From: Candidatus Thorarchaeota archaeon
GTDB taxonomy: Archaea > Asgardarchaeota > Thorarchaeia > Thorarchaeales > Thorarchaeaceae
Length of the DNA: 64,000 bases
Direction of reading: 5' to 3'
NCBI GenBank assembly: GCA_048884785.1
Contig: JBHLQM010000001.1
Location: forward strand, 93,743-157,742
Below the pieces are notes generated by a model. The model saw only the letters and a list, made by a program, of their open reading frames with translations, ran no database searches and was not told the origin of the DNA. Numbering within the stretch: position 1 is the stretch's first letter; the number at the start of each line of letters is the position of its first letter. Positions 1 to 64,000 of the stretch are shown here, piece by piece. The translations under genes and the position numbers were made by a program.

Positions 1-1310
1 ACATCGGGATCCTCAGTTATATGCCCGCTTTCAAAGTGGACATTTCCGGCTGATACAACAATCTTACCACGGTCTCCTGGAAATGCTCGTGGAGAGATAC
101 CATCATCTGTTAATTTGTATCTCAGGTAGTCGCCATCACTTTTTCCAGCGATGGACCCACGGTCAATTTCAACTTGAGTGACATTAATACGTGGAGTGCT
201 CCAAGTTGAATCAGCTAGATGTTGGTCGCCCAGAATCATGACCGGCACTTGGAATTTGTCAGCTAAATCAAATGCCCTAATTGCTACCTCAAATGCCTCA
301 AGGGGGTCCTTTGGAGCGAGCATAATTCTCGGGAATTCGCCCTGACTGGCAAACGCCATGAATAACAAATCAGATTGCTCAGTACGGGTTGGCAAACCTG
401 TACTTGGTCCAGCCCTTTGAGCGTTGTAAATAACAATAGGTGTTTCTACCATCGCTGCAAAGCCCAGTGCCTCTACCATAAGCGAAAAGCCTCCTCCAGA
501 AGTTGTGACCATGGAGCGCGCTCCAGCATAAGACGCCCCAATAGCCATATTCAGAGAGGCTATCTCGTCCTCTGTCTGTATTGCTCCAATTTTAAGATCT
601 TGAGAGTAGCTAATGACATCTTGGAAAAGTGATGTTGAGGGACTCATGGGATAGGATGAAATCCATTTCAGATTCGCAGCCATGGAGCCAAAAGCAAGTG
701 CCCGGTTGCCGGTCATCAACATAACATGTGTTCCGGGACCTTTCTCAATACTGCTTAGATTCTGACTGCACGGACCTCCGAATTCTTGGTTGGTCTGGTC
801 ATACATCGCACGTGCTACTGCGATATTCCCAGACACTATTTTTTCGCCTTTTGTCCTGAATATTGAAGCGAGCGTTTCTTCAGCTAGTTTGATCGGGAAG
901 TTCAGAACAGCCAGCACGGCTCCTAAAGCCGCCGCATTAGTCATCCGAACATTCCCTCCAATCTCTTTTGCAGCTTTTTGAAGTGGTGCCTTGTAATGGC
1001 ATTCTTCGAGATCAGTAAACTCGATCGTGTCGTCGAATATGATGACTCCGTGGTCTGCAAGTCGATTTCTCTGATTCACAATTGCATCATATGAAAGTGC
1101 CACAATAACGTCAATATCATCCACAGGAGCGTGAATCGGAGCATCGGAAACACGAATCTGAGTGAAATTATAGCCACCTCGAATCCTAGACTCAGCATCA
1201 TTGATGGTAAAGGTATAGAATCCAGCCTTAACAAATACTTGAGCCAGTAGGTCACCGATGGTATTGATGCCTTGTCCCGCTTCGCCGCCGATATTTAAAG
1301 TAACATCCAT
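1..1310 (-). CDS. korA: 2-oxoacid:acceptor oxidoreductase alpha subunit (fused gamma-alpha, KorA type), 3' end beyond window
   Basis: Not in the ORF track. Manual translation from ATG 1310 gives MDVTLNIGGEAGQGINT..ESRIRGGYN..SYPMSPST..QTEDEIAS..TSGGGF..GPSTGLPT; GGAG lies upstream. Confidence 0.9.
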   Translation of the reverse strand, partial: MDVTLNIGGEAGQGINTIGDLLAQVFVKAGFYTFTINDAESRIRGGYNFTQIRVSDAPIHAPVDDIDVIVALSYDAIVNQRNRLADHGVIIFDDTIEFTDLEECHYKAPLQKAAKEIGGNVRMTNAAALGAVLAVLNFPIKLAEETLASIFRTKGEKIVSGNIAVARAMYDQTNQEFGGPCSQNLSSIEKGPGTHVMLMTGNRALAFGSMAANLKWISSYPMSPSTSLFQDVISYSQDLKIGAIQTEDEIASLNMAIGASYAGARSMVTTSGGGFSLMVEALGFAAMVETPIVIYNAQRAGPSTGLPTRTEQSDLLFMAFASQGEFPRIMLAPKDPLEAFEVAIRAFDLADKFQVPVMILGDQHLADSTWSTPRINVTQVEIDRGSIAGKSDGDYLRYKLTDDGISPRAFPGDRGKIVVSAGNVHFESGHITEDPD

Positions 1311-1524
1311 GATTTCGATTCTCCATCAAAGCACTTCACTAAGTAGTAACTGCTTGATTGCCTTCGCACATATTTGCCTTCCTAAATGGGTCGCAAAAAG
1401 CAACCTGGGACTCCCCAATTCGAGGTCAATCATCAAACGATTGTGTAAAGATCCCAATATAGGTTAGATATCCATCTATGTTACCGATTATATTATATTT
1501 CTTCTATCTGTGTGCTTTGCTACA

Positions 1525-2013
1525 ATGGAAGCCCCGAATGACCATGGAGCTAAGCGGATTGATGCATATCTCTCGCTTCTGACCACAATCAACATTGGCA
1601 TCGAAGACCTGCTGGGACCTGCATCCAAGGGACTCATCTTCAATATGGGCGTGGATGAGGGTAGAAGACTGGCAAAGGAATTGCCCCCTACAAATGCCCT
1701 TCTTCCAGCTATTGAAATCCTGAATCATGCCTATGAGGGAGTCTGGAAGATCGAACCCCGAAAGAACGGTAATGATGATTCCTATTTCTATGAAGATGAT
1801 CTGGGCAATGCGTCATTCAATGTCATGGTTCGCGACTGTCCGGTGAGAATAGCAGTCACAGAAAAGAACCTTGCACAGTGTGGGCCGATATGTTACCTGA
1901 CTAATGGATACCTCTGTGGCATGCTGGAAGAGCTCATGGGAGAAAAGGTCGGAATTGAGATTCTCCATGCGGGACCTCTTGCTTGCAAGAAGAGGATATA
2001 CTTCCGCAAGTAA
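1525..2013 (+). CDS. Stand-alone V4R-like ligand-binding domain protein
   Basis: DCP..CGPIC...GYLCGMLE...C pattern typical of V4R; ATG 1525 chosen as start. Confidence 0.7.
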
Positions 2014-2163
2014 CTGTTGTTCAAAGAAAATATTTTTATACGAAGTACAGGTGCAGTTTTATCAGATTTGCATGCGAAGTGCATGTAACAGTTTTCACAA
2101 TTAGAAAAAATCACTCCATTCTGAGAATGAGTGATGTGCACAATAAACAAAGAGGGAAACGAC

Positions 2164-3825
2164 ATGTCACAATTGTCAGGTACGCCCGTCCTAATCCTTA
2201 AGGAGGGCACAAGTAGAACTCGCGGAAAATCCGCGCAGGCGAACAACATTATGGCAGGTATCGTTATTTCTGATGCAGTCAAGTCAACCCTTGGTCCACG
2301 CGGCATGGATAAGATGCTTGTGGACTCACTAGGTGATGTGACTATCACAAACGACGGTGCCAGCATTCTGAAAGAGATTGATGTGCAACACCCCGCAGCA
2401 AAGATGCTTGTTGAGGTTGCAAAGAGCCAAGACCAAGAAACCGGTGATGGAACAACAACTTCAGTTGTTATTGCGGGAGAGCTTCTCAAGCGAGCCCAAG
2501 ATCTTCTTGACAAGAAGATTCACCCAACCATCATTGTTGGCGGCTATCAGAAAGCTTCAGACGAGGCGACCAAGATTCTGAACAAGATTGGAGTCACCAT
2601 GGAAGGCATGGATAAGAAAGTCCTCTCAAAGATAGCCCAGACCTCCATGAACAGCAAGTCTGTCATGGGCTCAAAAGAACGCTTCGCCGATATAGCAGTT
2701 GATGCTATTTTACAAATCACTGAAGATGTCAACGGCAAGAAAAAGGCAGACATCGAGATGGTTGAGATCATAAAGAAGCAGGGCAAGAGCCTTGACGAAA
2801 CAGAACTTGTCAGGGGTATAGTAATTGACAAAGAGATTGTTCACGCAGCTATGCCAAGGAAGATTACTGGAGTAAAGCTCGTTCTTGTGAATGCTGCCAT
2901 TGAGATAGAGAAGACAGAGTTCGATGCTGAGATCAAGATTGACAGCCCTGATCAAATCAAAGCATTCCTAGATCAAGAGGAGCAAATGCTCATGAACATG
3001 GTTGGCAAAATCACAGCCTCTGGCGCAAACGTGATGGTCTGTCAGAAGGGCATTGACGATGTTGCACAGCATTACCTTGCCAAGGCAGGCATTGTTGCAA
3101 TTCGAAGGGCGAAGAAGAGCACTCTAGAAAAGCTTGCAAAGGCCACTGGAGCAAAGATTGCAACCAGTCTTGCTGAGATTGATGCCAGCTACATTGGCCA
3201 TGCTGGAGTACTCGAAGAAGTCAGGATTGGTGACGACAAACTTGTCTATGTAAGAGACTGCAAGGATCCTAAGGCTGTTTCTGTCGTTATTCGAGGCGGA
3301 ACTGAACATGTTGTGGATGAAGCAGATAGAGCACTTCACGATGCACTCAGTGTTGTAAGAAACGTTGTTGAAGACGGCACCTATGTTGCGGGAGGCGGTT
3401 CAACTGAAGCAGAAATTGCCAAACGCCTTGAGGAATACGCAAAGAAGGTTGGCGGCCGCGAGCAGCTCGCAATAGAAGCATTTGCCGAGGCTTTGAGGGT
3501 TGTACCCAGGACCCTTACGGAGAACGGTGGACATGATCCAATTGACCTGATTGCCGACCTAAACAAGGAGCACTCTGGTCCAGAGGGCCTATGGTACGGC
3601 GTAGATGTCATGAAGGGCAAGACTGCCGACATGATGAAGGCTGGCGTAATTGAGCCTGTCCGTGTTAAACTTCAGGCTATACGATCGGCATCCGAAGCAG
3701 CACAGATGATTCTTAGAATCGACGATGTTATTGCTGCAAAGGCAAGTGCCGCTCCCGATATGGGTGGAGCACCAGGCGGAATGGGTGGCATGGGCGGCAT
3801 GGGCGGCATGCCCGGAATGATGTAA
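2164..3825 (+). CDS. ths: Thermosome (group II chaperonin) subunit
   Basis: [21 protein letters not shown] and a C-terminal GGM repeat tail. Confidence 0.97.
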
Positions 3826-3839
3826 TAATCTTGAGTGAT

Positions 3840-3872
3840 ATGGAGCCTATAGGCTCCATCCTTTACTTTTTT
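3840..3872 (+). terminator. Hairpin plus T-tract after the thermosome gene
   Basis: Perfect 20-bp palindrome ATGGAGCCTATAGGCTCCAT (3840-3859) followed by CCTTTACTTTTTT. Confidence 0.7.
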
Positions 3873-3884
3873 CAGGTGTGATCG

Positions 3885-4754
3885 TTGACTAAGAGGATAT
3901 TGGTTCTGGGGATGAATTCTTTCGACTCAGGTAAGACCGTATTATCCAGACTTCTTGCAGAGAGCCTTCTTCAATTCGGACATAATGTCGAGTACTTTAA
4001 ACCGCTGAGCGGACACAACTATTGGTACCGTTATGATCATACTCGGGAATGCATCGACAACTCTGCCCTTGTTTCACGGGATGCAATTCAGGTCAGAGGC
4101 GTTCTGAAGAGCTCTGTTGCAATAGAGATAGCTAATCCAATTCATAGTCTACTTGTGCCGATGATACTCAGTCAGCCCAAGGATATCATAAGGGCTGGGA
4201 TTTCCCTCGGGGGATGGGACTCCGTTTTGGCAATGCAACGTTTTACGAGACTACAAGAAAAGAAACCAATCTCAATAACATTTGTAGCTCAGAATCTTAT
4301 CGAATCAGGAGCACTTTTACTCAATAAAGTAGAGATGTCAGCTCTTGCAGCAAAAACTGAAATGGTGCCATTTGAGAGTTTTGAGGAGATTGAATCGTAT
4401 TCCAATACAATGCTCGAGCCCATTCTGACCGATTCGCTTCACATCATCGAGAGAGAAGCTGACGTCGTTATAATTGAAGGATTCAATGATTCAGTATGGC
4501 CTTGGGAAGGACTCGAGAGCGTAGATTATCTGTTTGTAACTGGACCGGGTCATGTCTTTGCATATGACCCCGAGAGATTCAGAAAGGCATCATTCTTGGT
4601 CAAGTATAATAGTCAGCCAATTCGAGAGGTTCCATTCTCAAGAGTGAATGATATGATTAATCCAATCCGAGGTGTACATCTTCGTCCGCAAGATGCATTA
4701 ACAACTACACAACTTGGGCAACTTGGTTTGGACAGAAAAGAAAGATTAGGTTAG
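3885..4754 (+). CDS. Predicted archaeal P-loop ATPase (BioD/MinD-like, COG4028-like)
   Basis: DSGKT Walker A, FKPLSGHN, IIEGFND; TTG start with an AGGTG SD. Confidence 0.7.
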   Translation: MTKRILVLGMNSFDSGKTVLSRLLAESLLQFGHNVEYFKPLSGHNYWYRYDHTRECIDNSALVSRDAIQVRGVLKSSVAIEIANPIHSLLVPMILSQPKDIIRAGISLGGWDSVLAMQRFTRLQEKKPISITFVAQNLIESGALLLNKVEMSALAAKTEMVPFESFEEIESYSNTMLEPILTDSLHIIEREADVVIIEGFNDSVWPWEGLESVDYLFVTGPGHVFAYDPERFRKASFLVKYNSQPIREVPFSRVNDMINPIRGVHLRPQDALTTTQLGQLGLDRKERLG

Positions 4755-4799
4755 CAAAAAGAATATTCGTTGTTGCGAGTGAAAAACATAGGTGGTTGA

Positions 4800-5756
4800 A
4801 TGACAGAAGAAGACCTAGACTGGGAGGTAATCATAGTAGGTGGAGGACCTGCAGGTATGACTGCAGCGATTTATGCAGCAAGGTATGGATTGAAAACCTT
4901 GCTTTTGGAATCAAAGGTATTAGGAGGTGCGCAGGCAACCAGCCCGGGTATAGAGAACTATCCTGGATTCACGTTCATAACAGGACTTGAGCTTGCCACC
5001 AAAATGAAAGAACAGGTCAAAGCGACCGGTGCAAAAATCCGAGAGATTACAGAAGTTAAGAAAATAACCCAAGAAAACCGAGAATTTATTCTTGAAACCA
5101 GGCGAGGCAATTATAGATCCAAAGCGGTGATCTATGCGGCGGGAGGAGGACACCGCCATCTTGATGTTCCAGGAGAAGATGAGTTCACAGGCAGAGGAGT
5201 TTCATTTTGTGCAACATGTGATGGGCCGCTGTTCCGTGAAAAGAAAGTAGTCGTAATCGGTGGAGGGAACACTGCAGCGGTTGAGTCTGTTTACCTGTCG
5301 GAGCTTACTAGTAGCACAACACTGATTCATAGACGAGACGAGCTAAGAGCTGAGAAAGCAATGCAGGATATGGTATTCAATTCTAGTGTTGATATAAAAT
5401 GGAGCCACATCGTTAAGGAGTTCAAGGGCGATGATCTTCTCCGTGAGGTCATTTTGCAAGACCTAAAAACTGGTGAGCTTGTTTCAATTCGTGTTGACGG
5501 AGCTTTTGTTGCTTTGGGGTCAAAACCTGAGAGCATGCTTGCCATTGAGTTGGGTGTAGAAACCAATGAAAATGGGGAGATACTTGTGAATGCGAATCAG
5601 ACCACAAACATTCCGGGGTTCTTTGCCGCTGGAGATGTTGTTGATTCTATGAAGCAAATTGCAGTTGCCGTGGGTCAAGGCGCAATTGCTGCAGATTCTG
5701 CATATCTCTATATTCGTGAAATTCAAAGAACAGACCCAAGAGGATATGGCGGATAG
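4800..5756 (+). CDS. trxB: Thioredoxin-disulfide reductase
   Basis: GGGPAG FAD motif, CATCDG, GGGNTA, FAAGD. Confidence 0.95.
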   Translation: MTEEDLDWEVIIVGGGPAGMTAAIYAARYGLKTLLLESKVLGGAQATSPGIENYPGFTFITGLELATKMKEQVKATGAKIREITEVKKITQENREFILETRRGNYRSKAVIYAAGGGHRHLDVPGEDEFTGRGVSFCATCDGPLFREKKVVVIGGGNTAAVESVYLSELTSSTTLIHRRDELRAEKAMQDMVFNSSVDIKWSHIVKEFKGDDLLREVILQDLKTGELVSIRVDGAFVALGSKPESMLAIELGVETNENGEILVNANQTTNIPGFFAAGDVVDSMKQIAVAVGQGAIAADSAYLYIREIQRTDPRGYGG

Positions 5757-5866
5757 TTTACAGTACATTTCTCATCCTTGGGGAAACGTTAATAACACAG
5801 CCGAAATGGTTGCTCCTCGCGCAGAGAGCAAGCTCTAGCGACATTATCATTGGCTGGGAAATCTAT

Positions 5867-7054
5867 ATGAAGAAGGTCCAAATGGCGTGTGTAATAGTTA
5901 TTCTTGCACTTGTAACTTTAACATTTATCACAGAAACAGCAGTGGCGAATCCATATTCGCGATGGGATTCACTCTATGCGTATATGGGAGAGAACTATGA
6001 CTCAGCCGTTGAGGGAGGGTACTCAGTTCCGGATTCTGAAGCTTCACGTCTCTATCCTACGTATGGCGGGGCTACTGCCTTGAATGAAAGAGGGATGATG
6101 GCGTACAGGCCTCCAGTTGTTGATCTGGTCAAGATGAAGAACTTCACTCGAAAGCTCCAATGGAGAAGTGGTGGAGAAGAATATGACAGGTATGGAGGAT
6201 TTTCATTGTTCATCGCAGGATCTGTGAGCATGGAGAATTCATACTATGGAGTAAAACTCTGGCAACTGCTTGATGAACATAATGATGTTCCTGGAATGAC
6301 AGGAATAGAGATTCTTAATGCAACTGCAGCAATGATTTTCCTGAATAAAACGCAGAGCTCGAGCGGAGGTTTTGGGACCTTTGAAAACACTGCCCCTGAT
6401 ATTGTTTCCACATTCCAAGCGTTGTATATTATGGACTATATGACTCAAATCTCAGATGAGATAATGAGTGACTGGCTCTGGAATGAAACGGCTACAATTG
6501 AATGGATTCTGAGTTGCAGGGATGGCAGTGCCTTCAAGCTAAGTCCATCATCAGAAATCCGCAGTATATCTGCAACAGCAGCGGCACTGATGGCACTTGA
6601 TGTGTTGGGAGAACTTGATGCGAGAATTCCAGTAGCTGATCAGCAAGATATGAGGAATTGGATACTTGATCTTCAAGATACAGGATTCCAGGAATCGATT
6701 TTAACAAATGATACTAATCTCATTTCTACATACCATGCGTTTGAGGCATTGGAAATACTTGGCGGAATGCCAGCGGTAGATGGAGATGCCGCATCTCGAT
6801 TCATCCTTGATTGCCAAGCAGCTGATGGTTCATGGGGAATTGTCCCCGGCCTTGAAACCGGCACTCTATTCAATGCAGGACTTGCCCTTGAAGCCCTCAG
6901 AATGCTTGACCCAAGCGGCACATATAGCAACATGATTCTTGAGGAAGATCCGAACAATCCAGCTCCACCAATTTTTGATTGGAGACTGCTGCTTGTTGCG
7001 GTCATCTTCATTGTGGCCATTGCAGTTGCATTCCTAGCTCTTAGAATGGACTAA
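5867..7054 (+). CDS. Secreted, C-terminally anchored prenyltransferase/squalene-oxidase-repeat (alpha/alpha toroid) protein
   Basis: Signal peptide, QxxxGGF and CQAADGSWG repeats, STFQAL/STYHAF motifs, C-terminal TM helix. Confidence 0.75.
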   Translation: MKKVQMACVIVILALVTLTFITETAVANPYSRWDSLYAYMGENYDSAVEGGYSVPDSEASRLYPTYGGATALNERGMMAYRPPVVDLVKMKNFTRKLQWRSGGEEYDRYGGFSLFIAGSVSMENSYYGVKLWQLLDEHNDVPGMTGIEILNATAAMIFLNKTQSSSGGFGTFENTAPDIVSTFQALYIMDYMTQISDEIMSDWLWNETATIEWILSCRDGSAFKLSPSSEIRSISATAAALMALDVLGELDARIPVADQQDMRNWILDLQDTGFQESILTNDTNLISTYHAFEALEILGGMPAVDGDAASRFILDCQAADGSWGIVPGLETGTLFNAGLALEALRMLDPSGTYSNMILEEDPNNPAPPIFDWRLLLVAVIFIVAIAVAFLALRMD

Positions 7055-7069
7055 TGGAATGGATAGGTT

Positions 7070-7091
7070 TATCTCGCCCGCTGGCGAGATA
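7070..7091. terminator. Intergenic hairpin, possible terminator
   Basis: TATCTCGCC-cgct-GGCGAGATA, 9-bp stem. Confidence 0.4.
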
Positions 7092-7132
7092 TCCCTTAAA
7101 CCTGACAACAGGTCAGAATCTTGGTGTAATTA

Positions 7133-8710
7133 ATGTCGGCATTTTTCGAAGATACGGATGAAGAGAGCATTCCAAGATATCAGCGAGGCTTTGAATGGTT
7201 CTCACATCTTGTAAATACAGAAATGTCGAATCGACCATGGAGAAGACTTGGTATCTTCTCATTTTACGACGCACCATTTGCGGCTAGTGATCGTATTTAC
7301 CTCTCACCAAAGCAAGTGATGACTGTAATGGCAAAGCAAGCCAAAAAGAAAGAGGCCGGGCTGGTTTTTGTCGCAGATGCACTTGAACGCGCAGAGATGG
7401 GACTAAGCACAAAGCAAGGCTTCGACCAGTTCATGCATTTATTCGATGGTTTGTTTCCAGATGCTGTGAAATACTACTTTGGCCCCAGGGATTCTGAAAG
7501 GACGTATCTCCATGGATATACTCCTCTTAAAGTGCCTCTAGCATGGCTGATTAAGAGACCCAACAGGTTTGCCGAAGTTTTGTCAGATGCATCACCCATT
7601 GCTGAAGAGATAGGACCAGGAGACGCATCATTTGAAGATATTGAAGGAATGCATGAAGTACTCGTTGAAAAACTTGGACCTCCTTCTCTGACGGAAGAAG
7701 TGCTTGGCAAAATCAAAAAAACTGAAGCAAGCGAATATGCTGGAGAAGCAGTGGGCATGATGACGGTCTTCATCAGCCCAACGACAGCTGTTTCTCGCGG
7801 AGTCAAGTACCTTGGTAAATTTGTTGGCCTAGTAAAAGATAGACGAAAAACAGAGGTAAAAGAAGTTTATAGAGAATGGGAAGAGAGAGTTACTGAGGGA
7901 TATTCCTTGGAGAACCTCAGCAAGTTCTTCGATCAGAATCCGGACTATGACTCAGGATTGGCCAATGCAGTTGCATCCTATAAGACTGTGTTATTGATTA
8001 CTGAAACCAGAGGAACCCTTTACGACCTATTTCTACCACTTGTGCTACAACATCTTGTGGAAGAGATAGGGTATATTGAACCCAAGTACAGAAAGAAGAG
8101 AAAGCCCACAATTGATGAGGAAAAAGAAGATTCAGAAACATCAGAGAACAATCTTGTCTATGAAGACCTATCTGATGACGGCTTGCCTCCTGTAACCGAC
8201 CAATTGATCCAGTCTTTCATTGAGCAGCATGAAGAAGAGTTAATCAGCTCAATCGACATATCAGAAGACGAATATGAAGGCAAACCTGAAACAATTCTAT
8301 TTCTTGATGCAGCAACGCATCTATCAAAATTTAACAAGTCATTCAAGTTTGCGCTCGGGATACCTGAAAAATACTCGAATGTTTCTGTAGCTGCCTCATT
8401 CTTCACAAATAAGGATCAAATCACTCAAACCCTTCAGGATGGCGTTTTAGAATATATGAGTGAAAGAGCACTTGTGTTTGATTTTCATCCAACTCTGTTT
8501 GACATTGCCACCGCAAAGATGCCCATATCAAAAAAGGCATGGCTTCAAGTTCGTCTGCAGGAGATGGAGCGACTTCGTTCTGAAGGGGGAGTTGCGTTTC
8601 TAGAGTACTATTCACCATTGAGGCAACAAGAGTGGTGTCTGAGAGAAGTGAAAAAACCAGATACGGGTGCAATCCGGCGTATTCGGAGCTGGTTTGGAAA
8701 GAGAGAATAG
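7133..8710 (+). CDS. Hypothetical protein (525 aa)
   Basis: Long ORF with a GGTG SD; no family recognised. Confidence 0.75.
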   Translation: MSAFFEDTDEESIPRYQRGFEWFSHLVNTEMSNRPWRRLGIFSFYDAPFAASDRIYLSPKQVMTVMAKQAKKKEAGLVFVADALERAEMGLSTKQGFDQFMHLFDGLFPDAVKYYFGPRDSERTYLHGYTPLKVPLAWLIKRPNRFAEVLSDASPIAEEIGPGDASFEDIEGMHEVLVEKLGPPSLTEEVLGKIKKTEASEYAGEAVGMMTVFISPTTAVSRGVKYLGKFVGLVKDRRKTEVKEVYREWEERVTEGYSLENLSKFFDQNPDYDSGLANAVASYKTVLLITETRGTLYDLFLPLVLQHLVEEIGYIEPKYRKKRKPTIDEEKEDSETSENNLVYEDLSDDGLPPVTDQLIQSFIEQHEEELISSIDISEDEYEGKPETILFLDAATHLSKFNKSFKFALGIPEKYSNVSVAASFFTNKDQITQTLQDGVLEYMSERALVFDFHPTLFDIATAKMPISKKAWLQVRLQEMERLRSEGGVAFLEYYSPLRQQEWCLREVKKPDTGAIRRIRSWFGKRE

Positions 8711-8780
8711 AAAACTGCTCTGAGAAACCTCCTTCGAATTCATTGCGCAACAGATATATCCCAAATCGGATGCTAGAGAA

Positions 8781-9218
8781 ATGACATCCGGAGGAATACG
8801 ATTGAGCAAAAAAGAGATGACATTGGCAAGAGTTTTAAAAATTAAGAGAGGCAACACAATCCAGCTGCCAGGAGTTTTCGTAGATGGTATACCAGAGCCC
8901 TATGGGCTGGCTATTATGGTTGTCAAAGATAAGAATGTAAAAATCTATCCAGTTTCATCAAGTACTGTTTACTACTTACGATTGGGGATCGAGAAACTGA
9001 GCAAGAGCTTTCTTGAAGAACTAACCTCGATATTTGAAACTGCGGGACTTGAGGACATCCTCTTTACAAGCGGTATTTGTCAAGCTGCCAACCAATGCTT
9101 CTATGAGTGCTATTTCACCCCCGATCAACTCAAGATTTCAGTAAATGACCTAAATGCTCAATTGAACGGAATCACAGGTGTTCAAGAGGTAAAGCTTATC
9201 GAAGTTGCCGTTGAGTAG
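8781..9218 (+). CDS. Hypothetical protein, possible AbrB-like N-terminus plus ACT-like domain
   Basis: KIKRGNTIQLP resembles an AbrB hairpin; C-terminal L..I.GV.EV resembles ACT. Confidence 0.5.
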   Translation: MTSGGIRLSKKEMTLARVLKIKRGNTIQLPGVFVDGIPEPYGLAIMVVKDKNVKIYPVSSSTVYYLRLGIEKLSKSFLEELTSIFETAGLEDILFTSGICQAANQCFYECYFTPDQLKISVNDLNAQLNGITGVQEVKLIEVAVE

Positions 9219-9283
9219 CAAATTCATATATTCATTGGAACCACTCCGGAAACCATTTGTGCAACCTAGATTGACATAGCACG

Positions 9284-10810
9284 ATGATGGTCGGGATAGT
9301 CTGTCATATAGGCAAGAAGGGACAAAGTAATTTTGATCTAGAATCAGCCATGAAACTGATTGCTCATAGAGGAAGGCAATCAAATATTTATCAGTTAGAG
9401 TTAGCAGCTGGAGCAAAAGCCCGTCTTAGTCAGGTCGAGTTGACTATTAATCTTGGTATTGTTGGCGAAGAAACCGATGATGCCATATTCCGTGATAGGC
9501 AGACCATTTTGGCTATGGATTCGATTGGAGCTTGTTCCAGAAGTAGTATTCTCAACTTGGTTAGATCAATGCATCAAGGTACATTATTGGAGCCAAATGA
9601 CTTGACTTCTTCAATTCAAGGCATCGTACTAGTAAAGATAGATAATACAGGCGTATCAATATGGAGGTCTAGGGATGGACAGAAGGCTATCTATATTGGT
9701 AAACTAGGTCAGGAATTCATAATTTCAACTGAGAAGAAATGCCTATGGACTCAAAATGTGAAAGAAGTAGGATTTGTAGAACCCAATTCTCTCCTACAAG
9801 TCAGCGAAGATGGCATATCAACCAAAAAAGCACCAATTGCCTACAATGAAATGTGGAATGGAACACAAGAGGAGGCTCAGAGGAAACTTGCCGAATATCT
9901 GCAATCCGCGATAGAATCCACACCAGGATTGACAATTGGGATTCTATTTTCCGGAGGGGTAGACAGTTCACTTATTTCCCATATGCTCAAGGACTACAAA
10001 AAGAATATCACCCTTTTTTCTGCAGCTGCTTTGGGAGCTCGAGATGGATTACAGGCTAAAAAGGCCGCAGCTGTCTTAGGCTTGAAGCACCGGATGATTG
10101 AGTTATCAACAGAATTGGTATGGTCATTACTGCCGGAAGTCATCTTTTCATCAGAAACTTGGGATGCAATGAATGTGGAGATAGCTCTCCCGTTTTTTGT
10201 ATCATCTAGAGCGGCGAAAAGAGATAATGTGGACGTCCTTGTGTCTGGTCAAGGTCCTGATGAGCTATTTGCAGGATATTCTAAGCATGTAAAAATCTTT
10301 GAGAATGAGGGAAGTCAAGCTCTTTCACAAGAACTTAGACGAGAGATTTCTGTTACTCATGAAGCAAATATCTCGCGCGATGAACGAGTAGTTGCTTACA
10401 ATGGAATATCGGCATATTTCCCCTATTTTGAACCAAGATTTGTCAACCTTGCATTGTCTATTCCAGCTCAATGGAAGATTTCCATTGATACCAGACCTGA
10501 GAGGAAAGTGATCTTCAGAAAGCTTGCCACAGAACTTGGACTTCCAGAAGAATTGGCTTTTGCGCCCAAGAAAGCCACACAATTCAGCTCAGGCTCATCT
10601 AAGATACTGAATGCGGCAATATTAGAACATGCAAATATGAAGGAAAACCTGACACATCGAAATGTGAAGATGATAAAACAATCCATTCTATCGAGAATAG
10701 CCAAAACAATTGGCTATCCAGTAAAAGTAGAACCTTCAAATGATTTGGAATTCGATTTGGAGCCGACATATAGATTCATGGAATCTAAACGTTTTAGCCG
10801 CCAGCAATAA
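9284..10810 (+). CDS. Asparagine synthetase-like protein with a degenerate glutaminase domain
   Basis: AHRG, PP-loop LFSGGVDSS, SGQGPDELFAGY, KKATQF; the N-terminus is MMVGIV rather than MCGI. Confidence 0.8.
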   Translation: MMVGIVCHIGKKGQSNFDLESAMKLIAHRGRQSNIYQLELAAGAKARLSQVELTINLGIVGEETDDAIFRDRQTILAMDSIGACSRSSILNLVRSMHQGTLLEPNDLTSSIQGIVLVKIDNTGVSIWRSRDGQKAIYIGKLGQEFIISTEKKCLWTQNVKEVGFVEPNSLLQVSEDGISTKKAPIAYNEMWNGTQEEAQRKLAEYLQSAIESTPGLTIGILFSGGVDSSLISHMLKDYKKNITLFSAAALGARDGLQAKKAAAVLGLKHRMIELSTELVWSLLPEVIFSSETWDAMNVEIALPFFVSSRAAKRDNVDVLVSGQGPDELFAGYSKHVKIFENEGSQALSQELRREISVTHEANISRDERVVAYNGISAYFPYFEPRFVNLALSIPAQWKISIDTRPERKVIFRKLATELGLPEELAFAPKKATQFSSGSSKILNAAILEHANMKENLTHRNVKMIKQSILSRIAKTIGYPVKVEPSNDLEFDLEPTYRFMESKRFSRQQ

Positions 10811-10997
10811 GTGGAAGAACAACAACACAATCATTCTCATGAAGTATTGAGTCGAGTTCCTGCCTTTCACCATCTATGAGAACAACATGAGTTTCCGCCA
10901 AATTCAACTCCATCAGGAGTTGAGCCACTGTTTTAGTTTCGGTGATTACCAATTCTTGTACGCGTATCTTTGCGATTGGGCTGGTCACTTCACTCAC
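10794..10997 (-). CDS. MoaD/ThiS/SAMP family ubiquitin-like protein
   Basis: 67 aa, beta-grasp size, ends VVLPLIAGG. Confidence 0.85.
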   Translation of the reverse strand: MSEVTSPIAKIRVQELVITETKTVAQLLMELNLAETHVVLIDGERQELDSILHENDCVVVLPLIAGG

Positions 10998-11297
10998 TCA
11001 CTATGTTTAGGTTTCATTCCCTTATAGGCTTAATTGCAGGACAGGAATAAAATGACGATGATTCTAGATTTGACTTCGACAATATTAGAACTCTTAAACG
11101 ACGACAAAAATAAATATCAAATGCTTCTATTGTGATTTTTGTCGACATCAACAAAAGCTAGTGGATAACATTCGGTAAAAGACGTTGAAAATGAAGGAAC
11201 CAAACAGCAAGCTCTATAAAGGGTGAACCAACCCTCCATAAAAAACGACGTAATCAAGTTCGACTTTTACCGATATTATATGAGGAGAGAATATTTC

Positions 11298-12341
11298 ATG
11301 GTTGGTATAATAGGCTACGGCGTCTACATTCCTCGATACAGGATCAAAACAGAAGAGATTGCCCGGGTGTGGGGGGAATCTGGGGAGAATCTTGCGCAAG
11401 GTCTTGGTGTCTTTGAAAAATCCGTTCCAGGACCTGATGAGGATGTGGCAACAATTTCTGTGGAAGCAGCACGAAATGCTGTCAAATATGCAAGGATAGA
11501 CCCAAAGGATATTGGCGCGGTCTATGTAGGATCTGAATCACATCCCTACGCAGTGAAACCAACTGGCACAATTGTGGCTGAAGCAATCGAATGTACATAC
11601 GAAATGACCTGTGCAGACTTCGAGTTTGCCTGCAAAGCAGGCACTGCAGCAATTCAGACTTGCATGGGGCTTGTAGATTCAGATATGATCAAAATTGGTC
11701 TAGCAATAGGCTCTGACACGGCTCAGGGTCGTCCCGGAGACGCTCTTGAGTACTCAGCAGCAGCTGGAGGTGTTGCTATACTAGTTGGAAAGAAAAAGCC
11801 CGTTGCGACAATTGAAACCACTGTATCATTCACAACAGATACACCAGACTTTTGGCGAAGAGAGGGAGAAGATTTCCCGAGTCATGGAGCTAGGTTCACA
11901 GGTGAACCCGCATACTTCCGACACGTAGGAGAATGCGCCAAGCTTCTCCTAAAGAAAACCGGAACAACAGTGAATGATTGGGACTATTTCGTTTTCCATA
12001 TGCCAAATGGGAAATTCCCAATAGCCATGGGACGTCAGTTGGGTGTGCCACCAGAGAAGCTGGAAGACAGTCTGGTCGTACAGCAGATAGGGAATACATA
12101 CTCAGGATCTGCTATGATGGGACTTGCTAAACTTCTAGACATCGCTGAACCAGGTTCAAAGATATTCATGGTTTCTTATGGCTCTGGAGCTGGCAGCGAT
12201 GCGTTCGCAATTAAGGTGGAAGAAGAAATCCTGAAGCATAGAGGTGAAGTCCCAACAGTCGATGATTATGTTCATCGAAAGACATACGTTGAGTACGCCA
12301 CCTACGCCAAGTATAGGCGAAAGATAAAGGCACTTGGATAG
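11298..12341 (+). CDS. mvaS: Hydroxymethylglutaryl-CoA synthase (archaeal type)
   Basis: [32 protein letters not shown]; GAGGAG SD before ATG 11298. Confidence 0.95.
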
Positions 12342-12352
12342 GAGGTTAGGTA

Positions 12353-13516
12353 ATGGGAAATAGAGTTGCAATTATAGGAGTAGGAATGAGTCAATTTGGT
12401 GAGCTTTGGGACAAGAACCTACGAGATATTACTCTTGATGCAGGAATGATGGCCATCTTTGATTCAGGTGTTTCTGGCTCTGAAATTGATGCGGTCTGCA
12501 TAGGGAATATGAGTGCCGGCCGTTTTACAGGACAAGAACATCTGGGTGCACTCGCTGCTGATATGGGTGGTCTTGGAAATATACCGGCGTATAGTGTTGA
12601 GGCTGCATGCGCCAGTGGAGGTGCGGCAGTTCGTCAAGCATACATGGCAATCAAATCCGGAGAACATGATATTATGCTTGTTCTAGGCTGCGAAAAGATG
12701 AGCGATGTCAACCAGACTGAAGCAATGAATACAATCAGTGTTGCCAGTGATTGGGAATGGGAAGGTATGTTTGGCGCAACCTTTCCGGCGCTCTATGCAT
12801 TTATGGCCAGAAGACACATGCTCGAATATGGCACCACGGAAGAGCAATTGAGCAAAGTGACCGTGAAAAACCACGCTAATGCTGCACACAATCCTTTTGC
12901 TCAATTCCAGAAAGCAGTTCCATTGAAAGTTGTGATGAGTTCAGGAATGCTGGCTGACCCAATTCGCATACTTCATTCTGCACCTGTTTCTGATGGAGCC
13001 GCTGGAGTCGTTATGTGCTCAGAAGCCGTAGCCAAGAAATTCACGGACACTGCAATATTTATCGAAGCCTCGACACAGGCAGGTGATACTCTTGCTCTTC
13101 ATGATAGAGAAGATATCACTACTATGAAAGCAGTCAAGATTTCTTCAAAACAGGCACTCGAAAGGGCAAAAATGGAAATCAATGATATCAATGTCTTTGA
13201 ACTACATGATTCTTTCACAATTAGTGAAATTATCCTTACTGAGGACATCGGCATCGCAAAGAAGGGGGAGGGCGGAAAAGCGATTGATGAAGGAATCACT
13301 GAAATCGGCGCCAAGTACCCTGTGAATCCAAGCGGAGGTCTCAAGGCAAGAGGGCATCCAATCGGTGCAACTGGAGTCGCCCAAATTGTTGAGTTGGCAC
13401 TTCAACTGCGCGGCGAATGTGATGGACGCCAGGTTAATGGGGCGACCACCGGTATGGCAGTGAATACAGGCGGAACCGGTGCAACTTCAATAGTTCATAT
13501 CCTAAGGAGAGAGTAA
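12353..13516 (+). CDS. Acetyl-CoA acetyltransferase (archaeal thiolase)
   Basis: EAACASG, KNH, ELHD, NPSGGLKARGHPIGATG; in an operon with HMG-CoA synthase. Confidence 0.95.
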   Translation: MGNRVAIIGVGMSQFGELWDKNLRDITLDAGMMAIFDSGVSGSEIDAVCIGNMSAGRFTGQEHLGALAADMGGLGNIPAYSVEAACASGGAAVRQAYMAIKSGEHDIMLVLGCEKMSDVNQTEAMNTISVASDWEWEGMFGATFPALYAFMARRHMLEYGTTEEQLSKVTVKNHANAAHNPFAQFQKAVPLKVVMSSGMLADPIRILHSAPVSDGAAGVVMCSEAVAKKFTDTAIFIEASTQAGDTLALHDREDITTMKAVKISSKQALERAKMEINDINVFELHDSFTISEIILTEDIGIAKKGEGGKAIDEGITEIGAKYPVNPSGGLKARGHPIGATGVAQIVELALQLRGECDGRQVNGATTGMAVNTGGTGATSIVHILRRE

Positions 13517-13518
13517 AT

Positions 13519-13953
13519 ATGGCAGAACAAGGTGTAGCAGGTGTTTGGAGAAAAATAAGGGCAATATATAACATACAGGGAGTTCAGTGTAAAACCTGTA
13601 AAACATTCTATTTCCCTCCAAGGTTGGTATGTCCTAATTGCCGGAGGAAAGGGCAGCTTGAACCCCACAAAATGAAGGGGTTAGGCAAGATTCATACCTT
13701 CGCTATTGTTCGGCAAGCTCCTGAGAACTTCAAAAGACAAATGCCATATGTTATAGCTCAAGTAGAGCTCGACGAAGGCGCCCGATTGACATCTCAGATA
13801 GTCAACGTGGATCCTGAAAATGTGAAGATTGGGATGCGCGTTCGAGCATGCTTTAGAAAGATTGTAGAGCATGGTCAGGAAGGAATCATTGTCTATGGAT
13901 ACAAATTCGAGCCCACCATGGACGTCACTGGGCACGACAAATCAAAGAAATAA
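13519..13953 (+). CDS. DUF35 Zn-ribbon/OB-fold scaffold of the thiolase-HMGCS complex
   Basis: CKTC..PPR..CPNC, YGYKF; operon position. Confidence 0.92.
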   Translation: MAEQGVAGVWRKIRAIYNIQGVQCKTCKTFYFPPRLVCPNCRRKGQLEPHKMKGLGKIHTFAIVRQAPENFKRQMPYVIAQVELDEGARLTSQIVNVDPENVKIGMRVRACFRKIVEHGQEGIIVYGYKFEPTMDVTGHDKSKK

Positions 13954-14637
13954 ATCCAATTCAGTGATTGTACCTACAGCGGGAAGGGCAACGTTCCTAA
14001 CGAGCGTTGTTCCTATTCTCGCTTCATGCACTTTTGAGTTATGGACATGACCATGGATGACTAAATCAGGGCTAACATTTGATATGACGGTGTAGAATTT
14101 TCTACTGCCAAGCCATGCAAAATCACGTTTGTTTTCACCTTCACAGGTTTCAATACACGGACTGTAATGCATCAAAAGAATACGATAGTCCGTCTTGTTG
14201 CTCAACCGTAGTAGAAGGGTTTCCGCGCGGTCAGCTCTTCTTCCAAAAGTGTCTTTGATTCCTGGCATGTTCTTCCTCTGCCAATTCGTAGGCTTATCTA
14301 AAGAGCCTTGGGTTCCCACAATTCCGATTCTAGCTCCGTTGATAGACACAATAGCTGATTTCTCATCCAAGATCTTTATTCGAGGATTCACAAGTTGAAG
14401 TATACGACCCCTTACCTCTGAATACTCCTCATTTCCAAAGCAACTCACAATGGGGAAGGAGTCGCCAAGTTCATTTTCAATAATGTCAAGCACCTTAGGA
14501 AACTCATCAGCAGAACCCCGATCTACAATATCTCCGGCAAGTAGAAACAAATCAGGAGTATCTAAAGACGATATGGCGCTCTGGAATTCTTTTGCGTATC
14601 GGGGGTAGTGTATATCACCTATAGCAAAGATCTTCAT
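13942..14637 (-). CDS. Metallophosphoesterase (calcineurin-like)
   Basis: GDIH, AGDIVD, GNEE, HGHVH. Confidence 0.9.
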   Translation of the reverse strand: MKIFAIGDIHYPRYAKEFQSAISSLDTPDLFLLAGDIVDRGSADEFPKVLDIIENELGDSFPIVSCFGNEEYSEVRGRILQLVNPRIKILDEKSAIVSINGARIGIVGTQGSLDKPTNWQRKNMPGIKDTFGRRADRAETLLLRLSNKTDYRILLMHYSPCIETCEGENKRDFAWLGSRKFYTVISNVSPDLVIHGHVHNSKVHEARIGTTLVRNVALPAVGTITELDLFL

Positions 14638-14703
14638 CGTTCCATACCGGCTCCGAACACTTCATAGGCAGGAGGCATAGATATTAAATCTTACAGATGC
14701 CTC

Positions 14704-15708
14704 TTGAGATTGAATGAAATGGTTGGAACATGGGCTTTGAACCTTTTTGACAGGTTGCACATCGGGCATCACGTCCTCATAGATTACCTAAAGGATATGC
14801 CAAAGCCAGTTGCGGCGATAACAAATGGTGAGATTGCATCAGGTGAACTGGAACTGGCCAAGCTGATTCAACCTCTTCATATCCGAAAATCGAATCTTGA
14901 AGGCTATCTGCAAAAGATGGAGCTATCAGATGCAATAGATGTCGCTACAGTTGTGAGCTATCAGGAATTGCTTGATATCAAGGATTCAACCACATTCCTA
15001 ATGTTTGAAGGGCCATGCTGCGATGAAATTGAGCAGAATGCTCTGAAGACGCGTTTTGAAAAGAAACAATTGATTGACGAAGTAATAAGACTGAAACCAG
15101 TCAGGGCTCTGGATGGCGATAAGATGTCCTCAGCCAGAATTCGAATGGGTGATGTCGATAGAGAAGGCCGTCCACTGAGAGGTACAACTGAACACCCGAG
15201 AAAACTACCTGATGAAAATAGGAGCCAGTTGAAAGCACCCAAAGGACAAGTATTCGATAGTGCGAAAGGACCTCCTGAGAAAGAAGTCGTTCTTCGACTT
15301 AAGAAGGAAAAGCCGGCGTGTGTTATTGCTGTAGGAGATGTTACAAGTTCCACACTGAAAGCAGAGGGATATGAACCAGATGTTTGTGTGGTAGATGGGA
15401 TAACCAAACGAGGCGCATTCGAGGGTGAATTCGCGGCTGAGATTGAGTATAAAATTTACAATCCCCCAGCAATGATATATCCTGAAGCATGGTCAGTTAT
15501 GGATACTGCAATTCATGATGGCAAGAAGTCGCTGGTCATCGTTGAAGGAGAGGAGGATCTCATCGGATTCCCAGCATTACTGCTTGCAGAGGACAGTTCC
15601 GTAATGCTCTATGGACAGCCAGATGTCGGGATTGTATGGGTACCTGTGAATCAAGAGAATAAAAAAATCGCACGAGGATTTCTGGAGCAAATGCCCATCA
15701 TATTCTAA
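14704..15708 (+). CDS. Fused phosphopantetheine adenylyltransferase / GTP-dependent dephospho-CoA kinase (DUF359)
   Basis: N-terminal FDRLHIGH and KMSSARIR; C-terminal VGDVT, VDGITKR, NPPA, VEGEEDL, YGQP. Start may be ATG 14719. Confidence 0.85.
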   Translation: MRLNEMVGTWALNLFDRLHIGHHVLIDYLKDMPKPVAAITNGEIASGELELAKLIQPLHIRKSNLEGYLQKMELSDAIDVATVVSYQELLDIKDSTTFLMFEGPCCDEIEQNALKTRFEKKQLIDEVIRLKPVRALDGDKMSSARIRMGDVDREGRPLRGTTEHPRKLPDENRSQLKAPKGQVFDSAKGPPEKEVVLRLKKEKPACVIAVGDVTSSTLKAEGYEPDVCVVDGITKRGAFEGEFAAEIEYKIYNPPAMIYPEAWSVMDTAIHDGKKSLVIVEGEEDLIGFPALLLAEDSSVMLYGQPDVGIVWVPVNQENKKIARGFLEQMPIIF

Positions 15709-15710
15709 AG

Positions 15711-17225
15711 CTAGGGTTTCATTACCAATGGAATCCGTTCAATACAGTCAGTCGCAAGTATTCTGCCACCAAAATCGCAGCTTGCCATTTCACCTGCAAG
15801 TCCTGAGACATGCGCAGCTGCACACGCCGCATTGAAAGCTCCTAGATTTCTTGCTAGAAAGGCGGAGGTGATTCCAGTCAATACGTCTCCGGTTCCGCCC
15901 ACAGTCATTGCAGGACATCCAGTCTTATTCAGTTTGTATTTCCCCTCAGGATTTGCTATGACATCTACCGCACCTTTCAGAAGAATTACTGCTTCATACT
16001 TCTTCGAGGCTTCAACTGCGTGTTCAATGCGAAGAGAGGAGTCATAGGTTGATTCAATCTTTTTACCAAGCAGTATTTGCAGTTCGCCCCAATGTGGAGT
16101 GAGCACAGTCTTGTCTGATTCAAATCTTTGAGTTGTCTGTGCAAGAGCTTTAAGCCCGTCAGCGTCGACGACCAGCGGCTTGCCCAAAGATGCTAGTCCT
16201 TCCAAAATCTCTTTGAATGCACTAATGGATTCCTTGGCAACACCCATTCCTGGACCCAGAGCAATGACATCGTTTTTCATTGCTGCATCAAGAACTACAT
16301 CTAATGAACTAATGTCCAATACTGAAGTCCCCAGATTTTGCACCATTAAATTAGGGCCATAGGAACGAATTGCAGGTACAACAGGATCAGGGGCCATTAT
16401 AGTCACAAGATCGGCACCGCTTCTTAATGCAGCAAGACCTGCCAATGCTGGTGCCCCAGAGTAAACATCACTACCTCCAACAATCAGAATGCGCCCGTAG
16501 TCGCCCTTCTTGGATTCAAGCGGTCGCGGTCTGTTGAACAGCCAAAGGTCGCCTAACCCGCAAATCGATTTGGCTTCTTCAGGGATGCCAATTGGTACCA
16601 CGAGCAGTTTTCCAGTGAGTTCAGGGTTAGTTAAGAAACCAGGTTTGGGGGCATGCAATGTAATGGTATAGTCAGCTTTCACGGCTACACCCATAGCCTT
16701 GCCCGTATCAGAGTTCATACCGCTCGGGACATCAATAGAGTATTTGGCAGCAGTAGATTTGTTGACCAATCTAATAGCGGACTCTATTGGCTCACGGACT
16801 CTAGAAGTAAGTCCGAAGCCCAGAAGTGCATCAATTAGGATGTCTGTTTCGAGTACTGACTTTTCTTTTCTGATGGCTGTTTCAGTGTTCAGTACTGCAA
16901 TTGGCATGGTGTCCATCCTTTCAAGAGTATTCCAATTACGTTGCGTATCCTCGCTTGAAATTCGGAGCGGATCACCTATCAGCATGACCTGAACCGAAGC
17001 TCCTGCTTCTTGGAGATAGCGAGCAGCGACCATACCATCTCCACCATTTCCACCAACACCGCATAGAATTGATATCTGTGCATCCTTGACTTTTTCAATA
17101 CTACAGATAGATCGAGCGACCTCTCTACCAGCATTCTCCATCAATGTACCCAGTGAAACTCCTAGGTATACTGCATTTAGTTCAAGTACACGCATCTCGG
17201 AAGCAGTCATAGGGACTTGATTCAA
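15711..17225 (-). CDS. nnr: Bifunctional NAD(P)H-hydrate epimerase/dehydratase
   Basis: LMENAG, GNGGDG, DVPSG, KGDYG, TPHWGE, GGTGDVL. Confidence 0.95.
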   Translation of the reverse strand: MNQVPMTASEMRVLELNAVYLGVSLGTLMENAGREVARSICSIEKVKDAQISILCGVGGNGGDGMVAARYLQEAGASVQVMLIGDPLRISSEDTQRNWNTLERMDTMPIAVLNTETAIRKEKSVLETDILIDALLGFGLTSRVREPIESAIRLVNKSTAAKYSIDVPSGMNSDTGKAMGVAVKADYTITLHAPKPGFLTNPELTGKLLVVPIGIPEEAKSICGLGDLWLFNRPRPLESKKGDYGRILIVGGSDVYSGAPALAGLAALRSGADLVTIMAPDPVVPAIRSYGPNLMVQNLGTSVLDISSLDVVLDAAMKNDVIALGPGMGVAKESISAFKEILEGLASLGKPLVVDADGLKALAQTTQRFESDKTVLTPHWGELQILLGKKIESTYDSSLRIEHAVEASKKYEAVILLKGAVDVIANPEGKYKLNKTGCPAMTVGGTGDVLTGITSAFLARNLGAFNAACAAAHVSGLAGEMASCDFGGRILATDCIERIPLVMKP

Positions 17226-17308
17226 TGAATCACCGATTTACATCAGATGCATTGCTCACTAAAGAATTCTTAGGAAAAGTCTTGATGACTTTGTCAATAC
17301 AAGATAGC

Positions 17309-18736
17309 CTATTCCTTCTTCCCATTAGTGATATAGTCATGCATGCCTCTGGCTGCTCGCTTACCTGCACCCATTGCACTAATCACTGTAGCGGCACCTG
17401 TTACTATATCACCACCAGCAAACACACCAGGAATACTTGACATTCCAGTTTCTTCATTGACCTCAATAGTACCCCATGCAGAAACATCAAGACCAGGAGT
17501 TGTTGAGGGAATGATTGGATTTGGTGAGTTCCCAATTGCCACAATTACCATGTCAACATCGAGAACAAACTCTGAGCCAGGAATAACAACCGGACGCCTT
17601 CTACCTGAGGCATCAGGTTCACCAAGCTCCATCTTTACACACTTCATCCCAAGAACATGGCCTTTTTCATCTCCAATGACCTCAACGGGGTTCATGAGAA
17701 GGTTGAACTGAACACCCTCTTCCTCGGCATGATGAACCTCTTCTGCTCTTGCAGGCATTTCCTCTCTGGACCTGCGATAAACAATATACACCTTCTCTGC
17801 TCCAAGTCTAAGAGAGGTCCTAGCTGCATCCATTGCAACATTTCCACCTCCAATGACAGCAACCTTCTTCCCAATGTTCACTGGTGTGTCAAACTCAGGG
17901 AATAAGTAGCCTTTCATTAGATTGACTCTGGTTAGGAACTCATTTGCAGAAAAAACATCAACCAGGTTCATCCCTGGGATGTTCATGAAGTTCGGGGCAC
18001 CAGCTCCAGATCCAATAAAGACTGCCGAATAGCCATTCTCCATAAGCTCCGGAATTGTTCTAATCTTTCCAATCACATGATTATATTTGACTTCAACACC
18101 CAACCGTTCTAGATATTCCACCTCAGCATTAACGATTGCCTTTGGAAGTCTGAATTCTGGAATTCCATATTGCAGAACACCTCCTGGTTTGTGGAATGCC
18201 TCAAAGATAGTAACATCATAGCCCAAAAGAGTAAGATCGCCTGCACAAGTGAGACCAGCGGGTCCAGAGCCAATTACGGCGACCTTCTTTCCAATCTTAG
18301 AAGGAAGTTCGGGAATAGGTTCTCCATGCTCGCGAGCATAGTCTGCCACAAATCTTTCCAACCGGCCAATCGCGATTGGCTCATTACGAATTCCATAGAT
18401 ACATTTCATTTCACACTGTGTTTCTTGAGGACAAACTCTGCCACAGACTGCAGGTAGGCTGTTGGTTTCCTTAATTTTGGCTGCAGCCGCCATGAAATCT
18501 CCCTGTCTGATGAACTCGATGAATTCTTTGATTGGCACCTCAACAGGGCATCCTACAACACACTTCGGATTTCGGCACTGCAAGCATTTTTCGGCCTCTG
18601 CCATGACCTGCTCCTTTGTATAACCAAGAGCAACCTCAGAGAAGTTCTTGCTTCGCTTATGAGGGTCTTGCTCAGGCATGGGCACCTTTTTGGTCGGAGG
18701 TTTCCTCTCTTTCTTCTCTGATTTCTCTTCAGTCAT
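17309..18736 (-). CDS. nfnB: Electron-bifurcating transhydrogenase large subunit (NfnB/SudA, GltD-like)
   Basis: CLQC..CVVGCP, CGRVCPQETQCE, GSGPAG, GGGNVAMD; adjacent to nfnA. Confidence 0.9.
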   Translation of the reverse strand: MTEEKSEKKERKPPTKKVPMPEQDPHKRSKNFSEVALGYTKEQVMAEAEKCLQCRNPKCVVGCPVEVPIKEFIEFIRQGDFMAAAAKIKETNSLPAVCGRVCPQETQCEMKCIYGIRNEPIAIGRLERFVADYAREHGEPIPELPSKIGKKVAVIGSGPAGLTCAGDLTLLGYDVTIFEAFHKPGGVLQYGIPEFRLPKAIVNAEVEYLERLGVEVKYNHVIGKIRTIPELMENGYSAVFIGSGAGAPNFMNIPGMNLVDVFSANEFLTRVNLMKGYLFPEFDTPVNIGKKVAVIGGGNVAMDAARTSLRLGAEKVYIVYRRSREEMPARAEEVHHAEEEGVQFNLLMNPVEVIGDEKGHVLGMKCVKMELGEPDASGRRRPVVIPGSEFVLDVDMVIVAIGNSPNPIIPSTTPGLDVSAWGTIEVNEETGMSSIPGVFAGGDIVTGAATVISAMGAGKRAARGMHDYITNGKKE

Positions 18737-19584
18737 TATGCAGAACCCTCCTGTTTGACCCAGCGTTCATTTGAAACCGCCTCTTTCTCCCTATATGCAT
18801 TCAATCTCGCCATTAATTCGTTGAAGTCTACCTTATGGCCATCAAATTCTGGTCCATCCACACATGCGAATTTCATCTGTCCGTCTACACTCACACGGCA
18901 TGCACCACACATTCCAGTTCCGTCAACCATGATGCTATTCAGACTAACAATGGTGTGTATCTTCTTTGCTTCAGTTGTTTTCGAAACGAATTTCATCATG
19001 GGAGCTGGCCCAACCGCAAAAACGAGATCTATTTGCCGTCCTTGTTGAATCAAATCGCTCAATACATTTGTGACAAATCCGTGGACACCGCAGGATCCAT
19101 CATCAGTGGTGATATATGACTCGTCACTAATCTTTTCCATCTCATCTCGATAGATGAGAAGATCCATGCTTCTGGCGCCATTAATTGCAATCAAGTAATT
19201 GCCCGCATCTTTGAACGCCTTTGCGACTGGATAGGCAATTGCGCTACCGCAACCACCTCCAATGGCAACAACAGTTCCGAACTTCTTAGTTTCTGTTGGT
19301 CTTCCTAGAGGGCCAACAAAATCTTGAATGAACTCACCCTCTTCGAGACTACCGAGCAGCTTAGTAGTCTTTCCCACTTCCTGATAGACTATCGTAACTT
19401 CTCCGCGTTCACGATTGAAGTCGCCTACTGTTAACGGGATGCGTTCTCCAGTTTCATTCACACGAATCATAACGAACTGACCTGGATTGCAAACTCGTGC
19501 CACTTCTGGTGCGTTAACAACCATCATAGTGGTTCTTGTGCCTCCAATATTGGCAAGAACTTGTTTCTTTACAATCTCGTACAT
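18736..19584 (-). CDS. nfnA: Electron-bifurcating transhydrogenase small subunit (NfnA/SudB)
   Basis: PGQF, ERIPLT, DGTGMCGACR [2Fe-2S] motif, CVDGPEF. Confidence 0.92.
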   Translation of the reverse strand: MYEIVKKQVLANIGGTRTTMMVVNAPEVARVCNPGQFVMIRVNETGERIPLTVGDFNRERGEVTIVYQEVGKTTKLLGSLEEGEFIQDFVGPLGRPTETKKFGTVVAIGGGCGSAIAYPVAKAFKDAGNYLIAINGARSMDLLIYRDEMEKISDESYITTDDGSCGVHGFVTNVLSDLIQQGRQIDLVFAVGPAPMMKFVSKTTEAKKIHTIVSLNSIMVDGTGMCGACRVSVDGQMKFACVDGPEFDGHKVDFNELMARLNAYREKEAVSNERWVKQEGSA

Positions 19585-19670
19585 CACATCACTGCCTCGT
19601 CTCAGAGGGCCCAGCATAAGTGGGATTGAGAGACACGGGGGCGGTCGCAGCGCATTGACATGATAAAGGT

Positions 19671-21371
19671 TTAGGTGCTGTGCAAGTATGTTCGCTGAAT
19701 CTCAGTGACTACAAGGCCTGGAAGATCCTTCACCGAGTTCACAGGAATGACAACGCCTCCGGCCTTTACCAACCGAAGAGCAGCTTTTGATATTTTACCT
19801 CTTTTTGCACCGATATGAAAAATAAACAGCTTGTGACCTTGTTTAGAAAGCGAGTCGACGGTTTTGACAAAAGGACCCCAATTTGATACTCCGATGTCCG
19901 TTATGATTACGCTCATAACCTTGGATCTCGCCGTATCGCATAGCTCTTTGATAGCTTTTACGGGCATCACAGTTCCTCCCCCCTGATAGGCGAGTAGTGT
20001 ATCTTCAAGTAGATGCCTTTCTCGGGTCCATTCACATCTCAAGATACTCCCAGAGAAATTAATTGCAGCAACTTGACTGCTGCATCTGAGGGCTGTATCC
20101 ACAGAAGCGAGAGAAGCAACTAGAGCAGTATGATAAGGCCCACGCAGATTCTTCGAACCCATCTCCCAGGTCATAGAACCACTTGAATCTAGTACTACAA
20201 GGAGATCAGGAAGGTCTTCATCATGACTCACTCCATAGTGTGTGGCTCTCATCCAACGGCGAGTCGACATATTGGGAACCAGTACAGGAAAAGTCTGAAG
20301 CGATTGAACAACATCGAGTTCCTCGATCGGGTCTCCCAATCTCCATGCCTCAGTGGCAAGAGGCGTAGCTCCTTTGGAGCGCTTGTGCCGGACTCGAAAC
20401 CGAAGCAACCCTTGTACCTTCGCCCGATACCAGAAACGGATCCATTCCCCCTTCAGGGTTCCTCCATGTAGAATATAAACGGCTTCAAGATCCTTCAAAC
20501 TTCCTCCTCGATCCTCAACTTCAATTGCCAGACGTTCCATCACTTCATCGGGATTCTCCACTTGCTCGTTACTACCACATTTGCGTACTCGTTCCCCATT
20601 TCTATCTTCTACAGGACTTCCCATAATAACATCCAAGTCAACAGGAATCGTAATTGGCTGTTCTGAAGCATCTCCAGAATTAGGAATTGACACCCCAGAT
20701 CCTTCAAAGGGATCTTGATTTTTTGGCAGCCATTCTGTGATGACTTTTGCTATTTCTTCAGTAGCCTTTGGCCATTTATTCTCGGAGTCCATATTATTCC
20801 GAGCGATTTCTATTATCTTTTCAGCGACTGCAACAGTTGACTCGTCAATCTCAACCCCAAAGGGAACAGGAAACCCCCACATCACCCTATAGGCTGCCAC
20901 AACAAGTTGCCAGAGTGAGCTATGCTCTCTTGTTCTAAGGGATGAGTCATGAATAGATGTTTGGATTCTGGAGTGTGTTAGTGAGGGGTATCTCTTTAGA
21001 AGACTGGAATCTACCACCAAATCCGCAAAGATATTGCAGACAAACATTGCTACTGGGTCTGGAAGATGCTTTCTAGCTCCTGCAAACATCATACCATTTG
21101 TAACTCCATCAAAGGGACACACAAGGTAGTGCTGAATTTCATGGTGGCAGATGGATCGAAGATAAGGCTCAGCATCGTTTGAATCAAGGTTCAACGGGAC
21201 ACCGGCTGTATTCAGATGAACCGTCCAGTTATTCGAATCAATATAGAAGTAGGATGCGGCAGACTCATTGTATTCGATTGTTGGCTCAGGCAAAGGAGGA
21301 TGATAAAAGTCAGATAGAGCTCTAGCCCATGCGCGGCTGGCTGCAACTTCAAGGCTGTCACTTCTTGACAT
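19671..21371 (-). CDS. VWA-domain protein with an N-terminal zincin-like metallopeptidase domain
   Basis: HHEIQH (HExxH) and a MIDAS motif DSSGS..GGT..ITD. Confidence 0.8.
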   Translation of the reverse strand: MSRSDSLEVAASRAWARALSDFYHPPLPEPTIEYNESAASYFYIDSNNWTVHLNTAGVPLNLDSNDAEPYLRSICHHEIQHYLVCPFDGVTNGMMFAGARKHLPDPVAMFVCNIFADLVVDSSLLKRYPSLTHSRIQTSIHDSSLRTREHSSLWQLVVAAYRVMWGFPVPFGVEIDESTVAVAEKIIEIARNNMDSENKWPKATEEIAKVITEWLPKNQDPFEGSGVSIPNSGDASEQPITIPVDLDVIMGSPVEDRNGERVRKCGSNEQVENPDEVMERLAIEVEDRGGSLKDLEAVYILHGGTLKGEWIRFWYRAKVQGLLRFRVRHKRSKGATPLATEAWRLGDPIEELDVVQSLQTFPVLVPNMSTRRWMRATHYGVSHDEDLPDLLVVLDSSGSMTWEMGSKNLRGPYHTALVASLASVDTALRCSSQVAAINFSGSILRCEWTRERHLLEDTLLAYQGGGTVMPVKAIKELCDTARSKVMSVIITDIGVSNWGPFVKTVDSLSKQGHKLFIFHIGAKRGKISKAALRLVKAGGVVIPVNSVKDLPGLVVTEIQRTYLHST

Positions 21372-21388
21372 TTCTCACATATCCATTT

Positions 21389-23101
21389 TCATGTTTCAAT
21401 AGACTTTTCGATCTCTTTCCCCAGTTCAAGTGCCTCTTTGCCCCCTGAGATTTCTAGAAACACTGGGGATTCAGGTGAACTGCCAGTAACATAAACAACA
21501 AGAGTGACACCGTCAGTTCTGGCAACTTTTCTTTTTGGAGGTCTAAGAGTTTCTTTCAGAATGCCGGTCATTCGTGGAATCTTCAGACTGATAGTTGTCC
21601 AAAGTTCCTGCCATTTTTCGAATGTCAATGAGTATTGGGATAGTGTAAGACGATGCAAATCATCCATGATCTTCCCGAGCAGCATACTTCTATTTGGAAA
21701 ATCGGGAGAATCCAAGAGCTCCTTCTGAAGAGAGAGAAGGTCATTCACATTCTGCGACTCTGCTGCCTTATCGATACTCTTTACTATCTTGGCATATGCC
21801 GGGGTTTTTAGTTCCTTGGCTAGCTGGATATAGTCAAGGCGTACAAGCAGGTCGCTCTTGGCCATCTCACTCAACTCTTCTAATACAGTCTTATCCGAGT
21901 CTCCACTCTTTAGTTGGGCCATTAGCTTGATTGCTGGCTCTCTTTGAGTGAACCGAGTTGACGCAAGCTCAACAAGATGTTTTGTGAATTCAAAAGAATT
22001 CCCGAAGAAAGGAGATTTCTCAATGTACTCAGGTACATATCTAGTTCTGTGCCAAAAGACAAGTGGAGCAAGGGATTTCACAATCTCAATGCCAACCTCA
22101 TTTGAACCTACGAGCCAAGAAGCTGCCTTGCAATATCGATTCAAATCCTTCGCGGCTCGAACGCTTAATGGTATGATTACCTTATTGCACACACTTTTTG
22201 CAGTATTGAAATGACACCCATCGCAGAGACCTGATTCAACAGTCAATGTATGAGACTGACTCTTATCTGCCCGAATACAACCTCCGAACTCGCGAATAAG
22301 AGACCGCATGAATACAGATGCCTCAGGAGAAACTGAAATCTTGTCAGCTAGATTCCAAAGAGTGAGTAAGTCCTGTTCAGAAGTTATGGCCGGCACTTGC
22401 CACAATTCATCATACCCAAATAATCTCTCATCACGAGATGCAAGAATAATTTCAAGATCATCTATCGTTGGCATCGTGATTGGTACGGCAAGTCCAAACC
22501 TATCAAGAAATGGCGCTGCAAGGTCAAAGGTCCCACTGTCAGTGGGATTCATTGTTGCATATAGGCAATAATCGTCGCAGTGCTTAACTTCATCATAATA
22601 CTTTAGCTCTCCTTCTGCCAGCATCGATAGGAGTATGTTCTGTGCGTGTGGTGTGAGCCTGTTTACTTCATCTATAATCTTCCAGAAGTTAGTCACGAAA
22701 CGCCTCCATACCACAACTTCGACACCATCTTTCATTAGAGGACCAGGACGAAGCGTTGCTACCATTTTTTCTTCTGTTAGTTGCGGATGCCCACGCAGCA
22801 TTCCATCATCGATTTCATCCAAAGACTTCCCAGTTAGCATACGTCCAAGTAGTTTTATGAGCGTGGTCTTGCCACCGCCATGTCCGCCAACCAGAAGCAT
22901 CGCGGAGCGTGGCACAAGAGAATTCAGGACACATGCTCCCGCAATCAAAGGCAATCTGGTCGTACTAACACGGGAGCTACTGCGTGCCGCGGATTTGTAC
23001 CGGATAGGAAGCTCTTCGGAATGAACGAAAAGACCCCTGCTTTCAATAGTGGTAATGACGCTCCATATCCGTTCTCTGAGGACAGTACTTGACTCTGTCA
23101 T
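21389..23101 (-). CDS. MoxR-family AAA+ ATPase
   Basis: GGHGGGKT, IIDEVNR, ATMNP, FLDRF; lies upstream of the VWA gene. Confidence 0.85.
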   Translation of the reverse strand: MTESSTVLRERIWSVITTIESRGLFVHSEELPIRYKSAARSSSRVSTTRLPLIAGACVLNSLVPRSAMLLVGGHGGGKTTLIKLLGRMLTGKSLDEIDDGMLRGHPQLTEEKMVATLRPGPLMKDGVEVVVWRRFVTNFWKIIDEVNRLTPHAQNILLSMLAEGELKYYDEVKHCDDYCLYATMNPTDSGTFDLAAPFLDRFGLAVPITMPTIDDLEIILASRDERLFGYDELWQVPAITSEQDLLTLWNLADKISVSPEASVFMRSLIREFGGCIRADKSQSHTLTVESGLCDGCHFNTAKSVCNKVIIPLSVRAAKDLNRYCKAASWLVGSNEVGIEIVKSLAPLVFWHRTRYVPEYIEKSPFFGNSFEFTKHLVELASTRFTQREPAIKLMAQLKSGDSDKTVLEELSEMAKSDLLVRLDYIQLAKELKTPAYAKIVKSIDKAAESQNVNDLLSLQKELLDSPDFPNRSMLLGKIMDDLHRLTLSQYSLTFEKWQELWTTISLKIPRMTGILKETLRPPKRKVARTDGVTLVVYVTGSSPESPVFLEISGGKEALELGKEIEKSIET

Positions 23102-23272
23102 AGGCTCTCACATCAGCCAGACCAACCACTGCAAGAGTGCTTATGGTTACATCGGTAGGCGCGCGAATTGCTTTCAAATGTCACCATTTGGAAGGGCGCG
23201 GAAGAAAGACACTCTCCGAAGGGGTAATATGGTTTCATTCAGGGGTCATCATGATATATAGAGGGGTATATT

Positions 23273-24343
23273 TTGAGCCGCGACGAACCTCTAGCCGAAG
23301 TAGTGATTCTGACAGAACCCGAGGATCTATCCGTAGATAGATTTAGTCAGACCTCCGTAGTTGAAAAAGCAAAGCTCTTTCATTCAGTTCTATCACGATT
23401 CACCAGTTTTAGAGATTCACTTCAAAAGAAAGGGCTTCTATTTGGAGGCAGAATTCTACTGATTGGTCCATCGGGAACAGACTTCGAAGCTTTTGCTCAT
23501 CATCTTTCATTAGAGGTCCCGATGAAAGTTGTGAGATTGCGTCTTTCAGCAGCAATCGGGGATGCCACCAAAATCGCCAATTCGATACGAACTGCATATG
23601 AATTTGCGAAACGAAATGCACCGGCAGTTCTGTTTCTTGAGAAAATTGATGCTCTTGGGCAAGCTGGAACAAGTTATGCTACAGTTTTGCACAGCGTGCT
23701 ATCTGAGTCTTCTTGGGACAACAACGAGATCATAATTCTGGGATCAACTTCCAATCCAGATGCAATGGAGCCGGATCTATTAGCAGTTTTCGACCGAGTC
23801 TATATAGTTCCATTGCCAAAATTAGATGAGAGGGTAAGAGTGTTTGAAGCACTCCTTGATGGGAGAAAAGACATCGATCCAGCGATCGTAGGAGAACTCA
23901 CCGAAGGGTGGGGGTTTAGCGATTTGAAGCATCTGGCTGTGAATCTCATGACAGACGTACCAATATCCACAGATTCTATCCCACGAGTCAAGTTAGAGCA
24001 ACTCCTGGAGAATATCGGAGCCGAAGGACTAGGGAGATATGAAACTCGAGCACGTATTTCGCGAATAGCCCGAGGAAGCTTCATCCCCGAATATGAATTC
24101 ACCCAATCAGGATATCCAGAGGAATTCCTTGATCAGCTCTATTTGATGGCAGTTGGAGATGATTTTCAAGGTACTCAAAGAATCATTGAAGCATTGAATA
24201 ATAATATGCCCCTTACCCAGCAGGATAGAGATTTCTTGAGTAATTATCCGTTCATATTGACTGGCACACCTGAAGATCGCTTGACCAGGTTGATGAAAGC
24301 CAAACGAACAAATGATAGATTAAGCCGAATCATGGGAAGGTAG
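23273..24343 (+). CDS. Degenerate classical AAA+ domain protein
   Basis: ILLIGPSGTDFE (no GKT), PAVLFLEKIDAL, TSNPDAMEPDL..FDR, TEGWGFSDL. Confidence 0.75.
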   Translation: MSRDEPLAEVVILTEPEDLSVDRFSQTSVVEKAKLFHSVLSRFTSFRDSLQKKGLLFGGRILLIGPSGTDFEAFAHHLSLEVPMKVVRLRLSAAIGDATKIANSIRTAYEFAKRNAPAVLFLEKIDALGQAGTSYATVLHSVLSESSWDNNEIIILGSTSNPDAMEPDLLAVFDRVYIVPLPKLDERVRVFEALLDGRKDIDPAIVGELTEGWGFSDLKHLAVNLMTDVPISTDSIPRVKLEQLLENIGAEGLGRYETRARISRIARGSFIPEYEFTQSGYPEEFLDQLYLMAVGDDFQGTQRIIEALNNNMPLTQQDRDFLSNYPFILTGTPEDRLTRLMKAKRTNDRLSRIMGR

Positions 24344-24347
24344 ACTC

Positions 24348-27300
24348 TTGAGGAAATTTGATACCTACATCGAGTCTGTGAGACTACGGAACTTTCTCTC
24401 CTTTTATGAAGGAGTGGTGGAGTTTGATCCAGGCCTTACAGTAATAGTGGGTCCAAATGGGTCAGGAAAGACATCCATATTTCATGCAATAAAGTTCGCA
24501 CTAGGTTCAAACCAAAGAGAGAATCGTTATTCTAAATGGAGTGATTTCATACGTCATGGTGCAAGCTCTGCTGAAGTTGAAGTTGTGGCTCGGGTAAATG
24601 GGCAAACGAGAAAATTTCAGAGAAGAATTACGAAGGATGGAATTCCTCGCGCATATATTGATGACAAAAGGGTCAAAGCAGCTGAACACCAGGGCCTTGT
24701 AAACAGCCTTGGTTTTGACATGGATAATCCCTTGGTCTTTATGCCTCAAGAGAGAATCAATGCCCTACGTGACATGGATCCCGTGGAGGTTAGGAAACTA
24801 GTTGAAGAAGGGACTGGATTAAGTGTACTCCGAGATAGGATTCAGCTCGAAGAAGTAAAAGTTCAATTTAGCCGTGAGAGATTGGAGTCTGCGACAAATG
24901 AGGCAAGAATTGTAGAACGAGAAATTGAACTTCTAAAAAGCGATATCGAACGGCTTGAGAGAAAGAGAGAACTTCTGAAAAAAGAGCAAACAATTGACAC
25001 AGAAGTCAAATGGGCTTCAATGGATGACTTGCATACAAAGATTGAGGCCACAAAGAAAGAAATCGAAGAGAAGGAACTAGGTCTTGGAGAAGTCTTGGAA
25101 GAAACCTCCAAAATTGAAACTGCAATATCTAAGGAAGAAAACAAGTCAACTATCCTGAATGAAGAAGCATCAGCAATTCAACGCGAATTGGGGTCAATTT
25201 CTGCGAGGATAGATGAGGAGGAACGACGACTCTCTAAGATAGAATCAGAAACCAAAAAGACCCTTGATGAGATTAAGGAATTGGAAAACCGAGTAAAAGC
25301 AGACAAACGTAAGATGGACAAGGCAAAGGAGGATTTGCGAAGAATCAGTGTGGCAAAAGAACACATGTTGGACAAGCAAAAGGAAGCAACCACAGAGCTA
25401 GATTCAATTGATGAAGAGCGAATCCGAATCGAGAATGAACTTGCGGCCTTTGCTGACTGGAATTCGAGAAGGTCCGAAGCACTAGCGACCTATAGAGCGC
25501 TTCAATCGGATTTGAAAGGAAAGGATCTACTTCTAAGAAGTCTTCAAGAAAAGCTTCAGAACGATGAAGCCGAGCTTCAGGCAATTGAGAGTAAATGGGG
25601 ACATATGTGGACTGCTCTTGAAGAAACTGATGAAAAGGAATTACTCAATAGAAAGTCACAATTGGAGAGAGAGATCGCCAATCTGAATGAAAACAGGTTC
25701 AAGTACGTGACCCAGGCTTCCCAATTGCAGAAAGAAATCGATGACATAAAAATACGAATTGCAGAAAGCTCCAAAAGAATGCCAGATGTTGTTCTGAGTC
25801 TCTCTGAAGCCGTGAAGGAGCATGGATTAGGGAGTATTACCGGACCGCTTGTAAGTATACTGACATCAAAGGATGAATATGCATCAGCTCTTGAGGCAAT
25901 AATCCCGGGAGATATGGCTTTTGCCTTCCTTGTTGAAGACGAAGCAGAGTTCACACTTCTCTGCAAACTCAGAGATCAACTTGAGGCCCCATCGCCGGTT
26001 ATCCTCTTGAAGGACCTTGATGATGTTAATGTTGCCGCAGAGCTACCATCGTGGAAGGGTATTATTGGTTTCTTGTGGGACCTTTTGGGTTTGGATCCTC
26101 AATATGTCAAAAAAATGAGAGCAGCTTTTGGAGAGTATGTTGTAACAAGCGAGGGAAAAACAGCAACAAGAACTGCGGAAAAGGCTCAATTGAATGCTGT
26201 TTCACTGGAAGGCCAGCATGTGGAACCATCTTCAAAGAGAATCATTAGCCATCCTAAGAGAGGACCTAGTGGAGTTATTACGACTGCACCTTTGCAGACA
26301 AGATTAGGTATTGCAGAGTCGGAACTGCAAATCTCCAGAAATCAAGTTACAGATGTTATGTCAAAGATTGACAAGGCCTCTCAAGAAAGAGACACGATAA
26401 TGGATCTTCTAAGTCAGGTAACAAGATGGAGTGGGACATGGGAGCGACGCAAGAAACTGCGTGAGATCATTCCGGACCAAGAAGAAAGAATTGTATCCAT
26501 AGACGACGAGATAAAGGATATTCAGCAAAAGGTTGGAAAAGCGGAGAGAGAGCTTAAACGGCTGGACACTACTCAACCTCCTGAGAGAAGTCGCCTTATT
26601 GGACAGCAGTCTGCTATCAGAATGAAATATCGAAGTGTGAGGACCAATCTCTCCCAGATTGAAGCTAATCTGCAGACTACAGAACGCGATGAAGCCACAA
26701 AACGACAAGAATTGAAGGGACTTAATGAGAGTGTTACAATGCTCTCCGAAAGAGTTGAGGAATTGCGAAATGAGATTTCTTCTTCAAAGACAGAAGGGAG
26801 TAATATAGTTGAAACAATAGAGACCCTTAGGATAGGGTTTGAAGAAACACAAATGAAGTACAATGAACTGAAAGCCCAATACACAGAAGTGAGAGGGACT
26901 ATCAGAGAACTCAGCGAGCATCTGCTTGAACTTAATTTGCAAGTGAAGAGTAGCAGAATTCAAGTATTACAATCCAAAAGACATCTGGATGCATTTCAAA
27001 ATGAGCTGGATGCTATTAAGACAGCACTGAAGAACAAGAAGCGACCGGATGTGGTAAGACCGGTCGAAATTGTAAGAGACGACCTATTGCGCGTGAGGCA
27101 TCAATTAGAGGAGTACAGGGATGTTTCTGAAACTGTTGCACATACTGAGAGTCAACTGAAGACTCAGCTGTCAGAACTTACTAGCAAAATACAAGGAATC
27201 AAAGAGGAACTTGATGAAGCAGAAGAAACTGTGAAAGATATTAGAAAACAGTACCATGAGGGGATGAACGAGGTTCTTAGCAAAATTGAGGGAGAGATAA

Positions 27301-27719
27301 ACAATATTCTGGGCACCGTACGTTTTGTGGGTGAGATTCGATTCAGTCTTAATACTAGTAACCAAGTATATGGAGTGGAATTTAAAACAAGAATAAAGGG
27401 GGAGGACTTTGGAGAACTGCGAGCAGGTTCAGGAGGTGAACGCTCGCTCATCGCGATAGGACTAATATTGGCTCTTCAAAGGTTTAATCCTGCGCCAGTC
27501 TATGCAATGGATGAGATAGATACCTTTCTAGATGCAACAAATACGGAAATGGTCAGTAGATTGCTCTATGATTCTTCTCGAAGAAGTCAGTTCATTCTAT
27601 TTACACCTGCCAAGAGTACTCATCTCTTGCGTCACGCTGACAAGCGACTAGGAGTTGTTTCTCCAAGCGGCAAGGAACCCTCAGTCGTGATTGAGAGCCC
27701 GCAGTTCGCGAATCAATGA
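24348..27719 (+). CDS. smc: SMC-family ATPase, Smc5/6-like
   Basis: GPNGSGKT, FMPQ, two long coiled coils around a hinge, GSGGERS, AMDEID, QFILFTP. Confidence 0.92.
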   Translation: MRKFDTYIESVRLRNFLSFYEGVVEFDPGLTVIVGPNGSGKTSIFHAIKFALGSNQRENRYSKWSDFIRHGASSAEVEVVARVNGQTRKFQRRITKDGIPRAYIDDKRVKAAEHQGLVNSLGFDMDNPLVFMPQERINALRDMDPVEVRKLVEEGTGLSVLRDRIQLEEVKVQFSRERLESATNEARIVEREIELLKSDIERLERKRELLKKEQTIDTEVKWASMDDLHTKIEATKKEIEEKELGLGEVLEETSKIETAISKEENKSTILNEEASAIQRELGSISARIDEEERRLSKIESETKKTLDEIKELENRVKADKRKMDKAKEDLRRISVAKEHMLDKQKEATTELDSIDEERIRIENELAAFADWNSRRSEALATYRALQSDLKGKDLLLRSLQEKLQNDEAELQAIESKWGHMWTALEETDEKELLNRKSQLEREIANLNENRFKYVTQASQLQKEIDDIKIRIAESSKRMPDVVLSLSEAVKEHGLGSITGPLVSILTSKDEYASALEAIIPGDMAFAFLVEDEAEFTLLCKLRDQLEAPSPVILLKDLDDVNVAAELPSWKGIIGFLWDLLGLDPQYVKKMRAAFGEYVVTSEGKTATRTAEKAQLNAVSLEGQHVEPSSKRIISHPKRGPSGVITTAPLQTRLGIAESELQISRNQVTDVMSKIDKASQERDTIMDLLSQVTRWSGTWERRKKLREIIPDQEERIVSIDDEIKDIQQKVGKAERELKRLDTTQPPERSRLIGQQSAIRMKYRSVRTNLSQIEANLQTTERDEATKRQELKGLNESVTMLSERVEELRNEISSSKTEGSNIVETIETLRIGFEETQMKYNELKAQYTEVRGTIRELSEHLLELNLQVKSSRIQVLQSKRHLDAFQNELDAIKTALKNKKRPDVVRPVEIVRDDLLRVRHQLEEYRDVSETVAHTESQLKTQLSELTSKIQGIKEELDEAEETVKDIRKQYHEGMNEVLSKIEGEINNILGTVRFVGEIRFSLNTSNQVYGVEFKTRIKGEDFGELRAGSGGERSLIAIGLILALQRFNPAPVYAMDEIDTFLDATNTEMVSRLLYDSSRRSQFILFTPAKSTHLLRHADKRLGVVSPSGKEPSVVIESPQFANQ

Positions 27720-27728
27720 GGGAGAGTC

Positions 27729-28367
27729 ATGGCTGCATCAAAGAAGCTTCTGTCACAGGTCCAAAAGATTGTTGACGCGCTGGATGAAGGGAAACTGGAT
27801 CCTCTGGATATTCATCTTCTCGAAGCGTATAGAGAGCTAAGAGATATTGCGGCAGAAGTTGGTCCTAAGTTGGATATCGATGAGATGCTCAATGAGATTC
27901 TTGGAGCGAAAATCACCAAGATTCAGGAGCTAGCAAAAGTCCTCGCGGCTCCGGAACTCTATGTGAACAAGCTCAAAGAAATCAAACCGAGGGAACTCGG
28001 CAAATTAATAGTCTATAAACAGCCCATGATTTTGAATAGTCTGAAACATGAGGAACTAACAAGTGCCTTTGAAAGAATTGCCCAGCATATTGATGCGCTT
28101 ACTCGAGAGGCAATAGAAGATCCAGTTCCTGTAATTACAGGTGTTCCTGATGATTATCGATTTGCGACGCAGGATTCGGTATTTCTTGCTGACCTGGAGA
28201 AGTTCTCAAAACAAATACCCAAGAACAAAAGGGTGTTGATACAGAAACTTATTGATTCTGAGGACTTTGATGAATTCCTGATGAAGTTTCTCTATGTCGT
28301 GGTGCTCATTTCACGAGGGGAGCTGGAGTATTTTCCTGAAACAAGAGAAGTATTGAAGACGAGATGA
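27729..28367 (+). CDS. Kleisin (ScpA/Nse4-like)
   Basis: LDPLDIHL resembles ScpA IDPWDIDI; C-terminal wHTH-like FL..V.LI.RG.L; 9 nt after smc. Confidence 0.7.
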   Translation: MAASKKLLSQVQKIVDALDEGKLDPLDIHLLEAYRELRDIAAEVGPKLDIDEMLNEILGAKITKIQELAKVLAAPELYVNKLKEIKPRELGKLIVYKQPMILNSLKHEELTSAFERIAQHIDALTREAIEDPVPVITGVPDDYRFATQDSVFLADLEKFSKQIPKNKRVLIQKLIDSEDFDEFLMKFLYVVVLISRGELEYFPETREVLKTR

Positions 28368-28378
28368 TAATAAAAGGA

Positions 28379-28413
28379 GGGGATGTTACCATGCTTTGTT
28401 CGGTAACATCCCC
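28379..28413. terminator. Bidirectional terminator-like hairpin between the convergent kleisin and MFS genes
   Basis: GGGGATGTTACC-N11-GGTAACATCCCC, 12-bp stem. Confidence 0.65.
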
Positions 28414-28424
28414 GAAGCAATCCC

Positions 28425-29786
28425 CTAGTTCTCAATCAGGGACGGCTCTGAAACTGCGACTTCTTGGCTTCTAGCAACAATTTGATTGTTCGAAGTCGTA
28501 GCGTTCAGCATGAAAATCAAACATTGATTAAGTTGTGCTTCTCGGAGATAGAGTAATGCTAGTAGAGACACGACTAGAAAAGCAAATCCAGCAGCAAAGA
28601 GGGGTATCACTGTTGATCCTACCGCCTCTGCCCAAACCCCGCCAAGTGCCATTCCTATTATTTGGAATGACGTGAATACAACACTCAACAGCGAAAAGAC
28701 TCTACCTCTCATCTTGTCTTCAACCAGTTTTTGCATGAGTGTACTAAGTGGTATGTTAAGCATTACATCAACCGATGCAATAAGCATCCAGGATAAAACA
28801 ACTGTAACAAATCCATCTGCAAGGGAGAAACCAAGAACAGAGGCACCTGCCACAGCCCCAGCAAAAGCGATCAATGCTAATGGATTCCTAAGTTCAGACT
28901 TCTTGCCAAGAATTAGAGCAGTTACAATACCTATTCCTGCACCAAAGCTCATCATAAGCCCTATTTCGAGTTCGCTTAGACTTAGCCAACCTTGAGCATG
29001 TGGAATAATTAGAGCATTTAGGACTCCAGAAGATACAGCCAAAAGAATTGCGAAAACAAAAACAAAGCTTAGCACAGCGTTGCCTGCAACCAAACGCCCA
29101 CCTGCAGCAATTTGCTGTTTCATGGACTCTCCTTCTTGATGCGAAGACTTAGGGGTCAAATCCGCAGAGATTCCTTTCAGGGCAATGGCGGAAATTACAA
29201 AGGTCATTGCATTAATTGCGAAGGCGAGGAAATAGTCAGGTGCTAAAAGGGCAATTAGGATGCCACCTACAGGTGGTATAGTGAGTTGCACCACTTGATA
29301 GGTCATTTGAGATAGAGAATTTGCTGTCACAAGTTCCTCGCCTTCGACTAGATTGGGCAATGATGCATTTCTTGCAGGATAGAACCAAGCATCAGCGGAA
29401 GCATAGAGGAATGTCAGAATGTAGACCCAATATATGATGGGAATATCACCAGGGAAATAGATGGAAAGCGGAATGAGTAGTATGAGAATTGTCCGTGTGA
29501 CATCAGAGGCCACCATTATCGTCCTTCGATTCCATCTATCAACATAAACTCCGATGAATCCGGAAAGTAAAACCACTGGGGCTACTCTAATCATTGCAAG
29601 AATGGCCATTGCCAGTGCTGATTGGGTTAGATAATAAACAAAGAATAGTAACGCAAGCGAGCTAATGGCCGTACCAATGTTTGATACAAGTTGGCCGATC
29701 CAGAGCCGGAGATAGTCAGTGCGATGAAGGATTGTTGAGAAACCGGGCTTTGTAGACCCACTTTCATCAACAGAAGTAAGAGTCAG
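28425..29786 (-). CDS. MFS efflux transporter (DHA3/Mef-like), probable CTG start
   Basis: Encoded on the minus strand although the track labels it +. The frame extends 59 codons upstream of ATG 29609 and includes YLRLWIGQLVSNIG (TM1). Motifs GVYVDRWNRR and MRGRVFS; GGAGGT lies 7 nt before CTG 29786. Confidence 0.85.
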   Translation of the reverse strand: MTLTSVDESGSTKPGFSTILHRTDYLRLWIGQLVSNIGTAISSLALLFFVYYLTQSALAMAILAMIRVAPVVLLSGFIGVYVDRWNRRTIMVASDVTRTILILLIPLSIYFPGDIPIIYWVYILTFLYASADAWFYPARNASLPNLVEGEELVTANSLSQMTYQVVQLTIPPVGGILIALLAPDYFLAFAINAMTFVISAIALKGISADLTPKSSHQEGESMKQQIAAGGRLVAGNAVLSFVFVFAILLAVSSGVLNALIIPHAQGWLSLSELEIGLMMSFGAGIGIVTALILGKKSELRNPLALIAFAGAVAGASVLGFSLADGFVTVVLSWMLIASVDVMLNIPLSTLMQKLVEDKMRGRVFSLLSVVFTSFQIIGMALGGVWAEAVGSTVIPLFAAGFAFLVVSLLALLYLREAQLNQCLIFMLNATTSNNQIVARSQEVAVSEPSLIEN

Positions 29787-29791
29787 AGAGT

Positions 29792-29881
29792 TTACCTCCT
29801 AAGATATGCATATGCGATTGCATCGGTTGATATCTTAGGTCTGATGGTATTCCGTGAATGGGTGTTCTTGGAAAGAGCCAT
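29792..29881 (-). CDS. Small peptide 2, MALSKNTHSRNTIRPKISTDAIAYAYLRR (29 aa)
   Basis: ATG with a GAGGT SD embedded in the previous ORF's end; paralogous to peptide 1; its own end supplies the MFS SD. Confidence 0.65.
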   Translation of the reverse strand: MALSKNTHSRNTIRPKISTDAIAYAYLRR

Positions 29882-29887
29882 TTCCAA

Positions 29888-29989
29888 TTACCTCACAACA
29901 GTTGCGTAGGCGTAGCCTACAGCCTTGGTCGAAGCGACCTGTCTGTTCTTCTTCACGAGTTCAGTTCGGGTATTAGTTGCTAGAGCCAT
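29888..29989 (-). CDS. Small peptide 1, MALATNTRTELVKKNRQVASTKAVGYAYATVVR (33 aa)
   Basis: ATG about 32 nt downstream of a TATA box; paralogous to peptide 2. Confidence 0.65.
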   Translation of the reverse strand: MALATNTRTELVKKNRQVASTKAVGYAYATVVR

Positions 29990-29996
29990 GATATTT

Positions 29997-30066
29997 CACA
30001 AGTCTATGGTACCAGATTTGGTATATATACCGAAGCCACAAGTTGGGGTCACAGAAAAGAGTCACA
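29997..30066 (-). promoter_or_regulatory. Promoter of the peptide-peptide-MFS unit
   Basis: Palindromic GGTATATATACC (30020-30031) flanked by CACAAGT direct repeats (29997, 30037), with GTCACA at 30048 and 30061. Confidence 0.5.
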
Positions 30067-30439
30067 AAATGTTACTACAAGATGAGTTAATATGATGAAA
30101 AAACTAGGCCAGAAAATCATGTCTGAAGCTGAGTTCATAGGACAGCTAGTAGGTTATTTCAAAGCTTTAACCAATTCTCACTTGATTAAATCTTATGGCG
30201 TTTGGAAAGCCGGCAATTACGCAAATCAATTCGATTGATAGGTACCTATTCTCAAGTCGTTCGATATATGTGGAGGAGCCCATTTGTGTGACTTTGATTC
30301 TTTTGCTTTTTCATTAAAGATGCTCTTGAAGGTTGTTTTGAGCCTAGATGGAGCACTTGCTGCCAAAGGATTTAGTTAACCTGAAATAGAAGCGAATATC
30401 ACTTCTACCTCCACTACTAGATTCTGAGAGGCTTGAAAA

Positions 30440-30997
30440 ATGGCAACCCTTGAATTAATCATTGGTTTAGGTATCGCCTTTCTTTTGTTCCGAATCTGGA
30501 TTGACGAGATTAAGCTTGTGGATGAGCTTGAATTTAGACGCAGATACTTCAGCCGCTTTTTTTCTTACTATACCGCACTAGCACTTTCTTTTGGGCTCTT
30601 ATTCTGTCCATTCAATGTTATGGTAATGATCGCATTCCCGATATTATTGGTTACTTCAATCTGGGACATTAATTTCTATCGTAGGTTCAACTCTCAGACA
30701 TACTGGAAAAAGAATCGGTGCTGGCTTCTTCTCGAAAGAGTCACAATGCATCCTCCCGTTGTATTGGTAGCAATTTACATGATTGTAAATGATGCAAGAA
30801 ATTTCATAGAGCCACCAAATCTGATCATAATGGCAGTGAGTAGCGCTATTCTATTTCTGCCATTCTTTCTTGTGGATGCTAGATGGACGAAACGGTACAA
30901 GTGGCCAGAAGCTTTGATTGTGATCGGATTGATGCTATCATCAGGACTGTCTCTCATTCTTGCAGAGTATTTTCTCTGGGGGGTACCAATATGGTAG
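30440..30997 (+). CDS. Hypothetical integral membrane protein
   Basis: About six hydrophobic segments; GAGG SD. Confidence 0.75.
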   Translation: MATLELIIGLGIAFLLFRIWIDEIKLVDELEFRRRYFSRFFSYYTALALSFGLLFCPFNVMVMIAFPILLVTSIWDINFYRRFNSQTYWKKNRCWLLLERVTMHPPVVLVAIYMIVNDARNFIEPPNLIIMAVSSAILFLPFFLVDARWTKRYKWPEALIVIGLMLSSGLSLILAEYFLWGVPIW

Positions 30998-32277
30998 GTG
31001 ATAGAGAATCATCCTTCCAATTCTTCTGGAGATATTTCAGAGAATCGCGGCTTCTAAAACTGGCTCTAGCTTTCAATTTGCTTTACTACATTGCAGTAAT
31101 TGTACTCTTTGGCTTCTATCTCATTCAAGGCAGACTTAATGAAACAATATACACAATGGATATTCAAGTCTTCTACGAAGCAGGTCTAATGTTCCTAGCC
31201 TCACCTGGTGATATCTATACTGTTGCTCCTAATGGACTGCCCTATAGATACCTGCCATCCTTTGCTGCAGGTATGGCTCTCCTTTCAAATGTGCCCTTCT
31301 ACATTCTGTATGTGATCAATATCTCCTTCATGATGATGGTAAACTTTGGGATTGTGTTTCTTGTATATCTCGTAAGTTTTCAGGGTGGAGTGAATTCATC
31401 TACAAAGAATTTCGAGAAGACACTCGCAATTCTATTCATTGCACCACAACATATCATCAATATCATTCTTGGACAAATAACGCAACTTGCAATTCTACTA
31501 GTTCTTCTAGCACTATACTTACTGCATCCGAAAGGAAGAGGCTCCTTGTTTCAATTCTTCTGCATTGGTATACTGATTGGCATTGCATCAATTTTGAAGC
31601 CATTCTTTCTGGTTCTGATTCCGTTTCTAATTCCAATAACATTGACTGACAGATTCCGAATCAAAATCTCTTTGAATCATCTCATTGGAGTTTCAATAGG
31701 ATTTCTTCTCACCATGATACCAAACATCTTTTACTTCATAACTTATCCATCTGCAATCGATGGATTTATTCAAGCTAATTTCGCAGATGGATTGTCTTTC
31801 CATCATAGTACAAGTATAACTCGCCTTATTATCGGGCTTCTTCCAGCCTTTAATTCTGACATTCTTCAATTGTCTCTAATTCTAGTATTGGGTGGATTTT
31901 TGTTTCTTAGGAGTTACATCCGATTTGTTCGAACGCCTGAAAGCGAGAAAAACTATCTGCACCATTTTACCGACATGATATTTCTCATTCTCCTAGTCTA
32001 TCCGGATTCATGGTTCCTCTTTCTTGCGGTGTGGTATGCATTCATGGGACCATCAATGCTTCAGCTGTATAACATTTCAGATAGAAGGGAATTACGAAAT
32101 CTGGATCTTTTATGGTCAGGATCAAATAACATACTTGCATTCTTCTCATTTGGAATAGTAATTCACTACTTAGTTCTTGGAATCGACCCAATTAATCCCA
32201 TTTGGATTCTAATCCTCTATTTACTCTATCATCGGCTCTTCTCAAGGGCTTCTAATTCAAATTCATCATTTGCCTGA
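30991..32277 (+). CDS. GT87/DUF2029-like GT-C membrane glycosyltransferase
   Basis: D..VFY.AG, DIY..PYRYLP, GQ and LKPF motifs; polytopic; ATG overlaps the end of the upstream gene. Confidence 0.7.
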   Translation: MVGDRESSFQFFWRYFRESRLLKLALAFNLLYYIAVIVLFGFYLIQGRLNETIYTMDIQVFYEAGLMFLASPGDIYTVAPNGLPYRYLPSFAAGMALLSNVPFYILYVINISFMMMVNFGIVFLVYLVSFQGGVNSSTKNFEKTLAILFIAPQHIINIILGQITQLAILLVLLALYLLHPKGRGSLFQFFCIGILIGIASILKPFFLVLIPFLIPITLTDRFRIKISLNHLIGVSIGFLLTMIPNIFYFITYPSAIDGFIQANFADGLSFHHSTSITRLIIGLLPAFNSDILQLSLILVLGGFLFLRSYIRFVRTPESEKNYLHHFTDMIFLILLVYPDSWFLFLAVWYAFMGPSMLQLYNISDRRELRNLDLLWSGSNNILAFFSFGIVIHYLVLGIDPINPIWILILYLLYHRLFSRASNSNSSFA

Positions 32278-32307
32278 ATTTAGATGAATGTGAAGTCCTC
32301 TTGCATT

Positions 32308-34701
32308 TTACTGGGTCTTGAGAAGTTCAAGTATCCGTTTTGCAGCAGCTCTACCGTCTGCAGCAGCATGAGCAACCTCGTATTGTTCAAGATGTGTATG
32401 TTGTGCTCCTCCGACTAGTACATTGGGCATTCCTTCTATTTTTCCATCTTGAATTCTCAAATTAGTATCTACCGTCATGAATACAGATGCATAGTTGCCA
32501 TGTATTTCTTTTAGTTTTTCATCGGTATAGGTCCAGTTACTGTGGAACTTGATTTGAGGAAGTAATAGCCCAGAAAGTTCCTGTTCTAGAATCTCCTTGG
32601 GTAATCGGCCATTCTCAACAAGCTCTCGAAGATATCCGCCCGGATTCTCAGCTCTATCAAATAAATCAACGGAATATCCTGCACGTGCAAGATAATGAGC
32701 ACAAGAGATGCCAGCTGGTCCAGCTCCGATCACACACACTTTCTTTCCATTTGAGTGGTTTATGGGACCTGCAAAACCATCCAAACCGGCGAAGTCTGCT
32801 ACCCATCGATGAAGCTCACGAATTTTCACTGGTTTCGTGTCGAATTTCAATCGATTACAAACGCTTTCACATAATCTCCCAGAAGGGCAAACGTATCCAC
32901 AAATTCCTGCAAACGGATTCTTCTCCCTTACGAGCCTAGCTGCACCAGTATAGTTTCTCGCTTCAATTCGTCGAATGAAACCAGCAATATCAATTCCAGC
33001 AGGGCAAGTCTTTCTACAGATGTGATCTTCACAATGCTGACACTCTCTAGCAATTAGAGAAGCATTGTCCTTATCATCATTAATCTCTGCTGGAATCTCT
33101 TTCTTTGGATTTGATTCAATATATGTCACATAATCTCTATCAAAACTCCTCCTATGGAATTCCTTCAACTTGATTTCTCTTAGAATGATATTTGCCGCTC
33201 CAAAACCTGATGCTACAACAGCAGGCATACCCATCCCCATAGTGGTCGAATCTCCACAAGCATAAACTCCGGGCCAATCTGTCTTTGCTGAAAGCCTCTT
33301 TGTCAATTCCTGTCCAACCATCTGCTTCGGCCCTCCAACACATCCTCTATCTTTCAATGTATAGCGTTCAATAGTTGTTGGAGTTGCAATGTGTAGTTGC
33401 CTTATCCCATTTCGAAAATTCGGAATCCTCTTCTCGACTTCGTCTATAATAAGCTCAGCCTGTTTCTTCTTATGTTTCTCATACTCGGCTGACCTATACT
33501 CTGTATCCCATGGACGTGGCCAGTTTTGATTCGGTGCAGGAGAAAACATCGTAATGATATGTTCATCAGGTGGACCAAGACTATGATCATCAACACTGGG
33601 GATGTATAGAGTGATATCTCCCATATCGATTTGTGTTGTGTCTCTCACGTAGTATTCGACTGCATTGATATCATCAGGAAAGACTTTCTTGTCTACAGCA
33701 GCATAAAGGACCATAGCTGGATATGTTGATACTTGAGCATTTGCCCAACGCCTCTGCTCATCAGATACTTCATTCTTGGGCAGAAGCTGACTGTATAGTT
33801 TCCATACGGTTGTGTCTGAAACTACTCTCTTTGCACGGATTATGGTCCCGTCATCAAGTTTTACACCACATGCTTGATGATTCTCGAATACAATCTCCTT
33901 GACCAGACTCTCATAAATGATAGTACTGCCATATCGCTCAATCGCTCGCTCAAGCGCATTACTATATGTTTGTGCGGAACCTGCGACATAATATGTTCCA
34001 CCAACATGATTGTCAGTGAACATTGTAAGAGCCATAAGAGCAGGAGTTTCCTTCATACTGGTATAGGCATAGCTTGCGCACAACTTGTCGAAGAACTCGA
34101 TTAAATTCTGACTCTTTAGATATGGACTCATCAAATCATAAGCTGACATTGAGAGAACCTTCATTAGCTTGAAAACTCGTAGAGGGGAGGAGAAGAACAT
34201 CCTTAACTTGGTTCCATTGGACATCTCGCTTGGCGGAGTCAGTAGGTCCCTGCCCTCGATATGCTTCCTATAGAACTTGTTCAAGAAGTCATATAGCTCT
34301 CGAATCTCTTCCTTTTCTGACTCGAAGAGTCTCTCAAGCTCTTGCTGGAACAACTCTAGATCTTTCCAGAATATCATCTGCTCTCCTGCAAAATCGAGCC
34401 GCCAGAACTTATCCCTAGGAATGACTGTGATTGGTTCCTCAAGGTAATTCATCAGATTATTATGAATATTATAACCAGTTTTGCCAAATCCAAATATGAG
34501 AGCTGCACCTGCATCGAAAATCCTGTCATCACGGAGAAAGCTGGTGCATGCACCCCCAGGAAGGTAGTGTTGCTCAATGATAAGTACGTCAAGTCCTCGT
34601 TTTGCCAGTAGACTAGCGGCAGTCAAACCACCAATTCCTGCACCGATTACAATTACATCATAATCAGATTTTAGAATCCGCTCGGGAGTGATAATCGTCA
34701 T
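32308..34701 (-). CDS. Phytoene desaturase/CrtISO-like FAD oxidoreductase fused to a GltD-like Fe-S/FAD module
   Basis: GAGIGG..EQH..PGG, TPTT.ERY, GD..MG.G; then CQHC..C..CP, CGYVCP..CE..C, GAGPAG. Confidence 0.8.
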   Translation of the reverse strand: MTIITPERILKSDYDVIVIGAGIGGLTAASLLAKRGLDVLIIEQHYLPGGACTSFLRDDRIFDAGAALIFGFGKTGYNIHNNLMNYLEEPITVIPRDKFWRLDFAGEQMIFWKDLELFQQELERLFESEKEEIRELYDFLNKFYRKHIEGRDLLTPPSEMSNGTKLRMFFSSPLRVFKLMKVLSMSAYDLMSPYLKSQNLIEFFDKLCASYAYTSMKETPALMALTMFTDNHVGGTYYVAGSAQTYSNALERAIERYGSTIIYESLVKEIVFENHQACGVKLDDGTIIRAKRVVSDTTVWKLYSQLLPKNEVSDEQRRWANAQVSTYPAMVLYAAVDKKVFPDDINAVEYYVRDTTQIDMGDITLYIPSVDDHSLGPPDEHIITMFSPAPNQNWPRPWDTEYRSAEYEKHKKKQAELIIDEVEKRIPNFRNGIRQLHIATPTTIERYTLKDRGCVGGPKQMVGQELTKRLSAKTDWPGVYACGDSTTMGMGMPAVVASGFGAANIILREIKLKEFHRRSFDRDYVTYIESNPKKEIPAEINDDKDNASLIARECQHCEDHICRKTCPAGIDIAGFIRRIEARNYTGAARLVREKNPFAGICGYVCPSGRLCESVCNRLKFDTKPVKIRELHRWVADFAGLDGFAGPINHSNGKKVCVIGAGPAGISCAHYLARAGYSVDLFDRAENPGGYLRELVENGRLPKEILEQELSGLLLPQIKFHSNWTYTDEKLKEIHGNYASVFMTVDTNLRIQDGKIEGMPNVLVGGAQHTHLEQYEVAHAAADGRAAAKRILELLKTQ

Positions 34702-34857
34702 AGAAACAGTTCTGTATCAAGTAGTTTGTAAAAAGGGATTCGGTAAAGCCTTCAAACTACACTATTGAAATGTAATTTGCATATTCCTGGGGCTGTGAGT
34801 GTGATGAATTATGTCATTCTGCTGCCTCGAAGAAAATGAGTATTGCCGTGACAATAC

Positions 34858-35841
34858 TCATGAGAAGATCGATTTGTCGCCTTTGTAAATCTTGTATGCA
34901 TTCACTATCCATGGGACTATCAAATCACGAGTGAATATCTCAGCCGCAAGTAGGGGCTTTTTGCCACGAATTCGACGTGTAGTATTGAGAAACTTCAGCC
35001 CGTATTTCAGTTTTGGATCAACAAGTTCGATATCCACATACTTCGCCCCAGCATCAGAAAGCAATCGATTTACCACGTATTCAATATCATCTAGTTTGTC
35101 CTTTTCCATAGCCGATTCAAGGACATTCCACCAGTCTGTAGAGACAGATATTGCTTCCTCTGGAAGTGTTTTAGCCTCATTGCCGAGAATAGCGCCAAAA
35201 TGAGCAAGGCACAACGTATCATATTCCATCTGCCCTATTTTCCTTGCAGCTTTGTGAAACTCCCCCCAATCGAAAAAGGGTGGCATTATGGTTGGTATGT
35301 AGGTATCTTCTACAATTTTTATACCAAGGGCATCTCCTACAAACAGGTTTTTGTTTTGTTCATCAAAAATAATGAGTTGATCCTTGGAATGTCCAAGCAC
35401 ATGAGTCATCCGTAATGTAATTCCGTCAAGGTCAAGGATTTCTCCATCGCGAAGAGGTGTTACGTTAGTAGTGTTTTCAAAGGTTTCTTTTGGATAATAT
35501 ACCGTGTTGAAGGATTGGTCTTTCAAAAGGGGAATAGCGTGCTCTGAAGCCATTACTTCCATCTCGTGATTTGCTTCTCTCGCGGCTTTTCGCAAAACCG
35601 CTACTCCTTGAGAATGATCATAATGAGAATGGGTTATGATAACATAATCAGGAAGGCTCAGATTGTTTGCCCTAAGGAACTTCAGGATGTTCTTAGATTC
35701 TTTCTTCGTTCCAGTATCTATTAGACAGCTCTTTCCAGCTTCTATTAGATACACTCCACCAAATCCTGCTACTCCATTCATTCCATAGTCAATTAAAGTG
35801 GTATTCTTGTTGATTTTCCCAGGTCTCCTAATCGCTGTCAT
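34858..35841 (-). CDS. Metallo-beta-lactamase fold hydrolase
   Basis: DTG, THSHYDH, GH, GDA, AHFG. Confidence 0.88.
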   Translation of the reverse strand: MTAIRRPGKINKNTTLIDYGMNGVAGFGGVYLIEAGKSCLIDTGTKKESKNILKFLRANNLSLPDYVIITHSHYDHSQGVAVLRKAAREANHEMEVMASEHAIPLLKDQSFNTVYYPKETFENTTNVTPLRDGEILDLDGITLRMTHVLGHSKDQLIIFDEQNKNLFVGDALGIKIVEDTYIPTIMPPFFDWGEFHKAARKIGQMEYDTLCLAHFGAILGNEAKTLPEEAISVSTDWWNVLESAMEKDKLDDIEYVVNRLLSDAGAKYVDIELVDPKLKYGLKFLNTTRRIRGKKPLLAAEIFTRDLIVPWIVNAYKIYKGDKSIFS

Positions 35842-36019
35842 CTTTGATCCACCTATGAATTATGTTTACTTGCAAAACTACCTCATAAGTTCTACGGATT
35901 CTTTCTTTGGATCCCCCTGAAATTCATACCAAGACAGACGATGTGGCTCACCGGAATATAATGTACGATAGCGCCAAGACGGGAATCAATTACCTAAGTT
36001 TAATTGGAATCAGGATTCA

Positions 36020-36544
36020 GTGAAACTGATGAATGAATACTCAGTTCTCATGAAACTGCTCACTCGTAGTGGCGACCCAATAGGTGCTGGAGTAGATGAC
36101 ATGCTGGATGCCTTGGGATTGCCTGAGAATACAGGACGTCATATTCTCTTCCAGAGACTTGGAGAACTTCATAGTCGCATATCTCCTATTGGACTCATCA
36201 TAAGGCATAATCCTGTCAGTCACGTATTTTACATTGATACAGACATAAGGACGGATATATTACAGGAACATTCCCCTCTCCCAGACAGACTGTCAGCAAC
36301 TCTTCTGATTGTGGTTACCCTTGCCTATCAAGAGGGTGGGTGGGTCTCTGTTGATCGGATTCGAGAGTTCAGGAGAAAGGCTAGGCAGGGCGTAATGACT
36401 GACCTTCGGGAGTTGGCTGATATGCGCTACATTGAGCTTGACACCAAAGCAGGGAAGGCGCGCCCAGGAACGAGAGTCGCTTTTGAAATCGACTACGAAG
36501 CCTTCTTCCAGAATCTCACGAAAGCAAAGCCAAATGAAAATTGA
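36020..36544 (+). CDS. Tandem winged-helix kite-family protein (ScpB/Nse1/JetB-like)
   Basis: Two wHTH-sized halves; L..L..RISPIGL.I, ATLLIVVTLAY, L.EL..MRYI, PGTR..E. Confidence 0.55.
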   Translation: MKLMNEYSVLMKLLTRSGDPIGAGVDDMLDALGLPENTGRHILFQRLGELHSRISPIGLIIRHNPVSHVFYIDTDIRTDILQEHSPLPDRLSATLLIVVTLAYQEGGWVSVDRIREFRRKARQGVMTDLRELADMRYIELDTKAGKARPGTRVAFEIDYEAFFQNLTKAKPNEN

Positions 36545-36586
36545 AGTCGCTTCGTTAGTTTTATCAAGGTTCTTTCTTGGGTTCAC

Positions 36587-36958
36587 ATGGTTGAAAACAT
36601 GTCACACCGACGCTCACTCAGATACGCAAAGACATCCTGTCCAGTCTGTGGGAGCAATGAGGTTGCCCGTGACGACAACAAGGGAGACATGCTATGTACC
36701 AACTGCGGACATATCATAATCCGAGAAGATACCCGGGCTGTTGGTAAGTTCGAGATTGCCCAAGCTCTCAGAAGCGAGGGCAAGATGAAGTTTGAACAGC
36801 TCAAGAGTGCCACTGGTGCATCTGATGCACAACTCTACAATGTAGTAGAGAGCATGGTAAGCATGGGACTTCTGCAAGACATCATGGGGACATATTCCCT
36901 CACCAAGCGTGGTCAACGCTGGTATAGACAAAGACTCGGACAGGAATGGGGCTATTAA
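36587..36958 (+). CDS. TFIIB-type zinc ribbon plus winged-helix protein
   Basis: CPVCGS..GDMLCTNCG followed by a wHTH ending YSLTKRG. Confidence 0.75.
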   Translation: MVENMSHRRSLRYAKTSCPVCGSNEVARDDNKGDMLCTNCGHIIIREDTRAVGKFEIAQALRSEGKMKFEQLKSATGASDAQLYNVVESMVSMGLLQDIMGTYSLTKRGQRWYRQRLGQEWGY

Positions 36959-37002
36959 GCCCGTGAGGCACTGCCTCGCCGCTTTAGTGGACACTATTTT
37001 TA

Positions 37003-37338
37003 CTACTGTTCTCGCATAGACTTCAGTGTTATGTACAAGTCCATTATGATGACAACCAAGATTGCCAGCGATGCACCTGCAAGAAGTCGTGTCGGGAGAA
37101 TCTCTACATCTTGAAAAGAAAAGCCCAAGAGCCAAGCAGATACAACAACTTCGCTTGAAACAACTGATAGGCCTATTAGAAGTAGCGAGTTGAATTTAGC
37201 ATCAGTCACACAAACACGCATCAGAATATACACAGACGGAAGCCCAGCGATCAGAAGCATGATGATGATTGGTGCAAGAGAACTAAATTCGATGCCCCCT
37301 ACTATATCTTCATAATTGTGATTGATTCCATAAAACAC
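37003..37338 (-). CDS. Possible small membrane protein
   Basis: Three hydrophobic segments, GTG start, no recognised family. Confidence 0.4.
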   Translation of the reverse strand: MFYGINHNYEDIVGGIEFSSLAPIIIMLLIAGLPSVYILMRVCVTDAKFNSLLLIGLSVVSSEVVVSAWLLGFSFQDVEILPTRLLAGASLAILVVIIMDLYITLKSMREQ

Positions 37339-37497
37339 TAACTTTCGCTGTAATGATGCTCAGTGAATCATATGTCTGATGCCGAACTGTTTTTCGTTTC
37401 TTTTCTAATCGTGTTCGTTTGATTGATTAGAAACTTAACGATTGATTCTTTTATGCATCAAAGCTATCCTTTATTTAGTATCCGATTAGGTTCAATA

Positions 37498-37601
37498 GTG
37501 GGGTCCGTTTCGGAAAAAAATACCTCCCTGTACAGGGAGGAACTAAATCCCCTCCTAACCACGCGAATACCTACAACTCTTTCTTCTGAGATGGGCCCCA
37601 C
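37498..37601 (+). other. Structured intergenic element (candidate ncRNA or MITE)
   Basis: 18-bp terminal stem (14 WC + 4 G-U on the + strand) enclosing a perfect 18-bp palindrome at 37523-37540. Confidence 0.45.
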
Positions 37602-37712
37602 CTCTGCTTTTGAATGATTGCGCTTTAAACCTGATGTAACGCAGTGGCTACTCCGTTTCATGACAGCACAAGTTTATATCCCCCCAATTTTCCGGGCGCA
37701 TAGGGGAGATTC

Positions 37713-38480
37713 GTGACACAATCCATACTTGATGAAAGAAGATTCAGATTATTGTGTAGTCTAGCAATCATATCACTAATTGTCATATCGGCACTGCAAA
37801 TTGCCACGCCGCTGTATATGTACAGCCAGAATGTGGATCACAGAGAGGAAAAAATCTTCTCCGAGACCACAGCAATAGTAATTGCAAATGATACTCTGAC
37901 ATCCAACTTTAAGGATGAATTCCATGAATATACAGATGGTCTATACAACGTTTCGTTGCCACTCTTTCTCTTTAATCAGATTGTCGAACTGAACGAAAGC
38001 GTGTCAAAAATTATGCTTACCGTTCTATATCATCAAGAAATTCCAGGCATCAATATGCAAAACATTCTCATAACACATGGCTACCAATTGTCACTCGCCA
38101 ATCAATACACCTCTTTTGACTATTCGACACAACGAGCAACCTTCTATAGCGAAGGGGGAATATCTTCGTCAATGACGGCATCAGATACGTATACTTTTGA
38201 TACGGAGGCAACTGGATTGTTCAATTACTCAGAGATAGCAATTGACTGCGAGTTCATTGTAGGTGCCAGCTCCATGGAGGATTCGACTCATGTAAGTGAG
38301 GTTCAGAATTGCACAGCCTTGTTCGCTCTAGGTTTAGAGATGAGATTGGAGTACGAGAAGCTTCCGAGCAGTACCCTTGTGGTTCTATACATAGTCCCAT
38401 CTGTGAGCGTATCGATAGTTGGCATCGTTGCCATCTTGCTACTTGGAAAGACACTTCTTAAGAAAGGGGAATTATCTTAG
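37713..38480 (+). CDS. Hypothetical membrane protein (N- and C-terminal TM, extracellular domain)
   Basis: Two terminal hydrophobic helices and several N-x-S/T sequons. Confidence 0.65.
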   Translation: MTQSILDERRFRLLCSLAIISLIVISALQIATPLYMYSQNVDHREEKIFSETTAIVIANDTLTSNFKDEFHEYTDGLYNVSLPLFLFNQIVELNESVSKIMLTVLYHQEIPGINMQNILITHGYQLSLANQYTSFDYSTQRATFYSEGGISSSMTASDTYTFDTEATGLFNYSEIAIDCEFIVGASSMEDSTHVSEVQNCTALFALGLEMRLEYEKLPSSTLVVLYIVPSVSVSIVGIVAILLLGKTLLKKGELS

Positions 38481-38592
38481 ATGTTGCTTTTGAGATGGGC
38501 TTCAATTCTTCGTTTTCAGACATCTATTACTGAGTTCGTGGATTGACTCTTCTAGTAATCATTTTAATAGACGGACTGGTGATGTTCTAATT

Positions 38593-40611
38593 GTGGCAAT
38601 ACTGAATTTGCCAGACAGGCACTCTTCACTCATCAAAAACACCAAGCGAGGCAAATACATCAATGCTCTTGTCTTCAGTGCAATCATAGTGAGTTTTCCC
38701 ATAGTGGTCTATTTCGGTGCGAACTTTCTCTTTCCAGTTGTATCGGATAGAATCCTACTCGCAAGTGGTTTTGAGATGACCATTACCAATGATACTAGTA
38801 TTGAATCGCCAAGTATATTCTATGGCAGACAGACTGGGGCGGGTCTATCCTATCAAGGGGAATCATTAATTGATCTCGGCGCCGGATTTGGTCTTCCAGT
38901 GGTCGTGACAAATGGTGAGTGGTATATTCCTGTTGCCGCGCATGTCGAAAACATCTTTCCAGCCTCAGAATCAGTTGTAAAGCACTACCTAGTTGATGGC
39001 TCTTTAAATGCAGATGGCAGGGGCTTGCCTACCTCAACCGAGGAAATAATCTCTGTACGTATAGCAAAGAGTGGACCTTCACAGCTCTCCGTGAGAGTCA
39101 CCCATAACATGACCGACTGGAACTACTCAGTTTTTATCCTAAATGGACTTGGAGAAGACTTCAAACAGTATTTTGACTCGCAACTATTGTATTTCTACGA
39201 CACCTATTTTCAAGTTGACACGCAGGCGCAAAACGTGTGCTTTACAAACACAAATGGAGTACGTTTCAATCTACGCGCACAAGTAGAGAGTGGTATGATT
39301 TCCGGTATTACTGAGAGATCTTTGAATGGTGGTACCCACATCGCATGGAATATTACCTGCATAGATTCTTTCGACTATATTCTCGAATTCTCATCAAAAG
39401 AAGACAGGCATCTTTTCTTGCCCACTGATGGGCATGTGATATCCTCGCCAGTCCCGGTTCTTGAGGATAAGGATGGTAACATCTTCTTTGCTGTTGGCGA
39501 TTGGGACGGCTGGCTTCATTACAGGACATGGAATCTCGCGACTGCGCAGCCAGCCTGGAGCAAATTGCATAAGGAAGGTATATTCGCGTCACCTGCGTCG
39601 TTTATTCATCCATTCACCGATAGAGCTAGCATTGCTGTGACAACTGAGAATGGATCACTCGTAATTTATGATTTCAATGGGACGCTTCTTCTCTCTCGCC
39701 CCTTCGCTGTGGGCTTGGAACCGCGAATAATGTCCTCACCAACCTTCACTGGCACTGGTTTGGCATTCCTCGGAAACGGACTGTTTTATTATGTAGACAT
39801 GAATGGGGACGCTCTAGAGGGCTGGCCACAGCCGGTAGATGATTGGGGGCTATCATCACCTGGGTATTATCCGGTTGGTGTTTTTTCTGAAGGCATCATT
39901 TCCGTCACAACACTTGCAGATGCCCCGGATGTTTCTGATGGCTATCTCTACGCTTGGTGGACAAATGGAACTCTTCTAAGTGGATACCCAATCCATCTTC
40001 CTGAAGATTCTGATTCATCACCATCTTTTGCAGATATCAATGCAGATGAAATTCCAGAAATCATCGTTGGAGACGATGGCGGGAACCTTCACGCCTTTAC
40101 ATTAATGGGATTAGAACTCACAGGTTTTCCAGTCAGGGCTGAATCATTGATTGAGGCAAGTCCTGCAATAGGTTCAACCTCGCCAAACGGAACTCTGTTT
40201 ATTGCCATTGGGTCTTGGGATTCAAGCATGTATGTGATAGATTCACAGGGCAATACACTTCAAGACTTTCCGTTGCAGACACAAGACCATATTATTTCAA
40301 GTGCAGCGCTTGTAGATATTGACGGCAATGGTCAACCTGAGATCATTGCAGGCTCGAAGGACTGTAGTTTGTACATATGGCATCTGGATGGAAGCTTGGT
40401 CCCGTATTTTCCCCTACACCTTGGAAGTTCCTCATTTTCGTCACCACTTGCAATGGATTTGGATGGGAATGGATTCATCGACATAGTTACCGGTGCAAAC
40501 AATGGAATTCATGTGATATTGGATGTAGGTGTGGGCGAGTATTCGCCATGGCCCATGTTTAAGCAGAATCCATGGCACACCGGAACGTCGATGACTTCTC
40601 CTGGATCATGA
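38593..40611 (+). CDS. Membrane-anchored FG-GAP/VCBS-repeat beta-propeller protein
   Basis: SSP..ADINADEIPEI, DIDGNGQPEI, DLDGNGFIDI, GWP/GFP repeats, terminal WPMF..NPWHTG. Confidence 0.8.
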   Translation: MAILNLPDRHSSLIKNTKRGKYINALVFSAIIVSFPIVVYFGANFLFPVVSDRILLASGFEMTITNDTSIESPSIFYGRQTGAGLSYQGESLIDLGAGFGLPVVVTNGEWYIPVAAHVENIFPASESVVKHYLVDGSLNADGRGLPTSTEEIISVRIAKSGPSQLSVRVTHNMTDWNYSVFILNGLGEDFKQYFDSQLLYFYDTYFQVDTQAQNVCFTNTNGVRFNLRAQVESGMISGITERSLNGGTHIAWNITCIDSFDYILEFSSKEDRHLFLPTDGHVISSPVPVLEDKDGNIFFAVGDWDGWLHYRTWNLATAQPAWSKLHKEGIFASPASFIHPFTDRASIAVTTENGSLVIYDFNGTLLLSRPFAVGLEPRIMSSPTFTGTGLAFLGNGLFYYVDMNGDALEGWPQPVDDWGLSSPGYYPVGVFSEGIISVTTLADAPDVSDGYLYAWWTNGTLLSGYPIHLPEDSDSSPSFADINADEIPEIIVGDDGGNLHAFTLMGLELTGFPVRAESLIEASPAIGSTSPNGTLFIAIGSWDSSMYVIDSQGNTLQDFPLQTQDHIISSAALVDIDGNGQPEIIAGSKDCSLYIWHLDGSLVPYFPLHLGSSSFSSPLAMDLDGNGFIDIVTGANNGIHVILDVGVGEYSPWPMFKQNPWHTGTSMTSPGS

Positions 40612-40785
40612 GCCAATCGACAGAGTAGGACGGAGCTATGATTTTATATTCATATGATTCCATCCTACTGCAGGGACAACCTGAGGATATGTTTCGATGA
40701 ATATCGGAACCTATAATCTCATTCCTGCAGATGTCGTTTGGAATTCTCTTTTAGAAATGAGTCAAACTTAGTTTGTGGTGACAGA

Positions 40786-41196
40786 ATGTCAAAGGAATTA
40801 GTTTCAGGATTCTATGAATTCCTGGTAAAAGAATCTGAAAAGAAAGGAGCACGTGGTGAGAAGCCAATCTTCTTAATGGCCACTCTAAAGTATTTAATCC
40901 AAAACAACCTCTATGGCCTCAGTTTGAATGAAATGATGTACATTCAACATCTGCGTCTCATAAAGGGGCAATTCATAAGGCTGGCATCTCATAGAATGAG
41001 GGAACCCGAGTCTTCATGGAGGAGATTGACAAATCCCAATACTTTCGAAATGAAAAACCAAGTTCAGAGATACATCTCAAAATATGGGGATGTGAGCGGT
41101 GCATTCTCTAAATTGAAACCAGGTGAAGCTCAGCAGCTCCTAAATGGTTTTATGCTACGTCTAAGCGCAAAAAAATCCTTTGAAGTAACTCCTTAA
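40786..41196 (+). CDS. Hypothetical protein
   Basis: ORF with a GGTGA SD before ATG 40786. Confidence 0.55.
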   Translation: MSKELVSGFYEFLVKESEKKGARGEKPIFLMATLKYLIQNNLYGLSLNEMMYIQHLRLIKGQFIRLASHRMREPESSWRRLTNPNTFEMKNQVQRYISKYGDVSGAFSKLKPGEAQQLLNGFMLRLSAKKSFEVTP

Positions 41197-41297
41197 CTTC
41201 ATCTGTCTTTCTCTTGATATATGCGCGCGGCCGCAATTAATTCTCGTATTTTAGCGTTGAACGATTCTTTAATATATCTCATGAATGAGATAGGTTA

Positions 41298-42110
41298 ATG
41301 GTAAATATGACAGTTCAATTTGAAATTCAACCAGGCAGTCGTCACATCGATGTGCCTGTTTTTGTCAACGACAATGGACCCTACCGGTTCACACTTGACA
41401 CCGGTGCAACTGCGACTACTTTGTCTCAAAGGTTTGTTAAGACACTTGGCATAGAAACAAGGGATGAACGCAAGAATGAATGGGATGCAATTGGTCAACA
41501 ATACGAAGTGGCTACTCTTCAAAACCTGAAGATTGGAGCAGTGGATAATATCAACGAAGATGTCATTGTCTTTGACCTTGATAGCTTTCTAGGTCCTGCA
41601 TCTGAAAGAATTCGCGGAAATATTGGGTACAGTACACTGAAAAAATATACAATGGCTTTGAATTTTGCCACAAAGACATTGAAACTCTCCAATAGTGACG
41701 AGTATGATTTGGAGTCAATGGATTGGATTGATTTCATCTACGTTGATAATACTCATCTGATTGGAGTACCGACCAGTATTAACGGACAGAAACCAATTCA
41801 CCTAGTTCTCGATACAGGTTCTCCAGCAACCATCCTCACGCCCAGCGCAGCGAAAGCCTTGGGACTGATTCTCAGCGAATCAGGACCTCTTGTAAAGGGT
41901 TTGAATGGCACGACTCAAGCGCTAACAACATCGGTTGAGGAAGTTCGAGTTGGAAATTCACGCCAGGGTCAACAAGACCTCATAGTACTTGATCTATCTG
42001 CAGTTTCTGCAAGAGGAAAGAGTCTACGTAATGGAATACTGGGCATTTCATTTCTGAGTAACTATGAAGTCATAATTGACTATCCAAATCAGAGAATTGC
42101 TATGAGATAA
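41298..42110 (+). CDS. Two-domain retropepsin-like aspartyl protease
   Basis: LDTGA..GNIG and LDTGS..GILG repeats. Confidence 0.88.
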   Translation: MVNMTVQFEIQPGSRHIDVPVFVNDNGPYRFTLDTGATATTLSQRFVKTLGIETRDERKNEWDAIGQQYEVATLQNLKIGAVDNINEDVIVFDLDSFLGPASERIRGNIGYSTLKKYTMALNFATKTLKLSNSDEYDLESMDWIDFIYVDNTHLIGVPTSINGQKPIHLVLDTGSPATILTPSAAKALGLILSESGPLVKGLNGTTQALTTSVEEVRVGNSRQGQQDLIVLDLSAVSARGKSLRNGILGISFLSNYEVIIDYPNQRIAMR

Positions 42111-42315
42111 GCAATCTCAAAGAAATTCGTAAAGAAGAACGTGTGGTGTGAATCTCAAAATCACCTTTGAACAGAAAAAACGCGAATACCCCAACTCTCT
42201 CTTCACGAGATAGCTCTTCGTAATCCTCTTCTCAAGATGTGCTTGAGATTCTCGCAACGGTATATCATCGAGTCTAATTAATGCTTTGACGATGGGATTT
42301 TCGGTAAAAATAGAG

Positions 42316-42346
42316 GAAAAGGGTGGCAAGAAGCCACCACCTTTTC
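42316..42346 (-). terminator. Terminator hairpin of hppA
   Basis: GGTGGC-aagaa-GCCACC stem with flanking AAAAG/CTTTT immediately after the stop. Confidence 0.55.
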
Positions 42347-44707
42347 TTATTGAATAACTTCAATGGGTTTGCCCATGCCAAAATCAGCTGGTTTTGTGCT
42401 CTTCCGAATAGACCAAACAGTCAACAGGAATAGCAGAAAGAGTGTGCCAACCAAGGCTAGGTTTATCTCCATACTTGCACCAAAGGTAAACTGGACAAGC
42501 AAAGGTGCCAAGATCAAGCTTAGCAGGTTTACAACTTTAATCATCGGATTAAGAGCAGGTCCTGCAGTATCCTTGAGTGGATCACCGATAGTGTCACCGA
42601 CAACACCACACTTGTGACGCTCAGATCCCTTCCCTCTATTATGTTCGGGATCAGAGGGTTCATCTTCGATGCACTTCTTTGCATTATCCCAGGCGCCTCC
42701 AGTGTTTGACATGAAGACTGCTAACAACTGACCAGATACAATAATTCCGCCAAGGAATCCACCAAGCGCGCTAACGCCAAATAAGATACCCACGATGATT
42801 GGTATCGAAACTGTTAGTGCTGCAAGTGAAATCAGTTCTTTCTGAGCAGCTGTCGTGGATATATCCACAGCTCTGTCATAATCTGGTTTCTTTGTGCCTT
42901 CGAGAATTCCGGGAATTCTGAACTGTCTTCTGACCTCAGACACCATCTCTCCAGCGGCTCGAGTAACAGCCTTGATGTTCAGAGCAGAAAAGAGCCATGG
43001 AAGTGCGGCACCTAGTAAAAGACCTGAGAAGACCAAGGGATCATCAAGAAGTATGTGTCCGATTCCTGCAACTACAACATAGCTATCAAAGAGGCTTACT
43101 GCTGCAATAACTGCTGATGCGATTGCAACGCCTTTTGTGATTGCTTTTGTAGTGTTGCCAACGGCATCGAGTTCAGCCATTGTCTTCATTGCATCCTTAT
43201 CAAAATCACCTGGAGAGAGCTCACCAATTCCAGCGGCATTATCGCTAATCGGACCATACGAGTCCATGGCTACATTATTGCCTGTATGTGAGAGCATGCC
43301 GATACCAATGAGAGCGATACCGTAGAGTGTCCAGAGGATACCACTGATATCGTCAATAAAGAATGGTACAGCGGCAGCAACAGGCGCCATAAAGAGAACC
43401 GAAGATATACCAAAAGTCGCTACAATCACAACTAAAGCTGCAACTGTGGATTCGTATCCAGCAACGAGTCCAGATAGTATGAATGTCGCATAGCCTGTAT
43501 CGGCAGAACTCACTATTTCTTGAACAGGTGGCTTCTTGAGTGATGTGAAGTAGCTTGTAAGCGGATTGAATGAAACTGCCAACATCACGCCAACAGCTAT
43601 CAGAATTCCAAATCTAAGGTCTCCAACGTAGAACCATGAAAGCAGTGTCGATAGGATGATTGTGAAGGCACTAGATGCTTCATATGAAAGGAACATTGCC
43701 TTCTCTGCGTATACGGCGGATTTCCTAAGGATTCTTGGCCAGACTGGAACCATGAATGTACCAATCATAGAAGAAATCACTCCGATTGCTCGTACAAAGA
43801 GTGGAAATACCACCACAGCAAACGGGAATACCAGCAATGTTGGATTATCCAGATACAATACAATTGCCAGAATAAGAGCTGAAACAATTGTAACCTCATA
43901 TGACTCGAAAATATCTGCAGCCATGCCGGCGCAGTCGCCTACATTGTCACCAACAAGATCTGCGACAACTGCTGCATTTCGCGGGTCATCTTCTGGAAGA
44001 CCATGTTCAACTTTTCCAACCAAGTCAGCACCAACATCTGCAGCCTTTGTGTAGATACCACCTCCAACTCGCATGAAGAGAGCGAGAAGTGTACCACCAA
44101 GACCAAAACCGAGTAGTGCATCTGGAGCTGCAATCCCGTATATGATGAATATAACTGTTCCACCCATTAGGCCTAGACCATCAGTCAACATGCCTGTAAA
44201 GGTGCCACCACGATAGGAGATTGTAAGTGCACGATTGTATCGATCTTCGCCTTCACGTGTAGCCTGAGCTACTCGAATATTAGACTCCACGGCAATTCGC
44301 ATTCCCAGTTGTCCAACCATCAATGAAAAGATGGCACCGAGAATGAAAGCCAATGAACGCCCAACTCCAACAATGAATTGTGCGGCGGCAATGCCTTCTG
44401 GAGTGTTGCCAAAAAGTTCGAGCGTGCCTCGTTCAGGAACTGTAATGTATACCGTAAAGAAGAGAAGGAATGAAAGGATTCCAAGAATTGGCAGTATGGT
44501 TCTCAGTTGCCTATCAAGATAAGATAGTGCGCCCTCTCTGATACCATTCCAAACCCTCTGCATCTGCTCAGTTCCCTTCGGAAGTTGAAGTACTCCCTTT
44601 CTGAGCCACCAAGCATACACGAGACTGGCTATCGCAGCAAGAATGACTGTACCAATCATCACTTGCTCGATGAGATGCATTGTCGTAAATGTCTCGAGTA
44701 ATTGCAT
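42347..44707 (-). CDS. hppA: Membrane-bound H+-translocating pyrophosphatase, K+-independent type
   Basis: GGGIYTKAADVGADLVGKVE, EDDPRN, DNVGDCAG, GNTTKA, GDPLKD. ATG 44707 has a GGTGA SD; the track starts at GTG 44719. Confidence 0.95.
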   Translation of the reverse strand: MQLLETFTTMHLIEQVMIGTVILAAIASLVYAWWLRKGVLQLPKGTEQMQRVWNGIREGALSYLDRQLRTILPILGILSFLLFFTVYITVPERGTLELFGNTPEGIAAAQFIVGVGRSLAFILGAIFSLMVGQLGMRIAVESNIRVAQATREGEDRYNRALTISYRGGTFTGMLTDGLGLMGGTVIFIIYGIAAPDALLGFGLGGTLLALFMRVGGGIYTKAADVGADLVGKVEHGLPEDDPRNAAVVADLVGDNVGDCAGMAADIFESYEVTIVSALILAIVLYLDNPTLLVFPFAVVVFPLFVRAIGVISSMIGTFMVPVWPRILRKSAVYAEKAMFLSYEASSAFTIILSTLLSWFYVGDLRFGILIAVGVMLAVSFNPLTSYFTSLKKPPVQEIVSSADTGYATFILSGLVAGYESTVAALVVIVATFGISSVLFMAPVAAAVPFFIDDISGILWTLYGIALIGIGMLSHTGNNVAMDSYGPISDNAAGIGELSPGDFDKDAMKTMAELDAVGNTTKAITKGVAIASAVIAAVSLFDSYVVVAGIGHILLDDPLVFSGLLLGAALPWLFSALNIKAVTRAAGEMVSEVRRQFRIPGILEGTKKPDYDRAVDISTTAAQKELISLAALTVSIPIIVGILFGVSALGGFLGGIIVSGQLLAVFMSNTGGAWDNAKKCIEDEPSDPEHNRGKGSERHKCGVVGDTIGDPLKDTAGPALNPMIKVVNLLSLILAPLLVQFTFGASMEINLALVGTLFLLFLLTVWSIRKSTKPADFGMGKPIEVIQ

Positions 44708-45046
44708 TTTGTACTTCACCGTCCAGTGTAACTAGGTTTGAGGGCTACCCTCATTCCCTGTTTATTGTATTCCTAGTATCCGGTGTGATTGGGTTGCCGG
44801 CAAAAGTCCTCCTCTTAAGGATTGCCGTGTGGTTTAATGTTTACGGACTTCCACTATGCCCATTTCTATCGAAAACGAAGATAGCTAGGCAATTGCCTAG
44901 GTAACCTAGAGGATATGTGGAAAGACACGTATCCAAAACTGTATTTCAGAGTCTTACTCACTTTCAATCAGTACTAGGAGTACGTGCTCACGACACCCTT
45001 AGCAGAAGTTCTGGTGGCGATTGAATAGGAACTTGATGAAAAGGAC

Positions 45047-45124
45047 TGGTGGACCGGGTGGGATTTGAACCCACGGCCTTCTGGATGCAAACCAGACGAT
45101 GCTACCAGGCTAATCTACCGGCCC
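45047..45124 (-). tRNA. tRNA-Ala(UGC), CCA encoded
   Basis: GGGCCGG/CCGGTCC acceptor stem with G3-U70; anticodon arm TCTGG-TTTGCAT-CCAGA; T-loop GTTCAAATC; ACCA end. Confidence 0.95.
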
Positions 45125-45155
45125 ATGAGTACCGAGAAGACCTGACATGGAGGTT

Positions 45156-45764
45156 TTAACCCTTACGCTCCTGATACTCTTCTCGGGCCACGTTGACCCA
45201 TGTTGGAGCCCCACGCAACTTTGATGCCTGCTCCGGTGTCAACTCTTCTCGTTTTACCTGACGCATATCTTCAGGAAGGATGCCACTAACGCCCAATGGA
45301 TCTTCAAGGATCATGGTGAATTCCATTTCGCCCTGAATTGCCTTCATGAGCATATCAAGAACAACCTGACCTCTTTCGCGCTCCTCCTCAAGTTCAGCAG
45401 ACCTTGCGGCAAATTCAACAGTGGGTCTTGCTCGATAGAGTACCCCTTCAACATTGGATATGTAGGACTCAGCTGCAGGGCCCGGTTCTATGTCAATTCC
45501 CATTTCAGGGAATCTGATTGTCCCAGAGCCTGAGCGAACCACACGTATTTTCAATTTCTCCGAATCATCAACATACAAGGTCCATCGAATCGGAGGTCGC
45601 TCCTCAGCAGAGAATATGTCATTATGAGTGAAATTGCATTTTGGGCATTTCATCATGAACATGGCAATCTCATTGAAGTATGGCACCGCATAAAGCATCG
45701 AGTTGATGTTCAGATTCCTATTGCCACAAACAGGACATGTTATCGCAATTTCATCATTTGACAT
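45156..45764 (-). CDS. ZPR1-type zinc finger protein
   Basis: CPVCG..VPYF..CPKC, VVRS, IEPG..SNVEG, EDPLG.S. Confidence 0.9.
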   Translation of the reverse strand: MSNDEIAITCPVCGNRNLNINSMLYAVPYFNEIAMFMMKCPKCNFTHNDIFSAEERPPIRWTLYVDDSEKLKIRVVRSGSGTIRFPEMGIDIEPGPAAESYISNVEGVLYRARPTVEFAARSAELEEERERGQVVLDMLMKAIQGEMEFTMILEDPLGVSGILPEDMRQVKREELTPEQASKLRGAPTWVNVAREEYQERKG

Positions 45765-45923
45765 GGTGAATCGGCACAAGGAATGTCCTTATAGTAATAA
45801 CGAAATGGAGATAGTGAGAATATCCAAAGAAGAGTCAAGACTCTATCAGGAGGATTATCCGCTAGGCTTGAGAATGAATGGGTAAACGCCAATACACGAG
45901 GACATACCAGGGGAATACTGCAG

Positions 45924-47120
45924 ATGAATATCAAGAGTCTCTATATCATTAAGCGCGAGACCGGCGTATGCATGTATCATAACGACTTTGTAGAAGCAGT
46001 ATTTGACCCTGATCTAATTTCCTCATTTCTTGTCGCGATGACTTCCTTCTTCGATGAAGCAACACAATCTGTGGCATCTCGTGCAAGAGCATTTGAAGGT
46101 ACTGATTACAAAATCATGGTTGAGTTTGGTGAATGGACTCTTGGTGCCCTTTCAGCATCCGAGGATAATGAGATTCTCCGAAGCAAGCTCAGGAGGATAA
46201 TCTCACTCTTCGAGGAGCAGTTCAATCTTCTTAGATGGGTGGAGATGGATTTAGCTGTCTATAGCCGCTTTGAAAGGCATGTTATTGAGGAGTTCCTTCG
46301 GGATCAGGTTACCCCAGAGAGTGTAATAAGACTAAAGCTGAATTGGGACTATATAGTGAGAAGCCCCGAGGTGGTTTCATTTCTAAAACTACTTCCTGAA
46401 AAAATCAGCGTAAAGGAGGCAGCAGACTTTTTGGAGATTCCCCTCGAGATCTCCCTCAATCTAACAACTGAGGCTCTTTGGGAGAAAGCGATTTCCATTA
46501 GAAATCCTGTCAAACCAGATGACATCTACCAAACAACTTCGCTCGTAAGGGGTGATGAAGCAATAGATGGCATCTCACCAGAAACCGCAGCTGCATTAAG
46601 CGAGTTAAATGGTGAAATACCTCTTTGGATGGCCGCTGAAAAGGTAAGGACGAAAGACCTTCGCAAGTTCCTCGACGAAATCGGAGTGCTCGCGGAAAAG
46701 GAGGCTGTAGAAAGAGTTACCGATTCTCAGGCAACACTCATTCAACACTCTGCAGCACTTCAAGAAATTCTGAAGAATTGCGCCAAACTAGTAGGACAGA
46801 GAACCACAAAGCAAATCTTTCTGGAGAGCAGGAATATTCTAGATGACAACTACTCATGGCTTTCTTTTGTCGATCTCGAAGAAGGAATCGATTTAGAGAT
46901 TAAAGGCTCTCTAGCAAGTGGAGCAATGAGGGCAAGAATCTCATCTGAAGTGCTTATTGATGGTTTCCGTGCAATAATGCAATTCATTACCAAGCGTGTA
47001 AGCCTACTAATTGGAAAGGAAACAGTCAACAAAGTTGTTAGCATATCAAGAGATAATCTTGAGAGGATATACCCGAAAACCTCCTATGAGGTTTCGTGGG
47101 AACAGATAACGGCTAAATAG
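45924..47120 (+). CDS. Longin-domain protein with winged-helix repeats (NPRL2-like architecture)
   Basis: N-terminal LYII..TGVCMY...DPDLISSFL.A..SF longin pattern followed by two wHTH-like segments. Confidence 0.65.
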   Translation: MNIKSLYIIKRETGVCMYHNDFVEAVFDPDLISSFLVAMTSFFDEATQSVASRARAFEGTDYKIMVEFGEWTLGALSASEDNEILRSKLRRIISLFEEQFNLLRWVEMDLAVYSRFERHVIEEFLRDQVTPESVIRLKLNWDYIVRSPEVVSFLKLLPEKISVKEAADFLEIPLEISLNLTTEALWEKAISIRNPVKPDDIYQTTSLVRGDEAIDGISPETAAALSELNGEIPLWMAAEKVRTKDLRKFLDEIGVLAEKEAVERVTDSQATLIQHSAALQEILKNCAKLVGQRTTKQIFLESRNILDDNYSWLSFVDLEEGIDLEIKGSLASGAMRARISSEVLIDGFRAIMQFITKRVSLLIGKETVNKVVSISRDNLERIYPKTSYEVSWEQITAK

Positions 47121-47192
47121 AACAAACTATTCATGAGCACAATATACAAATCCTATTGAACAGTGCTATTTGGTTGCTTTGGAGGAACATGG

Positions 47193-47972
47193 TTGAACAA
47201 ACATATTAGAGATGCTCTTTTGCCTTTTTTTATATTAGGCGTCCTTGCGTCTCTAGCATTTTTTGGAGCGGCATATTTGAGCAATACCGCATTGCTCTCA
47301 GCAATCATGTCACTCTTGATAATCGGAGTAGCACTGCTTGTTTCATTTCTCGGCATTTGGATTGTTTCAAAGGACGGGGTTCTCAGAAATGATACATTTC
47401 TCATGCTAAACGTTCATCTTTCGGTTGCTCTGTTCATATTTTCTGTTTCTGAAATTATAGCAATATGGGCAGACTCACTCCCCAATCCAGTTTCATCATA
47501 TCCCGTCGTAGGAGTCATTCAGCTTGTCGGAGTCCTTCTATGGGTAGAAGGTGTTCTCATTTACCTGAATTCCATGAATGATGTACTTAGATTCACATCA
47601 AGGCGCTATCTCCTACCAATCATTTTGATTGCCATCTCTGCTATATACATTGTATTTACATCAGCAATAATACTGCTTAATGAAATCACTCTGCCGTACA
47701 ACCTTTTGATTGCGGTGCCAATTGAGATTGGGTTCACAGTCACTATCATTTCAATGTGCATGCTCCTTCGGTGGTATCATAGGGGATATCTCGCCATTCC
47801 TTCAGTTCTGACTATCTTGGGCTCATCGCTGCTTCTATGGAGGACACTTCTCTGGGGGTATCAAATCATCAGAATCGCAGATCCGTACCTGCAGTTTATC
47901 GCAATCATGGGCTACCTTGCTCTAGGAGGATCACTTGCATTACGCTCTGAAAAGATGGCAAAGATGACCTAA
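47193..47972 (+). CDS. Hypothetical polytopic membrane protein
   Basis: About eight TM segments; GGAGG before TTG 47193. Confidence 0.7.
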   Translation: MNKHIRDALLPFFILGVLASLAFFGAAYLSNTALLSAIMSLLIIGVALLVSFLGIWIVSKDGVLRNDTFLMLNVHLSVALFIFSVSEIIAIWADSLPNPVSSYPVVGVIQLVGVLLWVEGVLIYLNSMNDVLRFTSRRYLLPIILIAISAIYIVFTSAIILLNEITLPYNLLIAVPIEIGFTVTIISMCMLLRWYHRGYLAIPSVLTILGSSLLLWRTLLWGYQIIRIADPYLQFIAIMGYLALGGSLALRSEKMAKMT

Positions 47973-50047
47973 TTCTCATCCGCATCAGAATTTTCCAAGA
48001 GCTCTCTTATTGCTGGTGGCATCATTTCAGCAAATTGAAGCATCTTCTTCTTTTGCTCCGGAGACATTCGCTTGATCATCTCTTTCATCTGTTCTGGATC
48101 AGGATGACCACCCATTCCCATCATACCGCTCATTCCAGCTGCCCCTCCCATCATGCCCATCATCCCAGGGCCTGCTGGAACTGCATCTTCAGCATCGGAT
48201 TTCGCTACCTTCTTGGCAATTTCTGCTTCGAGTTCAGTGATTTCATCAAGACCTTGGTGAGCATAATACGTATCGTAGAGTGATTTGAATGTCCCATTAA
48301 GAGCTAGGAGTTCCTGATGAGTTCCCTGTTCAATGAGTCTACCATGGTCAAAGACCAAAACTCTTGATGCATTTGCGATTGTTGTCAGACGGTGCGCGAT
48401 GACAATTGTGGTTCTATTGGCAAAGAGTTTCTCTTGAGCATCCTGAACGAGGGACTCACTGTATGCATCTAATCTACTAGTTGCCTCATCCAGAATCAGG
48501 ATCTTCGGATCAGCCAGCATTGTACGAGCTATTGTTATCATCTGCCTTTGTCCAGCACTGAGATTCTTTCCACTCTCGAAAATCAAGGTTTCATAGCCAT
48601 CAGCCAATACTTCGATGAACTCGTTGGCTCCGATTATCTTGCAAAGCTCAATGATTTCATCCTCAGTTGCTTTTGGTCGTCCATATCTGATATTTTCGAG
48701 AACTGTGCCATCAAAGAGGTAGGGTTCTTGGGGGATTAGCGAAACCTCGTTATGCAGAGACTCAATCTTCAATTCACGTAGATCTTGAGTACCAATTAGA
48801 ATCCGCCCTGAATCAGGATCATAAAACCGATTGACCAGTGAAGCGATAGTGGTTTTTCCTGCACCTGTGTGTCCTACGATAGCAACCATCTCTCCGGGGG
48901 CTATTATGAAGCTTACATTCTTCAAAACCTCAGTGTTCTGAACATATGAGAATGAAACGTTCTCGAACGTTATTCCATCACTCTCTTTAGCTAGGGAAAT
49001 GGCATATTCAGCATCTCCAATTGCTGGCTTTGATTCCAAGACATCTGAGATCCTATCCATGGCGGCTAATGACGATTGAACCTGAGCTGCCATCATTGAA
49101 AGGCCTAGTAATGGCCACATGAATCTATTAACTAGAATCACACCTAGGAAAATTTCACCTATTGTTAATACGGGCAACGTCCCCACTGCAAGGGTTCCTG
49201 CAACGAAGAGGATGGCTCCTATTGCTATTTGTCCCATGGCACTAATGAGCGGCTGTAGGGCACTCATAAGTATCATAAATCTGAACCCGAATCGATATGA
49301 TTGCTGATTCAATTCCATCATGTCATCTGCCAATTCCTTCTCACGGTTGAACGCCTTTGCAATATGAATGCCGCTTAGATTCTCCGCAATTTGACCTGAA
49401 ACCTTGCCAGAAGCTCTCTGAGAGGCAAGCATCACCCGCTGTCCAACTGTTCCAAAGAGGACCGCGATGAAAATCACACCAGGAACTACAACGAGAGAGG
49501 TGAGTGCTAGTGCAGGAGCTGCAAACCAGAGCAATAGAAAAGAAGATACAAGCATTAGAGCCTGGCTTGAGAAGTCAATTATAACCTGAATTCCGGTCCC
49601 GAGTGCGTCAGTATCAGAGGTAACCCTTGATGTAACATTTCCACTCTGTTCCGACTTATGGTATGAGAGATCCGCCGTAATCAGATGATTATAGACATCC
49701 TGCTGAGCATTCTGAACAAACCCTGCTTGTGCTCCTGCAAGTATCCATGTGTTTATACTTCCAAGAATCCAAGATGAAACTTTCAAAGCGGCATATAGCA
49801 AAACAAGGAAGATAATTGAATTGAACGAATTAGAGGGATTGAGTGCAGTGTCAATTCCCCATTGCAGCACCAGGGGATCGAATACAGATACTACAGTTGC
49901 AATCAGTGAAAAGACTGCACCTATTGCAACAATTCGCTTGAAGCGTCCAAGGTATCCAAACATCCTTCTGAGTAATACAAGTACTGGTCGGCTTCGCTTT
50001 TCTTTCGTACCTATCAAACCCCGGGGGCCATGTCCTCTCATCCCCAT
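47969..50047 (-). CDS. Heterodimeric ABC exporter subunit (intact Walker B and H-loop)
   Basis: TMD plus GHTGAGKT, LSAGQRQ, ILDEATS, IAHRL. Confidence 0.93.
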   Translation of the reverse strand: MGMRGHGPRGLIGTKEKRSRPVLVLLRRMFGYLGRFKRIVAIGAVFSLIATVVSVFDPLVLQWGIDTALNPSNSFNSIIFLVLLYAALKVSSWILGSINTWILAGAQAGFVQNAQQDVYNHLITADLSYHKSEQSGNVTSRVTSDTDALGTGIQVIIDFSSQALMLVSSFLLLWFAAPALALTSLVVVPGVIFIAVLFGTVGQRVMLASQRASGKVSGQIAENLSGIHIAKAFNREKELADDMMELNQQSYRFGFRFMILMSALQPLISAMGQIAIGAILFVAGTLAVGTLPVLTIGEIFLGVILVNRFMWPLLGLSMMAAQVQSSLAAMDRISDVLESKPAIGDAEYAISLAKESDGITFENVSFSYVQNTEVLKNVSFIIAPGEMVAIVGHTGAGKTTIASLVNRFYDPDSGRILIGTQDLRELKIESLHNEVSLIPQEPYLFDGTVLENIRYGRPKATEDEIIELCKIIGANEFIEVLADGYETLIFESGKNLSAGQRQMITIARTMLADPKILILDEATSRLDAYSESLVQDAQEKLFANRTTIVIAHRLTTIANASRVLVFDHGRLIEQGTHQELLALNGTFKSLYDTYYAHQGLDEITELEAEIAKKVAKSDAEDAVPAGPGMMGMMGGAAGMSGMMGMGGHPDPEQMKEMIKRMSPEQKKKMLQFAEMMPPAIRELLENSDADEN

Positions 50048-51933
50048 TATTTGGCACCTCCTCTAATTGTTGCACTCTCAAGGAGCTCTTTTGCACCTGG
50101 CAAACGTTCGAAGATGCGCCTGTAAGCATCGGATTCCCTGAGTAAATCTTCGTGACAACCAGCGGCAATCAGCTGTCCCTTATCAACCATAATCACAAGG
50201 TCAGATTCAACTAGTGTTCGAAGTCTCTGTGTAACAGTGATGCTTGTCCGACCCACCATAACTTCATCCAAAGCCTTTCTCATCAGATATTCGGTTTGAG
50301 CGTCAACGGCGCTAACAGAGTCATCCATTAGGAGAATCTTGGGGTCTTGGATTATTGCACGAGCTATAGCAAGCCTTTGACGTTGACCACCACTAAGAGT
50401 CATTCCCCGTTCGCCAATTATGCTATCATACCCATCTTCCATATCCACTATGAATTCATGTGCCTGTGCTCTCTCGGCGGCTCTTAGAACTTCATCTCTT
50501 GTTGCCTGAATCCTTCCAAACGCGATGTTGTCATGAATACTCATCCTAAAGAGAAAAATGTCTTGCTCAACAAGGCCGACATTGTGGCGCACTGTTTCTG
50601 TACGAACATCGCGAAGACTAACTCCACCAACTCTGATTTCTCCTTCAGTTGGATCATATAGTCGCAGAAGCAGTTTGAGAAGAGTGCTCTTTCCGCCCCC
50701 AGGACCACCAATAAGGGCTACTCGTGAACCTCCATTAATCCTAATGCTGAAATTCTTCAAGGCATAATGCTCGTTGCCTTCGTTGTGAATGCCATATTTG
50801 AAACTAACATTGTCGAATTCAATGTCGCCAAGCCAGTCAAGCTCTAGGATTTTCTCCTCAGGTTCACCCATTGGATCCTTCCATGTTAGAATATCGACAA
50901 TACGTTTCGCATTCACATATCCACCTCTTAGCATGAGCAGCATACGCGGCATGTGGAAATTTAATCCTTCAAGTGCGACAAGCAAAGCTAGCAACTGAAT
51001 CATTGTACCTACGCTAATAATCTCAGTCCATACAGCATAGCCGCCATAAAAGAATGCAACAGAAGTCATCCCAGTTAAAATCAGTGCTGGAATATAGAAT
51101 GCAGCTAGACGTGATTCCTTTGCAACCATCTTCTCATATTGTTTGCTGACTTCTCTGAATTTTGCTTGCTCTCTATATTCAGCCCCGAAAGATCGCACAA
51201 CCTCAATCCCTTGAAATACACTCTGGGTGAGCGATGTCAGATTCTCCATATCTTCAGATCTTTGTCGACGAACAGGTTCGATGGCATTTGCATACTGATA
51301 TGCGAATGCAAGAAAGAGAGGAGTTCCAATAAGCATTATGAGCGAGAATACACCGATGTTTACAGCTGGTGTAGTAAATAAGAATAGATTGACCGAGGGT
51401 ATCACAACAAAGACTAGCAATCCGGGCGTCTGATCAATTAGGCCGAGTAGAATGGCAACGATAAATATGGATGTGAAACTTCCAAGAATATTCCTTAGGG
51501 CTGGATTGAGTGAGAAACGAACCCAGCTTATGTCCTGCATGGCTACTGAAAGAAGTCGCTTACTATCGACTTCATCGTGAAACGTCATGCTGTATTCTTG
51601 AAGAGCTTCAAAGAAATCCTGACGAGCGTCACGTTCCCAGCTCAGAGTGACAATTGCCCATATGTAGCCCACTACAAAGTACAAACCCATGTAGACAAGA
51701 GCCAATCCAAAAATTAGCCAAGCATAGAAGACAAACTGCTGACTTAGCCCTGCAAACCTTAGCTCATCAACGGCTAAACCAACAATCACTATTGGAAGCG
51801 TCATTAGCAATGTCGATATTGTGGTTAGTAACGTCGCAAAGGAGATAGACAAAGGGTGTCTAAGTAGGCCTCCTAGCATGTATCGAGCTGGGCTCTTTGT
51901 TTTGGTTATCCCATTGTTGTTTGATGACATCAT
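50047..51933 (-). CDS. Heterodimeric ABC exporter subunit (degenerate site)
   Basis: GGPGGGKS, LSGGQRQ, MDD (E to D), TQRL (H to Q). Confidence 0.93.
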   Translation of the reverse strand: MMSSNNNGITKTKSPARYMLGGLLRHPLSISFATLLTTISTLLMTLPIVIVGLAVDELRFAGLSQQFVFYAWLIFGLALVYMGLYFVVGYIWAIVTLSWERDARQDFFEALQEYSMTFHDEVDSKRLLSVAMQDISWVRFSLNPALRNILGSFTSIFIVAILLGLIDQTPGLLVFVVIPSVNLFLFTTPAVNIGVFSLIMLIGTPLFLAFAYQYANAIEPVRRQRSEDMENLTSLTQSVFQGIEVVRSFGAEYREQAKFREVSKQYEKMVAKESRLAAFYIPALILTGMTSVAFFYGGYAVWTEIISVGTMIQLLALLVALEGLNFHMPRMLLMLRGGYVNAKRIVDILTWKDPMGEPEEKILELDWLGDIEFDNVSFKYGIHNEGNEHYALKNFSIRINGGSRVALIGGPGGGKSTLLKLLLRLYDPTEGEIRVGGVSLRDVRTETVRHNVGLVEQDIFLFRMSIHDNIAFGRIQATRDEVLRAAERAQAHEFIVDMEDGYDSIIGERGMTLSGGQRQRLAIARAIIQDPKILLMDDSVSAVDAQTEYLMRKALDEVMVGRTSITVTQRLRTLVESDLVIMVDKGQLIAAGCHEDLLRESDAYRRIFERLPGAKELLESATIRGGAK

Positions 51934-51934
51934 C

Positions 51935-52462
51935 CTAGTCTCCTAGAATCGTGAGAAGTTCTCCAAGTTGCTGATGTGCCTTCGTGAGCTTGACCTTGAG
52001 CTTTTGTTTCTGATTATCTGTTAATTGTTTCTGAAGGTCATCAAGATGTTCAATCGCCAATCGAATACCATGAGTATGGAATAACGCCTGATCAACAGGA
52101 TCCAGCATTTGCATCCAGACCAAACGATGAAGTCTTGTTCTGTCTTCAACCGCACCTTTGTGTTTCCCCAGCTCTATGAAATGCTCATCTCCTTTCTCTG
52201 ATAGAGTATAGCTCTTGCTTCTGCCTTCTATTCGAACTTCTTCGATTACACGCTCCTTCTCAAGGGAGGAAAGCAGAGGGTAAATAGAGCCGGGACTCGG
52301 GCGCCACTTTCCGTTCGAACGCTCCTCCAGTATCTCCATGATTTGGGTTCCTGTGAGTTCCCGATTTCTGAGCAATCTGAGAATTAGTAATCTCAAAAAA
52401 CCACGGGGAACGCTTTGTAAACCGCGGATGTCCTCACAGCTGTCATGTCGTACCTCATTCAT
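51935..52462 (-). CDS. PadR-family transcriptional regulator
   Basis: PRGFLRLLIL, W.PSPGSIYPLL..LE, Y.L.EKG; real start ATG 52462. Confidence 0.9.
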   Translation of the reverse strand: MNEVRHDSCEDIRGLQSVPRGFLRLLILRLLRNRELTGTQIMEILEERSNGKWRPSPGSIYPLLSSLEKERVIEEVRIEGRSKSYTLSEKGDEHFIELGKHKGAVEDRTRLHRLVWMQMLDPVDQALFHTHGIRLAIEHLDDLQKQLTDNQKQKLKVKLTKAHQQLGELLTILGD

Positions 52463-52491
52463 TTCGAAACACCGAATTCCTATATGGCTAT

Positions 52492-52543
52492 TATCGAATG
52501 CGATATCGTATACGATATTTACGATATCGAATGTGATATAAAT
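52492..52543. promoter_or_regulatory. Putative PadR operator array overlapping the padR promoter
   Basis: TATCGAATG(C/T)GATAT at 52492 and 52525, perfect palindrome ATATCGTATACGATAT at 52503-52518, minus-strand TTTATA at 52537-52542. Confidence 0.6.
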
Positions 52544-52631
52544 ATGTCTATTCAGGAGCAAAATTAAGAAACTAATGACAAGTTTGATAAGATTCGCAAC
52601 TCGGGCTAATTCATTTTCTGAGGAATAGATA

Positions 52632-54476
52632 ATGGGTGAAAGGGCGAAGGTTAAGGAAACAGTCAGTCTATACTCCAAGGTCTGGCGGCTTCCGACATAT
52701 CGAGGTATTGTTATTCGAACTATAGTAATGGCATTGGCATCAGCAGGATTCTTGTCGCTACTGAAATTAATGAAATCTGATCTGCCATCCGGACTAAATG
52801 CTTTCATCTCCTACAGTGTTTTGCTTTTAATTACTGCATTTCTAGGCTCAGGAATGATGTATCTGATTATTAGAAAGAAGGGCTCTCCGCTTGATACCAG
52901 AAGGACGCTGGGAGCAGCTCAGTTTGGCTTGCTATTCTGGTTCTTTTTGGGCTCACTTGGAGGTCTAATTGACTTTCTACTTGTAACAAGCAGCATAGAA
53001 GCGAATCTCTGGACTGCAGGTGTTGCACTTGGATACTTGATCTTTGCCTTCCTAGTTACAGGGCTGAGCGACCATCATCCCCTCAGAAATTTCATGGCTG
53101 CTGCTATGCCCCTTATAATCTGGCTATTTCTTGCATCTACGCTTTCTTTGACACCCTATGGGTTGCCTCTACTACCAGACTTCTGGTATTTCACAATACC
53201 ATTAATCTTCATCATAGACTCATTTGCAGTCCATTATATCTTCAAGGCTGTAAGCCATCCCTTTGAGAGAGATCTGGGTATAAACGGCCCCGAACTACTA
53301 CGGGCATTTGGCTACGACTATTTGGTAGAGAATCCCGAACCCTTGGAATCTATCATGACTCAAATCAGTGTCGTACAAGATGTTCCTGTGGAGCTAATTG
53401 TGTTTAGGGGAGAAACTGGACTGATAGCTATCGGTGTAATTCTCTATGTACACCCAGGACCTTTCCGAGATATAGGAAGCAGTGGATTGCCATCGAAGAT
53501 CATTGAGCATGTCAAGCAGAAGCATGGTGTACAAGCATTCATTCTTCATGGAAGTTGTACTCATCATCAAAACCTCACAAACAAACTTGATTACAGTATT
53601 GTGATGAGTGAGATTGATAGATTGATTGAGGAAGCTCCAGCCCATCACGAAATATCCGGACCACATTGGTCGGATAGAGGCAAATTCAAGGTATGGTCAA
53701 TTTTTGCCGGAGAAGATGTTCTTGGAATTACCACAAGTGCACCAGAATTCACTGATGATATTTCTCTTGAAGTTGGCCGGGAGGCGGCAGATGAAGCAAG
53801 AAAAAGCGTTCCAAGTATAAGATATGTTGCTCTATCTGACGCCCACAATTGTATTGATGATGATGCAGTTTCTGTAATGCCAGGAGATCCTGAGGCCAAA
53901 GAGTATATCGAATCAGTGAGAGATGCGATTTCTTTAACAATAGGTCAGCCTCGGCAGAAATTCCAAGCTGGCATTTGCCAAATATGCCCACCAGGAATAT
54001 CAGCAAAGGAAGGAATGGGTCCTGGCGGTGTTGTTGCACTGGTACTAAAGACGGGAGAGAAACTTTCTGCTCTGATCTCAATCGATGGGAACAATATGGA
54101 TCCAGGGTTTCGAGAAAAAGCACAAGAGTTGCTCCGTAAAGAGGGTTTTGATAACGTGGAGCTAACTACAACAGACACACACCTTGTTAATGCGATTTCT
54201 CTTTCAAGCAAAGGATATCCTCCTGTAGGAAATATCAAACCAGGTATTGTCCTAGAGGCAATAGGTGAGGCAACTAAGAATGCCAGAGAAGCACTTCAGC
54301 CGGCTAGAGTGGGTTTTTCATTTGGGGAAGCTAAAGGAATCAGAACTTTTGGCGAGAAGGGGTTTGATACTCTCACTCAAGATGTTACGGAGGCATATCA
54401 AATCGCCAAACGTGTAGGCCTAATCACTGGAGGATTGGCATTCCTAACATCTTTGGTCCTGAGTTTTCTTTTCTAG
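52632..54476 (+). CDS. DUF2070-family membrane protein
   Basis: N-terminal TMs; HPGPF..IGS, HG.CTH..N, DAHN, DGNN, TTDTH. Confidence 0.85.
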   Translation: MGERAKVKETVSLYSKVWRLPTYRGIVIRTIVMALASAGFLSLLKLMKSDLPSGLNAFISYSVLLLITAFLGSGMMYLIIRKKGSPLDTRRTLGAAQFGLLFWFFLGSLGGLIDFLLVTSSIEANLWTAGVALGYLIFAFLVTGLSDHHPLRNFMAAAMPLIIWLFLASTLSLTPYGLPLLPDFWYFTIPLIFIIDSFAVHYIFKAVSHPFERDLGINGPELLRAFGYDYLVENPEPLESIMTQISVVQDVPVELIVFRGETGLIAIGVILYVHPGPFRDIGSSGLPSKIIEHVKQKHGVQAFILHGSCTHHQNLTNKLDYSIVMSEIDRLIEEAPAHHEISGPHWSDRGKFKVWSIFAGEDVLGITTSAPEFTDDISLEVGREAADEARKSVPSIRYVALSDAHNCIDDDAVSVMPGDPEAKEYIESVRDAISLTIGQPRQKFQAGICQICPPGISAKEGMGPGGVVALVLKTGEKLSALISIDGNNMDPGFREKAQELLRKEGFDNVELTTTDTHLVNAISLSSKGYPPVGNIKPGIVLEAIGEATKNAREALQPARVGFSFGEAKGIRTFGEKGFDTLTQDVTEAYQIAKRVGLITGGLAFLTSLVLSFLF

Positions 54477-54549
54477 CTCCTTAGAGTCCTTCCGGAAAGA
54501 AGATATTCGATGGTACAGATGGGTCAAACGCTAGAAAGGAGAGTCTTGA

Positions 54550-55113
54550 ATGAAGAAGCGAATCCTTGTTTGTTTGACAGGAGCAAGTGGAGCAACATAT
54601 GGAGTACGCGTGATAGATGCTCTAAAAGAATTAGGTCACGAAATTCATCTTATCTTAAGTAAGTGGGGAGCAAAGACTCTGGAGTTCGAAACCGGGATGG
54701 ATTCAAAAACGCTTATGGAAAAGGCGGATTTTGCTTATGATGAAAACGACTTGGCGGCAGGGCCTGCAAGCGGAAGTTTCCATCTTGACTCAATGATCAT
54801 TGCTCCATGTTCAATGAAGACTCTTGCTGGAATTGCCCACGGATATGCTGACAATCTGATTGCGCGCGCTGCTGACTGTAGTCTAAAGGAGAAGAGACCA
54901 CTTGTTCTCCTGGTTCGTGAAACTCCAATGAATCTAATACACATCAGGAATATGGCGCAGGTCACTGAAGCCGGAGCGATAGTCTTTCCAGCCAGTCCAG
55001 CATTCTGGCATAAACCAAAGACAATAGAGGAACTGGTAGACTCTCTGGTTGATAGAATGCTAACTCATCTCAAGGTTAAGCCTAAAGCAGAAATTGAATG
55101 GCAGGGAGAGTAA
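54550..55113 (+). CDS. ubiX: Flavin prenyltransferase
   Basis: TGASG, ASGS, APCSMKTLA, LKEKR, RETP. Confidence 0.95.
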   Translation: MKKRILVCLTGASGATYGVRVIDALKELGHEIHLILSKWGAKTLEFETGMDSKTLMEKADFAYDENDLAAGPASGSFHLDSMIIAPCSMKTLAGIAHGYADNLIARAADCSLKEKRPLVLLVRETPMNLIHIRNMAQVTEAGAIVFPASPAFWHKPKTIEELVDSLVDRMLTHLKVKPKAEIEWQGE

Positions 55114-55162
55114 CAGAGACATAACTCACCAGTTATATTGGACAGGTGAGATAGAGAACATT

Positions 55163-55864
55163 ATGACGGATTTTGCACCGTTCGAAGGTTTTCCGAAAGA
55201 GGGAATTGAATTCTTCAAGGAGCTCAGAGAGAACAACAATCGAAATTGGTTCATTGCAAATAAGAAGAGATACACTGAATTTGTCATTAAACCTGCTCAG
55301 TCACTTGTACAAGAGCTAGGCGAGAAGCTAAGCAAGACTTTGGTAGATCTCAGTTATGATACCAAGTTGACTGGAAGTGGATCGATAATGAAGATCTATA
55401 GAGACGTTCGATTTAGCAAAGATAAGACTCCATATCGAACTAGGTTAGGAATCATCTTCTGGGAGGGACCTGGAAAGAAAATGGAACACTCCGGATTCCA
55501 TCTTGGCTTGAGCGATCAAATGTTTGTTGTCCATGGAGGTATGCATACATTCACCAAAGAGATGCTGCCTAAGTACAGAATCGCAGTAGTGGATGACAGG
55601 TTGGGAAAAGAGCTTTCTAAAATAGTCAATAAACTGAAGGACTCTGGATATACAATCGGGGGAACTCATTACAAACGTGTACCTAGAGGATTTGACCCCG
55701 AACATGAAAATGCTGACTTCTTGCTACACAATGGACTCTACGCAGGCTATTCGAAGATTCCCAGAAAGGTAATTTCATCGTCAGAACTTGTGGACCATTG
55801 TCTGGAGCATTTTATTTCAATGTCCCCATTACATAATTGGCTTGTGGAAAGAGATCGCTCATGA
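55163..55864 (+). CDS. DUF2461-family protein
   Basis: L..NNNR.WF, IYRDVRFSKDKTPY, KRVPRGF. Confidence 0.9.
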   Translation: MTDFAPFEGFPKEGIEFFKELRENNNRNWFIANKKRYTEFVIKPAQSLVQELGEKLSKTLVDLSYDTKLTGSGSIMKIYRDVRFSKDKTPYRTRLGIIFWEGPGKKMEHSGFHLGLSDQMFVVHGGMHTFTKEMLPKYRIAVVDDRLGKELSKIVNKLKDSGYTIGGTHYKRVPRGFDPEHENADFLLHNGLYAGYSKIPRKVISSSELVDHCLEHFISMSPLHNWLVERDRS

Positions 55865-55874
55865 GAGCCTTCAA

Positions 55875-58151
55875 TCACATTAGGTAGAGACCTAGTGTTA
55901 GTGTGTGAGAGCAATACATGCATCGTATTGGATCTCGTTTGCCGAGCTGCTCAACCTGCTCAGAGTCAAGTGGAGCACCGCATCGGAGACATATCCACGA
56001 GTCCATTGTTTCTGCAAGCTCGTCTATTGTGGTGGGCAGCATGGCAATATCATCTCCCAAAGCCTCTACCTTTACAGTTGAATGCCTGCCATTCTCAGCT
56101 CCTGCTATTAGAAAGACAACAGCCACCTTCTTCTGAGTGTACTTTCCCTTCGCAAATCCACGGATGCTTCCAATGAATTGGTCTCCGACTATCCGTTCAT
56201 CAGAATCAACAATGTGAAAGTTCTTTGCAGGCAAGAGCTTCTCTGCCTTTGTGAAGAGCACTCTGGCGTTCCAATCCAACATCTGTTCCTGATCTGTTCG
56301 AGTCAAGTCAGTGAGTATTAAATCAAACTCCTTTGCTGTTGCCTTATTTGGTTGGAGTAGGTCACAAACTGAACGAATTAAGTAAGGATCAACTTGGAGG
56401 GTGTGTAGCTGATCTCTGAAGTCAATGTAGGATACGGTTGCAACTATTTTTCCCTGCACACAGTCTTTGGTTGGATATAATGTAAAAGTCGGACTCCTGA
56501 ACCCTCCCACCTCAATTCGGGAGATAGTTTTTACACTCTCGCCACCAAGCTCCATACAATCCTGTGGATAGGCAACTATGCTGACAGTAACATTGGTTAT
56601 CACAAAATCCGTTTCATTGGCGACCTTCACTTTGAAATCAAACTTGCCACCGATTATATCGCAGCCACGCATAACCAAAACATTCTGACTCATGGATGTT
56701 ACATCTTCAGGGCTCATCTCAAGCTGGGCACTTTTCTCCGGAGGCTCAGCCTCGATTCTTGGTTTCAGCCGGTCAGCCTGAATCTCTTGATAAGCGGCCT
56801 CAATTGCCTCAGCGTGGTTGTGAGGTACATCCAATACTTGCTTGCCGTGCAGTGTACACAGCTGCACCACTCTGGTTTCGCGACCCTCAGGTTTGGTATA
56901 TACTAGGTCCATCGGGTCAAAACACTCAGGACAATTGAAGAGACCTTTGTAAATATCAACCAGTGTTTCCTTTTTCATAGATGGAACGAAGAAGCGCTTG
57001 TTTCTATGTCCATTTCTGCAATCCATATCGAATTCAGTTAGCCCTCTTTTGTTTTCTACGTCTTTGAGACTGAGAGGGAGTCCGCATTTTAGGCATCTCA
57101 GGCTTTTTACAATTGAAGGAATGGTATCTATGGTTTCTGAGGTCTTGCTAACAAATTGGTATACCTCATGCGGTGCGTCTCTCTGCATGACTCCATGAAT
57201 TGGGCAAACAACATCAAATTCAATTTCATTCTTCTTCTTCTTGGCACCAAGAATGTGTGTAAAGAGCCCGCATTCGCCGCATGTCAGTACTGCTCTTGTT
57301 ATGAGCTGATTGTTGACCTCATTCCAAGTCACAGGTATAGTAAGACTGCCTGCTGGTCCATGCCCCGGACAAACTGTCCTAAATCTATATCCGGCTGAAG
57401 TTGCATCTATTCCGCGAATGGCGAGTGGCTGTGGGCAGGTGGATGACCTTAGCATTGATCTTACAACGGCATCCTCGGGAATTTCTCGAACAGCCTCTTC
57501 AACTTGCGGCAATAGCTGAATTGGAACTGACTTCTTTGCAGTGCCATGAGTTGGACAAGTGGTGTATAAGATCGCATCCTTCTTACGCGTTTCAATCTTA
57601 GCTATATGGCCGGGGAGCCCGCACCGTTCACAATGTACACTACGCTGCAAGAGCTTTTTCAAGAGATCTGGGTCGATGGCTAAAGAAACGTATTTTGCTG
57701 CCTTATGCCCACTTGCACATCTCGCATCCATCTCCAAGATTCCGTCGTTTTCAGTGATATCAATCAATGCATAGACCTGTCCGCATTGAGGGCATCGGAA
57801 TGCGTTGCGGACAGATTGATATGGGTCGGTCGAGGCTCCGGCAAGATTCACATGCCCTAGGTACTTAGATGGAAACTCACGTTTTTGATAGCCATGATTC
57901 GGGCAGAGGAAATAGCCGAGTGCCTCATCATCATCAATCTCCGTTTCTACAGAAATCATCGTATAGCCACAATCAAGACAAGTATACACGCTATCAAACA
58001 TCTCTGCTGCCATGTCTTCAACCTGATGTTCTGCAACTCGACGTACGCTCTTGTGACCGTTTAGACATTGAACATCCATTGTCAGGATTTTTTCTTTCAG
58101 GATGGCTGAGCGAATGTAGAGAGGTTCGGAACACTTGTTGCAGGTGAACAT
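55875..58151 (-). CDS. Multi-zinc-finger repeat protein with a C-terminal adaptin-appendage-like region and Zn ribbon
   Basis: Eight CxxC...CxxGH/CxxHG units, an Ig-like sandwich plus LLQP..EF platform-like region, terminal CLRC..CMYC. Confidence 0.7.
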   Translation of the reverse strand: MFTCNKCSEPLYIRSAILKEKILTMDVQCLNGHKSVRRVAEHQVEDMAAEMFDSVYTCLDCGYTMISVETEIDDDEALGYFLCPNHGYQKREFPSKYLGHVNLAGASTDPYQSVRNAFRCPQCGQVYALIDITENDGILEMDARCASGHKAAKYVSLAIDPDLLKKLLQRSVHCERCGLPGHIAKIETRKKDAILYTTCPTHGTAKKSVPIQLLPQVEEAVREIPEDAVVRSMLRSSTCPQPLAIRGIDATSAGYRFRTVCPGHGPAGSLTIPVTWNEVNNQLITRAVLTCGECGLFTHILGAKKKKNEIEFDVVCPIHGVMQRDAPHEVYQFVSKTSETIDTIPSIVKSLRCLKCGLPLSLKDVENKRGLTEFDMDCRNGHRNKRFFVPSMKKETLVDIYKGLFNCPECFDPMDLVYTKPEGRETRVVQLCTLHGKQVLDVPHNHAEAIEAAYQEIQADRLKPRIEAEPPEKSAQLEMSPEDVTSMSQNVLVMRGCDIIGGKFDFKVKVANETDFVITNVTVSIVAYPQDCMELGGESVKTISRIEVGGFRSPTFTLYPTKDCVQGKIVATVSYIDFRDQLHTLQVDPYLIRSVCDLLQPNKATAKEFDLILTDLTRTDQEQMLDWNARVLFTKAEKLLPAKNFHIVDSDERIVGDQFIGSIRGFAKGKYTQKKVAVVFLIAGAENGRHSTVKVEALGDDIAMLPTTIDELAETMDSWICLRCGAPLDSEQVEQLGKRDPIRCMYCSHTLTLGLYLM

Positions 58152-58291
58152 ACATCATCATTCCAGATGTTTATGTAGGATGCTCTTTGGGCTTATGAAA
58201 GTTAATCACATATACCTCAAACTGGGAGAAATTCAAAATAGAATCCACTAAGCAGGGCGAAAAGTGACCATCATGTATATCTATCAACTAT

Positions 58292-58759
58292 TCATTCGTC
58301 TTTTCTCGTGTCCTCGGAATCCTTGTCATCAGTCTCTGTGTCTACGACTTTCTCCTTTTTCCCCTTATGCTCTAATGATGCTTTAATTTCCTCGACGAAT
58401 GGCACTTTCCCACTTTGTATTGCCAGAGGAATGGCATAGAAGAGTATTAGGACCGCTCCTGGCACAATGATGAAAGGTGCTATCAAATTGATTATGGGGA
58501 TTCCCAAAATGAAGTTCCCAACTAAATAAAGAATGCCGCCGATAATTAAGCCTAACTTTGCGCTACTAATTGACCTCTGCAATGCAGAAATGGCTGTAGC
58601 GGTAGCTGTTAGCCCAAATCCAATTGTCAAAAGAAAAGGCTGCAATATTGGTATATTATAGAAACCAAGAATCCAAACCATCGCTCCGATTACGATAATT
58701 CCAATGTTCGGATCTTTCCAAATCTCAGTTACAGTCTGATTCAAGCTGGTTTTGCTCAT
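58292..58759 (-). CDS. Hypothetical 4-TM membrane protein
   Basis: Four hydrophobic segments and a charged tail. Confidence 0.7.
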   Translation of the reverse strand: MSKTSLNQTVTEIWKDPNIGIIVIGAMVWILGFYNIPILQPFLLTIGFGLTATATAISALQRSISSAKLGLIIGGILYLVGNFILGIPIINLIAPFIIVPGAVLILFYAIPLAIQSGKVPFVEEIKASLEHKGKKEKVVDTETDDKDSEDTRKDE

Positions 58760-58822
58760 TGTTGAAACCCAAATTTCAATTGATACAATCGGTATTATGC
58801 CTTATTGTTCGTCTTCTTGCTA

Positions 58823-60124
58823 TCACGATGAGCCTGGCGAATCTATGCTCTCCAATAGTAAATCAGCAGGTTTCTTTACCTTGCTTCGGTAGCCTCTTGT
58901 GGTATATACCCTGACTGTGCGAAGCTTCCTGCCAAAACTTCTCGCTAAGCCGCTTTGCTCCTCCACAGGCCAAAACTCATACCCTTTGGAGCCACGCTCG
59001 AATAATACAAGATCATCCATTCGATGAAGACCTGGATAGTAACTCACCGAAGGCCTGTCAGGATAGTCGATATATAGATTCTTAACATCAATTCCAGAGG
59101 ATTCGGCAATCTCTGTTTCCAAGGCGAAGAGACCGTCTGGAGTCCCAATCTTCTTGAGGAATGCTGCATCGGCAATTGCCCGCTCACTTACTAGTTTTAC
59201 AAGATGTCGTTTCCTAAAGTCAAGAAATATCTTGTTTGCTGCACGCATGCTTTCAGGGTCATCAGACTTGACGGTCAGAAGGATGTCATGAGCGGTCAAG
59301 TCGTCGCTAAGTAGAAATCCATTCAAGTCATCACCCGGAAAGGGGATGATGCGTGACCCAGCTTCATCCATTATTCTCAATAGCATTAGTTCAGCCGCTC
59401 TGATGGTCTTATGATAATACACCGCATCAAACATATTCGCCGCCGCAGATAGGTACGAGTCTAGAGTAAACAGGGCACCTCGCTCAAAAGCAATTTTATT
59501 CTTGGCAATACGGGTCGCACTAAACAGGCGTCTGATTTCAAGCTGGGCATACTCTACTCCAGCAAAGTATGCATCTCTTTCAAGGTTATCAACCAGTTCA
59601 GGATTGATAGGTGTGGTGAGGAGGTCAACCCTTATTCCTTTGATAGGAACCCCCTTTTCTAGCAGGTCAATGACCTCTGTTTTGGAGAATTTGCTATCCT
59701 TCAATATCTGTTTTATCGGATTTTTTTCCGCTATCAGTGTCGCCATTCTTCTACGATCATATCCCCGAACAGTAAGATATTCATTCATTACATTTGCCCA
59801 GGGACCAAATGATAAGGAAAACAACATCGCTGCCAATCGAGCCTTTTCTATTTCCTCATAGTCACCTCCAAGACTACTCACGAATATCTCCACTACATGC
59901 ATGACACCTAGCATTCGTCCCATCAGTGATGAATCCGCTCCAGGAAAAACCAGATGAATTCCTGCAGGTGACCGAATGTATCTAAGCCGCTGGGTCATTC
60001 GTAGATCTATAATCTGTCGCTCAAGCTCTGATAATCCAATATATCCATGCAGCGGGTCCTTAATTTGTAGAGCCGCTTGAAAGTCTCGAACTGGCATCGG
60101 TATCAAATATTCAATAATGAACAC
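58823..60124 (-). CDS. SAMHD1/YdhJ-like HD-domain protein with inactivated metal site
   Basis: IKDPLHGYI, QRLRYI, VFPGA, D.L.RD and VYYHKT retained; H/HD residues replaced. Confidence 0.8.
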   Translation of the reverse strand: MFIIEYLIPMPVRDFQAALQIKDPLHGYIGLSELERQIIDLRMTQRLRYIRSPAGIHLVFPGADSSLMGRMLGVMHVVEIFVSSLGGDYEEIEKARLAAMLFSLSFGPWANVMNEYLTVRGYDRRRMATLIAEKNPIKQILKDSKFSKTEVIDLLEKGVPIKGIRVDLLTTPINPELVDNLERDAYFAGVEYAQLEIRRLFSATRIAKNKIAFERGALFTLDSYLSAAANMFDAVYYHKTIRAAELMLLRIMDEAGSRIIPFPGDDLNGFLLSDDLTAHDILLTVKSDDPESMRAANKIFLDFRKRHLVKLVSERAIADAAFLKKIGTPDGLFALETEIAESSGIDVKNLYIDYPDRPSVSYYPGLHRMDDLVLFERGSKGYEFWPVEEQSGLARSFGRKLRTVRVYTTRGYRSKVKKPADLLLESIDSPGSS

Positions 60125-60334
60125 CTAAATATGCTTGGCTATTGTGAACTATGTGCATAGAGGAGCTATCATACAATAAGAATTGTCTCATTCAATGTTT
60201 AAACTTGGCAGGAATCATGAGTAATTCTCGTCAAGATGCTAATCAAAATTCAAACTGAAAAACAGACATTTGGCGTATCAGCTATCTTTGTGTTTGTCAT
60301 ATGCGGTACAGATTAAGTAGGTTCGAAATCATCT

Positions 60335-60619
60335 CTAATGCTTGTTAGGACCTTTCCGCAAACTATCTTGACGGATGTGAACTCTGCCTGAGTGCACCGC
60401 GCAGCTGATACAATAGTATGAAGTCACTTTGTGGCTCTGAATATATGAGCCCTGTTGACGAAGTTCCCGGGCAATCTGTGGTTCTACAATGGATGTGTAC
60501 CTTGTGTACTTCTTTGCCTTATCTGATGGAACCTGTCGTCCACATCTCGAGCAAGATACAGTACCCTTATGGCCTGCACCGCCTTTTGCCCGACCTGATG
60601 ATTTTCGTTTTTTCGCCAA
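60335..60619 (-). CDS. rps26e: Ribosomal protein eS26
   Basis: KKRKSSGR, CSRCG..VP.DKA, YCISCAVH; TTG start with a GGTGA SD. Confidence 0.95.
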   Translation of the reverse strand: MAKKRKSSGRAKGGAGHKGTVSCSRCGRQVPSDKAKKYTRYTSIVEPQIARELRQQGSYIQSHKVTSYYCISCAVHSGRVHIRQDSLRKGPNKH

Positions 60620-60807
60620 ATGTAATATTTCACCACGGCACTATGTGGAGTGCCACATCTCTCGTGAATAATCTGTATAAATCCTTGTGGCTCTGTCTAT
60701 ATTTCAATAGAATGAAGTGAAACGTTCAGTTCTGCCACCAATATACAGTACTTGATTCCCATGACTCCTGATATTTGCAATCTCAGGTAGCTTCCCATAG
60801 ATTTCTT

Positions 60808-61719
60808 CTAGGTGAAGGTTCTCATGATTACATCCCAGCGGTGCTGGACATAATCTTGGAGCTCCTGTATCTTCTTCTCATCTCTTTTTGGTTTGAACAG
60901 GTGAGAGAAACGTCCCTGCAATTTCAGGAATTCCTCGATTGGCTTTCGCTTCTCCGGATCTTCGAAACGCTTGCTCTCACGATTGAGAATGAATTCTTCT
61001 CCAATGCGTTCCCATTGAATCCAATATCCGGTTTCTACTGCAAGTTTCCCAATCTCGACCCCCTTTTCAACGGGGTAATTCCAAGCTTGCGGGCAAGGCA
61101 GAAAGATATGAATGAATTTTGGACCTTCAATATCCTTTGCCTTCATGAACTTGTCATAGAGGTCTCTAGGATAGGAGGAATTTGTTGTTGCTTGATAGGC
61201 GGGCTCATGAGCTGCAACAATAAGGTCTAGCATCTTCTCTGGCTCAGTCTTTCCAAACCATGTTGTGGTTGTTTGTGCATGCAATGGTGTCGCACCAGAA
61301 CGTTGAGTCCCAGTATTGCTGTATACTTGATTGTTGTAACAAACATACAACAGATCAGATCTTCTTTCAAAAGCTCCACTCAGAGCCTGTAGCCCTATAT
61401 CAAAAGTTCCGCCATCACCGGCCCAAACCAAAACAGTTGTGTGATTGTTGCCTTTGGCCCTAAGGGCGGCCCTGACACCGGAAGCTGTTGCAGCAGCTGC
61501 CATGAATGCGGTATTCAATACTGGGATAGCCAAGCCGCTCTTTGGCCAAAGAGACTGAACAACACTTGTGCAACATGCAGGTGTGACTTGAATAACATCT
61601 CCTTCGAGTGCCTTGTGTGCATGGCGCAAAGCAACCATATCTTGGCAACCGGAACAAGAGGCATTTCCCTTCAGTACATATTCCTTTAGTGGTATGTCTT
61701 TTGTTGCTACCATTTTCAA
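60808..61719 (-). CDS. porB: Pyruvate/2-ketoisovalerate:ferredoxin oxidoreductase beta subunit
   Basis: CSGC, ACC, GDGGTFDIG, YNNQVYSNTG.QRS, PCP. Confidence 0.9.
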   Translation of the reverse strand: MKMVATKDIPLKEYVLKGNASCSGCQDMVALRHAHKALEGDVIQVTPACCTSVVQSLWPKSGLAIPVLNTAFMAAAATASGVRAALRAKGNNHTTVLVWAGDGGTFDIGLQALSGAFERRSDLLYVCYNNQVYSNTGTQRSGATPLHAQTTTTWFGKTEPEKMLDLIVAAHEPAYQATTNSSYPRDLYDKFMKAKDIEGPKFIHIFLPCPQAWNYPVEKGVEIGKLAVETGYWIQWERIGEEFILNRESKRFEDPEKRKPIEEFLKLQGRFSHLFKPKRDEKKIQELQDYVQHRWDVIMRTFT

Positions 61720-62895
61720 TCACCTCAAAGCGTGCCAAGTCTCTTCATGACCTGTTTCACCGCTCTCAACCGCTTTTACTGTGTCCAAAATCACTTCTTT
61801 GATATCTTTGACCGTTATATCACGACCTCCTAGTCCACCAATGTATCCTTTGATAATTGGACGGCGTTTGGTCGCGTACATCGCGGCCCTAATATCATTC
61901 ACCACATGGCCGCTATATCCATAAGATACTCCTCTGTCAAATGCCGCGATACCCTTGACATTGCTGCCAATTTCACGGATTCTTTCAACTGGAAAGGGGC
62001 GAATCATACGCATTCGAGCATTGCCAACTTTGTATCCTTCATTCCTGAGTTCATCTATCGCATCTATTGCTTCTGCACTCATTGAGCCCTGTGATGTAAA
62101 AATCACATCTGCATCATCACAGCGATAGCAATCGATAGGGCCTCCAAAGTTCTTGCCAAAGAGTTTCTCATATTCTCGCTCGACCTCATCGTAGACACTT
62201 ACCGCATTGAGGATTCCCTCATGTATTCCGTACCTAAATTCCTGATAGTGTTCAGGAAAGACAATGTTTCCATGTGACACTGGATTTTCAGGATCCATTT
62301 TCCAGTGCGGGGGATCGTACGGTGGTAGGAATTTGTCCACCTCTTCGGGCTCTAGATAATCATAAGGCTGCAGAGTATGACTGAGCACAAACCCATCTGC
62401 ATTGACCATGACGGGCATTAGAACACGCTCGTCTTCGCCTAGCTTGAAGGCTTGAATTATGGTATGATAGAACTCATCAACACTAGCTGTATAGAATTGA
62501 ATCCAACCCGTGTCCCTCTGTGACATCGAGTCATCATGAGTTACATGAATATTCCAGCTCGGAGAAACAGAACGATTAATGTTTGCAAGAACGACCGGTA
62601 ATCGAGCTGCTGCAGCCCAGTGAAGTGCTTCATGCATTAGGAGAAGCCCATTCGATGAAGTGGCGGTAAATGCTCGAGCACCCGTAGAGCTGGCACCAAT
62701 GCAGGCAAACATCGCAGAGTGCTCTGATTCCACACGGATGAACTGACCAGGCCAATCACCTCTCTCATTAAGAAGCGCAACCTGCTCTGGAACAGTTGTT
62801 GCTGGTGTAATAGGATATGCTGCAACGACTTCAACACGGGCAGACATGACCGCTCGTGCAGCTGCATAATTCGCACTCATTAATTCTGTCTTCAT
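61720..62895 (-). CDS. porA: Pyruvate/2-ketoisovalerate:ferredoxin oxidoreductase alpha subunit
   Basis: AAYPITP, VESEHSA, TATSSNGL, GLGGRD. Confidence 0.92.
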   Translation of the reverse strand: MKTELMSANYAAARAVMSARVEVVAAYPITPATTVPEQVALLNERGDWPGQFIRVESEHSAMFACIGASSTGARAFTATSSNGLLLMHEALHWAAAARLPVVLANINRSVSPSWNIHVTHDDSMSQRDTGWIQFYTASVDEFYHTIIQAFKLGEDERVLMPVMVNADGFVLSHTLQPYDYLEPEEVDKFLPPYDPPHWKMDPENPVSHGNIVFPEHYQEFRYGIHEGILNAVSVYDEVEREYEKLFGKNFGGPIDCYRCDDADVIFTSQGSMSAEAIDAIDELRNEGYKVGNARMRMIRPFPVERIREIGSNVKGIAAFDRGVSYGYSGHVVNDIRAAMYATKRRPIIKGYIGGLGGRDITVKDIKEVILDTVKAVESGETGHEETWHALR

Positions 62896-62898
62896 CCT

Positions 62899-63228
62899 TC
62901 AACCCTCCTCAGCAGCAACAGGAAGTGGTGCATCCTCCCCTGTTCGAACCATCTCGATGCACTTTGGTGGACACACTTCAGCGCAAATTCCACACCCCTT
63001 ACAATAGTCAAAATCAATGTGAGGAGTGCCATCCTCATCAACCGAGATCACAGCCTCAGGGCAATGAAGCCAACAAATCCTACATTTATTGCAATTATCG
63101 TAATCGATTCGTGGATCAAAAATTCTCCAGCTTCCAGTCTTACCAGTAGCACCAACTTCTGGTTTGGAGTATGAGGTCTTTGGCATGTCGGCCTTGCCCT
63201 TTGGCTCTGTATTAACTTCATTGACCAC
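62899..63228 (-). CDS. porD: 2-oxoacid:ferredoxin oxidoreductase delta subunit (2x[4Fe-4S])
   Basis: TGSWR..P, CNKCRICWLHCP, CKGCGICAEVCP. Confidence 0.92.
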   Translation of the reverse strand: MVNEVNTEPKGKADMPKTSYSKPEVGATGKTGSWRIFDPRIDYDNCNKCRICWLHCPEAVISVDEDGTPHIDFDYCKGCGICAEVCPPKCIEMVRTGEDAPLPVAAEEG

Positions 63229-63330
63229 AAGCTACACGTCCAAGCGAGCCTTACATGGTTCGCCACAAAAGCCAACAAGATAAGCCTTATGATGTAGTTA
63301 ATTCACGTGAAATTCAGGAAGGTCAAGCCT

Positions 63331-64000
63331 TTGGAGTTCAGTGTGTCACTAGTACAAGCTGCATGTATGGAAGGAGAGCGTGAAAAGAATTTCAGCAATA
63401 TCCAAGACATGCTCAGAAACCATAAATCAAGGACGAATAGAGAATTCATCATTCTTCCAGAACTCTTTGCTATTGGCTTTCGATATTCTGACTACAATAT
63501 TGCTGGAGCTGGACATCCAGGTGCAACCACAGAATTCCTTCAAGATCTTGCGGAAGAGTATTCCTCGTATATCGTGGCATCGGATATAGAGAAAGCAGGT
63601 TCCAAGTGGTTCAACACTCTGATTATGACCTCTCCCAAAGGAAAAGTGATTGCTACATATAGAAAGATTCACCCGTTCCAAGATGAGAAAACAGTGTTTT
63701 CAGGGGGAGACTCCCTAATCATTGTTGATGCGGGAGGGATCAAAGTTGGATTGGAGATTTGCTACGACCTCAGGTTTCCCGAACTCTCACGAGCCCTTGC
63801 TCTAAATGGAGCAGAATTGGTTCTCATGGCAGCTGCCTTTCCTGACCCTCGGGCAATGCACTGGGATACTCTCGTCATGGCGAGAGCAATTGAGAACCAA
63901 TTATATTTCGCTGCGGCAAATCGAATAGGGTTTGGATATGATGGAAAAACATACTTTGGCCATTCACAAATAGTGGATCCATGGGGCATACGACTGACCA
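63331..64000 (+). CDS. Carbon-nitrogen hydrolase (nitrilase family), truncated by the window end
   Basis: Not in the track. Manual translation gives ILPEL, YRKIHPF, ICYDLRFPE (E-K-C triad) and ARAIENQ. Start is TTG 63331 or GTG 63307. Confidence 0.9.
   Translation, partial: MEFSVSLVQAACMEGEREKNFSNIQDMLRNHKSRTNREFIILPELFAIGFRYSDYNIAGAGHPGATTEFLQDLAEEYSSYIVASDIEKAGSKWFNTLIMTSPKGKVIATYRKIHPFQDEKTVFSGGDSLIIVDAGGIKVGLEICYDLRFPELSRALALNGAELVLMAAAFPDPRAMHWDTLVMARAIENQLYFAAANRIGFGYDGKTYFGHSQIVDPWGIRLT

Follow-up and report, generated by a model that had tools for sequence, protein, structure and literature searches.

What do two very short open reading frames in front of a membrane transporter gene represent in a Thorarchaeota genome: chance ORFs, leader peptides, or members of a protein family of their own? 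To answer this question, a window of 64,000 nucleotides from Candidatus Thorarchaeota archaeon (Asgard archaea) was analyzed together with the rest of its genome, the other genomes of its family, and further genomes of the phylum. An earlier note had described two tandem paralogous micro-peptides heading an MFS exporter operon and had read them as an undescribed archaeal peptide export or signalling system, possibly a RiPP, or as a double leader-peptide attenuator. The features of the locus, given as window positions, are as follows.

30092..30238 (+): 48-codon remnant of a divergent PF14196-family gene
30061..30075 (-): operator palindrome GT[AC]ACA-N3-TGTGAC, defined from sequence, 86 nt before the P1 start codon
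30034..30053 (-): two further half-sites in 13-bp register (TGTGACC, then GTGGCT) running up to the BRE position
30021..30029 (-): TATA box
29990..30001 (-): conserved leader with GTGA (SD-like) before the P1 ATG
29888..29989 (-): microprotein P1, 33 aa, basic, with a C-terminal STxA[ILV]xYAY motif; its last codons form the SD of P2
29792..29881 (-): microprotein P2, 29 aa, paralogue of P1; its last codons form the SD of the MFS gene
28425..29786 (-): MFS transporter, 453 aa, CTG start, DHA3-like

The observation made in the note was confirmed. Both ORFs were present with the translations given there, and the shared MAL..NT, the ST.A[VI].YAY core, the synonymous differences (CTA/CTT, AAT/AAC, and TAC GCC TAC/TAT GCA TAT), and both AGG TAA ends were found in the sequence. 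The stop-to-start gaps are 6 nt (P1 to P2) and 5 nt (P2 to MFS). The MFS frame is open for 59 codons upstream of the first ATG (29609) and most likely starts at CTG 29786, where orthologues have ATG, TTG, or GTG; an ATG/GTG/TTG-only gene caller truncates the protein by 59 residues. The protein exceeded the curated Pfam cut-offs of MFS_1 and MFS_3 (97.6 versus 33.4 and 80 versus 27 bits). It was most similar to the models of DHA3 MFS exporters (Mef(A), EntS; TIGR00900, E 1e-58), but scored below every NCBIfam cut-off.

The two ORFs are not due to chance. The family pattern matched 12 of 30,102 small ORFs in the genome and none in three composition-preserving nulls. Over 117 P1 and 119 P2 cores, pN/pS was 0.445 and 0.415, respectively, with no stop codons, against 1.2-1.5 with many stops in the shifted forward frames. 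The invariant Ala uses all four codons, and Ser uses both TCN and AGY. The sequences were collected by profile and pattern, so that conservation at the anchor columns is inflated and the invariant columns were partly chosen by the pattern itself. P1 and P2 are paralogues (HHalign, 97.5%). The terminal Arg, which the note had listed among the shared features, is largely explained by the overlapping SD (AGG in 121 of about 127 P1-type ORFs followed by another detected peptide) and is not independent evidence of peptide selection.

The peptides belong to a multi-copy, lineage-specific family, which the note had missed. The genome contains eight such cassettes. A P2 profile matched 76 of 85 other genomes of the family, usually several times (3-13 matches per genome in most genomes), and only five of 314 other genomes of the phylum, at marginal E-values (0.01-0.04). 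Named records carrying the same promoter were almost all Thorarchaeota or Asgard/archaeal MAGs. From 197 loci, 147 distinct cassettes were extracted, a few of them probably false. They fall into about six or seven syntenic locus types shared across genera, so they are old paralogues; this, together with the absence of the operator pattern from the viral contigs searched, makes cargo of a mobile element or virus unlikely. Promoter plus P1 was 95-96% identical between some loci whose P2 was about 60% and flanks about 40% identical, which points to module shuffling or conversion. Cassettes lacking the main operator, with an extra 36-aa ORF ahead of the two paralogues, were found in the same genome (locus L037:5617-6071 in C20; L numbers denote loci, and C numbers refer to the genome containing the window) and in L045 and L023. 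In L070, L078, L123, L128, L132, and others, a conserved spacer of about 150 nt with repeated GGTCAC half-sites lies between peptide genes, often spanned by an ORF of about 42 codons; it gave no Rfam hit.

What follows the peptides varies. In 66 of 147 cassettes (about 45%), the last gene is P3, an acidic peptide of 30-40 aa ending in an EVLALEAT-like motif, not homologous to P2 and found in 66/86 genomes; 14 cassettes have no coupled ORF. The P3 3' motif is partly an RNA hairpin, a covarying 11-bp stem before a T-tract (90% paired, 3 pairs with two-sided change). In the locus type of the window, the third gene is the MFS, which was found in 45/86 genomes. All 36 orthologues with enough upstream sequence, from five genera, carried the peptides directly upstream, whereas only 2 of 8 more distant paralogues had one. 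Absence of the ORFs from orthologous MFS loci, or stops within them, had been named beforehand as grounds for rejection, and neither was observed. A second MFS family, unrelated by BLAST (E 0.028) and present in 72/86 genomes, had peptides within 1.3 kb upstream in 22 of its 30 best hits, although these were ranked by likeness to a cassette-linked copy and the fraction is biased upward. A conserved GC-rich hairpin without an Rfam hit precedes this second family.

Most cassettes share one promoter, another feature missed by the note. In 123 promoters, the palindrome 86 nt before the ATG (core GT[AC]AC-N5-GTGAC) was followed by two more half-sites in 13-bp register and then by TATA, whose positions were 98-100% conserved. 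A 26-bp pattern occurred in 83/86 family genomes, with reversed controls near zero. A PWM scan of the genome gave a clean set of five cassettes, a bactofilin gene, an S9 peptidase, and a 359-aa membrane protein with scores of 33-44, then a drop to 23, followed by an oxidoreductase-like gene and an MFS paralogue. The site before bactofilin recurred in many genera. The bactofilin (420 aa; L038:3415-5286, C59) is preceded family-wide by an HTH_45 winged-helix gene, which is a candidate regulator. The multi-TM membrane protein (C3:85922-87001; L202, L204, L210, L212, L214, L217), with an acidic then Arg-rich N-terminus, is preceded by the operator in several genera, and in one genome (L336) a P1 peptide sits in front of a homologue. 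The S9 peptidase (L039:4420-6501, C45) has first six residues (MAHESN) matching the start of one P1 subtype, suggesting that it captured a promoter-leader module. It is present in only 11/86 genomes, and 7 of 9 examined lacked the operator; an obligatory processing role was therefore rejected.

The operator shares the TCAC-N5-GTGA core with TATCAC-N5-GTGATA, the TGM site of TrmBL1/Tgr in Thermococcales, where a site upstream of BRE/TATA activates (PMC4706686). However, the flanks differ (AG..CT rather than TA..TA), there are extra 13-bp direct repeats, and the targets are microprotein, bactofilin, and MFS genes rather than sugar metabolism. Nine TrmB-domain hits above the cut-off were found in the genome, none tied to the site, and the regulator was not identified. 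A minority of cassettes use a second motif, GGTTT-N7-AAACC abutting TATA, next to an ArsR-like winged-helix regulator; this is the only adjacent regulator and occurs at one locus type. A predicted complex of this regulator with its neighbouring P1 gave no verdict and carries no weight here.

Taken together, the analysis itself establishes that the peptides are coding and selected, that they occur in several copies per genome, that most copies share a promoter with the operator just upstream of BRE/TATA, that the same operator precedes bactofilin, a multi-TM membrane protein, and a second MFS family, and that each ORF end supplies the SD of the next gene 4-7 nt from its start. The remainder is inference from sequence. 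In this view, one transcription activator would switch the regulon on in some physiological or morphological state, activation being inferred from site position only, and ribosomes would then read P1, P2, and the third gene (P3 or an MFS) in a coupled chain. The gaps are longer than the -1/-4 overlaps typical of reinitiation, though under the ~20 nt that abolishes coupling (PMC10666635), so that coupling is likewise inferred. This regulon framework is considered highly likely. The interpretation offered in the note was thus only partly supported: the unit TATA-pep1-pep2-MFS is conserved, but the MFS is not the defining partner, the RiPP and hairpin-attenuator proposals are weak, and export or signalling remains no more than possible.

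The preferred reading of the mechanism, held only tentatively, is that of a co-regulated, dosage-amplified microprotein family acting inside the cell. The peptides would be products and not just leaders: basic (about +5 to +6), with a variable linker and a conserved, probably helical C-terminal motif that would bind a conserved intracellular partner stoichiometrically, which would explain the many copies; the MFS would be a co-induced member of the response rather than a dedicated peptide exporter. This is favoured by the family-wide rather than strain-specific conservation of the motif, the high copy number, the strongly basic and hydrophilic composition, the 66 of 147 cassettes ending in P3 instead of a transporter, and the portable promoter-P1 module that also lands before other regulon genes, which offers a neutral route to the MFS link. 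AlphaFold predicted one helix, with the C-terminal part most confident (pLDDT about 75; overall 65). A similar dosage logic is seen in the Bacillus alpha/beta SASP family, in which small proteins come from several dispersed paralogous genes under one developmental promoter type; those proteins are twice as long, the present genes are polycistronic, and no sequence match was found in Pfam or NCBIfam. No binding partner was identified, and the link to two unrelated MFS families speaks for export instead.

The main alternative, possible but less likely, is an exported signal: P1/P2, or their processed C-terminal ~10 residues, would leave through the coupled MFS and coordinate a population-level switch including the bactofilin, in the logic of the SHP/Rgg, ComS/ComR, and Phr/Rap systems of Firmicutes, whose short peptides also have a basic N-terminal part, a conserved aromatic C-terminal part, and linked transporter genes. 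Besides the double MFS link, paralogues of the second MFS family without peptides can still carry the operator, and peptidases appear in the regulon sporadically (S9 in two genomes, and S41 in one genome, the S41 gene, L200:2414-3883 (-), being inserted directly behind an operator-driven P2-type peptide between duplicated cassettes). Archaeal peptides can alter cell shape and motility in Haloferax (PMC12144867), although those are lanthipeptides. On the other hand, no Rgg_C domain, the only RRNPP model searched, was found in this genome (91% complete), the MFS of the window was not found in 41/86 genomes, and pheromones are usually single-copy, paired with a receptor, and strain-variable, whereas this motif is family-conserved and multi-copy, with tandem paralogues behind an archaeal promoter. 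In its most far-reaching form, which is unlikely but not excluded, one activator would induce many copies of unmodified microproteins, two MFS exporter families, a bactofilin cytoskeleton, and a membrane partner, with the exported peptides acting as cell-cell signals for a shape or developmental transition; to our knowledge, no such circuit is described in Asgard archaea.

Tandem leader or arrest peptides of the SpeFL or TnaC type, stalling the ribosome in response to a metabolite and so controlling the third gene, or an RNA-hairpin attenuator, are doubtful, although nascent-peptide arrest remains possible given length and register. The length (32-37 aa) and the aromatic residues near the C-terminus in a fairly tight register to the stop (invariant Ala 9-11 residues from the end) resemble the 34-aa SpeFL, whose aromatic C-terminal effector blocks release and which regulates an operon with a transporter (bioRxiv 10.1101/604074). 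However, the HIRRxxH sensor motif is absent, there are two or three tandem paralogues, and the register varies by 2 residues. A gene that could be regulated, the MFS, follows the peptides in the locus type of the window, but in about 45% of cassettes the only downstream output is a 30-40 aa peptide and a terminator-like hairpin, and some have no output. Junction MFE was slightly lower than in recoded controls (64-70% of cases), while SD pairing barely exceeded that of synonymous recodings (0.66 versus 0.64 and 0.61 versus 0.58). No terminator stem with a clear T-tract was found between the peptides and the MFS in a bacterial-style scan.

A leaderless multi-peptide antimicrobial resembling aureocin A70 or garvicin KS, with the MFS as exporter or immunity and acidic P3 as neutraliser, is unlikely: the tandem paralogous cationic ORFs of 26-37 aa without a leader next to transporters fit, but the peptides are hydrophilic (GRAVY -0.5 to -0.65), almost Trp-free, and vertically inherited at syntenic chromosomal loci rather than patchy. 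RiPP precursors cross-linked at YxY by a maturase encoded elsewhere are very unlikely, since, despite an aromatic-x-aromatic motif in 97/111 P1 and 32 radical-SAM hits in the genome, YxY occurred in only 32/107 P2-type peptides, no recurring radical-SAM (CxxxCxxC) or P450 motif lay within 4.5 kb of 143 cassettes, and no maturase was found among the operator-controlled genes.

No known family was recovered: there was no Pfam hit for P1, no NCBIfam hit for P1-P3, no PDB hit for any profile at E<=10, no usable ESM Atlas hit, and no Rfam hit. A search of 1.84 billion proteins returned family members plus unrelated long repeat proteins and two fused or chimeric calls. Of seven peptides looked up, five were absent from a 15-billion-protein collection, and none carried a functional name. 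Resemblances to PIP-box, HbYX, and histone-tail motifs were dismissed because register or conservation did not fit. Literature searches, in an incomplete library, found no description of these peptides. RiPP, RRNPP, and bacteriocin membership each failed on a defining feature, as did the attenuator reading at family level; the family is therefore regarded as new in kind, a judgement resting on the absence of a match while any function remains inferred. These data expose a conserved layer of genes that annotation mostly misses in a lineage close to the origin of eukaryotes, and define a transcription-factor regulon, as inferred from the shared operator, linking microproteins, two transporter families, and a bactofilin. 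Bactofilin-family proteins govern cell shape in haloarchaea (PMC11459167). The operator, the peptides, and the coupled MFS are small enough to be studied in a model archaeon without a Thorarchaeota culture.

The surroundings of the cassette in the window showed further features. The remnant at 30092-30238 (+) is 77% identical to the start of an intact 218-aa PF14196 (ATC_hydrolase-like) gene at the same place in a same-genus genome, and four or five other genes now lie between the cassette and its usual upstream neighbours at 36020-36958. An SMC-like gene (24348-28367, +) and a probable kleisin (ScpA-like) partner (36020-36544, +) converge on the MFS, and this pair flanks the cassette-MFS locus in many genomes. 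A MoxR-type AAA ATPase followed by a probable VWA-domain protein is located at 19671-23101 (-).
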